Origin: Paragordius varius | Lineage: Eukaryota > Animalia > Nematomorpha | Assembly (NCBI GenBank): GCA_964247055.1 | Contig: OZ176053.1 | Location: 11,346,001 to 11,410,000 of the forward strand | Direction: 5' to 3' | Length of the DNA stretch: 64,000 nucleotides | In this document: positions 1-64,000 of the stretch, piece by piece | Layout of the letters: each line of letters begins with the position of its first letter | Position numbering within the stretch: the first letter of the stretch is position 1 | The notes under the pieces: model-generated | What the model was told of the DNA's origin: nothing | Databases searched by the model: none | The model's input: only the letters and a program-made list of their open reading frames with translations | Translations under genes and position numbers: made by a program

Positions 1-1042
1 TATTTTCACAGCGGTCATGCTAGAATTAGAGAACGATTTGTTAAGAATGTACAGTTAATGTAGATCGTGTCAGGTAAACAAGCCAAATCTATGTGAAAAC
101 CCCACTTACCAATGAGATCCGAATGCTGCAATATGGGAGTGCCTACATATTGATATAGCTGGACCAGTTGATGGGTATTTTTGGTTGTTGTTGATTGATA
201 GCGCATCAAAATGGTCGGAAGGGTTTATGTTAAAAAGGGTTACTTCGGTAAATATATTGCACAAACTCGAGGAAACTTTTGCCAGGTTTGGGTTTCCGAG
301 AACGGTTATAAGTGATAACGCTTCCTACTTCAATAATTCCTACTTTACATCAACCCTGACAAACTTGGATATTAAGCACATGAGAGTAACCACCTATCAC
401 CCTAAAAGTAATGGGATGGCAGAAAGGTTAGTTGGGACCCTAGAGGGCAAGTATAAAAACCAAAAATTATAATATTCAGGAAGCTTTTAATACTACTTTA
501 TGGTCTTACCGTAACTCAATTCACGCTACCACAAAAGAAACCCCCTTCCAACTGCTCTTTAAACGAGTCTCCCAAACACTCGTGACCTGGATTAACGCAA
601 AAACAACAGACCTAGACGCACTCCGTCCGCGTCGTGAGTTTTCAATAGACCAACGCATAATGATGAAAAACGAACAAAGTCCTGGATGGCGAGCCGGCGA
701 GGTTGTTGATAGAACTGGTCTGCTTTCGTACAGTGTGTGGGATCAGAAAACCAGAAGATGGTCAGAAAGCACGCGGACCAGTTGAAACACGTACCACCCG
801 TCAACTCAACTTTACCGGTCACTCAAAACAAAAGGAATGATAGTAATAACGACAAGTAATAATAATGGTAACGGTATTGATAATAATAATAATAATAATG
901 ACAATAATAATGATAAAATAAGTGATAATAATAATTAAAGTAGTAATGATGTATTAATAGCAATAATGAGAATATTAATGGAAATCCGCACGAGCGTCGT
1001 TACCCTGAGAGAATTCGGCGGAAGCCGGTTTGGTTCTCCTAA
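1..1042 (+). mobile_element. Decayed Ty3/gypsy LTR-retrotransposon integrase (3' end of pol)
   Basis: Broken frames give HSGH..CRSCQ (zinc finger), WECLHIDIAGP..LIDSASKW..ISDNAS..YHPKSNGMAERLVGTL (rve DDE core), WSYRNSIHATTKETPFQLLFKR, an Asn-rich tract and a C-terminal RRYPERIRRKP ending at TAA 1040-1042. Several stops and frameshifts. Confidence 0.92.
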
Positions 1043-1190
1043 GGGTGAAGTGATGTTACATATGCAAATTTTATATATATATTTTGTATGTATGCTATAG
1101 TTTTGTATAAGATTTGCATTGTCTTATTTTTATATTTTTGTATTATGTAAATAACATATCCATTAGTTACTCGAAATTTTATTGTTATCA
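1041..1190 (+). repeat. Polypurine tract and probable short 3' LTR of the gypsy element
   Basis: AAGGGTGAAGTGA (1041-1053) follows the integrase stop and precedes TGTTACA at 1054; candidate CA ends at 1156 (TAACA) or 1190 (TATCA). 5' LTR is outside the window, so the right boundary is uncertain. Confidence 0.6.
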
Positions 1191-4100
1191 TGCAAATTAT
1201 GTTCATTTAAAAAAAAGTATATATAAAGTACAAAAAACCGAAAATTTTAGATGAGAATAGCTGGGGGGTCGACATGTATAATTTATTGCAAGGGTTTATG
1301 TAGTTTAGATCAGTGATCTTCAACTCCCTCCTTTAAGTACTTTTGTGTGGCCCTGATTTATTCAGCTTTTTGGATGATTGTTTAAAATACCTCGGAAACC
1401 TTACATGATTTCGCATATATTTTTTAGTAATTAAAAAATACGGTTATATTTTTATTTTGGTATATTTTAATTTTTACATTTTGTAAAATTCTACTAAGTT
1501 ATGAAATTTAGATCACATTATAAAAATTTCAGCACATTCAATCCATCATAGATATGTATAAACAGAACGCTATGGTCCAAGCTGTATCACCTGCCCCCGA
1601 GTATTTAAACTAAGGGATATTCATCATCATTTTATTAAAGATTTATCGATTTCATTATTAAGATTTGGCAAGATGGGACAAATAAATAATTAAAATGTGC
1701 GCAAGTTATTTATCCTAACTGTTTTCCTCCGACATATTTAATATTGAATTATTTAGATTGGCCTGCCATGATATTATGGCACATTGTTTAAATTAGTTAA
1801 TAAAATATGTCCAATAATTTGTTAAAATATTTTTATCAAATAATTTTTATTTTTTAAACTAAATGGCTCAAGTTTAGACTGCATACCGTAAAAAAATCGG
1901 TGTGACAATTTAGGGCAAAAATATCTACATAGGTGTCACATATGAATTAATTATCGGTATTTTATGGTGCTTGACACTTGAAACAAATGATAATTTTTTT
2001 GACCCGTTAATTTGCTCTATAATTGATTTAGATTAACAAAAATGTTTAAAGTGCTCTCGATTTTAAACGATTAGCATGTTTTAAGCACCTGGTGATTTAA
2101 ATTAAGCATGTTGAAAATTTGTAATTGTTAGGTTAAATTAAAAAACTGCTTGAAAATTTTATTTTAACAGCAATAATTCCCATATGTGCTGGTAGATTAT
2201 GAGATTTCAATTTTTAAATTTTTAAATGCTTTAGTAAAATATTAGGCAAATGATAATTTAAATTGTAATATATGTTTTGGATATGTAACACAGTGTGCCA
2301 ATTTTAGGGCCAATGACGTAGTTTCTTATTTTTGCATAGAGAAACTCATAATCTGAAAAGAAAAAATGTAACGGACCGTATAAAATAATATGATTTTTAA
2401 GAAATTTTCGCAAAATTTTTATTTATAATCAAATTGGTTAAACTTCGAAAATTAATAGTCAGTTAAATAATTATAGGCTTGTGTTTCAACAAAATTTGAC
2501 AGTTCAAGCAAGGCGCCTCTAATTCGAAAATCAGATTTATTGTTGTAAAAATGTAATTTTAATAATTAAATTGAAAATCAGTTTTTTTGTTGTAAAATTA
2601 AAATTAATTTATTATCTGTATAAATTTTGGTTCAAGCTTAGTTTTTTGACGCTTAGTTTACCTTTTTATGCCACATGTTAATTCGTTCGGTTCCTGAGAT
2701 GGAGAAAAAAATAATTGTCTTTTTAATCAAAAAAGATTAAAAAATTTTTTAAATGATAATTCCATTTAAAGCATAAATATGAAAATTGTTAAAAAATCAT
2801 AAAAAAGTTTTACTTAAAAAAATATATTTATATTGCTATTTAAATGTAGAAACTTATTGTAAAATATTTTTTTATGTAAATTATTATTATCAATTATTGA
2901 TTTGAAAAGTTTTTTTGATATATAAATAATAATTTGAGAACGACTTCAAAAACTACTTATCTGTTTAATTTATTTTCTTTGTATGCAACCCGAGCTCTAT
3001 TTTTTTCGGATTATAAAAAGTGATTATGGGTTTGCGTTTGTCACCTTTAAAAATTAAACCTTAGTTTTAAAGCGCATATATATTATTATTATTTTTATCA
3101 ACAACATAACTATTACAGTAAAGGACATGTAAATGAAACGTTAAACAGGCACAAATTGTTTAATAGGAATAATCCGGCACAAAAATACATTTTATAAAAC
3201 CACATTTACTTTTTGTTTTTCAATTATAATAGATTACTGAAAATTTTTAAGCCATAAAAATAATGCCTAAACTCATCCCAACCCAAACTTTGTGTCTTTC
3301 TTAAGACATTTAAGTTATTTTTGAGGGGCTTATTCATTCATTGACCAAAATGCTGGTTCAAGACTCTTTCGCTTGGCAATAAAATTCTATATTAGTATAA
3401 AAAACTGATATACGTGTGCAATAACACCAACCGAAATACAATTATACTGTCGCATGCCTATAATACCATATATATATATATATATATATAATTTTTCTTA
3501 TAAATGCGATTATACAGATCCAAATATTAAAAATATTGTATGGTTTTTTTATTATCTTTAAAATAACAGCCAATTAAGCACCGAATGATTTGATATAACA
3601 TTTTTCAGTCAAGGGCAAAATTTTTTTGTTGTCTTGCTTGCAATAATATGCTGCTTGAATAAAGTTGCGTTTGGTTGAAAAAAATTTTGCTTTTGAAAAA
3701 ATTTGCTTGTTAACTTATATGACACTGGACAAAAAACGACCATTGTTGTTAAAACAAAAACCTAATTATTTTTTGTACGCATGAAGTATTTTGAGACAAC
3801 AGAATTTGCGTATGCCATTATTTGCTTTCAACAGAATTAATTAGTTATGAAATTAACCACTCTGTTTTTAAGTTAAGAAAAAATATGTATTATCCGTTTT
3901 TAATAAACGAAACTCAGGATAATTAATACCATGTATTGTATTATAGGCATATAATTTAAAAATCAATAAATAATAATATATTATTAAAAATTAAATTAAA
4001 AAAAGGTTACATTATAAATATATTATTTTGCCATAATCCATAATTGGGAAGTCATACATATAATTGTTTTGTCATATACCGCCTCATTAATTGTTATTAT

Positions 4101-7100
4101 CAAGTAATATAAGGAAACTACATATATTATTACTTTCAAATTTAATCATTACTTAATTTTATGGATTTGTAGATTCTTGGACCATGTATCCGTTGGATAA
4201 GTAATTTTTTATGTTATACCATTTGCAACACACTTTAAATTTTGTTGTTTTTTTGACAAATACTATTCGTGTATATTAAAATTTAAATTTAAACTACTGA
4301 GTGTGATAAATATGATATTTTGGTCCATTTAAAATCCTGTTTTTCAGCTACATTGTTTTATTGATGATAATGTATTTTAATAAGCCCAAACATGGAATCT
4401 TTTTTAGCATGGGTGAAGAGCTAAATGCACCAAATTTTATGTAACCACGTTTTTTTTTCTTTTATATTAATAATATTATGAGAAATGCTAAATATAATTT
4501 TGTGAATGATATAAATATGTAATAGTGAAAATGTATGGGTTGTATTCCACATTGTTTTTTGACCTTTCAGATATCTGGCTACATATAAGGGTGTTTTAAT
4601 TATCCAAGAGGATAATTTTTATTAAATAAAACGAAATTGTATTATGATATACAATTATCAAACTGTAAGTATATTAATATATTGAACAAATTTTTTACAT
4701 TTTATAAGTGCAGTCAAATTTGGATAGTTTTAAAACCGAGTAGGAGTTAATTTTAAAATAAGTCAAAATTTTATTTTAGAGTTAATACTTAATTTCAATT
4801 CATATATACCAGCTTTTTAGTAATAAAAACAAATCAGTATAAAAACACACAAAAATTTTGAGATGATAATTATTTACGATTTTACGTTTATATTTTTTTA
4901 ATATTGCGCCTAAAAAGCCATAAAATATCTATTGATCGCCCGATATCCTGGATTTTTTATAATTTTATATAAAATTTATATTGAACCGCTTTTAATTTAG
5001 TTCTCTTCTATAACATTTAGTAAAGTGCTAAATTAGTATTTGCCATATAATTAACTATTATTTACGATATTACTCAAATTAAGACTAAAAATATTTTTAG
5101 AACAATTTAAGGAATATGCAAAACGATAGTATAAACAATGAACATCTACTGCTTGATGGTATCAACCAGTGATTTAAACCGAAACCATTATATAATAGGA
5201 GCACACCGAAATTTTTATGAAACATTTTTCAAAAACACCGCCCATTATTTTTAGCACCGACTGTGCAGTTATCAATAAAAATGGATATTTAGAGAGTCTT
5301 TTGTAAATTTCTGTAATTTAAGAAACGCAAAATATATCTTTTGGACATAGTTTAATATTGCCATAACCACTGACTATTTCTTACCCAATTTAGTCAAGTA
5401 TAAAATAATTTAAAATTATTAACTTAATTTGATATCTTGAAAAGATGAATCCACGCACAAAATAATAGCGAAAAGTAAATTTATTTTGTCGAATATTATA
5501 AATAGATATAATTTAAATATTGCCAATAGACTATTGTAATGTGACATTAAGTTTTCACTATTGCATTAATAAAATTATTAAGGTTAGCTGTGAATTAGTC
5601 AAAATAAAATATGTAAGTATTAAATTAAGGATAAAAAATTATGGCATGTTTGTTTAAAATATTAGAAAATAAAAATTATAAATTTATCATGCATATTTTT
5701 TCTTCCTATTTTAGCTCTATCCATACAAGTACGCTTAAAATTTAATTTGATTCAATATCAAGGCATTTAAGTAAATCATGATAATTTAAATATTACAAAA
5801 CTTTAAACTAAAATTGGGTTATAAAACAAGCTCTTGATCACGCTTGGCACATTTATAAATGATTGTATTTAAAATTTTGGGTCCTACACATTTCGGAAAA
5901 TTGCGTTGAAACCAATAGTTTCCATTTCAATAAATATATGTGGCATATCTTGAGGAGGCTATTGAAATAAATAAAATTTTTATACTCTTTTAACCAACGT
6001 GTGAAAGACTCTTATTTGCGAATAACGATGGATGCATATTTTTTTGTATATGGGATGGTCTATCCAAACATAAAAGCAAAAATAATAAAATTCCCTTACC
6101 ATGATCATGAGTTATTAGAAAATATTTGAGACGATTGGAGTTATTCTATTAAAAAGAACAATTTCTTTGTTTGGAGGCGCATTTTACATCTCGGTGTTTA
6201 TACCCAAAGCCTAATTTTAATAAAGCACTCAGTTATAAACGTAGGGTCAATCACAAACTCCATATTTCTAAAATTTTTTATTGGTTAAAAATTATTTTTT
6301 ACTTTGACAAAAATTTATGGGGAGGAAAAGCCAATGAACATAGGGGACAATTGAAAAATGGGATGAATATACATGCAGTAAAATAAAAAAAGAGTTTTTT
6401 GTTCTAAATATCCAGAAAACGTAAATTTTACAACCCAATTTTTTTAATGTTAAAAGTTTACTTCTGAATAAAAAATATTTGTTGAAAACAGTTAAAAAAC
6501 ATTCATAATCTATTGATTTATGGCACTTTATTGGATTAATTATGTTAATTGCTAAATGAATATAATTGTAAGATAGAGAGAATTTTTTATAGCAACAATT
6601 TTAGTTATAATATTTTATAGATTTTTATTATGTATTTTATTCGTACGTATTCATTATTGGTTTAGAGATTCCCGCTAAGTATTTCTTTTGATGTATTTAT
6701 TTCCATTGTTCTCCTATTAACACCAAAAATGATAATATATTTATTTTGTATGTTTGTTAAAATTATTAGGAAATGGAAAAATAGATTTTTGTATCTGAGA
6801 TGAAAGATAGTGGGAATGAATATATTTTTAATGTAGTGTTAAAATCCTGTGTTCTATATGGTATATATATGTGTGGATTAATCAATAAAAATTTTTAGTT
6901 AAAGTTTATTATTATACATAAATATTCATTAATACATAATTTATAAAAAGCGTGTTTTTAACCAATACATTCTCAATATAAATTCAATCAACCATTTATT
7001 TTTCCGATTTATACCTGTGATATCTTTAATTATTTTAGTATTTTTAAATTGTTGTTTTTTGATTGGAAAATTTAACGATATCATTAATTCTAAATGGAAT

Positions 7101-8145
7101 CGAATACTTGGATTTTATTATTCATCGTATGAATTTCCGACATTTTCTATTAAATTAGCTCCAGAAAGATCTGACTTGCAATTTTTAATTGCATCATTAC
7201 TTATGATTTTACTTTTTATTCGAAAGTTATTAAATACTACTTAAATACTTACTTATTCCGAAACCCTATCACATGTATAAATAAATAATTATTTTTTTAT
7301 TAATAATATAATAGAATTTCGTAAACCAATGATAAATTATATTAGTTGCTTTGTCAAATCTTATTTCCAAGATAAGATATACAATCTATAGTTTTTATTT
7401 GGAATAGTATTACAATTATTTAGGGTAATTTAATTAAAATTTGCGACACCCCGCGGTTTCCAATCAAAGCAAGTTGCAAATTAGCAGAGCGACTATAAAA
7501 TCCAATATTTTATAGATTGCCTCCCTTGATTAAAGAGTATTTGCGGTAGTTTTTTACTTTAATTTGTAAGCATAAGAGTAAACCTCTTAATATCAAAATT
7601 GGAAAAAGTTCTCATATTTTGATCGTTAGACCTGCCTGATACTAAAATTTAATTTTGTCTTGCGAGCCTTAAAAATGGATATAGAATGAGATCTGGACTC
7701 AACCATATGGTTTTCATTATATCGCCACAGATTTGCTTAAGAATTTTCCGTTTGAATTAATATAATGTAAAGGAATTCGTTGAATGCAAGCGTATTTTAA
7801 ATCAGGGCGGCACTTTTTGGATACTTACTTGAGAATTAATGAGAAATATCAATTTTACTAAGATTTTGCGAGCATGTTTTTGCAAATTATGGATTTTTAT
7901 TGGGCCGCACATACAGTCTTACAGGGTAGCGTGTTATATATATATATATATATATATATTATGAACATATCACTTGTATATTTGCCTATTTCAAAAGGGT
8001 CATCAATATAATTAAAACGCCTGACATATTTTCACTGCAAACAAAAAATAACTTGTTAGGACCAACAAACTGATGTCATACAAACTAGTGTTTATGAATA
8101 TAAAATTGGGTTTTTATTGTGATAATTTGTATTTTATTTATTTAG

Positions 8146-11100
8146 GAAACAAAGTAGTACGGACCTTTTAAGTCGTCTCAAAACGCGCAAAGTTTTGGGT
8201 GTTGGTGCCTCAGACTCAGGAGATGTTTATCGATCAAAAGTTAGCCAAATATTGGGGCATGCTGAACAGCTGGCCGCCCCGTTCGTTAAATCATACTGGA
8301 TTTGGCATTACTTTTGTGCCATTCTTTATACCATACAGGCTTTTTTGGTAAGATTTTACATTATACCATATATGTGGTTTAATTTATGTTTTCATTTTTA
8401 TTTAGGTAGTTTTTCATTAAATATGGCCAGAAATTACATTTACAATACTGAGATATATAATATATAGGCTTAAAATTAGTGTTGCATAGATAAAAATTTG
8501 TTCTTTTCGTTTTTTCTTGAATTTAGCCAATAATATTTCTGTTTACTGTATATACTATTTGAAAATAAGTAAAAACTAACAATGTATAATGTTCATCATA
8601 CTCAATATAGATGTATATATTGTAAAATTTTATAAACAGTGCAAAAATCGGGTAATATATATTTCGATTGATACTATTAAGATTTACATGTTTTTTTTGG
8701 TTTGAAACTTCTTTATTTAATAAAATAGTATCGCAAGCATTAATTTTTAATAATTAGACCTAAACACATTTATGTTACGAAAGTCACAGTTTTAATCATT
8801 GGGCAATCATTTTTTAAATAATAAAAAAATCACAGATTGAGAGAAAAATGCAAAATTTATGACATTAAAATAATCTTTCCAAAAGTACATAATTTACAAT
8901 AAATTTTAGCGATATTTGGTTGGCTACGTTACATTTCGAATGGAAATGGTGAATAAACATTATATTTTTTTACATAATTTTAAACTGAAGATTTATATGT
9001 CTAAATATTTGAATAAAAAATTACTATAGGTTATGAGTAAAATAATATTCTTAAGTCAATTTATATGAAGATCTGTTATGCCGCAAGTTCCTTGATAAAT
9101 ACATTAATGATTTTTAAATCAAAGAGTGCTTTAAAAAAATTATTCTGAATAATCTAACATATTTTTAACTTTTTATCGCTCAATCTTAGATTTGCGTTAA
9201 TTAAAATACTACTCCATATTAGAAGGTTAAATTAACCCAGAATAGAAGTTTAAGGATTGTTCTTCTGACTTAATTTTATATACATCTATTATGTGCGCTT
9301 AATTTGAAATTTTCGATTTGATAATTACGATAAAAGTTCTTAAATTTACGACCAAACTAGGCAATCACCATAAAATATGATATTTTTTTTTAAATAATGT
9401 ATCACAGAGCATTTTTTTCTGGCTTTGTTAAAATCCCTATTTATCACAAATGGTAAAAAAACATTATTCAAAGTAAATTTATTTATTATTTTTATTTTTG
9501 CGAAAGCTTAAATTACTCAGTGCTAAGAACTTATATCCTCCTAATATCTTAACAATATATATATATATATTATATGTGTATAAATTTTCAAGGCTTTCCT
9601 ATTCCCCAGACAAATCTACGACATAACTTTTCAACCTCTCCTACCTCAAAATTATGATGATAGCATGAAAGATACATTAATATCTAGCATTCGATATAAT
9701 CCATTGGCCTCTAGATTTTATGGTTGTGGATTATTAAGTAACATGTTTTATGGTTAATAATTCATTCCAAGTTCATCTCGACATACATTTTTTTAGCGTA
9801 TCTAAATTATTTCAATTTGAAACAAACCATAGAACGAGATAAGTGTTGTGTTTTCATTTTTACTCAAAAAATATGTGTTGTTAAAAAGTCAGGTACTATA
9901 GTATAGAGAGTAGAATACATAAATTATTCAGTTCTAATCTAAACAATAAAATTTTTTATCTGGCTTAATGGAATAAATTATTTACAAGTGGTGTCACATT
10001 TTATAATATTATATTTTAGCATTAGCCTGTATGTTTTGGTTGGCCTTGTTATGGGGACTAGAAAAAAAGTTAATCCGATTTTGCCTTATTTTATCATCCA
10101 TCTTTCAAATCTCTCAAATCATAAGTAAATTTTAATCTTTTGAATTAAATACAATAGATCTAAAATTTCTTAATTCATTTCAAGGACTTTAAAAATATAT
10201 AAACTCTAGCAACATGTTTTATTTACCCAAATAAAAGTTAATTTTTTTATACTACCAATTGGTTTTTTTAAAAATCTATCAAGGGTAATCAACAAGCGAT
10301 TAGGTAATTTTTATCATAATAATTATAAAGAGTTACAAAATGATATCTTAGGGCTTCATATAACGGAATTTGCATCGTTAGTGGTATATGGTTAAAACGT
10401 TACACTAGGCGACTCAAACCAAAAGTCATTATAGTTTCATTTGATAGCTAATACCTCCAAATATCGATACTAAATAATAAATAAGGCTTAGAAAAACTAG
10501 AAGAAAATTATTTAGCGCTTTGCTCTTAATAAAATAAATTTGACGCCTTATGTCGAATAATACATTAAAGAAATACCCGTCAGCGAATTTTTATATGCCA
10601 CATATCTTAAGGATTTGCTCACATGTTTTTTGACCTTTAAAGGCTTATAAAGATAATATTGAAAAAAATAAATACGATTAAATAACTGCATTATACCATA
10701 TTTACAATATATATACCATTTACAGTTCAAATTTTGAACAATTCAAATTCACCCTCGAACAATTTAAATTCACCCTAAAATAAATTATGTGATTTTAACT
10801 ATAAATTACCCTTATTTTATAATATTTTAAAAAATGAAATTCTGTTTAAAATTAATATAATGCTGAAAAAATAATAAACTATGTCGTAAAAATATATTTT
10901 ATATTAATGGTGAGTTATATTATCCCGAAAACACATAATTTATTTTTAGGGTGAATTTGAATTGTTTAAAAGTGAATTCGAATTGTTCGAGGGTAAATTT
11001 CAATTGTTCAAGGTTGAATTTGAATTGTAAATGGTTTATAATGTTACACCATATCGCAAAAAAAACATAAGGCTTTTTCAAAAAAAATTATAGGTATTAT

Positions 11101-13449
11101 GTATTATAACGGTATTGTGTGACTTTAACCAAACCATTAATCCAATAGTTGCATAATACGAATTAAATTAAAGAAACATGCTTATTACCCAAAATTGATT
11201 ATAGTTTCAAATTACTCTAAAAAAATTTATATCAAAATTGCTGGGATCAATAAAAAAGGTTTTGCTATAGTGTTTGGGTATAGTGACCAGATAGGCTGTT
11301 TTTCGCAGTACTGTACTGGGTTTTCTGAAAAAAACTGCGCATGTACTGCGCCCACTTTTGTACTGCTTTTTGAAATAAAAAAAATTAATTTTTAAATATA
11401 CATTATTTACCTTTTATTTATTCAAAAAAAAATATTTTAGAATTTAATATAGTACCCTCTGTAAAAATAACCTCATAATTGGTAAAGAAATGCATTTTGA
11501 GGTACAAAACTAATCTGCTCGAAATATACATAAAACATAGGATTACGGCCTTTCGCGCAGTGGCGAAACTATAAATCTCGGAGTCTACACCGTAAGATTC
11601 AGACTAATGGTTCTTTCACTTATCGTTTAAAATTAAAAATCTAATTTATGATATTTTTTAAATGTTTCACAGTTAGAAAGTTTATTTTTTGTTACAATTA
11701 TTAAACGGAAAATTATATAGAAAAATTTAAAATTTATTATATATGGCAGATGATTTCGAAATAACCTTTCGTAAAAAATAGAGTTTTTACGATATCCATA
11801 CTCATTAGGTTGTAGGTATGATATTTCTTAATTTTTTTCCTAAACAAGAATTTTTATTTTTATTATACAGTTTAGAGTCTCTTTTTTCCTTTTTAATTAA
11901 AGGGCAAAGACTTAAATTGTATCCGGACTTGTGAAGGCTATAACTTTCGCCTGCCCAGGGCTGACAGTGATGATGGAAAAATTGTGCAGTTTCGAGGTTC
12001 AAACTCTGTCATGGAGTGCAAGAGTCCGGCGCCCTACCTACTATACCATCACGCCTCTGAACATTAATTTTTATTAGTTATCTTATTTTTTTGCATAAAT
12101 AAAACTGAGATATTTTGTTGAAGCGTACTTCAAACTGATTTGAAGCATCATGGAAACTGTATAACGCTTTGAGATATAATAAAATTCTTTTTCCAAATAA
12201 TTCGATGATGTTGAACATTCATAGTTTAATGTTTGCTTGCAAATTTTGGTGCATTTTTGTGAAAAAAACAATTTTAATTTAACATAATTTTGAAAACGAA
12301 CAAATATTTCAATCAAAATCCGTGTGAGAAATTAGCATTATCGAATTATATATATATAAAATGTTATAACATCTCAACCATTTATATCGTTTCCATCATG
12401 CTCAAAATAGTATGAAAAGGAATTTTACGTTTATTTTTAGAGAACGGTTCATTTTAAAAGAGCCAAAAAAATTGGGACTTTTAGAGCCACATCTAAAAAT
12501 TTAAAATTTTTAAAACATTGTTTTGCTTTTTATATGGAGTTTATGTTATATTTTAGTGATATTTTTTGAAATTATACATTTAGCATTCACCAAAAATATA
12601 TTTGAAAAATTGCGCCCCTTTTGCAATTATTTACGGAGCACTTACTGTAAATAACTTTTTTTAATAACTCGTAAAGGTTTAAACCAAAAGCACCATGATC
12701 CTGATATTTTCCTATCAGAATATATATATATATATATTTCATCAGGATATTTTTAACTGTGGAATATTCCACACCGATGGTTTAAAAACAAGGCACAGTA
12801 TGTTTTAATTTTGTACTGCGTTCAAGTTAAAAATATCTGGTCACATTATGTTTGGGTAATGCGTCGAACTGGTAAACACTATACTTTGAAAATGTACAAA
12901 TACCGATAGTTGCCTAATTTTTATCATAAATGTCAGCTCGCATTCTGTGTTTTTATAAATTAATGATAAAATTAGGTGTGCCCTATTAGGTTTCAATATG
13001 ATCTGGATATTAATAGTTTTAAAAGGCTGTAAACCCTAAAACAAACCATTTAAGTTATTTATATGGTTAGGGGTCATTTTTAAAAAATATACCAATTATT
13101 TAGATCATAAGTTAAATTCATTTTTGGCCAAATTTAGAAAACGGCATTATTCGGATAAATTTGAAAAGAGTATTTGAAGTGTTTGAACCTTAGGTTAGAT
13201 GAAGGACAATTCTAAAATATAGAATCTAGCAATATTTAATTTAATTTTTTGCTTTTTATAGTTTTATACACTATGTATGTGAGTGATTCGCTAAGGACAA
13301 AACAATCCTCCATAATTTTGCCATCCTTTTCAAGTTTTTTACGGATGCTTTACATATTTATCAATGCTCATTTTTATTATGGGATCAATGCTGTGCCCAA
13401 AAGTAAAAAAATTGCCATTAGCAAGGCACAATCTTTAGAAGCCCAATGA
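8146..13449 (+). CDS. TP53I11: Tumor protein p53-inducible protein 11 (PIG11)-like membrane protein; first exon not found
   Basis: Phase-compatible GT-AG exons 8146-8347, 9593-9737, 10020-10124, 13262-13449 give KQSSTDLLSRLKTRKVLGVGASDSGDVYRSKVSQILG..AFLFPRQIYD..SRFYGCGLL..WLALLWGLEKKLIRFCL..LRMLYIFINAHFYYG, matching recalled human TP53I11 motifs TDLVSRLKTRKILGVG, RSKISQVLG, AFPDQLYD, RLYGGALL, EKVIIRW. Confidence 0.88.
10712..11040. mobile_element. MITE family A (TA-flanked, TIR CCATTTACA), full copy
   Basis: TATA-CCATTTACAGTTCAAA...TTGAATTGTAAATGG-TTATA with 21-bp subterminal repeats (TTGAACAATTCAAATTCACCC); in TP53I11 intron. Confidence 0.85.
11900..12055 (-). mobile_element. tRNA-derived SINE or tRNA pseudogene
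   Basis: Minus strand GGCGTGATGGTATAGTAGGTAGGGCGCCGGACTCTTGCACTCCATGACAGAGTTTGAACCTC: A box TGGTATAGTAGG and B box GAGTTTGAACC; anticodon arm does not pair well; continues into a non-tRNA body. Confidence 0.5.
12063..12778. mobile_element. Palindromic non-autonomous element, family B
   Basis: Shares AAGCGTACTT..GCATCATGGAAAC, GATGATGTTGAA and ACTCGTAA..AACCAAAAGCACCATGATCCTGATA-(TA)n blocks with copies at 29.2-31.7 kb and 45.9-46.9 kb. Confidence 0.7.
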
Positions 13450-13669
13450 AAATTATTCGACTAGATATTATTTTTACCTAATTTTGTTTATACTTTTACT
13501 GTTTCGATCCGGTTTTTTTCTCATAAATGCTAGGTAGAGCATGATAAATATCAAGGTTTCCATTAATTAAATTAAATCATATATATATTTTTTATTAAAT
13601 GAAGCTAACATATTTACATCAATGCAAATCCTTCACCCAGTGTAGCATATAATAATTATTTTTATGTAT

Positions 13670-14000
13670 TATACCATTTACATTTCAAATTCACCATTAC
13701 ACAATTTAAATTCACCCTTGAACAATTCAAATTCACCGTCGAGCACACCCTATAAATTATGTGTTTTTTAAAGTTAAAAGTTACCTCTATTTTTTTATAT
13801 TTTAAAAATGAAATTTTGTTTTTAATTAATTATACTGAAAAAATAAAAAATTATGCCATAAGAATATATTTCATTAAATTATATTAGTTCGAAAACACAT
13901 AATTTATTTTTAGGGTGAACTTGAATTGTTCAAGGATGAATTTAAATTGTTCGCGGGTGAATTTGAATTGTTCAAGGGTGAATAAATTGTAAATGTATTA
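13670..14000. mobile_element. MITE family A, full copy
   Basis: TATACCATTTACATTTCAAATTCACC...GAATAAATTGTAAATGTA; same interior as 10712-11040. Confidence 0.85.
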
Positions 14001-14603
14001 AATATTTTAATTATGTATTCTTTATATTATAAATAAATTTAATATAAATTAGGCATTAAACTTCGCCCCTATATACAGTGCATATCTGGGTCAGACAAAC
14101 ATATTCTAATGATTTTTTTACCTTGTTAGAAAATATGAGGATTCTTCTCATGTACTTTTAGTTTTAGGGCTGTCATTTAACATATTTTAGACTATATGCC
14201 ATGTATCAAAAAATCGCGATATCAGAGCGGATTGTTAAGTAATTTTTCTCAAATAAAGGGTTGAATCCAGAAACATTTGTTATTGTCAAAGCTCCGAATA
14301 CAGTTTAAAAAGCAAAACAAGAACAAGAAAAATATTTTATATATGCTACGTTATCGAAACCAGTTTTTTTTAAAAAAGTATTGATTATAAATTTAGTGAA
14401 GCTTAATATAGTATAATTAAAATATATATTACAAAAACGTACTAAAATATTATATAACACTTTTTCAACAAAATCGATGTCGCAAAAAAGTTCTATTACT
14501 TTAAAATTTAAAAAATGAACTTGATTTGTAAAATTTTATACTAAACATATTTACTAAAAAAAATAAATAAAATTTTGTGAACCAATTTTTAATCAGTCTA
14601 GAT

Positions 14604-16194
14604 CATGGCTTCTTAAACTTTTGTAGTTCCCGACCCCATTTATGATTGCGAGTTTTTAACGACCCCAACAACTATAAAAAAATAATAATTTCTTTGAAAT
14701 AACACTTAGAAATTTTGTTGATATTATCAGGATTATTTCGGTTTTGAGAGATTGACAAAAATAAATCTACATTTTTCATAAATTTCTATAACATTTTCTC
14801 ATTCATAGTTAATTTATGCAAGATACGGGCCTGTCACGCTTCGGTGTGGCGTAGTCTCATCGATAATTATTCTTAATTTGCAATAAATAGAGTTAATGGA
14901 GATAAAAAAATAATAATAAAAAATTTAATAAAAAGAATCTTTAATTATTCTTTTACGGGTTTTTGCATAGGCTGAAATATTGTTGACTCAAAATTGACCA
15001 TAATCTGTCCCTTATTAAAGTTAATATTCAACTATCATTGGATTTAATTTAAGATTTTCGTTTTACGAAATCATGGTTAAAAGTTCTAATTTTAAATTGT
15101 GTTCGTTTAGCTGGGATCAAGGGATATAAAATATAAATCATTTGTGGTCCTTTTATAAAGGAAAAAATAATATTATACAAATTCCCTAGAAATGTGTTTA
15201 ACTGAACTCGTATAGTTTCTTATTTTGAAAATCAGCTCTAAAACTACGCCTATTTTGTATGGCGTCTCAGTTTTAAACCGGTAGACCCCTACCCATAGAC
15301 CTATGTGGAAAATGCGCTCAGTTAAATTCTTTGCCTTTATAGGGCAAATATTTGGAATCATCTTTGATACCATCGTCTCATGGGTTATTCGAAAAAATAC
15401 CTCAACACTAAATAACCGTTATATGATGGCGTTTTAGGGCATAAAGGCCCCAAATTAACGGCTAATAAAAAAACCCGACCATAATTTTTACCTAGTTACG
15501 GGTAAGATTTCAAGCTTTTAATGAGCTCATATGGCTTCATAAACTTTCTGTAAATATTAGTAAAACGCAAGACTAAAATTTCCTTTTAACAAAGAATAAC
15601 TCAAATCCTCAGTGAGTTTTAACGGTCTCATACACTGGGCAAAAAATTTAGTTTTTTTAAAAAAATGGCATTTTACGGGGGGAACGGATAAAAAGAGAGC
15701 CTAAGTTAAAAAGGTAAGCCGACTAGGTTCGGCGCAATCGAAAAAAAGTAATAAAAATTATATTTGAAATCAAATGGTCCAAGACGTTTTCCGGAAAATT
15801 GTCTCATAGACACGGTTTTTTGGACTTCGGGGTGGGCCCGAACTGGTCGCCTAATTCAAAAAAAGGGCGGAGCTATTGTCAGGTCATTAGGATTATATTT
15901 TTTGACATTTGGATTTGAATGGGTCGATCGGTTTTCCGGAAACAGATTACAAAGCCCACATTTTCCATTTTTAGAAATATATAGATATAATGAACGGAAT
16001 AGAAATGCTGGTATAAACAGTCTTTCCGAACCAGAAGATTTTATATATTTATCTACGATGATTGTTATTTTTCTTTATAACAATAATTTTACGTTAAAAA
16101 ACATTTTTTGTTAAATTGTATTTTTATCACTCGCGACTATAATTTTGCTACGCGACCCCAAATGGGATCGCTACCTATAGTTTAAGAAGCACTT
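14604..16194. mobile_element. hAT-like non-autonomous element (~1.6 kb), family C copy 1
   Basis: TIRs CATGGCTTCTTAAACT / AGTTTAAGAAGCACT; alignable end to end with 29464-31103; no transposase motif seen; TSD not preserved. Confidence 0.8.
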
Positions 16195-17735
16195 TAAACG
16201 AAAATCGAATTGTGAATAAGTAGATTTAAATTGTGTTTCTAACATGCATGATAAATTATTGCAAATATCCGTTTATGCTTATATTTTAAGGATATACCTC
16301 GTTTTAACGGTTATCAAATATGGGTAATCGCTCAAACAAATAACCATTGTCTAGCCTTTTCTATATAATGTTATAAAAAACAGAATTTTTGTTTATTTCG
16401 CAAAAAAATAATTGAGATAAGGTGCTCGATTTTGCCATTTTTCTTGTAGTCAAAGGAATGTAGTAACAACTTTTATAATGGTTTTTTCGAAATTCAAATT
16501 TTAAGTGTTGAGATTGGTGGTTCATATACTATATTGTAAAACATATAATTCTTTTAACTCATAATTTAATAGCCTGATTGCAACACACCTCTCATATACA
16601 TATTCTGTTATATCAATGTCATCCTGACACTCTATTCAAAATAAAAAATGTACCCTCTTCCAAACATAGAAGTATCAAAAAAAGTTTGTGGGCAGGAATG
16701 CGCAAAATTACTCACGCCACGGCCATATTAAAAAAACAATGTTTATTAGTGTAAACTGATTGTTTAGTAAGTTTTAAAGCCAATCACGAGGGGGTCCTTA
16801 TAAAGAAACTACTATAAACATATTTCTAAACGCTTGGTCAAATAATAGCTGAAAAAATGTATTGGCAAGTGAATCTAAATAGGCATTCACAAGGTAATAA
16901 TATAGGTTTTAACAAGTGTACTCACCCAAAAAAAGCGGGTCTAGAAAAAAACACACCAAATATTTGGTAAAAAGAAGATTATATAATCAATCCTTGCAGC
17001 ATATATTCCTAAACAATGATATGGGATAGAATAAGAAATTTATCATCTATAATAAAAAGATGGTTGTGAGCTCTTTAAAACAAATTATAGTAAAATTTAG
17101 GGGGGATAATTGATTCATGAAATAAAATGTAAACTACAAATTCACAAAAAAAATTATGATCTTGAATATACGCCTTATGCTGAATCTTTGAGAGTAAAGG
17201 ATTAAATGTTTTATTTTACCTAGAATATGTCAAAATAAATTCCATTAATTTTTTAAACAACTCTCGGTTTTGTAAAACTTATTAAGCGATGTTTAATATG
17301 AATAATCAATCAAACTGTTTTTTGTTATAATTTGTTTATAATATTTGTCCAAACAAATATCATCATTATACATTAATATAACATTTAGTCAATAATACTG
17401 ACCTTATATAATCTGGAAATTATAATTATATATATATTTATTCATTTATTAATTTTTATTCAGCTCATAATTTCGTCTGAAGAGTTATATGGCCATTTAC
17501 TATCTCTGGATATTCAATATTTTTATAATTGGTAATTTTGTATAGTATACTTAAGTAAAATTACATTTTGAAATACATAATTTTTTTATAATCTATATCT
17601 CTCTTTATTAAGGTTGAATCTGCATTTAATAAAATATATGGGTTTATATCACTTTAACAGTCAACTAATATAGGCCAACAATGCCCATATATCATTAGAT
17701 AACTGCTCATTAATAAAGTGAATATCAAACTAATA

Positions 17736-18700
17736 TGGTTGTTGTTTTTGTTGTGGTTTGGTTAGATCATTCCGACTAACTGCAACATTAAAATATTTTC
17801 TCACTCATTGCGCATACCAGATATAGCGTCTGGTTTGGGGGATGTTTGGTTTGTTTCTTTGAGTATGTTATCCATTCAGCGAATTCTTAATCCTCTTTTA
17901 CGAGAACCCTTTACTTTTTCCAGCATTGGGGACTTTTTGAGTCCAAAATAGGAGAGTTTTTGGCGTATTAAGCTGCCAAGTAGAGACATTTCAGAATTAA
18001 TTTTGTTCAAAATAGTACAGTTTTTGTCTGACCATTTTGTATGGAGAAGTTTCCGCCAAACACATAGTTTGAAAAATATATTGATTGTTTGTCATATTTT
18101 CTCAATGTCCAGTTTTCATACCCATATAGTAAAGTCGAAAATACTGTTCCCTTGATTAATTTATTTGGTTTTTTATTTTATGTCACCCGACGACCAAATC
18201 CTATTATTTTGCATGTAACTGCTTTTGCGATGGCGATCTTCGTTTATTTCGGGGGTAGAGATGTCATTGTTTATAATATGTTTAAGGTTTAAATCTGGTT
18301 TTTTTGATGATTATTGAGTTAATTGTTTGAGCCGGGTTGATTTGTATTACTTTTGTTTTTTATAGTTAATTTTATCGCATTCAATTATAAAAAAGTGCAG
18401 AACTTGCGATAAGGTGACGATACAGTCCGAAAATATAACTGTGACATCTGCGTAATGAACGGATGTGAGCAAGTTACCCAGATGTTTGGCATATTTCTTA
18501 GTATGCATTCGAGATAGGCGTTTGGAATTGGGGATATAAAGCAACCTTGGTGTAATCCGACTTTCACCTTACATGAATCAGTTTTACCGTGAGTTTTAGA
18601 TACTACTGCCGTATTTAAATATATTGAGAATACGTTAATTAGATAGATGGTTTGATACTCCAAGTTGTTTTAGGGATAATTGTATCAAGGTGTATTAAAA
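17736..18700 (-). mobile_element. 5'-truncated, decayed RTE-clade (BovB-like) LINE
   Basis: Minus frames give LGVSNHL, KTHGKTDSCKVKVGLHQGCFISP, HYADVTVIF (YADD) and STLLYGYENWTLRK..VWRKLLHTKWSDK..QKLSYFG..EKVKGSRKRGLRIR*MDNI, the typical RTE C-terminus; ends in a (CAA)-rich tail near 17736-17760. Confidence 0.88.
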
Positions 18701-19082
18701 AGGGTGTAGCAGACCCACGTGGCCACTGTCCACAAAAGACGTCCCTTGCTGCCCTTCCATACACCAAATGGTGGTTAAATGACAGTTACCTAATTACGAT
18801 GAGGATGAGGTCACGTCTAAGGATATAATGATACGTTTTATATGTAGACATATAATTAATGATGAATTTGTGGTAAAGAAAAAAATAGTTGCTTAGTTAT
18901 AGGTTGTCTTAGGCAAATACAAGAAGTAACCTATTTGTATGATATCAAACTTAGCCTAATGCAAGAAATAATAAGAGTAAGTATTATATTCTAAAAAAAG
19001 TTATCACCCACATTAATTCAACTTGAGACCGAAATTGTTTTAAATATTTTATTCATACTTGCACTTCAAGAATGTCCGTGAA

Positions 19083-19528
19083 CACTTCAAGTTGGTCCTT
19101 TGACTTTTTTGTTTTGTTTTTAACTTTTATCCATCCTGTATATCATTCATCTATGTTATCGTTTTTAACCTATTTTCTATTATTTAACATAAATCTAATA
19201 TCAATAGCAACTTTTAATCATTCAGAAACCGTATATATTTATTAATTTCTCAAAATTATTATAGATATTTATAAGTTTTAACACGTATTAAAAAAAATAT
19301 AAGTTTTCTGGGTTATTATTTACAATTTTTTATTGAAAACATTTAAGAGTTAATAATTTGTTAAATTGGAAAAAAAATTTGATTGAAACAAAAAAGTGAT
19401 TTGAATAAAAATTTTTATTTTTAAGTGAATAAATATATAATAATTAAATTTGTTTAAAAATAATAAAATAAAAATATAAATACAAAAATTATGGTAAAAT
19501 ATTTAATTTTAAGGACCAACTTTAAGTG
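19083..19528. mobile_element. MITE with ~18-bp TIR, possibly piggyBac-like
   Basis: AACACTTCAAGTTGGTCCTT (19081-19100) and AAGGACCAACTTTAAGTGTT (19511-19530) are inverted with one mismatch; flanks TGAA/TTAT resemble a decayed TTAA. Confidence 0.6.
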
Positions 19529-20503
19529 TTATTGCAAATGGTATATATACTCTGAGTGTAGCCACAAACTTCAATTTTTTAACACCGTTATAAATAAGAG
19601 TTTAATTTGGGATTAAATATTTTTAGATGTCAAAAATCTTTATTTACGAAAAAAGTAAGATGTGTGGAATATAAATAACCAAATATTAGGTTTTTTTTAA
19701 CTTTTGGTTTTTGGTTTGTTCATATTAAAAGTTTATACCTTTTAAATTTTTTATGTAATTTAATACGATAATTGGGATACTTCATAGTTAGATAAATTTG
19801 TAATGATAAAATATAAAAATTATTTTGTTAAAATATATAACACCCAGATCTATAGTATTTATATGCAGTTTTGCAAATACTGCATTATTAAATTTGTATG
19901 CAATTGGGATAATATACAAAAATAAATATATAGCGTACCTTAGAAAAATTATTTTAAGTTTATTAGAATCCACAATAATTAAAGCAGAAAAATCTTTGAA
20001 ATGTATGTGGCAGTGTCAAAATAAATAAGATGTATAAAAATGGATGTTAAATACATGTTTATATATTCAGGATTCACTAACTGCCATTTACATACAAACC
20101 TATATCATTTAAAATGGTTTCTAAATTCTCTACAAGATGTTTTACAAAAATGGACACCCAAGCTATACACCACACATCATACACAGTTGGTATCGAAAGG
20201 TAAATCGAATAATATGTATTAAATATATTTTTAAATTTAATTTGATGATATCTATAACTAACTTACCATTAATTAAATTGTATAATTGAGTGTGGTAAAT
20301 TTTCAGTAATAGCTATTTTTAATGTGCCAATTATTACCGATCTACTTTTTGACGCCGCTGTTTTAAGCCCCACTCTTCATACTGGGGTTAGTATAAATAC
20401 CCAAGTCTCCATATTTAAATTTATGCTACTATCCTAACAAAAATTATACACAAGCCAAATTATTTTAAAAAATTTTAGTTTTGAAAAAAAAAATTCAAAT
20501 TAA

Positions 20504-21421
20504 CACTTGGATACAACACATTCATTTTAGTCCTTCGATTCAAATTGGCGTAGTTAAATACCCCAGGCCTGTTTAAAATTAAATTCTTTAAAAAATATGG
20601 AAGGAATCGGAACCATGGCAAAATTTTGCACTTATATAACATTAAGAACGAAATATATAAAAAAATTTATTCAAAAATACTTGATATTACTTATTTTAAG
20701 CTAAAACCGAAAGGTAAAAATTTAGTCAACGTGACATGTGTGCAATGGTAAAATTGAAAAATAATACAAAATAAACCGCTTTTTCTATTTCTATCAATGT
20801 TAGATGTAATTAAAAAATTAGCTTTAATTTTACCCTTAAATTAAATGAAGACGATATTTTTCAAAAATTTTATAAAATAAAAATGGCGTCGAAGTAGTTT
20901 GACATGGAACTTTTTTAAAAAACAAAATTTTATATAGATATTTTTGCATATTTATATAATTTCTATTAGGATAGAAGCATAAATTAAATTTGGACCGTTT
21001 CCTTTAGTAGTTTTTTTAAAATCCCCACTCAAATTTAGTCTGGGGTCAGATACCCCAATTTAAATGGAAGTGTTAAACTAATGTGACGTCATTTTATTTT
21101 AAAACCTTTTTTCAAAATATCATGTTTACTCTATCTAAATTATTTGAATTACATCTAACATTGATAGAAATAGAAAAAGTGGTTTATTTTATATTATTAA
21201 ATTTAGCAAATGTACACATGTCATGCTCACTAAATTTTTACCTTTGGGTTTAACCTTAAAATAAGTATCAAATATTTTTGAAGGAATTATTTCCAATAAT
21301 GTTGCAAACTTTTGCCATGGTTTCCATTCCTTCCATATATAAATTATTTCATTTTGAACAGGACTGGATTTAACAACCCCATTTAATCGAAGGACTGAAG
21401 TGAATGTGTTGTATCCAAGTG
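20504..21421. mobile_element. TTAA-flanked foldback element with ~300-bp arms (piggyBac-like), family D full copy
   Basis: TTAA-CACTTGGATACAACACATTCA...TGAATGTGTTGTATCCAAGTG-TTCA; arms ~20504-20821 and ~21140-21421 are alignable inverted copies. Confidence 0.85.
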
Positions 21422-21552
21422 TTCATGAGTTTGATAGGGAGGAGATTTAAATATTGGCATTATCTTTTACAAACAGGAATTTTGATGATTAAAAAATTTA
21501 ATACTTACAGTATTTTTAAATTTAGAATTGTTGTCGAAATTACATTTTATAG

Positions 21553-21702
21553 GTGAGAAGAAAAACGCTTGCACAAATGGCCACAGGCAATCGCCGATCG
21601 ATATCAATACAAGCAAGTTATTATATGACCCATATCTTAATTCTTTAAAACTTCGAATATCACCTGGTCTTCTGGTAAGATTGGAACATCATCAGGAAAC
21701 AG
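21553..21702 (+). CDS. Isolated alpha-carbonic anhydrase-like exon (alternative exon or partial paralog)
   Basis: AG acceptor 21551-21552; encodes GEKKNACTNGHRQSPIDINTSKLLYDPYLNSLKLRISPGLLVRLEHHQET; candidate donors at 21675 (GTAAGA) and 21703. No dedicated downstream HFHWG exon found before 23451. Confidence 0.7.
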
Positions 21703-23450
21703 GTTTTTATATCAATATAAAAATATATGTATAAAATCATTAAAGATACCTATCTAAATTATTATAAATTAAATTGTTTTAGCTATATATTAACAAAATT
21801 AAAATAAAATAGCTACCGCAAACACATTTTAATTAACAAAGATCAAATTTTTTATTGTCCGAAATATCGTGCTAGAATTACAGCTTATAGGGTATAAAAA
21901 ATCCAAAAATTTTCTTAGCCCCTCACATCTGGCCTCATGCGGGCTAGTTCCGTCATTAATGGGATAATCAAAACGTATCAGGTTTTCTTATATAATCTCA
22001 TATGCCCTAAATGTATTTTTGGTCAATAACAACACAGTTATTCTTGAAGTTTTTTGCATCTGTTATTTTCTCTGAAAATAATACAATATATATTGTGTAC
22101 CAAAAATTGCACCATATATGGCTATTTATTAATTCAGAATATACGTTAATCGGTGATTCTTATACAATCGATTTTTTAGCCAGGACAAATAAGCGTCGCT
22201 TTGTCTCGTTCTTTTCTTGATATTATGGTAAAAAAATATACCGCAATATCATGCGGGTTAGTAGTAATAGTGATTACATTCTAATTTTACTCTTATATTT
22301 TTTGAATTTATCAGGATTAACTGAATAACCATTTAATTAATTAGCATATTAATCCCAAACAAAATGTCAGGACCAAAATACATAGTGTGTGAAATTTTGG
22401 GTACACAAAGTCTATATTATTTTGGTCTTTCAATAAAAAGCACCACCAACTTTCAGAATCCAAAAATCTTGTGGTTCAGGTTTCAGAGCGATTCAAGGCC
22501 TAAAATCTATATTAAACCACCAGCTGTTTTTAAAGATTTTTAGTTAAATGTGATATAAATGCCATTCGTTTTTATTTAAAGCTCAATTTGCACATGGTTA
22601 CCATATATTAAAAACAAAAGCATGATCCATAAACGAAAAAAATTATTTTTAGCATATTTTCTTCTTGTGAAAGTAGCCAACAAGCCTAATACTAAAATCG
22701 ATCCCAAAATAAAACTATTACTTCTATGGTCAATATTGTATTTTCAATTTTTTAATCGCAATTTCGACGCACTCTTAATATTTGTTTTACATTTTTATAG
22801 GTTGATTGCTAGGTCCAAGGCAATCTGTCTTAAAATAATAACTTGACAAAATATGATATAATATATGTATAAATTTAAATAAATTTTAGCTAAAGAAATA
22901 ATATTTGAATACATATAAACTAAATATATATTATAGTATAACCTTAATCATATTTGATTGTTAAAGTTAATTTAAACATATAAGCCTTTTAATAATAAAG
23001 ATATCGACATAATAAATTTATTTAAATATCTCACGTATCTTTTAAATTTATTTGCAAAACTCACTTAAACATTATTACACAACTAATAAAAAAATAATAA
23101 TGCGTTTTGTCCCAACCTTGAATCGACTATTTAACTCAATCTACATAAAACACCTCATAATAATATATGATTTATTGACACTTTCATCTATTACATTGAA
23201 TGCAACTTATCAAAAATTATTACCATACTTGCAAAAAATGTACACTTATTATGACAAATCGGTCATATATAAACAAAATCATACATACACATCAACCTTT
23301 TTTTATAAATGTTACGGATATGTCCTTTCGTTAATCAGTTATGACAGTTTATTTAGAAAGAGTTGTATAGTATACCGAGATAATCGACAAAAATTAGATT
23401 TCAGAAGTCGTCCCAACAATCATACTCTATCACCTTTAACCAAAGCATTA

Positions 23451-26032
23451 ATGTTAATAATCGTCATGATTTGTTTTAGGATAAAAACCACAAAATGTTT
23501 ATATGTTAAAGTGGGGAACGAAAATATATTTAATGAGCGCTGGTCTTATCACGGTTTTTTAGGGCCTTCGGTTTGGCCCATACTGTTTCCAGATTTTTGT
23601 GATGGAACAACCCAATCCCCCATAAATATTGACACAGAACATGTTGTATACGACAAAAGTTTAACCGGTCTTAAAACTGTATTTGCTAAGATTGACGATG
23701 TAAAATTCAGTCTTGAAAATAATGGACATACAGGTTTTGGATAAGATGTTAATTATTAAAACTAACTATATTGGCATATAAAAAATTATTAATTTGTATC
23801 GTAAAAACAAAATATTATAATACATAGATAGGTCCTATAAAAAAATTATATCATTAAAATTTCTAGTTAAACTAAAATTTTTGGGCAAAGAAAATGAAGC
23901 ACCATCCATTAGCGGAGCCGGATTACCCGGCGTATATCGCACATCCGAAATCCATTTCCATTGGGGGAGTAGAAACTCTAAAGGCTCTGAGCACACCATA
24001 GACAAAAGATCATATCCGCTTGAAATGCACATTGTTAATGTCAAAGATATTTATTACCAAGGAAACGCATTTAATACATCTATGGCATTGAACGATCCAG
24101 AAGGTTTGGATTATATAGTGTAATTATGCAAGAACTCACTATTTTGTGACTGAATAAACCTAAGAGGCATATTAATTATTTTTGGGATGTTTTAATACTA
24201 ATTTAAAAATATCATTGGTTATTTATTCGGATGACATATTTGATAAATTGTATGTATCCTTTATATCGAGGTTTTTCGAAGTTAAACACTGTTCTTTTTT
24301 AAATTTAGTATTTGGCATCCATCGTAAATATGATGTCAAAGTTGTTAATTTTTTTTAAAAAATAATCGTATTTTTAATAAAATTCAGCGCTAAAAGATGC
24401 AAAAATATTTTATGAGTTGGGACCCGGTTGCCTTTGAACCATGGAAAATATTTTGCTTTGAAATAAAGTAATTTTTATTACTGTAAAAATTGAAAATATA
24501 CGGACTAAACGTAAAATAAAGATAAATATATTTTTTAAAGGACAAACATACTTTTTTAAACCTAAATTTTCTCCATAAAAACTATTTGATTACAATCGTA
24601 AAATATATTAATTGATTGTGTTACCTATATACATCTCTCTTTTATATTTTTCAATTTTAAATGATTTATATATAAAAAATCAAAATTTAAAAAGTATGGT
24701 TGTATTTCGAAAAATTTTGTCTTTATATTTTCACATTTTTCCGTACGATTTCAATTTTTACTGTAATTATTTTGGTTTAAATAACTAATGTTGTCAATAA
24801 TGAATATTTTGCTTTGTAAGAAATAATGTAGTCTATATTAAATAAATTTATTATTATACATAAAATACATTTTTAACTAAAAATAGAAAAGGGCCAAGGT
24901 ATAACGAAATCCCCATTCATACATATATATAAATCTAGAATTAGCCAGATGAACAAATATTGGAAAAAACGGTACCGCCATTTAATGGCGAATCCCCATA
25001 CAAATGATAATGATGATAATATTCTATCATTATCATTTGTATGATCCTTTTTATAATTATTTTTTTTTGAAAAAAGGGCTGGCTGTCTTAGGTGTGCTTT
25101 TTGAAACTGGAGCTTACAATAAGGGTTTTGCGGAAATAGCGAAAAGTTTAGATCTTATTCCATATCATGGAGATTCTGTAAATTTGCCACCAATTTTTCT
25201 CAGAAAATTACGCTCTTTCTTTCCACAAAACATACACGATTATTACAGGTAAATATTTTTTTCTTATATTATAACCAAATAAATACTAGCAATTTGTTTT
25301 GTTTTCAAATATATATTCAAGCAATGAAATGACTGATTATAAAAATTTCAAACTAAAGTTGGGAAGATACATATCTATCATGATTTGTAAGTTATGTTAA
25401 AAAATAAGTTATATCTGAAGTTTAGTAAACCAATTCTTGTCCTTATAAAGCATTATTAATATGTCCTTTGTCCTGCTTCCTCATAATAACGAGATCGTTT
25501 TCGGCTAAATAGAATGAAAAGGGACATTTTGTGAATCCTATTATTTATTAAAGCAATAATTTTTGATCATATATCTGGAACAGATATAACACAAAATTAA
25601 TATATAAAATGCAAATATTTTTCCTATAAACCTAAATGTTGAGAATTGGCTACCTACCACTTTTTGATTACAAATAAAATGACCCATTTAAAATATTACT
25701 CCTAAAATTTAACCGGATTATAAAATTTTTATTTTTTTATATATAGATATAAGGGCTCATTGACAACTCCAGATTGCAATGAGGCTGTTATTTGGACAGT
25801 TTTTGCAGAAACCGTTAAAATTTCTCAAGAACAAATGGATGCCCTACGCAAAGTAAAATCAACTAAAAAATTTGCCCATGCTCATGAAGATATGGTTGAT
25901 AATTTTCGACCACCTCAACCATTAAATAACAGAGTCGTAAGAACATCAATTAAACAAATGGCATATCCACCTCCACTCGATATAGATGAAAATCCGAAAA
26001 ATGCACCCGATAATGATTATCAGCAACCTTAA
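23451..26032 (+). CDS. Alpha-carbonic anhydrase, probably secreted and catalytically competent
   Basis: Exons 23451-23733, 23867-24103, 25077-25248, 25747-26032 splice in frame; motifs WSY, CDGTTQSPINI, NNGHT (His64), EIHFHWG (His94/96), GSEH, EMHIV (His119), YKGSLTTPDCNEAVIWTVF, DNFRPPQPLNNR. Start may instead come from an upstream exon using the AG at 23478-23479. Confidence 0.93.
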
Positions 26033-26058
26033 CAAGAACAAAATGAAATAAATATTTA

Positions 26059-26338
26059 TTATATCATATCTTCCAAAAACTGATATGTTTCAATTTTGTG
26101 CACGAATTCTTCTAAAAAATTATATATCTAACATACCAAGTTGCTTTTTTGTTAAATAATTTTTATTGGTATCTTTTGCGAAATCTTCAGTAATTTTTTT
26201 TACAAATAGTTCGGTTGCTTTTGTTATCAGGACTAAGCTCTCTCTACTTCCCTGGTTAAAATCTTGATCTAATTTCATAATATTTTTGCATTTGTTAAGG
26301 GGAATTTTATTTAAATTTTGTGGTTCACCGCTTATCAT
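26059..26338 (-). CDS. H2A-like histone-fold protein of the POLE4/CHRAC1 family (84 aa)
   Basis: Exons 26338-26137 and 26111-26059 give MISGEPQNLNKIPLNKCKNIMKLDQDFNQGSRESLVLITKATELFVKKIT..LTKKQL|EEFVHKIETYQFLEDMI*; the LP.....IMK, KATELFV and FLE motifs fit the family. Confidence 0.85.
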
Positions 26339-26548
26339 CTGTTAAAATTAACGTACATATAACATATGAGACATATAAATTATCTAAATATAAGCTAAAT
26401 CTAAATAAGCTTTTCTTGAGTAATAACCAAATATATATAAAATATATTATAGATATCTCAAATTTCTACAACATAATATTAAGTGTAAAATCGCTACTTT
26501 GCCAATAAACATTTCCCTCTAACACCTTTTCTACAAATAACATCCTGT

Positions 26549-27170
26549 AGAAATATATATATTATATATCAGAAATAAGATCCTTTTGGCTTTGTACGAG
26601 TATAATAAAAAAACACATTTATAGTCTCCATATCGAAAAATAGCAAAACTTGCGCGCATTTTTAAATAAATTTTATTTGGTGAAAGGTAAATGCTTCATT
26701 CCAACAACTACATATTAAAAGCCAACCAATATTTTAAAAAAAATTATTTAGATCTGGGTTCCGGAAGTTTCAAATTTTTCGCTCGTCTAAAATAGGTTAA
26801 CTCTCTTAAAATAAAGACAAAAATTCCGAGATTCGCGATAACTATTTTAATTAATACATATGCAAGCTTCGATTTCATAAAGAATGGGCACAAAAATTTA
26901 CAACCTAGTGTTATATTGCTTATTAATATACAAATATTTGAAAAGCCCGATTCGAAATTCTGAAAACTACATTATAATAAAATAATATATACACTGCATC
27001 CAAAATCGAGGGTGTAATAAAATAAACTGCTATATTCTGCTAGAAAAATGTATCAGGATTATAATGGTGCTCTTGGTTTTGGTCCTTAAGAGTGATTTAA
27101 AAAAAAGTTATTTACTTTTTGTGGTAAGTGCTTTTTTGGGGAAAGCTAGAGACTTTTTTCCAAAAAATAT
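26549..27170. mobile_element. Family B fragments (two left-arm pieces)
   Basis: (TA)n-ATCAGAAATAAGATCCTTTTGGCTTTGTACGAGT near 26560 and TGTATCAGGATTATAATGGTGCTCTTGGTTTTGG near 27048 match the family B arm. Confidence 0.55.
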
Positions 27171-27628
27171 CTCTAAAATATATCATAATCTACACATATA
27201 GCCAAAACAATGGGTGGAGTGATTAAATTTTTTTGACTTGACAAGTTTTTCAAGTCATGGCTCGCTTTCATGTGATACTAAAAACATTAGAGGAGAAGAC
27301 ACGCAATAAAACATGATTCGAGGTGATGAAAAATCATATGAACAACTAAAACTTGACAATTTTGCAAAAGTGGTATCACACTTGACAGATTTTAAAATAT
27401 GGATAAAATTATTTTGGAAATTATATTTGATATATTTTAAATTTTATATGTAGTTGGAAGGTTTGTTAATGTTATAAACTTTTTAACGGTAAATGACGGA
27501 TTGATTATGTTTTGTAATAGCAGTATCCGTAAGATAATGATAAACGAAAACTAAATAGAAAATTAATTGAAAGTAATATTTATTAACAGAAATTATAAAT
27601 AATATGTAAAACATTTTCGTCATTAGTA

Positions 27629-27670
27629 ATCGTAGACTAGTTTCGTGCTTGTTAGACTCATCAGTACAAC
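27629..27670 (-). ncRNA. Minimal type I hammerhead ribozyme motif 1
   Basis: GUUGUA-CUGAUGA-GUCUAACAAGCAC-GAAA-CUAGUC/UACGAU; stem I 6 bp with two G-U pairs; stem II weakened by a 1-nt deletion. Confidence 0.75.
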
Positions 27671-27896
27671 TCAACTATTTTTGGGGTTCACACATCGATT
27701 TCGTTTATATATCCAACTTTGCCATTTTGGTATAAATGCAGTCGGTATAGAAATTAAAATTAAAATTGATTGCCAATCATGAAATTTAAACAAAAAATTC
27801 GAAAATAAACTGAAATTTAACACTAGGTTTAACCGTAGATTTAACCAAAATTGCAAAGTAAATATATATACGAAATCGATATGTGGAAAGCACAAA

Positions 27897-27939
27897 GTAG
27901 TACTGATGAGTGCAAATGAACACGAAACTAGTCTACGAT
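27897..27939 (+). ncRNA. Minimal type I hammerhead ribozyme motif 2
   Basis: GUAGUA-CUGAUGA-GUGCAAAUGAACAC-GAAA-CUAGUC/UACGAU; intact core, 3-bp stem II, stem I 5 of 6 paired. Confidence 0.8.
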
Positions 27940-28339
27940 TACTATTGACGAAAGGGTTTCACTCATTTATAATTTCTGTTAAAAAATATACTTTTATTTA
28001 ATTTTCTATTTTATTTTCGTTTATCATTATCTTACGGATTTAACAACTGTTATTACAAAACAAAATCAATCCGTTATTTACCATTCCAATATCATTCTTA
28101 TTTTATGTTTCTTAACAAAATAGAGTGCTTCTTAATTATTTAATTGATTTCCATGAAATCCCTAAGTAGCCATACTCTCGGTTACATAGTGTTTTCAGTT
28201 TATTTTCAAATTTTCAGTTTAATTTTCAAGAATTTCAATTAAATATAATTTAAATTCGAATAACCGACTGCATTTATACCAAAATGGCAAAGTTGGATAT
28301 ATTAATCGATATACGGGAAACCCCAAGTCAAATAGTTGT

Positions 28340-28382
28340 GTCTTACTGATGAGTGCTAACAAGCACGAAACTAGTCTGCGAT
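28340..28382 (+). ncRNA. Minimal type I hammerhead ribozyme motif 3
   Basis: GUCUUA-CUGAUGA-GUGC(UAACAA)GCAC-GAAA-CUAGUC/UGCGAU; intact core, perfect 4-bp stem II, palindromic ACUAGU stem III, stem I with one mismatch. Confidence 0.82.
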
Positions 28383-29229
28383 TACTATTGACGAAAGGGT
28401 TTCACATTTCATTTATAATATATTCAATTAATTTTCTATTTAATTTTCGTTTATTATCTTACGGATTTAACAACTGCTATTATAAACTTTTTATTTAATA
28501 ATTTTTGGCTAATAAACCGATTCAAAATGGGTGTATACAAAAGAGGATAAAATTTAAGGAGGCCATGCTAAATGTATGATGCATTTATATCCTAAGTTCT
28601 ACATTCCATAAGCCCACGAATTTGCAAAAATTACAGATATATTTTTAATGTATTTTCAATAATCATACAAAAAAGGTAAACATTTTGGAAGAGTGAATTT
28701 ATTGTTAGTGTTATTGAAAATTTGATTATTAATATCTGTAACACATACGGTACAAATTTGAAACTTTGTTCGCTAATTCGTATAAAAACACAATTAAATT
28801 TATAAAATATCTTCGCTATAATTAACAAATTTTATTTGGTAGATTTAAAAATATATTTTGAATTATATTTTGAATAAACCTATATTTTGTCAATTATTCA
28901 ACTGATCGCTATAGGTTAGATAACCTAAAAAGGTATATATTAATTTTATAATAATCTCTTCCTAACTTGATGAACAATTGAAAATCGCTTTAAAATTTAA
29001 TTGATGAAAATTTCTTAAATGAAAATATATCTATCTAATTAAATATTAATCTTGTTTGAAATTGTCAAATATTCGTTTAAATTCATAGACGCTAAAAGTT
29101 ACTTCATATTAAAACTGTAAAGCATTTTTTTCCTTATAACTTTATTTCAAACGTAATGTTCAATAAATTAAAAATAATAAGTTGTTATATTTTTTCGAAA
29201 AAAAATATTTTTAGATGAGAACTCCGAAA

Positions 29230-31711
29230 GCTCCAATTTTTTGATCTTCTATAATGGGCTAGTCTTAAAATAAAAGGAAAAAGCGGGGATTGCGCGATAA
29301 AAATTTTAAATATATACTAAATTTTGACATCAATTAAAAATATTTTGTAAAAAATGCATACTTTTTTTAAAAAACCTAATTTTTAGTAAAATTCTGTTGA
29401 AGCGTACTTCATACTATTTTGAGTCATTGTGGAAACGGATTAAACCTTTAATTGAGTCTATATCAGGGCTTCTTAAACTTTTGTAGTTCCCGACCCCATT
29501 TATGATTGTGAGTTTCTTAACGACCCCAACAAATATAAAAGAATAGTTTCTTCGAAATATTTATAAATTTTGTTGATAATATTTATCAGATTATTTCGGC
29601 TTTGAGAGATTGACAAAAATAAATCTAAGTTTTTTTAAAATTTCTACAACATTTTCTGATTTATAGTAAATTTATACAAGATACTAACTGGCCCTTTCTC
29701 TTCGGTTTGGCGTAGTCTCATCGATAATTATTCTTAATAATTAGGAATAAATAGAGTTAATGGAGATAAAATATTAATAATAAACATATTTAATAAAAAG
29801 GATGTCCTTAAGTATTCTTTTACGAGTTTTTCTGAAATATTACTTGAAATTGACCATATTTAATCTGTTCCATATTAAAGTTTTCATCATTGGATTTATT
29901 TTAAGATTTTCGTTTTACGAAATCATGGTTAAAAGTTCTAATTTGAAATTGTGTTCATACAGCTGGGATCAAGGGATATGAAAAGTAAATCCTTTGTGGT
30001 TTTTAAAGGAATGATATTATACAAATCCCCAGAAATGTGATTAACTGAACTCGTATGCCTTCTTAATTTTTCTGAAATTTAGCTCCGAAACTACGCCTAT
30101 TTTTTATGGCGTTTCAGTTTTAAACCGGTAGACCCCACCCATAGACCTATATGGAAAAGCGTTGTTAAATTCTTTGCCTATATAGGGCAAATAATCAAAA
30201 TCATCTTTGATATCATCGTCTCATGGGTAATTCGAAAAAATACCTCAACACTAAATAATCGTTATATGATGGCGTTTTAGGGCATAAAGGCCCCAAATTA
30301 AAGGCTAATAAAAATACCCGACCTTAATTTTTACCTAGTTACGGGTAATATTTCAGGCTTTTAATGAGCTCATATGGCATAATTTTTCTGTAAATTAGCT
30401 CCCAAACAACGCAATTTCTATATAGTGGCGCAGTTTTAGCGGCTATCGCTTACCCAGCAGCCAATATTAATAAAACGCAAGACTAAAATTTTTGCCACAG
30501 AGAATAACTCGAATCCTCAGTGAATTTTTACGGTCTCATACCCTGGGCAAAAAAATTATTTAATTTTTTTGAAAAAAATGGCATTTTACGGGGGGAACGG
30601 GTAAAAAGAGAGCCTTTAAAAAAGTAAGCCGACTAGGTTCGGCGCAATCGAAAAAAAGTAAAAATAATCATATTTGAAGTCGGATGGTCCAACAGGTTTT
30701 CCGCAAAATTGTCTTAAAGATACGATTTTTCTAAACTTCTGTTTTCAAAAAAACTTGTTTTTTACAATGGGATGGGCCACTGGGAGCCTAATTCGAAAAG
30801 GCGAAGCTATTGTCGGAGCATTCATTAATGATTATACTTTTTCATTTGGATTTGAAGGGTCTCTCGGTTTTCAAACAGATCGCAGAGCCAGCATTTTCCA
30901 TTTTTACAAAATAGATTATAATGATTGGAATAGAACTGGTATAAACAGCCTCTCCGAACCAGAAGATTTTATGATACATTTACTACGATGATTGTAATTT
31001 TTTTTATAACAATAACTTTACTAGTTAAAAAACATTTTTTGTTAAATTGTATTTTTATCACTCGCGGCCCCGAATAAGCGCGATCCATAGTTTAAGAATC
31101 CCGTTCTATATAATTCAATGATGCTGAACATTCTATCACCTCAGAATTTTAATTAAAAATTATGTTAATTAGCATCGTGGTTTTTTACGAAATTTACTTA
31201 TATCTTTAAGCAAAGAACCTTTAATAGAATTCTGAAATGATAGAAATGTTCAGCATCATCAAATTATATAATATAATAGCTAAAGGGGTTTTAAAGTTTC
31301 CATCATGCCTCAAACAAGTATGAAATACGCTTAAGTTTTTGAAAAAAGTAATCTATTTGAAATTTTTATCGAGCAATATTGGAGTATTTACGTTTATTTC
31401 AAGAGAACAAGCTTATTTTAGGAGAGCGAAAAAACGTAAGACTTTCGGAGCCCACATCTAAAATTTTTCAAAAATATTATTATGCTTTTCATATATATTT
31501 TATGATAAATTTTAAAGATATTTTTGGAATGCCTAGCTTTGACCAACGAATTTCGCCATTTTCTGATACGGAGCACTTACCACAAAAGTGTAAATAAATT
31601 TTTAAAATCACTCGTAAGGGCCAAAACCAAAAGTACCAACGTAATCCTGATACTTTTTTCCTATCAAATTATATATGTATATTATCATTAAGTTTTTTTG
31701 CGCACACTGTG
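29230..31711. mobile_element. Family B element interrupted by the hAT-like insertion
   Basis: Removing 29464-31103 restores GGAAACGGATTAAACC..GTCTATATAATTCAATGATGCTGAACATT as in other B copies; right end GCGCACACTGTG at 31711. Left boundary approximate. Confidence 0.75.
29464..31103. mobile_element. hAT-like non-autonomous element, family C copy 2, with 8-bp TSD
   Basis: TIRs CAGGGCTTCTTAAACT / AGTTTAAGAATCCCG; flanks GTCTATAT (29456-29463) and TTCTATAT (31104-31111) match at 7 of 8. Confidence 0.88.
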
Positions 31712-32734
31712 TCTATATGCAAACTAATTGATTCGTTATGAACATCAAATAATTATGATATAAGGTATGAAATAATTATTCCAAACTATAATTTTATGAG
31801 TATTCCACTATCATTTGTCTTTTTGTTTGATATACTTCTACATTCATATGTTAGTGCTTTTTTGCGAAATATCGTGGGAAAATCGATCTAAATGATGGTC
31901 CAGTAAATGCTACTTAATGGACTTGTTGGCTCTATAATTAGTATTTATTTATATTTAATACCAATTATTCAATAACTTTCACCTATCCTTTCCAATGTCA
32001 GCGACATTCGCAGATTGGTGTTGCCAAATGCAAGATTCGGAGATGAGTTAACAACACTTGGAATTATTATTATCCTTAAATGTTTGAAAATTGGGGTCCG
32101 GTTTCGTACCCATTTTCAAATAGACTAATTCTTTGCATTAAGGTTTATGCGCATCCTTCTCTTTAGTTAAACTATAAAGGTGCAAGTTAAACCTAATTAA
32201 TATGACGGTACAATCAACTTCGCCATTGCAAACATGGCTGAGTTGTCTAAGCTATGTACTCCTATGGTTCAAGCTAGGCTCGCAGATTGTATATTATCGC
32301 TATAATGGGATACACTTTTGTTAAAAGACAGAAGATGCAGGAATCAGGGATATTCCCTAACCCCTCCCCACCAAATATTATTCTATAATATACCTTATAA
32401 TCGGAAATCAATGGATACTTGCCATGTAAATGTACTCAACATTTGTTATACAATTTCTCACCCTTATGCTAATTATTTCATAATGTAAGTGCTTGAGAGA
32501 ATCATAGACCTATGAATCACAGAAATAAAATTTTGTTACGATTTATAACGAAAATCACCTATATTAACTTTCCAACTCGTGTTCTGAATGCTATTTCTTT
32601 GGTGCTTTAGTTGGTAAATGTTATTCAGACGTAGGGATGTGCCGACCAAATTAAAGATCTAGGTCGCTACCACGAAAAAAAATGACCAGGTCATTTATTT
32701 ATTTATAAACGTTTTACAATTTACTACAAACAAA

Positions 32735-32738
<4 letters not shown>

Positions 32739-32770
<32 letters not shown>
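32739..32770. repeat. (TA)n microsatellite
   Basis: About 16 TA units; similar tracts near 3469, 7935, 39288, 44940 and 46821. Confidence 0.95.
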
Positions 32771-32775
<5 letters not shown>

Positions 32776-33157
32776 CATATAAACATATTATCTTTGGATC
32801 AATACAATATATTGAAAACCGTAAATAGAAAGCGTTAACCAATTCTTTCTTGGCTCATTTATTAAAAGCATGTCGAAAAAATAATTTAAACAGTGGCGAT
32901 ACCACAAAGGTACTTGATGCTCTTAAATAACATGGCACAATTATTATTTTCCATGTGAAAAAATATATTCACAGCTTGTAAAATATATGGCAAAAACTGG
33001 AATTTAAAAAAAATATGGCCATTTGAAGGTCAAAGAATTTTTTATAGGTACATTACCGACTATCAAGACTTGCCTTTGCTAGTCAGGATAATTATTTTTA
33101 TACCCGCTAGTCCAGCTGAGAAACCGTTTAAATGAAAATCGCTTAATAGCTGTTAAA

Positions 33158-33620
33158 TATACCATTTACAATTCAAATTCGTTCTTAAACAATTCAAATT
33201 CACTCTTGAACAATTCAAAATGACCCATGAAAAAATTAAATTCACCCTAAAAAATATTTGAAAAACCATTCTTTGGCTTTTTCTGACGTGATAGAAATGT
33301 TCAGCATCATCGAATTAAAACGATTTTTATAATATATTATTAGAATGTTTTTATACCGTTTCCACCATTCTTCAAAATACCATCCAACTCGCTTCTCCAA
33401 AATTTTGCTATAAAATAAATATTTAGATAAAATATCCATTTTTTAGAAAAAAACTTTTATTGATGTCAAAATTTAGCATGCATTAAATAATTTCATCACA
33501 CAATCTCGGCCCTTTAGCTTTTATTTTATTGGAACTTCTGAAAAATGTGGAAGAAATAACATCCGATTTCCGCGGACACCCACAAAATTCTCAATAAAAA
33601 TAAAAAATTAAAACTTCGAT
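33158..33620. mobile_element. Truncated family A MITE end (33158-33255) abutting a family B fragment (~33285-33620)
   Basis: TATACCATTTACAATTCAAATTC.. then GATAGAAATGTTCAGCATCATCGAATTA..CCGTTTCCACCAT. Confidence 0.7.
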
Positions 33621-33697
33621 ATATTTGACCTATTTTGAACTAACTCAAAAATACATTCTTATTACATATATATAAACGCAATTTTCGAAATTCATAA

Positions 33698-33907
33698 GGG
33701 CCATGTGAACAAACCGTACAAATTCACTCATGTGAATGAGAGCCATATAAATAAGCTGACTCAAAAGGCTTCCATTTTTCCTCGTATTTTTTTGAGTCAT
33801 AGCGTTTTGATTAAGCTACATAAATTGTGTTATTCAATATACTATTTCAATAGCCATACGATATTAAAGTCATATAATTATCTTGAACAGGCTCATTCAC
33901 ATGGCCC
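33698..33907. mobile_element. MITE with GGGCCATGTGAA termini (PIF/Harbinger-like)
   Basis: Perfect 12-bp inverted termini GGGCCATGTGAA / TTCACATGGCCC; TSD not cleanly preserved (TAA / ATA). Confidence 0.6.
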
Positions 33908-34361
33908 ATATGTTTTTTGGCCTCAAATCATTCTGAGAATTTTGTAAGGCTTATAAATACCTTAATTCATATTACCCACAGTATAAAAAAGTAACAAATT
34001 AAAATGGCTTGACTAAATTTTGGTTGAGAGCTTAAAGTAACAAACCCTATAATATATATCACATTTGGGCACAAAGTGATTAATTTAGACTAAGATATTG
34101 CATATATAATGCTTGATTCTCAGGTGATTTTTTTCCAACCAACCTTAAAATATTATTTAATTTGGATGAATTGTCAATTACTTTTAAACGAAAACCAATA
34201 TAAGGATTAAATTTTAATTAATTATGGTTTTATACGATTAAAAGGGATCATATATTACTACCTAAATCATTATTAAGCTAAAACTATCATTAATATTTAA
34301 TTAATTCTTGGCAAGTACATATATGGCAATCACTGTAATAATTTTTTTTACTTGCCGATAA

Positions 34362-35624
34362 ATGAATTTTACGGATTGTGATATTGTCTCAAACAATGTG
34401 TGTCCAATCAATAATTCCGACATAGAAAAGTTAAGTTTCAAAATTTTTTTTAAATTCATAATCACAATGGTTTTTATAGCGATTGGATATTGCGGTAATA
34501 TACTAGGGCTATTATTTCTACGTAATTTAAAGGTTAAAAGTATTTCCGATTTATTCCTTACCTACATGGTTTACATAAGTTTGGTTTATTGTACCATTAG
34601 CTTAACATGGGTAATCGAACATGTTAGAAGGATTGTCCTTACACCCTACAGTACTAATCGGATATGGATGTTTTACATTGTACATTTTCAGTTAATGTTA
34701 CTACATGGTACATCAGCAGCAGGGCTCTTTTACTTGCTCGTAATCTTGCTTGATCGATATATTGCGCTCAAACATTATGCAACATATAAGGAAAAACGGA
34801 AAAAGTTACGGAAACTAAAGTATTTTGCTTTTCCTTACTGGATCTTTGCTGTTATTTTATGTTTCAGCAGCTTTTACTGGTACGAAATGCCAATGTGTTA
34901 TGTAACACCCAGGGATCCTATCTTGTATAACAAATTAAACCATAATGTAAGGAGTTACGTTGCATATTCAACGCTAATAAATAATACAAGGACAATCACC
35001 ATTTTATCCTGCATTCCGTACAAAGCATGGTATAAACGCAAATTACATGAACCGATGTGGTTATTTTACTATGATATATTTCGGGAAATCGTACTTACAT
35101 GCATCCCAGGTATTCTGATTTTTTATTTTGGAGTCCATGTTACGTATTGCGTTTGGAGATTCCATAAAAATAAAGTTAGATTACGGAATATAGCTATGTT
35201 AGGTGCAACAACTACGTCTCACAATAGTAAACTTGAGCCAAATGAAGTGAGGGCCTCAGGTCAGGAAACAACTATCAGCAAAAGTACAATTTTCAACCCA
35301 GGTGCCGTACAACCGCAAATAAGCCCTAATACACAAAAGACGTGGAAAACGGAAGCTTTTCGAAACATATCAGCATCAATGTATTTCATTATTTTTTGTG
35401 CTTGCCTAATACCAGGAAGTGTTGTAATAATGATAAGGCAGCATTTAGAGAATATTAGAAACACCGCAAGAGTCAACGTTAATTCTGTTCTTTTTTCTGG
35501 TTATGGGTTGGAAATTTTGTTTCATATTCTCGTTATACAAATAACTTTTTATGTCGACACTCGGTTCAAAGAATTTATGCGCAGATTGAAAGTGAAGTTT
35601 CGTAATTCGGAAAGCTTAAATTAA
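34362..35624 (+). CDS. Intronless class A GPCR, neuropeptide-receptor-like (420 aa)
   Basis: Seven hydrophobic segments, N-terminal NFT and NNS sequons, TM1 GN, TM3 LDRYIAL, TM5 IPG, TM6 CACLIP, TM7 QITFY. Family assignment is inference. Confidence 0.88.
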   Translation: MNFTDCDIVSNNVCPINNSDIEKLSFKIFFKFIITMVFIAIGYCGNILGLLFLRNLKVKSISDLFLTYMVYISLVYCTISLTWVIEHVRRIVLTPYSTNRIWMFYIVHFQLMLLHGTSAAGLFYLLVILLDRYIALKHYATYKEKRKKLRKLKYFAFPYWIFAVILCFSSFYWYEMPMCYVTPRDPILYNKLNHNVRSYVAYSTLINNTRTITILSCIPYKAWYKRKLHEPMWLFYYDIFREIVLTCIPGILIFYFGVHVTYCVWRFHKNKVRLRNIAMLGATTTSHNSKLEPNEVRASGQETTISKSTIFNPGAVQPQISPNTQKTWKTEAFRNISASMYFIIFCACLIPGSVVIMIRQHLENIRNTARVNVNSVLFSGYGLEILFHILVIQITFYVDTRFKEFMRRLKVKFRNSESLN

Positions 35625-35950
35625 CAACTTATATCATGTCAAAAGTGGTGTTAAAAGATTAATTTATTCATTATAATACGTTTTTAATGCATAATTTAAC
35701 AAATAAATTAAATCAAAAATATTCATATTATAACTGTAATAACTATGACAAATTTAGTAAGATATAAATTGTCATTGTTTTATGACTTGCCACTATACCC
35801 TAATTAAAACCAAATAAATATCATTAGAATCCAAAATTAATATAATTTTATGGGCGTAAGCAGCCTTATTAAGAAGTTTATGTTAGCCTTATCCTTTATC
35901 TAAAATCGCAAAAAACTCACACATTAAAAATGTTTTTGGTAGCAATGGAC

Positions 35951-36204
35951 CAGGGGTGTTCAACACAAATGGCTTCGCAGACCGCTTTTTTTACTCACAC
36001 TGGGTAAGACTGTAAAATACCAACACAATATAACATTTTTCTAGTTTTTGTTGGGTTGATTTATTTAAAAAATTGTTTAAGTATTATAACTTTTCCTTAA
36101 ATTTTGTAGACATAATTTGCAAATTATGGATTTCCGAGTTTTTGCGGGCCGCACACATACTCTGGAGGGCCACATGCGGCCCGTGGGCAGCCTGCCGAGA
36201 ACTG
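35951..36204. mobile_element. hAT-type MITE
   Basis: Starts CAGGGGTGTTCAAC; right subterminal GCGGGCCGCAC..GAGGGCCACATGCGGCCCG typical of hAT MITEs; no TSD. Confidence 0.55.
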
Positions 36205-38440
36205 GGCTAGTGTTATAATCAATAACGTAAAAAAGCCGAGTTTATGGATAACAATTTTTCAATGGTAGACACTGTGTCATAAACTTGCTTTGAAATAATT
36301 TTAGCAAAATTTTGTTCAAACATATTTTTAGATATTTTAATGCATGCTAGAACGCGTTTTTAACGCTAATTTTTTTGTTTGTTATCAATCAAATCATAAT
36401 CGCACAATTATTGCCTTCACAAGGAACACGGGATATAAATTTTAGGTTGCGGGTGAAAAAATTAAAATTTAATAAAATTTTAAAGGTAAATGAAGGATTG
36501 ATAATGTTTATTAACAATTGTTAAAGTAAAATATAAACGAAAATTGAATGGAAAATTAACTGTATTAATAAATTTTGTTTTTTATCATTAATGATAGGCT
36601 TCAAATTATGGAGTCTGTTAATATGTTTTGGAAATTTTAATATAATTTACGAAGTTCCTATGCTTCGTTTTTTAAAATTAATTTACACAAGATGGTATAT
36701 ATGATTACGATAAATAATTTTTCCTATAAAGAAATGAAATAATAATAAAAAAAAGTTTTGTTAAATGCCATAATAAATGCCAACTATACCCACACAGGAT
36801 TAGATGCATTGCATTTTTGGGATTTAATGCAATTATAATACAATTTACTAAATATCCAATTAAAGAATGTTTTATTGTGAAGATTTATTTTTTATTCAAA
36901 TACACAATATTTATCCATGGATACATTTATTGAAACGTTTCCAAAATGACTTCTCGTAATTTCTTTATCATATACAAGATTTTTCTAAATAAACCCGTTA
37001 TAAACGCAGTGACATCATGATGATTGATTTTCTCTTTTTTGGTGGTATCTAAGTAAAAAATAAAACATTAGGGCCTATTTAAATGAGCTGTTGAGCTAAC
37101 TTATGCCCATGTGTCGATCCTTAGAATAAGCTGGCTCTTAATATACTTTATAAAAGGCATATCCACCAGTTGGAAAAAAGTTTTCTTAGAAATTTTTTCG
37201 ATTTTAACTTTTTAACCAAAAACCATTTAAACACGACTTTGTGGCCATGGATACTTCTAAAATATTAACATTATTATTATGTATGGTTATGTTAGCATTG
37301 TGGCTCACAATACTATATATACGAACTTAGTGCCAATGTAATAAAAAACAATATGCCATTTTAATATACAAGTATTTGGTATTAATATAGGTTTCAACTA
37401 TGAAAATATTTTAAATAGGTCAACTTTATTGGTGTGCACCACTACTATTTAATACATTTTTTCAAGTAAATTAAAATTTTTTAAACAACATTTTTTCATC
37501 CAAGCGCAACGCTTAAAAAACATTGCGTTTGATCGAAAAAGTTGTATACATTTATAAAATTAAATGTCCAAACCTAAATCTAAGCGAATAATATTATATT
37601 ATCTATAAATTTTTTTGAATTTTTGGCACACAGTTGTTTCGAAAAAGACACTAATTTTGTAATAATGCATAAAACAACTGACGGCTTTGAATCTAACAAA
37701 CTATCAGCAGGGTTTTACATCCAAATAATAATTATTTGCATTCATTTTTTCTTACAATTTAAGGGCCAGTAATTATATAATTGTTATATATTAAAGATTA
37801 TTTAAATTATTATAATATTGATGTGTAAAAATTATTTAAGGAAAAATCAGGAACCAAAATAGAACCGGTTCCGAAACCGTTAAATTTTAGAGAAATCAAT
37901 TCCCTGTGCTTTTTCAAACGCTTTGACTTCATAAATATCCATTTGAACCGGCTCATGTTTTAAAAGGTCTACCTAGGTCTGGCTCAAAGCTCATATGATG
38001 CCAAATTATAAGGAATATAATTGGGTACACAATTAATTCTTCAGTCATCCCAGTAGAAAATATTTTGCCTTTCTTCATTATAAATAATTTGAAACAATTA
38101 TTACAGTTCAAAAGTCACAAAAAGTCGAAATTTTATTTAACCTTTTTCTACGATAATTAAAGCAGAAGTTTAAAAATATATATAGAATTAATCGTCACCT
38201 GCCTAAAACTGACCATATGATAAAAATTAAGGGATCTACTTATGAACACGCTTCGTCTAAGAGCCTGAATCTAACTTAAAAAGGGGGAATGAAAAGTAAA
38301 TTAAACTAAAATCTACCTTTTAAAGATCAATAAAATAGGTAGGTAAGTTTACAAACACTAAGTGAAATGGTATAAGAAGAAAACAAAAATATTTAGAACC
38401 CTATCATTAAAAATAAAATAATATTTAAAGAAAAAAATAC

Positions 38441-38618
38441 GTGGTGCAACGGATGATTGTGTTGATTTTGGCTTTAAAAGTTGTTTAAAAATTTCTGGAT
38501 AATTTTTGGCTAAATGATTCAATGAATTGCTGTCTATAGCAAAGACTGAGGGTTTGAATACAAAATGCAATAAAATGAAAACCAAAAGTGTCCAGATGAA
38601 GAAGTTATGACGTCCCAT
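38441..38618 (-). CDS. Candidate first exon of a secreted protein
   Basis: True ATG, signal-peptide-like MGRHNFFIWTLLVFILLHFVFKPSVFA, then IDSNSLNHLAKNYPEIFKQLLKPKSTQSSVAP and a GTATTT donor. No homology recognised. Confidence 0.4.
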
Positions 38619-39278
38619 TTAATCAAAAGTGTTTGAGTTTGGCTTACTTATTATATTAGCATTAAAATACAAATAATTTCCATTCCATTTGTGTGACATC
38701 ATTTTGATGTAAATTACAATAATTTTAAATTATTTATATCTATTTTGTGTAACTTATTACATTATTTAAAATGTAATACCTTGACCAAATTATAATGATA
38801 TATTTTTAACTAAAAGCATTAATTAACACTTAAAACTAAAATGCCCGGTATTATTTTGGTCCCAGTACAATGAACGGTAATGTTACATGATCCTAATGTG
38901 TTGGGATGTACATATTGAAATTATTTTTATAGAGATTGTTACAGGCATTACATTTTAGCTAGATACACGAAGCTGCAGTGATGGCTTTCGAATTAAATTA
39001 TTTTGATACGTTTAGCAAGTATTGTTTATCATGTTTTATAGGGCATAAATGCAAAATATGCTAATACAATGAGAGAAGATTTCGGTCAAAAATATTTGGA
39101 ATTATATTAACAAAAAAAACATACAATTATGTAAATTTTGATTATAAACGATGAAACCCTTTTTGATTCTGAATAATCAATATTAATATTTAAATATTTG
39201 GGTTGAGATTTTACCGTTTAATAACGACCAGTTTGACTGCTTAAACGCAGTCATTCACGCTCACAACTAACATATTAC

Positions 39279-39326
<48 letters not shown>

Positions 39327-40069
39327 ATTTGCCAATAAAAATGGAATTAAAGTGTATAATGTTAGTTAAAATTGATAAATAGACTCTTTTTCCATTATTT
39401 CATTTGAAATAAACAGTGCTTCTAATTTTACTGGCCGCCACAGTCGGATTGTAAATGCAGTCCAGTCGAAGTCAAACCCAACCCTAATATATAATGTTTA
39501 ATGCGCTAAAAATATTTTTGAAATGTTTATTTATGTATAAGATGATTTATGTAAGATTATAATTTTAAAAATTCTATTCTTTTAAAATATATATTTAATA
39601 TATTTATATATGTGACTTATTAGGTCAGTTCAATTATAAAATGAACGAACCATTCCAGTATGTGCTTGCTCCTTGTCATAATATAAAATAAAAAATTCAA
39701 AATAATAATTTTTGACATATCTACTATATATATTTTACATTTATATAAAAAATTTTCTGAAGCGTTGACACTTGACATATACAGTTATAAAATACAAGTA
39801 TATAATTGATTTTCACAAGAGAATAGAATTGTAAAATTTAGTGTAGAAAGTATAATATCTAGGTCGTAGAATATATGAAAACATTGTAGTACCACTATAT
39901 TAGCTATCATTGCGATATGTTGGATATACGAGTTCAAAATAAAAATATAATTTATTTCACACCACAATTTTCATATAATTTTAAAAAAAATTAAATTCAT
40001 AGCTGTTAATACTTTAGGTATGGATATATATTTTTATCTTCATAATCTAAATGTTTACTTCTATTCAAA

Positions 40070-40601
40070 TAGAGGTATCAAAATACCCCAGATAATATTT
40101 AAGGATATTTAAAAATTAGTGAAAAAAACGGTCCCAATATAAATTATGCTTCTATCCTTATATAAATTATATGAATAAGCCGAAATATTTAAATAAAATT
40201 TTTGAAGAAAACGTTCCATATCAAACTAGTTCGTCCCATTTATATTTAACTACATTTTTGCAAAATATCGTGTTTATTTAATTTTAAAGCTGAATTAAAG
40301 CTATTTTTATTTAAATCACATCAAATATTGATAGAAACAGAAAAAATGTTTTATTTTATATTATTATTTTGGTAATGCACACATGTCAAGTTGACTAAAT
40401 TTTAACTTTTGGGTTTTATTTTAATAATTAATATCAAATATTTTTGTATTAAATTTTTTTATATTTTGGTTCTTTAATGTATAAGTGCACACTTTTGCCA
40501 TGCATTCAATCCCTTCCATACTAAAGTATTTAATTTAAAGGAGGCTTGGAGTATCCGCCCTAATTTTAAAAGGACTGAAATGAATGTGTTGTATCCAAGT
40601 G
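40070..40601. mobile_element. Family D partial copy
   Basis: Reverse complement of the core and left arm of 20504-21421; ends GTATCCAAGTG followed by intact TTAA. Confidence 0.8.
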
Positions 40602-41279
40602 TTAATATCTTCCTTGTGTTGAAAGAAAAAACCATACAACAACTACTGCATTTGAATGACACTTTTCTAACCGTTTTTTTAATAAACATTAGGGCGGATA
40701 TAAAAGCGTATTCCATTTATTATTGCTCATAAATATTTTTTATATTACTAAATTTTTATATTTAAGTTCTATTTTATGAAACTTTTTCTTTTTATAATTG
40801 GGAATGCAATGTATTCATCGGTGTTGGATTTAGTAATTGGTATAAAAATATTTGCTCAAATAGGCTATTGAAATATTTTCAAACAACCCATCCAAGTTGG
40901 ATGCTTTGATTCTGGTACTTTTAGAAATTCAGTATTAGCTGATTTTTAAATTGCGACCGTATGTTTGTAATGCGGATACTCATTAATTATAATCTGAAGA
41001 TGCTTTCTTATAATGTAACACTCACCTTAAATTGTTTAATCTGAATTCAGAACAAATCAAAAAACGATTAACCATATGTTTGCAAATTTTGCCCTGTATA
41101 CACCTAGGTAAGTAATATAGTCGTTGAGTTTTCCATCTCTATATCAGCAGATGCAAAATGATCGTCGTCTCACGAATACGTTAGTTACCTTGAAAATATA
41201 ATATAACATATTTCTTTACCAAATATTTTTATATTTGATAAAAAACGCTAAAGAAAATCATCTTGCGTTAGTATTTGAT

Positions 41280-42217
41280 TGCAATAGACAACAAATTTTC
41301 TTGCCACTCAGGTTTTTTAGATTTTGATATTGTCAATTAATTCTTTATCAAAATTTTATAAAATTATTTTCTTGAAAACATACAACAGCTCATTTGTAAA
41401 ATATTAGAAAGAGTAATGAAACTCTATAAAATGCATACTAATGTATTTTACATCGATAGTTAATATTGAAGATAAGAAGCGACAAACCGGCGAAGCGAGA
41501 GCGTTTTTTAAATAACCTATTTTTGAAACTAAATAGATGTAAATAGCACATTTGTTTAGATGGCAATAAAGTCTAAAAAAATATAACTTATTGATTGAAA
41601 CATTTATTTATTGTTATGTCATTTAAAACATACATTTGTACTTTATCGTTTTTTATTAAATTACCATCTCATCAATATTAATTATTTTCTCCAAAAGCTA
41701 AAAAAAATTAAAAAATAATGATTAGAAATAAATTATAATGTTTGGTTTTTTTATGGCCATTATGAAATTTCACAGTTTTAACTATGCATTTTAGTATTAA
41801 CTAGGTAAAACAATTTTAATAAAGATTTTTATTAAAAAAAGCAAACCAAAAGCATTTTCAACATTTTTTTAATAATAAACTAATACCTAATAACTATAAT
41901 TGATTTTTAAATTAGTTAGTGTGTAAATTTTTTTGACCTATTTATGGGTTGAAAGTTTTGATCATACAAAGTCCAAAAACTTTTACATCAGATTGTAAAT
42001 GACTAACTACCATTCGAAAGATCGACTTCGCTATATATCATTTTAATTTTATTAATTTAATATTAAATCGGGGTCAAAAAAATTAATAAACACTTCTAAA
42101 AATTTCTAGGTAGTAGGCCTAATTTTTCTCAGATATATTATTTATATAATTTAATAAATAAATTTTAAATTTACAAAAATGGCACCTTAAAAAAGTCAAA
42201 ATTTATTGTCTAGTGTA
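41280..42217. mobile_element. Family E TIR element, copy 1 (TA-CACTAGAC termini)
   Basis: Left TGCAATAGACAACAAATTTTC versus right CAAAATTTATTGTCTAGTGTA; interior alignable with 44969-45897. Confidence 0.72.
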
Positions 42218-42226
42218 TACAATAAA

Positions 42227-42480
42227 CACAGTGCGTAAAATCCGGTTGTAATATTCAAAAATATTTATATTTTGATAGTCATAAACATCAGGATTCTAGA
42301 GATCTTTTCTTTGTGGATACAAGTAATATTTCCAATGTTGTTGTAGTTTCTCCGTATTGAAATATCGCATAATTCTAAAAATACACTATTTGCTTTAGAA
42401 ACACAGAAGTGCCGGGGATTGCGATAAATATAAACTAGATTATGACAAAAAATAAGTTAGTTTCACAAAAATGCATCCTT
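42227..42480. mobile_element. Family B left-end fragment
   Basis: Starts CACAGTGCGTAAAA, then TTTGATAG..CATCAGGATT and CGGGGATTGCGATAA as near 29283. Confidence 0.5.
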
Positions 42481-42726
42481 TGCAATAAAATTTAAATTTT
42501 AAATAAATTTTGGTAAATCGCATTTCTGATATATTGTTAATCGAAATTCTTAAAACTTTAATATAATTATATTAAAACCGAAATCTATAAGCAAACAATT
42601 CTAGATGTTGATAAAATCTTCAGCAGCATTGAATATCCAATTATATAGAAAATATAATTTTCCATTTTACTTCTAACCATAGCAACGCTTCAACATATGC
42701 ATTTTTAAAAATAATCTATTAATATA

Positions 42727-43880
42727 CAGTAAATGTTAATTTTTAATATCAAGAATTTTTTTTTAATCCATGTGGCATTTTTTTATCCTTTTAAAAGTTG
42801 TTTTACAAGCATATAAAAAATAACACTTACATATATATTTAAATGTACTTACATGTCCCTTTTCTGTACACATATATGAGAGATATATTAACATTGCAAT
42901 ATGTTCCCCTTTTCGCTACATATCTCATTATAGAAATGGTATTGCATATGTGTTGTGCCTACTTCATTAAATAATTTTTTAGGTTTATATATAATTTTTT
43001 TTATAAAAAATTAAGTTTTTAATAATTAATTAAAAAATATTTCAGAAAAGACTATAAAAAAATATATTTGAAACATATAAATCGCTTAGTGCGTAATAAA
43101 ACTTGTATTATACAAATTTAAATATTAATTTGATTTTGCTGACTTTTTTTGAAAACACTATATCACCTAAAATTAAAACTGAGAAATGTCACGAAAAATG
43201 GTAAAATAATACCATTTATAATTAAATATTTTACAAGTGGTAATTTATTTAAGCAAATATTTTTGACAATTTTTTTGGTGTGCTCATAATACTTAAGAAA
43301 ATGAATGTGCTGAATATTTTCAAGAATTTGAGTTAAATTTTCAATCAAATCTTCCACATTGAAATGGCATCTTTCCTGACTTTTTTTGATCTCTGAAGTC
43401 TGGGTTATTAATGTGCCATAGTTTGAATCTAATGTTGATGGCAAACTTTATTTATAATATCTTCTTCACAAAAACTATACATTTATTCTAAATTTCTTTT
43501 TGACAAAATAATAAAAACTTAATATTTTTTATAAAAAAAATATATAAACTTATTTAAAAATCAAAGTATGCACAACACATAACATACTGATTAATACCTA
43601 ATTTTATAAAAAATGTTATATCAAACCTAAATATTTATCAAAGTAGGCAAAACACATATGCGATTTACCATTTCTCAAATAATAAATGTAGCGAGAAGAG
43701 GAACATATTGCAATGTTAATGTATCTCTCATATATGTGTACCGAAAAGGGACATGTAAGTACATTTAAATATATATGTCAGTGTTATTTTTTATATGCTT
43801 GTAAAACAACTTTTAAAAGGATAAAAAATGCCACATGGATTAAAAAAAAAATTCTTGATATTAAAAATTAACATTTACTG
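42727..43880. mobile_element. Tc1/mariner-like non-autonomous element with ~280-bp TIRs
   Basis: TA-CAGTAAATGTTAATTTTTAATATCAAG...CTTGATATTAAAAATTAACATTTACTG-TA; the outer ~200 bp of the arms are nearly identical. Confidence 0.9.
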
Positions 43881-44968
43881 TATATATATATATTAGCATA
43901 TGTAACAAATAAAATCTCTCCACTAGGTTAAAATATTTGAGAGACACTAGTTTTTTAATTTATATAATTATTGTTTTCTGAATATATTTAATTTAGCATT
44001 ATGTGTGCTATTGCGGTTTTTAAAAGCAGAGGAAATACCACAATGGACATTATATGATTCGTTACCTTCAAAAGGAAAAGAACCATGCAATTAACATTTT
44101 TATAGCAAAATATAATATAAGGATGTATATTTGTGTATTGTAAATAGCATGGGCAAACTTGCATGTCCCCGAGGCATTACAAAAGATTGTATGTGTTCAA
44201 AGACTGACTCTCCTCAAATTTTTTCAACTCTTTAATGGATCATTTATTTAAATTTAGAAAATTGATAAGATTTTTCCTGTGCCGAATCGCTGGAAGTTTT
44301 TATATTTAAACAACAGATATGCACAATCCCGTATAGCAAAAGATATAACCCAAAAGCGCTTCAGATATGTATGGTCTTCCAAAATTCCAAACCCTTTTAA
44401 TTGTTACTTAATCATAATATTATTTAAATTAAAGCACATAAACGCTATTATTATATTGAGCTATAAATTTCTTTTGCCATACTCTAACGGTTAACATGGG
44501 TATGAGTTGCTCGAAATTTTAGCCATTAATTTTTGTGTTAAAACCCGCTATTTTGGTTTTAAGGATAAACAACAATTTACTGCCTGCAAATACTTGTGTG
44601 TCTTTGTTTGTTTTATTAGTAATTCCTGAGTATCAGATTTTCCTAAAAACACGAAAAAGGCACCAACTAAGCGGAGCGTTTCTCGATAAGCATAAGATTG
44701 CCATTTATGATATGCTTCCACCTCTGAATGGGGATACTTATAGGGAGTATAATGTTTTTTGTAATTATTGTGCAAAACATAAACACTGTGTCCACAAAAA
44801 AATACCTAATGAAATACAGAATGCATTCTATGTATCACACTATAGTTGGGTAAAATAAGATATAAATTGTTTATTTAACATTTTTTTTATACACCACTGG
44901 ATTGCCAATCTAATTAAAACGTAAAGCCATTATAAAATGTATATATATATATATATATATATATCCGA

Positions 44969-45897
44969 TAACACTAGAAAAATCGGTTATTTGCATTTTC
45001 TAATATTTACTATCATTTTAACAAAAAATCTAAAATATTTCGCCTAAGAATTTTGTATAAATCGATTTTTTAATTATGCGCCTTCTTTATCAAAATTTTA
45101 ATAAAAATATTTTTATTTGAAAATCCAACAAATGCCCATTTGTAGTAATGAAAACTCTATAAAATGCATGCTAATATGTTTTACATCGATTTAATATTGG
45201 ACATAGAAAGCGATGCGTTTTTCTCAATTAATATACTTTTAAAACTAATGGATGAAAATAGTTTAAACTTTGTCTAGATGGCAATGAATATCCAAAAACG
45301 ATAACTCAATTAAGTTTTTTTGATTAAAACACTTATTTATTGCATTTATATTATTCAAACAGCCATTTTTAAGTTTATCGTTATTTAAAAAATTACCATC
45401 TGATCATATTAATTTATTTTCTATAGGAGGCTTATAATTTTAAAAATTTTAAAAAAATAAAAACAAAGGTTAAGGTATTGATCTTATTAACGACTAGGTA
45501 AATTGATGATATTATAAAAGCAAACCAAAAGATTTTTAAAGATTTTTTTTTAATTTTTATACTAATGTAACCTTAGTATTTGTGAACTTATTTAAAGGTT
45601 GAAAATTATTAACTTATTTATGAAAATTATTACCATATAAACTCAAACATCAGATTAATTTTAAATGACTAACTACCATTAGAAAGATATAGTTTTTCGC
45701 GCTCTTTCAAATGATATAATACACGTGTCTATATCTTAAATTATTAATTTTGAAAATTTAGGTTTTATATAGAATTGGGGCATTAAATATAAACCCTAAT
45801 AAATTATACTTAGGTGTTGAACCAATTTTTGTCCATATATACTATTAATTTAAATTTACAAGCAGTTAAAATGAGTCAAACTTTGTGGTCTAGTGTA
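44969..45897. mobile_element. Family E TIR element, copy 2
   Basis: TAACACTAGAA...GGTCTAGTGTA; direct repeat of 41280-42217; lies next to a (TA)n tract. Confidence 0.75.
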
Positions 45898-45900
45898 ATG

Positions 45901-46817
45901 CATCAAGATTATCATGGTGCTTGGGTTTTTGCTCTCAAGAGTGATTTAAAGTTATTTGCACTTTTGTAATAACTATTACATGCGAAAAAATAGCAAAGTT
46001 TGCGTACTTTAATTAAAATTTGAAAATTAAATGCTTAATTCCAAAAATATCACTGCATATATCGTAATATTATAAGATGCACTAAATTCTAACAATTAAA
46101 TAATTTTTTTCGGAAAAAATGCATTTTTGCTTAAAAATTTAATTTATAGCAATTTTAGCGTACTTTATACTGTTTCGAAGCATGATGGAAACGGAATAAA
46201 AACGTCTTAAAATAAAATAATACTTTAATAATTAGATGATGTTGAAAATTTTTATCGTTTCAGAGTTTTGATTTAACTATTCGTTCATCTTTGAATTTAT
46301 GTTATTTATAGAATGATCTCTTGAAAAACCCAGATTAAATAAACTAAAGTAAAGGAAATATTCAGCATCATCGAAATATATAAAAAAATGGTTTAAGGGC
46401 ACGTTATTCCGTTTCCATCATGCCATAATATGAAGTACGCTTACAAAATTTTGCTATAAATTAAATTATTAAGTAAAATATGCATTTTTTAGAAAAAACC
46501 TTTTTTGACGTTAATTAGCATATGCTTATGTTTGTCTTATGATCTCGGCATTTTTGCGTTTTCATTTTAGGTCAAGTAACCCATTTTAGAAGGGCAAAAA
46601 AATTCAAAATTTTAAGGTCAACATCTAAAATTTAAAAATATTGCTTTTTATTTGTAGTTATAGTGATTTTTTTGGAATGAAGCATTTAGCTTTCACCAAA
46701 ACTTACTTAACATAATATTTCGATGTCAGAATATGGGAATACCACAAAAGTGTAATTAACTTTCAATCACTCGTAAGCTCCAAAACCAAAATATGATCCT
46801 GATACAATTATCTATCA

Positions 46818-46857
<40 letters not shown>

Positions 46858-46890
46858 CATCATGATTTTTTAACTTCTTATTTTCACGCA
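45901..46890. mobile_element. Family B palindromic element, most complete copy
   Basis: Left ATCAAGATTATCATGGTGCTTGGG..AAGAGTGATT mirrors right AATCACTCGTAAG..AACCAAAATATGATCCTGAT; inner GAAGCATGATGGAAACGGAATAA mirrors TTATTCCGTTTCCATCATGCC. Confidence 0.8.
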
Positions 46891-47090
46891 AAATCAAAAG
46901 CAGCAAAATATGGCCAGGTTAATGTACAAACTATTTTTTACAATTTTTTATGTAGGTTTTCCTTAATCATTATTTTAAGATCTGCATAAAACGTAATGAC
47001 ACAATACATTAATTTGGAAATAAAAATTCTATTCATGTTTAACAATGGTATTAGTGATGGCATTTCGTTGATATAATCTGTTATGTTCAC

Positions 47091-50014
47091 CCAGTTTTCT
47101 TGAGTGGATGATTGCAGTATTGTAAATTAAGGATATATTCTTTTGCGGGTTCATTTACTATTGCTTGAACCTCAGATACATCTTTTATTTTGGAATTGAG
47201 TAGGCCTGCAAACATTACAGCGGGTCGAGTTTGAAATCCCTGCCCTAAAATAAAAATTTAATATTTTCATTTGCCAAAATACAAGCTTCTTGCGTATTAT
47301 CTGATACAATTTAAAGTTTAGCATCCAAGGTTAGGGATGACCGGTTGCGAATGTTTTAGTGACCGAGAATGAAACCGCTTAAAAAATCACCAGACAAAAA
47401 CTTTTTGGAAATGATTACATATAAAATATAAAAGGCTTATATTTAATTAAGAATAAATACCAATATTTATTGATACATTAGCAGTATCAAACGAATTTGA
47501 TGGTAACATTATATTTATTATACCATATAACACCCTTTTTATATTAATGATTGGTTATACCATTAGGAAATCTTATAGGTGGTCTAGGCCTAACTGAAAC
47601 CATAATTTATAAATCCCCTGGATAGATTAATATATATCACAAGAATTAAAATGGTAAAAATTATGAAAATTAATCATAATATATTTTACAAATTATATAT
47701 GTGTTGAGTGCTAAAAACTATCAAAGCTCAATGTTGACTGCAATTCAAAGAAAAAATAATTTTCTTCTTGAGGCTTTACAAGTTTACCACATTTCATTTT
47801 ATCCGTATCGTTGTTAACGATTTAAAAAATTTGTTAGAACTACTTACACATGAGAAAATATATATTATGTATTAAATTTTTTATACATTATAATAAATTA
47901 TTGAGTTTCATAAAGGTTTTATATTTATATTACTATCAATTTGAATTGGTAATCGTAGATTGTCAGCTAATGGGATAGGAGTTACAAGGGAGTTTTGATT
48001 CACAAACGTGAATATGATCGGGTTGGCATCCATTCGACCATACCGATCCAACATCCGTTGGGCAAGGTGAAGACCACGGTCTCTCCTAGTTTTTCCACCT
48101 ATAACAAAATAATGGGTAAAGTGAATAATATATCCCTTGTTTCTGAACTAATAAAAAATTTTAAAACAAAAAATCCAATTTCGAGTGAATTAAAGGATAA
48201 AACAACATATATTGATTATGCTAAAGAAGCCTTTTTTAAGAAAGTAAACCTATTACACCATACCTATGAAAAGGACGAGTTAAGTTTAATAATACAGGGT
48301 TTTTACTCATAACATGTACTTCGTAAATTTGTTCTGAATTGGTTTATATTTTTTTTAAAGTTACTCGAACCAACAATATTAAAAAATGGTTTAGTGATTA
48401 GAACATGGGAAACATATTAATATGTCACACCCTAGGTAAACGGATAAATTATGATGATAACAAAGACTTTAGGCAAAATAAATTAAGAAACTCAAAAATC
48501 AGCAAAGGATATTATTAACAATAAGCGAGTTGTTTTGACGCCATTTATAATCCGGTGTTTTTGAAATAAATTCAATAATGCTTCCTTTTTCCTAAATAAC
48601 ATAACATGGAAATAATGTAGAAATCGATAATTTAATATTTTGGATAGTAACCATAGATCAAAAACTATGGTCTATATTTTAATCGTGATGAAACATCAAA
48701 CTTAACCGATAAGGGTAGGTATTACAATTATTAGTGGGCTAATAAACGGGTTTGGAATCTTTTTAAATTTACCTCAGTTATTTTCATTTTATATTATCTC
48801 TGGTTTATAGATTGGGTAATTGCCATTTCTGAATAAAAATTAATTCCCTAAATTAATGATTACGCTCAGAAAGTTTTTTACCGATCGGTTTGTGTCGCCG
48901 AAATTTGGAATAAATAATTTTTGTATTATCGCCACGATATAAATCTAAGCGTATAACTGATCGATTCCCATAAACGCCCATACCAACATGAGTTCCATCC
49001 AATCCAATTTTGTATATGGCATTAATTGCTTTAATCAATGTCTTATGCATATAAAATATAGGCAAAATTATTTTTGATTATATTAGTATGTAAAATGGGC
49101 TAAGTTTATTAGAAAAAGAGAGGGGTTTTATAATTTTCCATTTTTGAACAAATAAATTAATCTCAAAGTCTATTAAATGTTTTGTTCTAAATTCAGAAGA
49201 TATTGGGCTAATTTATTAAATTATTCAATCATTAACAACTTTATTTATGCACTGCACTCGATACTTTTTACATAAAAAAATAATTTAATAGGCTGTTGTT
49301 TTAATAAATATTATTGTGTACAAATAATTTTGCTACATGACAACAGTTTAGTTTTCTATTTTCTGTTTATTTAGTTTTTACCGTCACGGAATTTAGAAGT
49401 ATATATATAAAACATCAGATTCTTAAATAACCATACTATATTACAAAAGGATTATAATTGTTAATCAATAATCTATTTAATAATTTTTCCAATAAAAAAT
49501 TTTATATGCATGAATAAAGAAGCTCTGGTCGCCATTTTATAAGGTGCAAAACCTAGTTTACATTCACTAATAAAAAATGTATGTTTCTGAATGCTTTTAA
49601 AATAAAATGTGTAAACTATATATACCTTAGCAAATGCCAATTGACAGTTGTAAAGTGAATTGGTAACTCCGTGAGATGCATCAAACAGCAAAATTATGTC
49701 AAAGATCGGAGAATGCAAAGTTGAACGACCTGGCATAATAAAATTTTGTCTTTTTAAAGGATTCATTCCTAAATTGGCTGGTGTTGTGATGTTATCCTCC
49801 ATTCTTATTTGTGATATTAATTCTTTCAAATATAATGATTTTTGCGTGTTAAAATTATCAGTATTATTTAACTCTTTATTGACATTTATTTTAGGATTAG
49901 TTTTTGCTTGCTTGGATATAGGAGAACCAGCTGTGGTAGGTGGAAAAAGCACAATTAATTTTTGTGTCAATTTGTCTACTTGCTTTTTGTGATATATCGA
50001 TCGCATGATTGAGG
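47091..50014 (-). CDS. von Willebrand factor A domain protein (partial gene model)
   Basis: Exons 50014-49626, 49041-48882, 48098-47934 and probably 47205-47091 splice in frame: DIILLFDASHGV..QLAFAK|TLIKAINAIYKIGLDGTHVGMGVYG..HKPI|GGKTRRDRGLHLAQRML..NPIIFTFVN..|SLLNSK..AIVNEPAKEYILNL. First and last exons not found. Confidence 0.75.
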
Positions 50015-51761
50015 CTGCAAATAAAATTTTTTATTACATTTAACAACAAACTTACTTTTGACAAATGTAAAATGTTAACGTCTATACTATCTATAATAAT
50101 TTATTTAATTTTTAAAACGAAATTATAATGGTGCCAAAAGAAATGTTATGCTTTCTTAAAAACGGCTTAATCTATATTTACTTAATTATAAATGATAATT
50201 AGAGATTAGAATAATGACTATAAACCTATTTGTCATTAATTCTGCAAATGTAATTTTAACAAATTTCTACAAATGGATAAATTGATAACAAAGAATTATT
50301 TTACGAGTGTTGGGTCGGTTAAAAAAAATCAAAAATAATAAAATAATAAGAAATTGGACCCTACTAAACTATCAGCCTATTTGAACCCGTTTAGAGTACG
50401 ACAAGTCTAAATTTTTATTACATGCTGTTTAAATTTTAAATGTTTTAGCTATTTATTGACATTTTACAAAAAAAATTCTACCTGTATAAAAAAGTTAACC
50501 AAAATTATAAGTCTGCGAACCCAAAAATGGCAGGGGAACTGTAATATGAAAATCGCAATTTAATAGAATAAATAAAATTGATGCAAGGTTAAATCAGATA
50601 CATGTTAATAAGATAGAAAAAAAACCACCATATATGGTTTGATAAATATCTTAAAATAAAATAATTGAAGCATATACAAAAATGTTACCATATTCTGGGA
50701 TATTTTGGGCAAAAAGCGTAATAAAGTATCCAAGCAGAATAAAGTAAAATAAAAAGGTAGAATTTTTTTCCTTCATAGTCTTTGCAATGTGAATTAATTC
50801 ATGCCAATTTGTTTAAACATGGTTGGTTGGTTGGTTGGTAAAAATGCGGTATATTAAATCATAAATTATATAGAATTTAACGAATGTGTATAAAAATTTT
50901 GGATTATATTATGGCTTTAATATTCTTTAACATTTATTTGTCAAATTGCTGGCCATTAAAATGCGCGTATAGGTGAAAGTTAAATAGATGCCTACAAATT
51001 TTAATTAGTTTAACAAGGTTTTTATTAAATATAAATTAAAATTTACTCTTTTTTCCGTGTTCATATATATATGGAATATGGAAAAAATTAAAGAAATATC
51101 GTCGCATTTAATTGTGTAAATTATGTTAGATAACATATTCCCTACATATAGTTGTCCACATAATAACTGTCCTTGGCACATATGAGACAAAAATGTATAT
51201 TTTGTACAAAAAAAGTTTATTATTGATCACATATAGTTATCATATTTTGTGCTAAAACATAAAAAAAATAACCAAGAAAGTCAAATTTAAAAAAATCTAT
51301 AAAATTGTCTTTTGTTACACGCTTGCTTTATTGGTAATTCACAGAGAAGAAATATAATATTTTTTTGAAGCCAAAGATGAATATTGATTAGATTCGTAAT
51401 AGGATGTCATAAAAAATTAATGCCTTCGTCCTTTATGGCTAAAAGATTTGATAGTATAAATAAAATATAAAAGGTAAACCATTAAAACCTAACCTAAATG
51501 TATAATGCTAAGATAAAATTATGTAATAAGGACCCATTTTTATGAATAAAAAATTATTTTTGGGGTTGAATGCCAGCGTATTTATGTGACTTTATCCTTT
51601 TTTGAATAATATTCCATATTTTTTATCATTTTTGGCTCATCAGGAAAAAATAAAATTCGTTTATTTCGATTCTAACTGTAAAAAACTTGCAGAAAAACAG
51701 GACAGACTATACGGTCTCAATTAGTACCTAATTGATTGAAGATTTGACAAAACTTACATAA

Positions 51762-52017
51762 TATACGATTTACAGTTCAAATTCACCCTTATGGGTTTTC
51801 GAACTAATATAACTCATTATTAATGTGAAATATATTTTTATGGCATACTTTATTATTTTTCAGTATTATTTTAATTTAAAACAAAATTTTATTTTTTAAA
51901 AATATATAAAAATATAGGTAATTTTTAATCATAAAAAACATACAATTTATTTGAGGGTGAATGAATTGTTTCAGGGTATATTTGAAATGTTCAAGGGTGT
52001 GAATTGTAAATGGTATA
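51762..52017. mobile_element. MITE family A copy (opposite orientation, one end shortened)
   Basis: TATACGATTTACAGTTCAAATTCACCC...GAATTGTAAATGGTATA. Confidence 0.85.
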
Positions 52018-52234
52018 TTTTCCATTAAACTTCTTATAAAAATATTTTTGAAAAAAAATTTACCTATATACCTGCTTAAGTTAGGTTTAAGAAAAGAAAT
52101 GGATATAATAAAAGTGCTTTACCTTCCTATTTTTGAGAACCGATATTTAATCATAGCCTTTTACAAATTTACCATAAAATTTTATTGAAAAAATCTTTTA
52201 GTCTTTGGTATAATATACCGGTTTTTAGAATACC

Positions 52235-52330
52235 ACATTTTTTTAAGCAAACTCAACATTTTTTAACCAAATGCAACATTTTTTAAGCAAAGACAACTTT
52301 TCCAAAAAACCTAACATTTACTCAAAAACA
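52235..52330. repeat. ~20-bp degenerate tandem repeat
   Basis: ACATTTTTT(T)AAGCAAACTCA-like unit, three clear and about two degenerate copies. Confidence 0.6.
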
Positions 52331-52360
52331 ATGTTTTATTATAAAATCTAAATAAATTGA

Positions 52361-52950
52361 CACTTGGATACAACACATTCATTTCAGTCCTTCGATTCAA
52401 ATTGGGGTAGTTGGATACCCCAGGCCTGTTTAAAAGTAAATAGTTTAAAAATATGGAAGGAATCGGAACCATGTCAAAATTTTGTACTTATGTAACATTA
52501 ATTAACCGAAATATATAAAAAATTTTATTTAAAAAAAATACTTGATATTGCTTATTTTGATGTGAAACATCAAGGTAAAAATTTACTCAACGTAACATGT
52601 GTGCGTTGGCTAAATTTAAAATTAATAAAAAAATAGACTACATTTTATATTTCTATTGATGTTAGATGTAATTTAAATATAAAATTAGCTTTAATTTTAC
52701 CATTAAAATTAAATGTAAACGATATTTTGCAAAAATTTTCTAAATTAAAATTGGCGTCGAAGTAGTCTGATAATGGAACTTTTTTTTCAAAATTAAATTT
52801 TATTTAGATATTTTGGTTATTTATATAATTTTTATCAGGATAGAAGCATAAATTTAAATTGGGACCGTTTCATTAGATAGTTTTTTAAAAAATATTGATT
52901 TAAATTTAGCTTGGGGTATTTAGACACCCCAATATGAATCAAAGTGTTAG
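52361..52950. mobile_element. Family D partial copy (left arm and core)
   Basis: TTGA-CACTTGGATACAACACATTCATTTCAGTCC.. colinear with 20504-21080; right arm absent. Confidence 0.85.
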
Positions 52951-54071
52951 TTAATAGTACATAAAGATTGTCTTCTGTTATATAAAACTCCAATATGTTA
53001 TCGCGGACAAAAGGTGAGAAGATCATAAAGCTTTAAAGGACTTATAAAGTATATGCATAGTGCTTACAAAAATACTAGAAATAGATATATTTTAGTAAGA
53101 AAATATACAATGAGGATTTCAATGATTTCTCGACTTTCAAGCCATTTTTCACAAGAATATTTTATACCCCCAGATTTCGGACCCAGGGTACATTGAACTC
53201 TGTCTTGTATGCTCTTAAGTGGTTTTAAATAAAAGAATAATCAAAATTCTTGTTAATACCCTAAACCATTCGATACAAGGCTTCCCTCATAATTCTTTGG
53301 ATATCACTTCTATTCGATTTGGGGTAGAGAGTTACCCTAGATTTAAATTGATATTATTACCAAACGACTGAAAGGGTAACTTCCGATCAAAATTTATACT
53401 CTAATAAAATTTCAAAAAACAAGCCAAATCTAAATAAAATATAGTTTTTAAAAAACGTTTGCTATCAAATTACATACAATTTTTATTGGGGGAAAACGTC
53501 TTTTGATTCTAAATTTAAAAATTATGTGAATATTTTATTATAATCGCATTTAATAAAGAGAATAAATAATTGGTTTTTTATGATATTTTTTGTTAATGCA
53601 CCCATGTCATATTTTTAACTTACGGTTTATTTATAAAATTAATAGCAAATTTTGTTATACTTTTAATTCTGTTATTATAATATTTTAAAAAATATTCATA
53701 TTGAATTGGCAGTCATAATCGATTAACCTGTTAACCCGAGTATGCCTTGAACTTGAGTTATAAATTTTTACAAAATTTATGAATTTTTTGGATACATGAA
53801 TATTGATACAAAAGTGTTTCAAACTATATAAGTTTTGAAATATATTTTAAAAAACTTTATGAAAAAAAGACCTTTACGATAAATTATTAAAGTTTGTATT
53901 TTAACAATGTATGGTAAGAATTCTTTTTTCATAGAAAGTTTACTCAAAATATATTAAATACTCATATGGTTTATAAAATATATTTTTAGAAAAGTTTTCT
54001 TGAAAAAGGATAGTATTTTACCTGAACGCCTGCAAAAATGAATCATCTCGTTTTGTCATGTGATTCACAAC

Positions 54072-57000
54072 ATGCGCCTGATATCTGCTTTGACAACGTT
54101 CAATCGAGCTTTTACTGGACAAAAGCTAAAATATTCGTCCATAATAAATTTACCCGAAACTCATGAAATGATACGGACAATGTGCAGAGATTTTGCAAGC
54201 AAGGAATTGGCCCCTATTGCTGGAAAACTTGATCAAGCAAATAATTTTCCCTATCAGCAGGTAAATTTTAAAAATAATAACTGAAAGGTTGAAAAATTGG
54301 GTGAATTAGGATTGATGGGATTAACGTTGCCTGTTGAAGTGGGTGGAGCAGGTTTAGATTATTGGGCTTATGCTATTGCTGTTGAAGAAATCAGTAAAGG
54401 CTGTGCGTCGGCAGGCGTTATAATGAGTGTTCATAATTCGTTGTTTGTAGAACCGCTGAATAAATATGCCACAAAGGATATAAAATCACGTTTGCTTTAC
54501 CCTGGAGCACCATTATTGACTGGGAAAGCGGTTGGGTGTTTTTGTTTGACAGAACCCGATAATGGAAGTGATTCTGCAGCTGCGAGCACTACAGTTAAAA
54601 CGGAAGCTTCATCCGTTCTTATAAATGGGACAAAGGTAGTTTATATTAATTTGTTATTTTGTTTTTAGTATTTTTATTGCTTCTTTAATAAAAATTTTTA
54701 GAGGTTAATATTTTTTGGATTAAACAAAAATTTTTGGATTTAATGTCCTTTTGTAACTATGTCTTTTACCTTTCATCAAACGCAAAAAATATTTGATTGT
54801 ACAAATATATCTTGGAATCAATCTGATTTTAGGTCCGTATATATTATGCAATTGCATTGTCTATTTTATATTTTTAACCCTGAAAGGTTTATATTTTTCA
54901 TATAAATGGGTAATCGTTTTGCTTAAAATTAACTAACCATTTTCCCCGCAAAGAAATTATTTTGATTTATTTAATATATGCTTTTGACTAACAATGCCCT
55001 TTTTGCAACGAGCAAATACTTTGATTATATAGTAGTATTTTTTGATCATATATGGAAGAAAACAACCATATATATATATGTATATACTCTTTTTAAAAAT
55101 CTCATTTTTGGATTAATTCCTGAAAATTAAAAATGTTTAGGCATGGATTACTAATGGCCCTAATGCTACAGCTGGTATTGTGTTTGCCAGTGATCGAGAC
55201 ATTCCCAACATCGACTCAAAGAGCGGAAAGCCTATGGCTAAAACTAAACGCATTTCAGCTTACGTTTTTGAAACTGGCCTCCAATCTACTCATGACAGTA
55301 CACCCACTTTGCAATCCGGAATAAGTTTTGGTATATATATGCATTATAATTTGCAAAAAAAACATTGCGAAATATGCAGAGGAAACATAAAAAGACGCAG
55401 TTTTTTTTATTAAATATTTGTTAATATTGGTGAAATTAAACAAAATATACAACAAATAAAATAAATTGAAATAAATAACTGGCAATAATTAAAACAAGAT
55501 ATATTTTAATGAATAATTTATTTTTATTTTTTCAAAAACACTGTATTAAATAGAAATAAGCCACTTATATAAGATTATCTCTCTTAGTGATCATAAATTA
55601 ATAACAATGATACATATTCAACTTTATTTCAATGTAAATTAACAAATGTACCATTAATTTTTGTAAATCTATAATTACCACATACATATATTATATCGTT
55701 GTCTCTTCTTAATATTTTTTTAATCCTTATTTACAATCTTACATTTTATTTCTATTTTTCAAGGTAAAAAGGAAGATAAATTGGGTATAAGGGCATCCGC
55801 AACTTCCAATGTTATTTTTGAGGATTACAAAACAAGTCCATCCCACTTGCTAGGCCAAAGAGGCCAAGGTTAATACGTTACTTATTTTATTGTATTAGTT
55901 CATGATTAATCATTTATATTGAATATTATATATATATATACCATTTACAGTTCAAATTCACCCTTGAACAATTCAAATTCACCCTAAAAATAAATTATGT
56001 GTTTTCGAACTAATATAACTCATTATTAATATAAAATATATGTTTATGGCATAATTAATTATTTTTTTCAGTATTATTTTAATTTAAAACAAAATTTTAT
56101 TTTTTAAAAATATATTAAAATATAGGTAATTTTTAATCTTAAAAACATGTTATTTATTTGAGGGGGAATTTGAATTGTTCAAGGGTGAATTTGAATTGTT
56201 TAAGGATGAAATTGAACTGTAAATGGTATATATATATACAGTTAGCTAGACCATTATAACCCTAATTGTTTAAATATGGTTTTATATAATTTGGATCAGG
56301 GGGAGGGTGTCCAACAAGTGGCCCCCCTCGAGACATTAGGTACGGATCGCGAAAAATTTGGAAACCCATGATTTGCAAAAATATGCTAATATACTTAATA
56401 TATATATTTTTTTAAATAAATTTTCGGAATAGGTGTACTTGATTGGCAATGAACTAAAAAAATTTTTATTGTTGTGTTTGCATTTTACAGTCCTATGTTT
56501 AAGAGATCTAACAAAATATTTATTAATGCCCATGGATATTTTAAATGTGGCCCGCCGAAATTTTCAAGTTAAAAATTGGGTCCGCGAAACATTTTGTGTT
56601 AGTGGACACCCCTAATTTATGAGAAAAAATAGTTTTATCCTCCTTTGGGCCATAAAATGGTACACATGGTCACAAAAACCATATGTACAAAAAATAGATA
56701 AAAGCATCACCCTACAAATATTTTAAACAAAATTGACTCTGTTGAGTTTTTATGCTTTCAGATTTTCAAATATTATACCCAATAAAATGATAAATCTATT
56801 ACGAATGCGCATAGCAAAGCGGTTCGACTTACATAAAACAGACTATGCAAAGACGGCCAAATTAATCAAAAAACATAATATATTATTTTACAGCTCAAAT
56901 TCTCTGAAATGAAATATCTGTTTTTCAATATTAAAAACTACCTATTTTTTATATTTTAAAAAATATAATTTCGTTAAATATTCACCAAATATTGAAAGAA

Positions 57001-59738
57001 TAATAGACTATACCATAAAGAAATAGTTGATGAGTTATATTAGCCCAAAAACACATAATTAATTTTACCGGTAAATTTGAATTGTTTTGCTTTATAAGTT
57101 TTAAATTAGCAGCCAAAAAGTAGATTAGATTGTATTGATTTTTGATTCAATTCTTTTAGGTTTCAAAATAGCCATGAAATGCCTCGATTCTGGACGGATT
57201 GGGATTGCTGCTCAGGCCTTGGGAATTGGTCAGGCTGCCTTAGACCTGGCTATTGATTATTCTATGAAACGTAAGGCTTTTGGTGCACCCATCAGCAAAT
57301 TACAGGCTATACAGGTATGGTTTTTACAAAGATATTTATAAACCACTAAAATATAATAACGCCTGACGGCTAAAAACCATTTTTTGAATTTACCTAATAA
57401 GGTCTGATTGTTATTTAATTCAAAAGTACTCAAATTACTAATACTTTTTACCTCAAAATTTGATATACTATATATACCATACCATTTACAGTTCAAATTG
57501 ACCCTTAAACAATTCAAATCACCAGGTCTATTTGTTATTTAATTTAAAAATACTTAAATTAATTTGATATGCTATCTATACCATTTACATTTCTAATTGA
57601 CCCTTGAACAATTCAAATTCACCCCTAAAAATATATTATGTGTTTTCGAACTAATGTAACTCATTATTAATATTAAATATATCTTTATGGCATAGTTTAT
57701 TATTTTTTCGGTATTATATTAATTTAAAACAAAGTTTTTATTTTTTAAAAATGTAAATATAGGTAATTTTTAATCTTAAAAAACTTATATTTTATTTTAG
57801 GATGAATTTGAATTGTTTAAGGGTGAATTTGAATTGGTTAAGGGTGAATTTGAATTGTAAATGGTATATATTAAATTTTTAAATTCGATCAATTTAAAAT
57901 GCGATTATTTTATTCATCATTACTTTTTAGTTATTTAATCCGTATATTTTAGATGCGATATTTTGATATATTAAATAGGGTATAGATTTGGATTTAAAGC
58001 ATTTTTATATATGTTTTTTTAGCTAAAACTTATACTTCATACTTTCCTCTAATAGTATGATTATTGCATAATAAAAATGCTTTTTAGCTTAATATATATA
58101 TATATATATATATAAATATATAATTAATATTATTATTATTATTTCAAAAATGGTGTAATAATTTGGCCCCATATCGGGTATTTTTTCCATTTTTTGCATC
58201 TATATAAAATTTGCAATTTGGGAAATTATAAATTCTTTAGGTTTTTTTAATAAATTGTTCAATTTGATTTAATTATTAGAAATGTAAATTTTTAATATTA
58301 ATCATCCTTCTCAGTCAGCTCTGGGTAAGTTAGTAGATTTTAAACTGTCATTAGTGTCCACTAACCTTTTAAAGAAGGGTGAATGAAAACCACAGCCTCC
58401 ATATTTTTATTAAAAACATAAAATGCCAATTTTATAATTACATATATATATATATACAATGCCATTATGTTTAGTTTAAATTAGCCGATATGCATTGTCG
58501 ATTAGACGCGGCAAGATTGCTGACTTGGCGTGCAGCGCAATTGTATGATTCCATTCGAGCTGATGGTATAAAAAATTTTATTACTGTAATGATATAACAC
58601 CCTTAAAATATTGTGTAATGCAAACGCTTTTTTTTAAGGTGGAAGATTAGATAATATCGAGATATCCTTGACTTTAAAAAGGGACAAAAATATAATGTAA
58701 TCTCATAATCTAGACTAGATAATACAACTTACACGTAATTAATCTCTAATTTATATTTAATTACAATTACAATCGGTTAGCTTATAAAGATAGTGGTGAT
58801 GCAGGCGGCATTAAACCAAAGAGTTTTACAAAAGAGGCCGCCATGGCTAAACTTATGGCTTCTGAGGCTGCAACTTTCGTTACTCATCAGGCCATACAAA
58901 TTTTGGGTGGTATGGGGTAAATAATATTTTCTTTCAACAATACATCTCAATTTTATCAATTTTTAGTTATAATTATATAAATATAATTCAGCTAAAATTA
59001 TATAAATTTATTATGATATTTCGATTACTACAAGTAATCTTTGTCAAACGTAAAAAATAAAATTAAAATATAAACTAAAATTTAAATTATAAAATAAAAA
59101 TATGTAATGAGATATATGAAACTAAAAAAACATGTGTGTATTGTTAATAAGAAAAAAGTTTGTAATGTTATTAATATTGTTGAGGTCCTTCTTTCTGTTC
59201 ATTATATTTCCTTCTTTGTTAATATAAAAATTTTCCTTTAATATTCTTTTTGTTCTCTTTTCCTCTCTATCGATAACTTCGGCATCCCAGTTTGTTTTAT
59301 GTTTGCATTTAAAGGCATGATATGCCAAAGCCGAATCATTTGTTTTATTCTTGCTAACTGCCGTTTTATGTTCTTTTATCATGACATCTAGTCCTATTTT
59401 TGTTTGTCCTATGTATACAAATTTGGTCTTGTTTGGATGGAAAAATTATAATGATTTCGGACATTTTACGTACTGGTGCGACCAATATCATAAATAACCC
59501 TATTTTTACATGAATACGATAATAATACATATGTTTTTACAATAGTCAAACGACTCACATAAATTTTTACTAAAATATCAATACCTATACCATATTATTA
59601 TTTGTTTAAAGGTATGTTAAAGACACCCCGGCAGAAAGACATTACAGGGATGCCAGAATCACTGAAATATATGAAGGGACTTCCGAAATCCAACGATTAG
59701 TTATAGCAGGAAATTTGCTCAAAGAGTATGCTCAATAG
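54072..59738 (+). CDS. ACADS: Short-chain specific acyl-CoA dehydrogenase, mitochondrial
   Basis: Exons 54072-54260, 54288-54635, 55141-55330, 55764-55868, 57160-57314, 58475-58565, 58781-58916, 59612-59738 splice in frame; motifs [84 protein letters not shown] (catalytic Glu); Arg/Ser/Thr-rich N-terminal targeting peptide. Confidence 0.95.
55937..56230. mobile_element. MITE family A copy inside a (TA)n tract in an ACADS intron
   Basis: (TA)n-CCATTTACAGTTCAAATTCACCC...GAACTGTAAATGG-(TA)n. Confidence 0.9.
56297..56613. mobile_element. hAT-type MITE in an ACADS intron
   Basis: GGGTGTCCAAC left and GTGGACACCCC right, with GTGGCCC subterminal motifs. Confidence 0.55.
57473..57868. mobile_element. 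MITE family A: end fragment (57473-57523) and full copy (57577-57868)
   Basis: TATACCATTTACATTTCTAATTGACCC...GAATTGTAAATGGTATA; another internal fragment at ~56905-57090. Confidence 0.85.
59013..59445 (-). mobile_element. Penelope-like element 3' remnant (GIY-YIG endonuclease and decayed hammerhead) in the last ACADS intron
   Basis: Open minus frame 59445-59122: [67 protein letters not shown]; downstream UUGACAA-A-GAUUAC(UUGUA)GUAAUC-GAAAUAUC. Confidence 0.85.
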
Positions 59739-60465
59739 GGGGCGCAAATAATTAATCTTTAATGATTTTTCGCAGTATTTTTGGCAAATTCATTCATTGC
59801 CTTAAAATTATACAGTATTAATTTCGGATGATATATATGATACAATTCATAATTGTCAAATGTTACTTTAAAGTTATATTTATTTATTCATATATTTATA
59901 ATAGTAAAATGGATATAAAATTTATTTTTGTTTTCATAATTATAATAGTTATAGTACTACCCATATATCTATAGCAAGATGTTTGATTTAATGAAAATGA
60001 AATATCACAACTTTTATATGCATAGTGTTGTATCTATACTTAACAATTTGAATGTAAAAAAGGTTTAAAAATGTATAAAAATTGGTTTTTTCGTTTGTAT
60101 CAAAATACTATTTTGAGCAACAAAATTGAAGTAAATGACGCAATATAGATTATGTGTGTATCATTGACATATATAATTAAATGTTAATTTGGTATGGTTT
60201 TTTCAATATTACATTAGGTCTAAATATGAAAATGACTTAGTTTTATTATATGATGCAAACATACAGTAAAAATTGAAACTATACGGCAAAACTCAAGAAT
60301 ATAAAGACATATTTTTTTAAAAGGCAACCATAAATTTTCAAATCTTAATTTATTTTATAAATGTTCAATGATTTATATAGTTGTATTTTAATAAATATGT
60401 GTCTTTATATTTTTTAAGTTTTGTCCGTATACTTTCAATTTTGACTTTATAATATGGAATCAAAC

Positions 60466-63400
60466 TTAATGATAAATCAATTTGGTGAACATGGTTAACA
60501 AAATGGTATTGCTAACAATCATTAAGTGTATCATATTAAATTGTGACTTCATTTTAGCAGCGACAGCATTAGAAACTAAATCGCCAGACATGTGAAAACC
60601 ATTTCCACTCTTAGGGACATGCACAGGTTTGTCTTCATGACCACAATTTAGATTCTTTAACATATTAATATAATTTTGACCCAAAAAGGCCCGATAATTT
60701 TGGTCTTGAATTTTATCAATAACTTCTAGCTTGATTGTGTCATCCTTGAAAAGGATGTTTTTGTTTTGTTGACCTTCGTTGGATCGAAACATGGAAAAGG
60801 TTTCTGGTTGTCTTTTCGTAACCTGACCAAACGTTTCTTGAGCCCGAACGAAAAGATTTTGAATAGTTTTACGATTTTGTGGGCTAAACGTGGCTCGTAC
60901 CATAATAGCCTCCGCAGGGACTTTGGTTAGATAACACCTATTATTATGAAAAATTTAGCGTATGTATATCAATTCTTAAAAAAAGAAAACCACTTAATTT
61001 CCTGAAAATACAATATTTCCATTCTTAGTAAAAAAAAGATCTATCATCCACATTAAAACTATAAAAACAAAGTAAAAATTGCAATTTTCATTTAAAATTA
61101 TAACTTGACTACAAACTATGTCTATCCTTTATGTGCAAATAAATTTTAGTACTCTTTCCATTTTTGTACGGGTTTTCGGGTACCATCTTTGCAAAGTAAT
61201 TCAAAATCTTCCGACAGTAAATTACGGGACCATTCATCTTGGTTATTTCCATCAGTGTTTGCCAAAACTGTCGTGTGCTTCATAAAAGCGACCGTTGGTT
61301 CTTTGCTTTCGACCAAACACCGAAAAGCCCCAGAATAATCATAGTATGGCTCTTCTGAACTCCTGTGTTGTGATGTAAAATACAAAAAAATCGAATTATA
61401 TAGGCTTGGCGCAATAAACTATCCCTATAATAAGAGAAAACTAAATTTATTAGGATATAAAACTAAAAAAATTTATTTTGCCACCTTTCATTTATTATAA
61501 CTGATTCGTAAAACAAAACTATTGAACTAAATAACCCATACAAAATAAAATAACTAATTGTGATTACGCAAAAATTTTATGTTATATAACTTTATATCTT
61601 CGCACTTCCAAAAAAAATACCTAGCACAAAATCCATTGCCTGATCCCTTACAGAGAGCACACAAATTATCTGCATTAGGTTCTTTGGGGTTCTTATAAAA
61701 TCGTGGATCTTTAGCCCCTGGGGCACAGCTCTTCTTAAAGAATTGACTAATGACTTTGGGGATATTACAACCCGTCTTTTCCAAGGTCCGTGCATCAATT
61801 TGTTTAGATTCAATCAAGTAATTTACTGGAACATTCCAGCCAGCCGTTTTACCAATCCCTGTGTGACACGATTGAACACCTATGTATATGTACATATATT
61901 AGCCATTAGTATACATTTGTTTAAGCAAATTATTAATCAACTATTTAAACTATGATAAAAATGGGAAAACTATCATATTCATTACTGTTTAAAGTTACCA
62001 TAAAATCGTAAACAAAAATTGAATTGTTATACAACAGTGTTTGGTTAAGTAACAATTTCCAAAAATTTATACGCTAAAACAGGGATCATCACAGATTTCG
62101 CGTGCCGTATTTTTAACTCAAAAAAACAGGTGGGCCGATTCACAATATATATGTGGGGATTAATAATTATTTTATGTTGCAAACAAGACTGTAAAAAGCA
62201 AAACAATGTTTTTAGGTTTGTTGCCAATTGGATAAGTTTTTTCAGGAATTTTTTTAAAAAATAACAACAATTTTATTAAGATTTTGAGAGCATAATTTTA
62301 CAAATTGTGTATTTCCAAATTTTTCGTGGGCCGCACATAATATTTCCGAAGGCTTTGGGTTGACACCCCTTGTTTAAAAGGGTATTTTCAGAGGGCAATG
62401 CTTAACAAAACAGGCAAATTTAGAAGTCGCCAAACTTTAAATCTGTATATTTATTGTAAATGAATTATCAGGATATAATTTTTAAAATTTTTTTAATTAA
62501 ATATACCTTTTAAATTTTTGATGTTAATATTGGAATTTCTTTTAACAACCGCTACACCATAGTAAGAGGCAGCATCACCTTGACCATAATTTTCATACAT
62601 GATTGGGACTAAACCATATTTCCTAACGAAATCAAAATGGGATATTTATTATAAAAGCAGAATATTTGTAGTTTACAATTTAATTCGAAAAAAATATTAT
62701 TTAATTGGTTAATAACTAAATATAAAGCATACAGTTTGTATAATAAAGGTAGTTTGTTAAGATAAAGCCGCAAAAATTGCCTGTCAATTTGTTTGCACAA
62801 TTAATAATATTTTCAATCCTTAACATTTATTTGGCCTGAGTATTGATTTAAATATATGGATAAATAACATATATTTGATATACCTAGTATCTCTAACAAC
62901 CAAAATCGTATTAGTTAACCAAAAATTCAAAATTATATATTTTTGTGGTGTCACTTAAACTAACCATGTTTATCAAATTACGGTTCGGTACTAAACAATA
63001 AACAATTTTTATACCTTATCTCTATTTTAACAAAGGGAATTGTAAATCCGTAAAAAAAGTTTTTCAAACAGCCACATTTCAATGATAAAGAAAAAGAAAA
63101 AAACTAACATTCCAGCCGTATACACGTCTCCCCCATCAAGTACAACTAAATCGGCATCACCCTTTGCTACTTTTTGCATACAAGCCTCGTGAGTTTCCCC
63201 TTTAACTGGAATAATTTTGGGTTTCCAACCCTTCATCCCAAACTCCCGAGACATGTCAGACAGTTTTTTGAGTTCGGCCGTTGAAACGACGCAAAACATG
63301 AGCGTTTCAACGTCACACATGGAATGTCCTTCAATGATGTTTGTGTAGGAACCTAACAAAAAAACAAAATATTTTTGTTTATAAATTGCCAGTTGGTTAA

Positions 63401-63782
63401 GAGATGAAGCTTTTAACAGTATCTTAAAAAAGGACATTTATTAACCATATATGAAAAACTACTTTTGCATAAAATTTTATAACTAAATAATATTTTAACT
63501 TTTAAATAGCCCCTAAATTGATAAATGTTATATATGACTATGTTAAATTTTACTGATGAATAAGGTCATAAAAATTTACAATATTGATGTTGATTAATTA
63601 TGAAATTCCTTTAAAACATATTATTAATAATCACCGAGGTAAGCTTGATAAGTGTTGCGATTACCCACATCAATGAGTTGAATGGTGGAATCTTTAAACA
63701 ACAAATCTTTTCGACCATATTCTTGCAGGCTATTTCCGAATAATTTGAATTCGGAAGTGTGGGTACCATTAACGCCAAACAA
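60466..63782 (-). CDS. MELTF: Melanotransferrin-like transferrin (end of N-lobe, C-lobe, GPI signal); 5' part not resolved in window
   Basis: Exons 63782-63635, 63352-63109, 62622-62507, 61879-61621, 61362-61153, 60937-60466 splice in frame; motifs [63 protein letters not shown] and a hydrophobic C-terminal tail. Confidence 0.9.
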
Positions 63783-64000
63783 CTATGCAAAAATAAATAT
63801 GAAAATACTTTTTACCTTTATAGAATTTTATAAAGGTTATGAAAAAAATCAACAATAATATTATTGTCATTTTTTGATTTTGTATTGATGCTTTTAGGAT
63901 AAAAAAGTTTTAAATATTCTAGTAACAAACCAAAATTTTTAATAAATTAATTATATATTTTAATCAGTTGGTGCAGCTCTGTAGGTGACTATATATAGTG

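Follow-up and report, generated by a model that had tools for sequence, protein, structure and literature searches.

A probable non-coding hammerhead retrozyme, inserted in the style of Penelope-like elements, in the genome of Paragordius varius

The stretch of Paragordius varius DNA analyzed here (the window; 64,000 nt, positions 11,346,001 to 11,410,000 of contig OZ176053.1) carries three closely spaced hammerhead motifs, which raises the question of what kind of element they belong to and how it came to lie at this site. The preliminary description had read them as a cluster forming a retrozyme or Penelope-LTR-like unit, with three repeat copies in the span 27483-28490. Three type I hammerhead cores are indeed present exactly where it had placed them, the plus strand carrying two of them and the minus strand the third, and the span marks the right region; however, what occupies it is one insertion at 27486-28479 together with its target-site duplication (TSD), and the motifs, rather than being independent copies, come from this one insertion event. 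We consider it very likely that the locus goes back to one old insertion of a metazoan non-LTR retrozyme, non-coding and non-autonomous, which was inserted in the manner of Penelope-like elements (PLEs), although no Rfam match reaches gathering level and the support for the fold comes from a single comparison between two hammerhead families, A and B. This kind of element has already been described in animals, and the copy in the window is a further member. For annotation, the three ribozyme motifs should be entered as one transposable-element insertion and not as ribozyme genes.

Anatomy of the insertion

All three hammerhead motifs lie inside the insertion, which is bounded by a perfect 14-bp TSD and consists of two arms in opposite orientation (Table 1). 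The inverted arm was defined by blastn comparison with the window unit as well as with a typical family unit, together with the inverted repeats I1-I8, and the direct arm by blastn against the typical family unit and by the direct repeats D1, D3 and D4; the position of the junction between them is approximate. The left arm runs to the "long" end of the family (...AATCCGTCATTTACCGT), and the right arm ends about 30 nt sooner (...AACAACTGCTA). The plus-strand cleavage sites, after 27933 and 28376, are separated by 443 nt as had been proposed, and the unit enclosed by them has a BLAST identity of 81-86% to more than 30 other loci. The GC content of the element is about 0.25-0.27. Apart from the periodicity of the unit itself, repeat analysis of the window revealed no long direct repeats of LTR type at the termini. 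No ORF of at least 90 aa occurs in or beside the element, and none of this length that resembles a reverse transcriptase (RT) or endonuclease occurs within 6 kb of the insertion, in agreement with the earlier statement that no such ORF is adjacent.

Table 1. Features of the insertion and of the Penelope-like remnant in the window
Feature	Position	Strand	Remarks
Left TSD copy	27472..27485	.	TTATAAACTTTTTA; exact 14-nt match to 28480-28493, at element boundary
Inverted 5'-truncated arm	27486..27843	-	approximately unit positions 240-443, then 1-152
One-sided "tail"	27486..27517	-	about 32 nt of extra 3' sequence, in the inverted arm only
Hammerhead copy 1	27615..27684	-	core 27635-27664; predicted cleavage 3' of C at 27635, minus strand
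Direct arm	27844..28479	+	one full unit, preceded by a partial one and followed by the first ~105-125 nt of another
Hammerhead copy 2	27883..27953	+	core 27903-27933; predicted cleavage after 27933
Full 443-nt unit	27934..28376	+	between both plus-strand cleavage sites; direct repeat D1 spacing 443
Hammerhead copy 3	28326..28396	+	core 28346-28376; predicted cleavage after 28376
Right TSD copy	28480..28493	.	same 14 bp as left copy
PLE remnant, 5'-truncated, C-terminal GIY-YIG part	59125..59424	-	outside the insertion; 88% identity with the 788-aa PLE ORF over its residues 689-788

The two arms of the window copy are only about 79-81% alike, as judged by blastn against the typical family unit. 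Arm identity of about 80% is low for a copy with a still-perfect 14-bp TSD, an outcome that is possible (about 5% by a rough estimate). The arms may never have been identical.

Preservation, architecture and predicted fold of the ribozymes

The conserved type I catalytic core (CUGAUGA ... GAAA-CUAG-UC) is present in all three copies, in agreement with the consensus C3-U-G-A-N-G-A9, G12-A-A14, A15.1-U16.1 and H17 at the cleavage site, and the surrounding helices are preserved to different degrees. Copy 1 has a good proximal helix I and a helix II with a 1-nt deletion; in copy 2 helix II is reduced to just 3 bp and the distal part of helix I is gone; copy 3 is the best preserved, with an intact helix II and a single C-U mismatch in helix I. 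The pattern of damage given in the preliminary description, in which copy 1 had the best helix I and copy 3 the best helix II, is thus largely right. At gathering thresholds Rfam gave no match across the whole window. A search in E-value mode aligned copy 3 over its full length with Hammerhead_HH9 at 28.4 bits (E 1.3e-4), the gathering score being 52, and copy 1 showed a weak match to Hammerhead_3 (18.4 bits, E 0.97). The shortfall against HH9 fits the 1-bp helix III of these ribozymes, which the Rfam model penalizes. A covariance model built from genomic copies (R1), the training set of which took in all three window sites, recovered exactly these three sites across the 64 kb, scoring copy 3 at 100.5 bits, copy 1 at 79.7 bits and copy 2 at 58.7 bits (with 12 non-standard pairs marked), the last of these compared with 105.5 bits for intact family copies.

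In the family as a whole helix I comprises 6 bp, an internal loop and a further 6 bp, helix II is 5 bp long, and helix III consists of a single A-U pair that closes the palindromic loop CUAG. With helix I open and helices I and II flanking the core, the ribozyme has the topology of the type I hammerheads of Rfam clan CL00010. Given this 1-bp helix III and its CUAG loop, two ribozymes must pair via ACUAGU if a stable helix III is to form. Among 29 copies of family A, 94.7% of cells are paired over 18 pairs. No covariation was detected within family A, where changes only break pairs, because the copies are too similar to one another and the changes represent the decay of dead copies. A second hammerhead family (B) in the same genome shows both-sided compensatory changes relative to A at 5/12 pairs, and these take in the palindromic loop III, which changes from CUAG to CGCG. 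Stem covariation across genomic copies, by which the preliminary description had proposed to judge the ribozymes, is therefore absent within the family and appears between the two families. In the A-versus-B comparison 94.6% of cells are paired, against 19-50% with slid partners, and covariation scores 0.436, whereas none of the slid controls exceeds 0.131. These compensatory differences, which amount to effectively one independent comparison, support the predicted hammerhead fold.

Folding of the unit RNA predicts that its termini are paired through helix I, both for the window unit (z = -2.66) and for a typical copy (z = -4.78). In minimum free energy folds of the 71-76-nt ribozyme segments, both copy 3 and the typical copy formed helices I and II, with part of the core paired differently. 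When two ribozyme copies were co-folded the intermolecular ACUAGU helix was not returned, and thermodynamic folding is uninformative about the dimer. We also compared conservation along the unit, which is 0.96-0.97 in the hammerhead region and 0.90-0.98 elsewhere (30-nt bins; the column comparing the window with other copies is skewed by partial copies). Stronger conservation of the hammerhead was discarded as evidence either way, the difference being too slight.

A dispersed family and the coding Penelope-like elements of the genome

The pattern CTGATGA-N6-30-CGAAAC-N2-6-GTC has 182 matches in the 110-Mb genome as against 1 for a reversed control, which rules out a chance origin of the motifs. 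At least 150 covariance-model matches in the genome score above 85 bits, and 139 BLAST pieces were obtained from the 40 candidates scored out of 410. The unit period is about 441-453 nt at other loci (family range about 443-455 nt), and an insertion comprises at most two complete units together with partial ones. The copies are short, measuring about 0.3-1.3 kb and carrying no more than three hammerheads, and are scattered over all large contigs; no long tandem arrays were seen among them. TSDs of 11-16 bp were found at 10 further loci. The starts of the arms vary in unit position, i.e. the copies are variably truncated at the 5' side, whereas their ends are fixed and fall at two points 120-165 nt downstream of the cleavage site, at unit positions of about 120-130 or 152-167. 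A conserved hairpin is predicted here (ACGGATT...AATCCGT), and the end points lie within it and directly behind it. A single arm may cross the cleavage site as many as three times, and at 9 of the 10 clean two-armed loci one arm overshoots the other by about 35 nt. Coding sequence is absent from all 30 family loci examined, none of which has an RT or GIY-YIG ORF. At the family B loci (L031-L040) the only long ORFs are a LINE-like pair in L033 and one other in L038, and no PLE ORF lies within 5 kb of these loci.

Coding PLEs are present in the same genome. One of them, at locus L048, has an ORF of 788 aa with a six-frame match to the GIY-YIG domain (PF01541) at approximately residues 677-761, and RVT_1 and GIY-YIG domains are found in its homologues. 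The ORF itself gave no match in Pfam and PDB sequence scans, and its identification as a PLE is based on the six-frame match and the domains of the homologues. There are 59 six-frame matches to this ORF in the genome, belonging to at least four identity classes. The L048 element displays an inverted arm, a partial tandem of 2485 nt, a one-sided tail of about 31 nt and a 12-bp TSD. The Penelope endonuclease remnant noted earlier at 59.1-59.4 kb of the window is real and is related to the same ORF (Table 1). No hammerhead was detected by regular expression or Rfam in the family to which the L048 element belongs (PLE family 1, L048-L050), and this family shares no sequence similarity with the retrozyme unit; no helper PLE sharing sequence with the unit was found in PLE family 1, beside which the genome has three more divergent PLE families. 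The preliminary description had also proposed a genome search for the repeat next to a PLE RT; on contigs C1-C4 no PLE-coding match lies within 5 kb of a listed hammerhead, with the exception of one nested case.

Mobilization, alternative explanations and relation to known systems

The arrangement of the arms bears on the mode of insertion. As the arms end at fixed internal points and cross the cleavage site, a linear self-cleaved monomer cannot have served as the RT template. Reverse transcription must instead have been primed at one particular site inside the unit, on a multimer that had not been cut or on a circle formed by re-ligation. We propose that an active master copy would be transcribed as a multimer, which the hammerheads would cut to unit length, and that helix I would hold the ends of the monomer together so that they might be ligated. 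A putative PLE helper would supply the RT and the GIY-YIG endonuclease, and a template spanning the cleavage site, whether circle or uncut multimer, would be copied into DNA at a staggered nick in the chromosome. A more specific version of this scenario, which we put forward only tentatively and do not regard as probable, is that the insertions are the traces left in the genome when a Penelope-type RT copied a ribozyme circRNA by rolling-circle reverse transcription. If the template were a circle, the one-sided tail of about 35 nt would show how far apart the two arms had been primed, and, if the scenario is true, the insertions would provide sequence-level evidence for a step in retrozyme mobilization that the literature still calls hypothetical.

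Three other explanations have to be weighed against a retrozyme moved by PLE machinery. The locus might still be active, with a plus-strand transcript cut at 27933 and 28376 to give a 443-nt circular RNA that possibly has a function in the host; the three intact catalytic cores, the nearly perfect copy 3 and a predicted fold that brings the ends of the unit together are in line with this. Yet copy 2, which is needed for the 5' end of the unit, is the copy with the 3-bp helix II and no distal helix I, and the window copy is among the most diverged members of its family, so that we consider an active locus very unlikely. With an identity of only about 80% between its arms and damage to two of the three ribozymes, the window copy is probably old, decayed and inactive, and no source of RNA circles. 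Release of a 443-nt RNA and self-cleaving RNA from both strands, both envisaged in the preliminary description, are improbable from a copy in this condition; the minus strand has a lone ribozyme without a cis partner for dimer formation.

A second possibility is that the insertion descends from an autonomous PLE by loss of the coding part, as a deletion derivative or solo pLTR, with no separate retrozyme family being involved. PLE pLTRs carry hammerheads, PLE insertions share the tandem, inverted and tailed layout, and a recent preprint places retrozymes as the sister group of PLE pLTRs in Xenopus (bioRxiv 10.64898/2026.07.22.740005). Against this, none of the 30 family loci retains coding sequence, the unit is unlike PLE family 1, which itself has no hammerhead, the listed PLE-coding matches on C1-C4 are not beside hammerheads apart from the nested case, and the architecture of the ribozyme is that of a canonical retrozyme and not of the min-HHR of metazoan PLEs; we therefore regard the solo-pLTR explanation as very unlikely. 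The choice of "retrozyme or Penelope" left by the preliminary description can be narrowed accordingly: it was correct in pointing to a non-autonomous hammerhead retroelement, here with an arm, tail and TSD of PLE type, whereas the ribozyme is not a pLTR min-HHR. The head-to-tail units also recall hammerhead satellites such as newt satellite 2, type I hammerhead satellite DNAs being known, and unequal crossing-over or segmental duplication of the DNA, and not retrotransposition, might have spread and rearranged the family. Its copies are, however, short and dispersed over all large contigs without long arrays, and each has its own TSD of 11-16 bp, variable 5' truncation and a fixed 3' end. A satellite origin is thus already largely refuted by the TSDs, and we consider it extremely unlikely.

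Taken by itself the window locus, a fossil of an element class that is already known, adds little. The family is cleaner than most, with short, dispersed and TSD-flanked insertions in which both ends can be read. A hammerhead element without protein here shows the inverted arm and the one-sided tail of Penelope type, and a coding PLE of the same genome has a matching signature. The family thereby offers independent, insertion-level support for the idea that animal retrozymes are moved by PLE machinery, for which published support has so far come mainly from co-occurrence and from pLTR similarity in vertebrates.

The closest counterparts are the metazoan non-LTR retrozymes (Cervera & de la Pena 2020, PMC7229834), which have low-GC units of 150-450 bp, type I hammerheads, TSDs of more than 4 bp and co-existing PLEs; the match of kind draws also on bioRxiv 10.64898/2026.07.22.740005. 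The family shares with them non-coding, low-GC units with a type I hammerhead, TSDs exceeding 4 bp and PLEs in the same genome, and it resembles in particular the axolotl HHR_Amex1, with a single-bp helix III, a palindromic tetraloop and a helix I internal loop that faces loop II. Unlike the long tandem arrays of those retrozymes, its insertions are dispersed and short, spanning about 1-2.5 units and including an inverted arm, and its unit of 443-455 nt lies at the top of the published size range. The best Rfam match, the amniote intronic type I hammerhead HH9 (RF02275), shares the layout of helix I, internal loop and helix II, but has a 3-bp stem in place of the 1-bp helix III and occurs at a conserved single-copy intronic site in contrast to the repetitive setting seen here. 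Plant LTR retrozymes (Cervera et al. 2016, PMC4918200) are likewise non-autonomous, and by analogy the hammerheads of the present family would excise a unit-length, circularizable RNA as theirs do. The plant elements, however, have type III hammerheads in true LTRs, PBS/PPT, 4-bp TSDs, high GC and Ty3/Gypsy helpers, whereas the family described here has type I topology, with a 14-bp TSD and no LTRs found at the window locus.

With PLEs (PMC4209133; Craig et al. 2021, PMC8557442) the insertions share a partial tandem, an adjacent inverted 5'-truncated copy, a tail at one end, which in PLEs is 30-40 bp long (PMC8557442), and a TSD, and, like the hammerheads of PLE pLTRs (Cervera & de la Pena 2014, PMC4209133), their ribozymes have a palindromic helix III suited to action as a dimer. 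They differ from PLEs in having no RT/GIY-YIG ORF in the element. The ribozymes also differ from the PLE min-HHR, which has a helix II of 7-8 bp, a helix I of 4-5 bp and no helix III or loop III (PMC4209133), in their 5-bp helix II, their helix I of 6+6 bp and the presence of loop III.

An insertion with two arms

The segment 27483-28490 has three copies of a hammerhead core, CUGAUGA-helix II-GAAA-CUAG-UC, and on the plus strand cleavage is predicted after 27933 and after 28376, 443 nt apart. Both the motifs and this spacing had been put forward in the preliminary description, and the core pattern matches and a direct repeat of spacing 443 bear them out. A search of the whole 64 kb with Rfam at curated thresholds returned zero matches; in the E-value mode copy 3 aligned over the full length of Hammerhead_HH9, a type I family, with 28.4 bits and E 1.3e-4 (gathering score 52), and copy 1 weakly matched Hammerhead_3. 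The shortfall in score lies mainly in helix III, which consists here of one A-U pair with CUAG as its cap. From 29 distinct copies of family A, the genomic repeats of the window element, a covariance model was built that recovered exactly three sites in the 64-kb window (copy 3 at 100.5, copy 1 at 79.7 and copy 2 at 58.7 bits); as the training set included these sites, the scores order them by preservation and do not count as independent detections.

Similarity to family A stops on both sides exactly at a perfect 14-bp direct repeat, TTATAAACTTTTTA, present at 27472-27485 and 28480-28493. The three motifs, earlier taken for a cluster of separate repeat copies, thus belong to one insertion comprised of an inverted and a direct arm between target-site duplications (TSDs). 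The same two-arm design recurs across 30 fetched loci, in which the arms start at variable unit positions, i.e. are 5'-truncated, and end at fixed ones (~120-130 or 152-167); exact boundary repeats of 11-16 bp were seen at 10 other loci. In 9 of 10 clean two-armed loci the arm ends are asymmetric, with one arm reaching a "long" end (...AATCCGTTCATTACCATTACA) and the other breaking off ~35 nt before that point (...AACAACTGTTA). A hairpin, ACGGATT ... AATCCGT, is predicted at unit ~101-141 (28034-28074 on the plus strand of the window, with an inverted counterpart near 27497-27535); it recurs in a second family copy that was folded and where the arms of two-armed loci end. The "short" 3' end falls within the loop of this hairpin and the "long" one ~11-20 nt past it, and the predicted structure may be a recognition site for priming. 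An ORF lying several kb upstream (23052-23744, plus strand) has a C-terminal part reading like a carbonic-anhydrase exon (…SPINIDT…) and is probably a host gene.

Features of the window element and of the coding Penelope-like element (PLE) compared with it
Feature	Position	Strand	Content or basis
Hammerhead core, copy 1	27635-27664	-	core pattern
Hammerhead core, copy 2	27903-27933	+	core pattern
Hammerhead core, copy 3	28346-28376	+	core pattern
Inverted arm	27486 to ~27843	-	unit positions ~240-443, then 1-152
Direct arm	~27844-28479	+	partial unit, full unit 27934-28376, first ~105-125 nt of next unit
One-sided extension	27486-27517		carried by the inverted arm; from arm ends printed beside the TSDs
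Compact coding PLE	L048:3704-7051 (C1:4914203-4917550)		788-aa RT/GIY-YIG frame fills nearly the whole unit

The ribozyme family and the state of the window copy

The window lies on contig C4 of an assembly of 110.6 Mb (44 contigs, ~26% GC). The pattern CTGATGA-N6-30-CGAAAC-N2-6-GTC has 182 matches in this genome as against 1 for the reversed control, showing that hammerhead motifs exceed chance. With the 443-nt unit as BLAST query we recovered at least 139 pieces from 40 scored of 410 candidate places, all large contigs being represented, and the family A covariance model gave at least 150 genomic matches; all those listed scored above 85 bits, 40 of them at the top value of 105.5 bits. In its typical sequence, family A has a helix I of 6 bp adjoining the core, an internal loop UGU/U and 6 further bp, a helix II of 5 bp with an AACA loop, and a helix III in which the A15.1-U16.1 pair is closed by the palindromic tetraloop CUAG.

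Covariation of the stems across genomic copies, whose absence had been named beforehand, along with a lack of cleavage and of transcription, as refuting the reading, is present between two families and lacking within one. Inside family A 94.7% of the cells are paired, with zero pairs changed on both sides and variation that only breaks pairs, as expected of dead copies in neutral decay. In the alignment of family A with a second hammerhead family, B, 5 of 12 pairs are changed on both sides yet still paired, effectively amounting to one independent comparison. Helix I accounts for three of these pairs and helix II for one, while the fifth lies at the centre of the palindrome in loop III (CUAG to CGCG). 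In this alignment 94.6% of the cells are paired, and sliding the partners by 1-3 columns lowers this to 19-50%. The retention of the palindrome between the families specifically supports a dimeric helix III, as read from these sequences.

Family B itself (core CUGAUGA-GUCCACAACAAGGAC-GAAA-CGCG-UC) has a greatly extended helix I, in which 6 bp are followed after a loop by ~19 bp, and looks unrelated to family A. It accounts for ~15-20 copies among the first 100 pattern matches listed and, like family A, displays inverted pairs (e.g. L037:4618-4649, minus strand, and 5196-5227, plus strand). No PLE ORFs were found within 5 kb of its fetched loci (L031-L040). At one of these, two overlapping long ORFs (L033:1065-3858, plus strand; 435 and 545 aa) lie ~1 kb from the hammerhead, and the start of the first resembles the AP-endonuclease of a LINE-type retrotransposon.

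Among the other copies of family A pairwise identity averages 93% and reaches 99.5%; in gapped alignment with them the window unit has an identity of ~88% (81-86% by BLAST), and its own two arms are only ~79-81% alike. Copy 3 is nearly intact, its helix I having a single C-U mismatch; copy 1 lacks a G of helix II, and in copy 2 helix II is down to 3 bp and the distal part of helix I is gone. As a 443-nt RNA can be released only if copy 2 cuts at 27933 and copy 3 at 28376, the locus is probably inactive, judging from its sequence. Self-cleaving RNA from both strands, also proposed earlier, is unlikely since the minus strand has a single ribozyme and no partner in cis. In the predicted fold of the cleaved unit RNA the two ends are paired via helix I (window unit, z -2.66; typical copy, z -4.78), which would be compatible with ligation to a circle.

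Penelope-like elements and the probable mode of mobilization

PF01541 (GIY-YIG) matches an open 788-aa frame on contig C1, to which a previously suspected Penelope endonuclease remnant in the window could be traced: 59125-59424 on the minus strand shares 88% identity with its residues 689-788. The database homologues of the ORF come from animals, which suggests that the window, too, is animal DNA; they measure ~700-850 aa and carry RVT_1, some of them also GIY-YIG. Scanning the ORF against Pfam (hmmscan) and PDB sequences gave no matches. Six-frame searches recovered 59 genomic matches at roughly 95-100%, 65-67%, 39-41% and 31-36% identity. The latter three levels point to at least three further PLE lineages (e.g. 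C5:11238034-11240154, C7:2026537-2028615, C10:2825758-2827611), several of which have an open frame of 700-890 aa and, next to it, a partial copy in inverted orientation.

The coding PLE forms a partial tandem of 2485 nt and has one inverted arm, a tail of ~31 nt on one side only and a 12-bp TSD, TAATGTTTTATA, which is the insertion signature also seen in the hammerhead element. This PLE has zero detectable similarity to the 443-nt unit, and neither regex nor Rfam detected a hammerhead in its family, which is unusual given the C-terminal endonuclease. In a coordinate cross-check of contigs C1-C4, no PLE-coding match lay within 5 kb of a listed hammerhead except at one locus, where an RT fragment (L026:2159-2779; C4:5138032-5138652, minus strand), 51% identical to residues 464-657 of the ORF, lies ~240 nt beyond a family A insertion; this is probably nesting, the retrozyme having inserted into or beside an older PLE copy.

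Seen directly in the DNA are the motifs, the repeat family, its TSDs, the truncated arms with their fixed 3' ends, the one-sided tail and a coding PLE of like layout. This insertion anatomy supports mobilization by the machinery of some PLE. Following the literature on retrozymes and PLEs, master copies would be transcribed, the transcripts would undergo dimer-dependent self-cleavage, and the cleaved RNA would be ligated and enter target-primed reverse transcription by a PLE RT/EN. The arms pass the cleavage site, up to three times at one locus (L009), and end ~120-165 nt beyond it; hence, the template cannot be a linear cleaved monomer and must have been either a circle closed again by ligation or a multimer left uncut, with priming at a specific site.

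PLE insertions are described as highly 5'-truncated and often partially tandem (Craig et al. 2021, PMC8557442), and family A matches every described point. By the definitions of Cervera & de la Pena (2014, PMC4209133) its ribozyme is a "canonical" metazoan type I hammerhead, two copies of which can pair via a weak palindromic helix III into an active dimer, unlike the PLE "min-HHR", in which loop III is absent, helix II measures 7-8 bp and helix I is short. The earlier interpretation of 27483-28490 as a hammerhead retrozyme or Penelope-related unit holds with minor corrections. The feature is real; the retrozyme class, the ribozyme type and the presumed PLE dependence are already published (PMC7229834; PMC4209133; PMC8557442; bioRxiv 10.64898/2026.07.22.740005). 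The element does not have the defining features of plant LTR retrozymes, nor the ORF and the min-HHR of an autonomous PLE. It shares with the metazoan non-LTR retrozymes head-to-tail units with a type I hammerhead, a non-coding low-GC sequence, dispersed copies with TSDs longer than 4 bp and a genome that also has PLEs.
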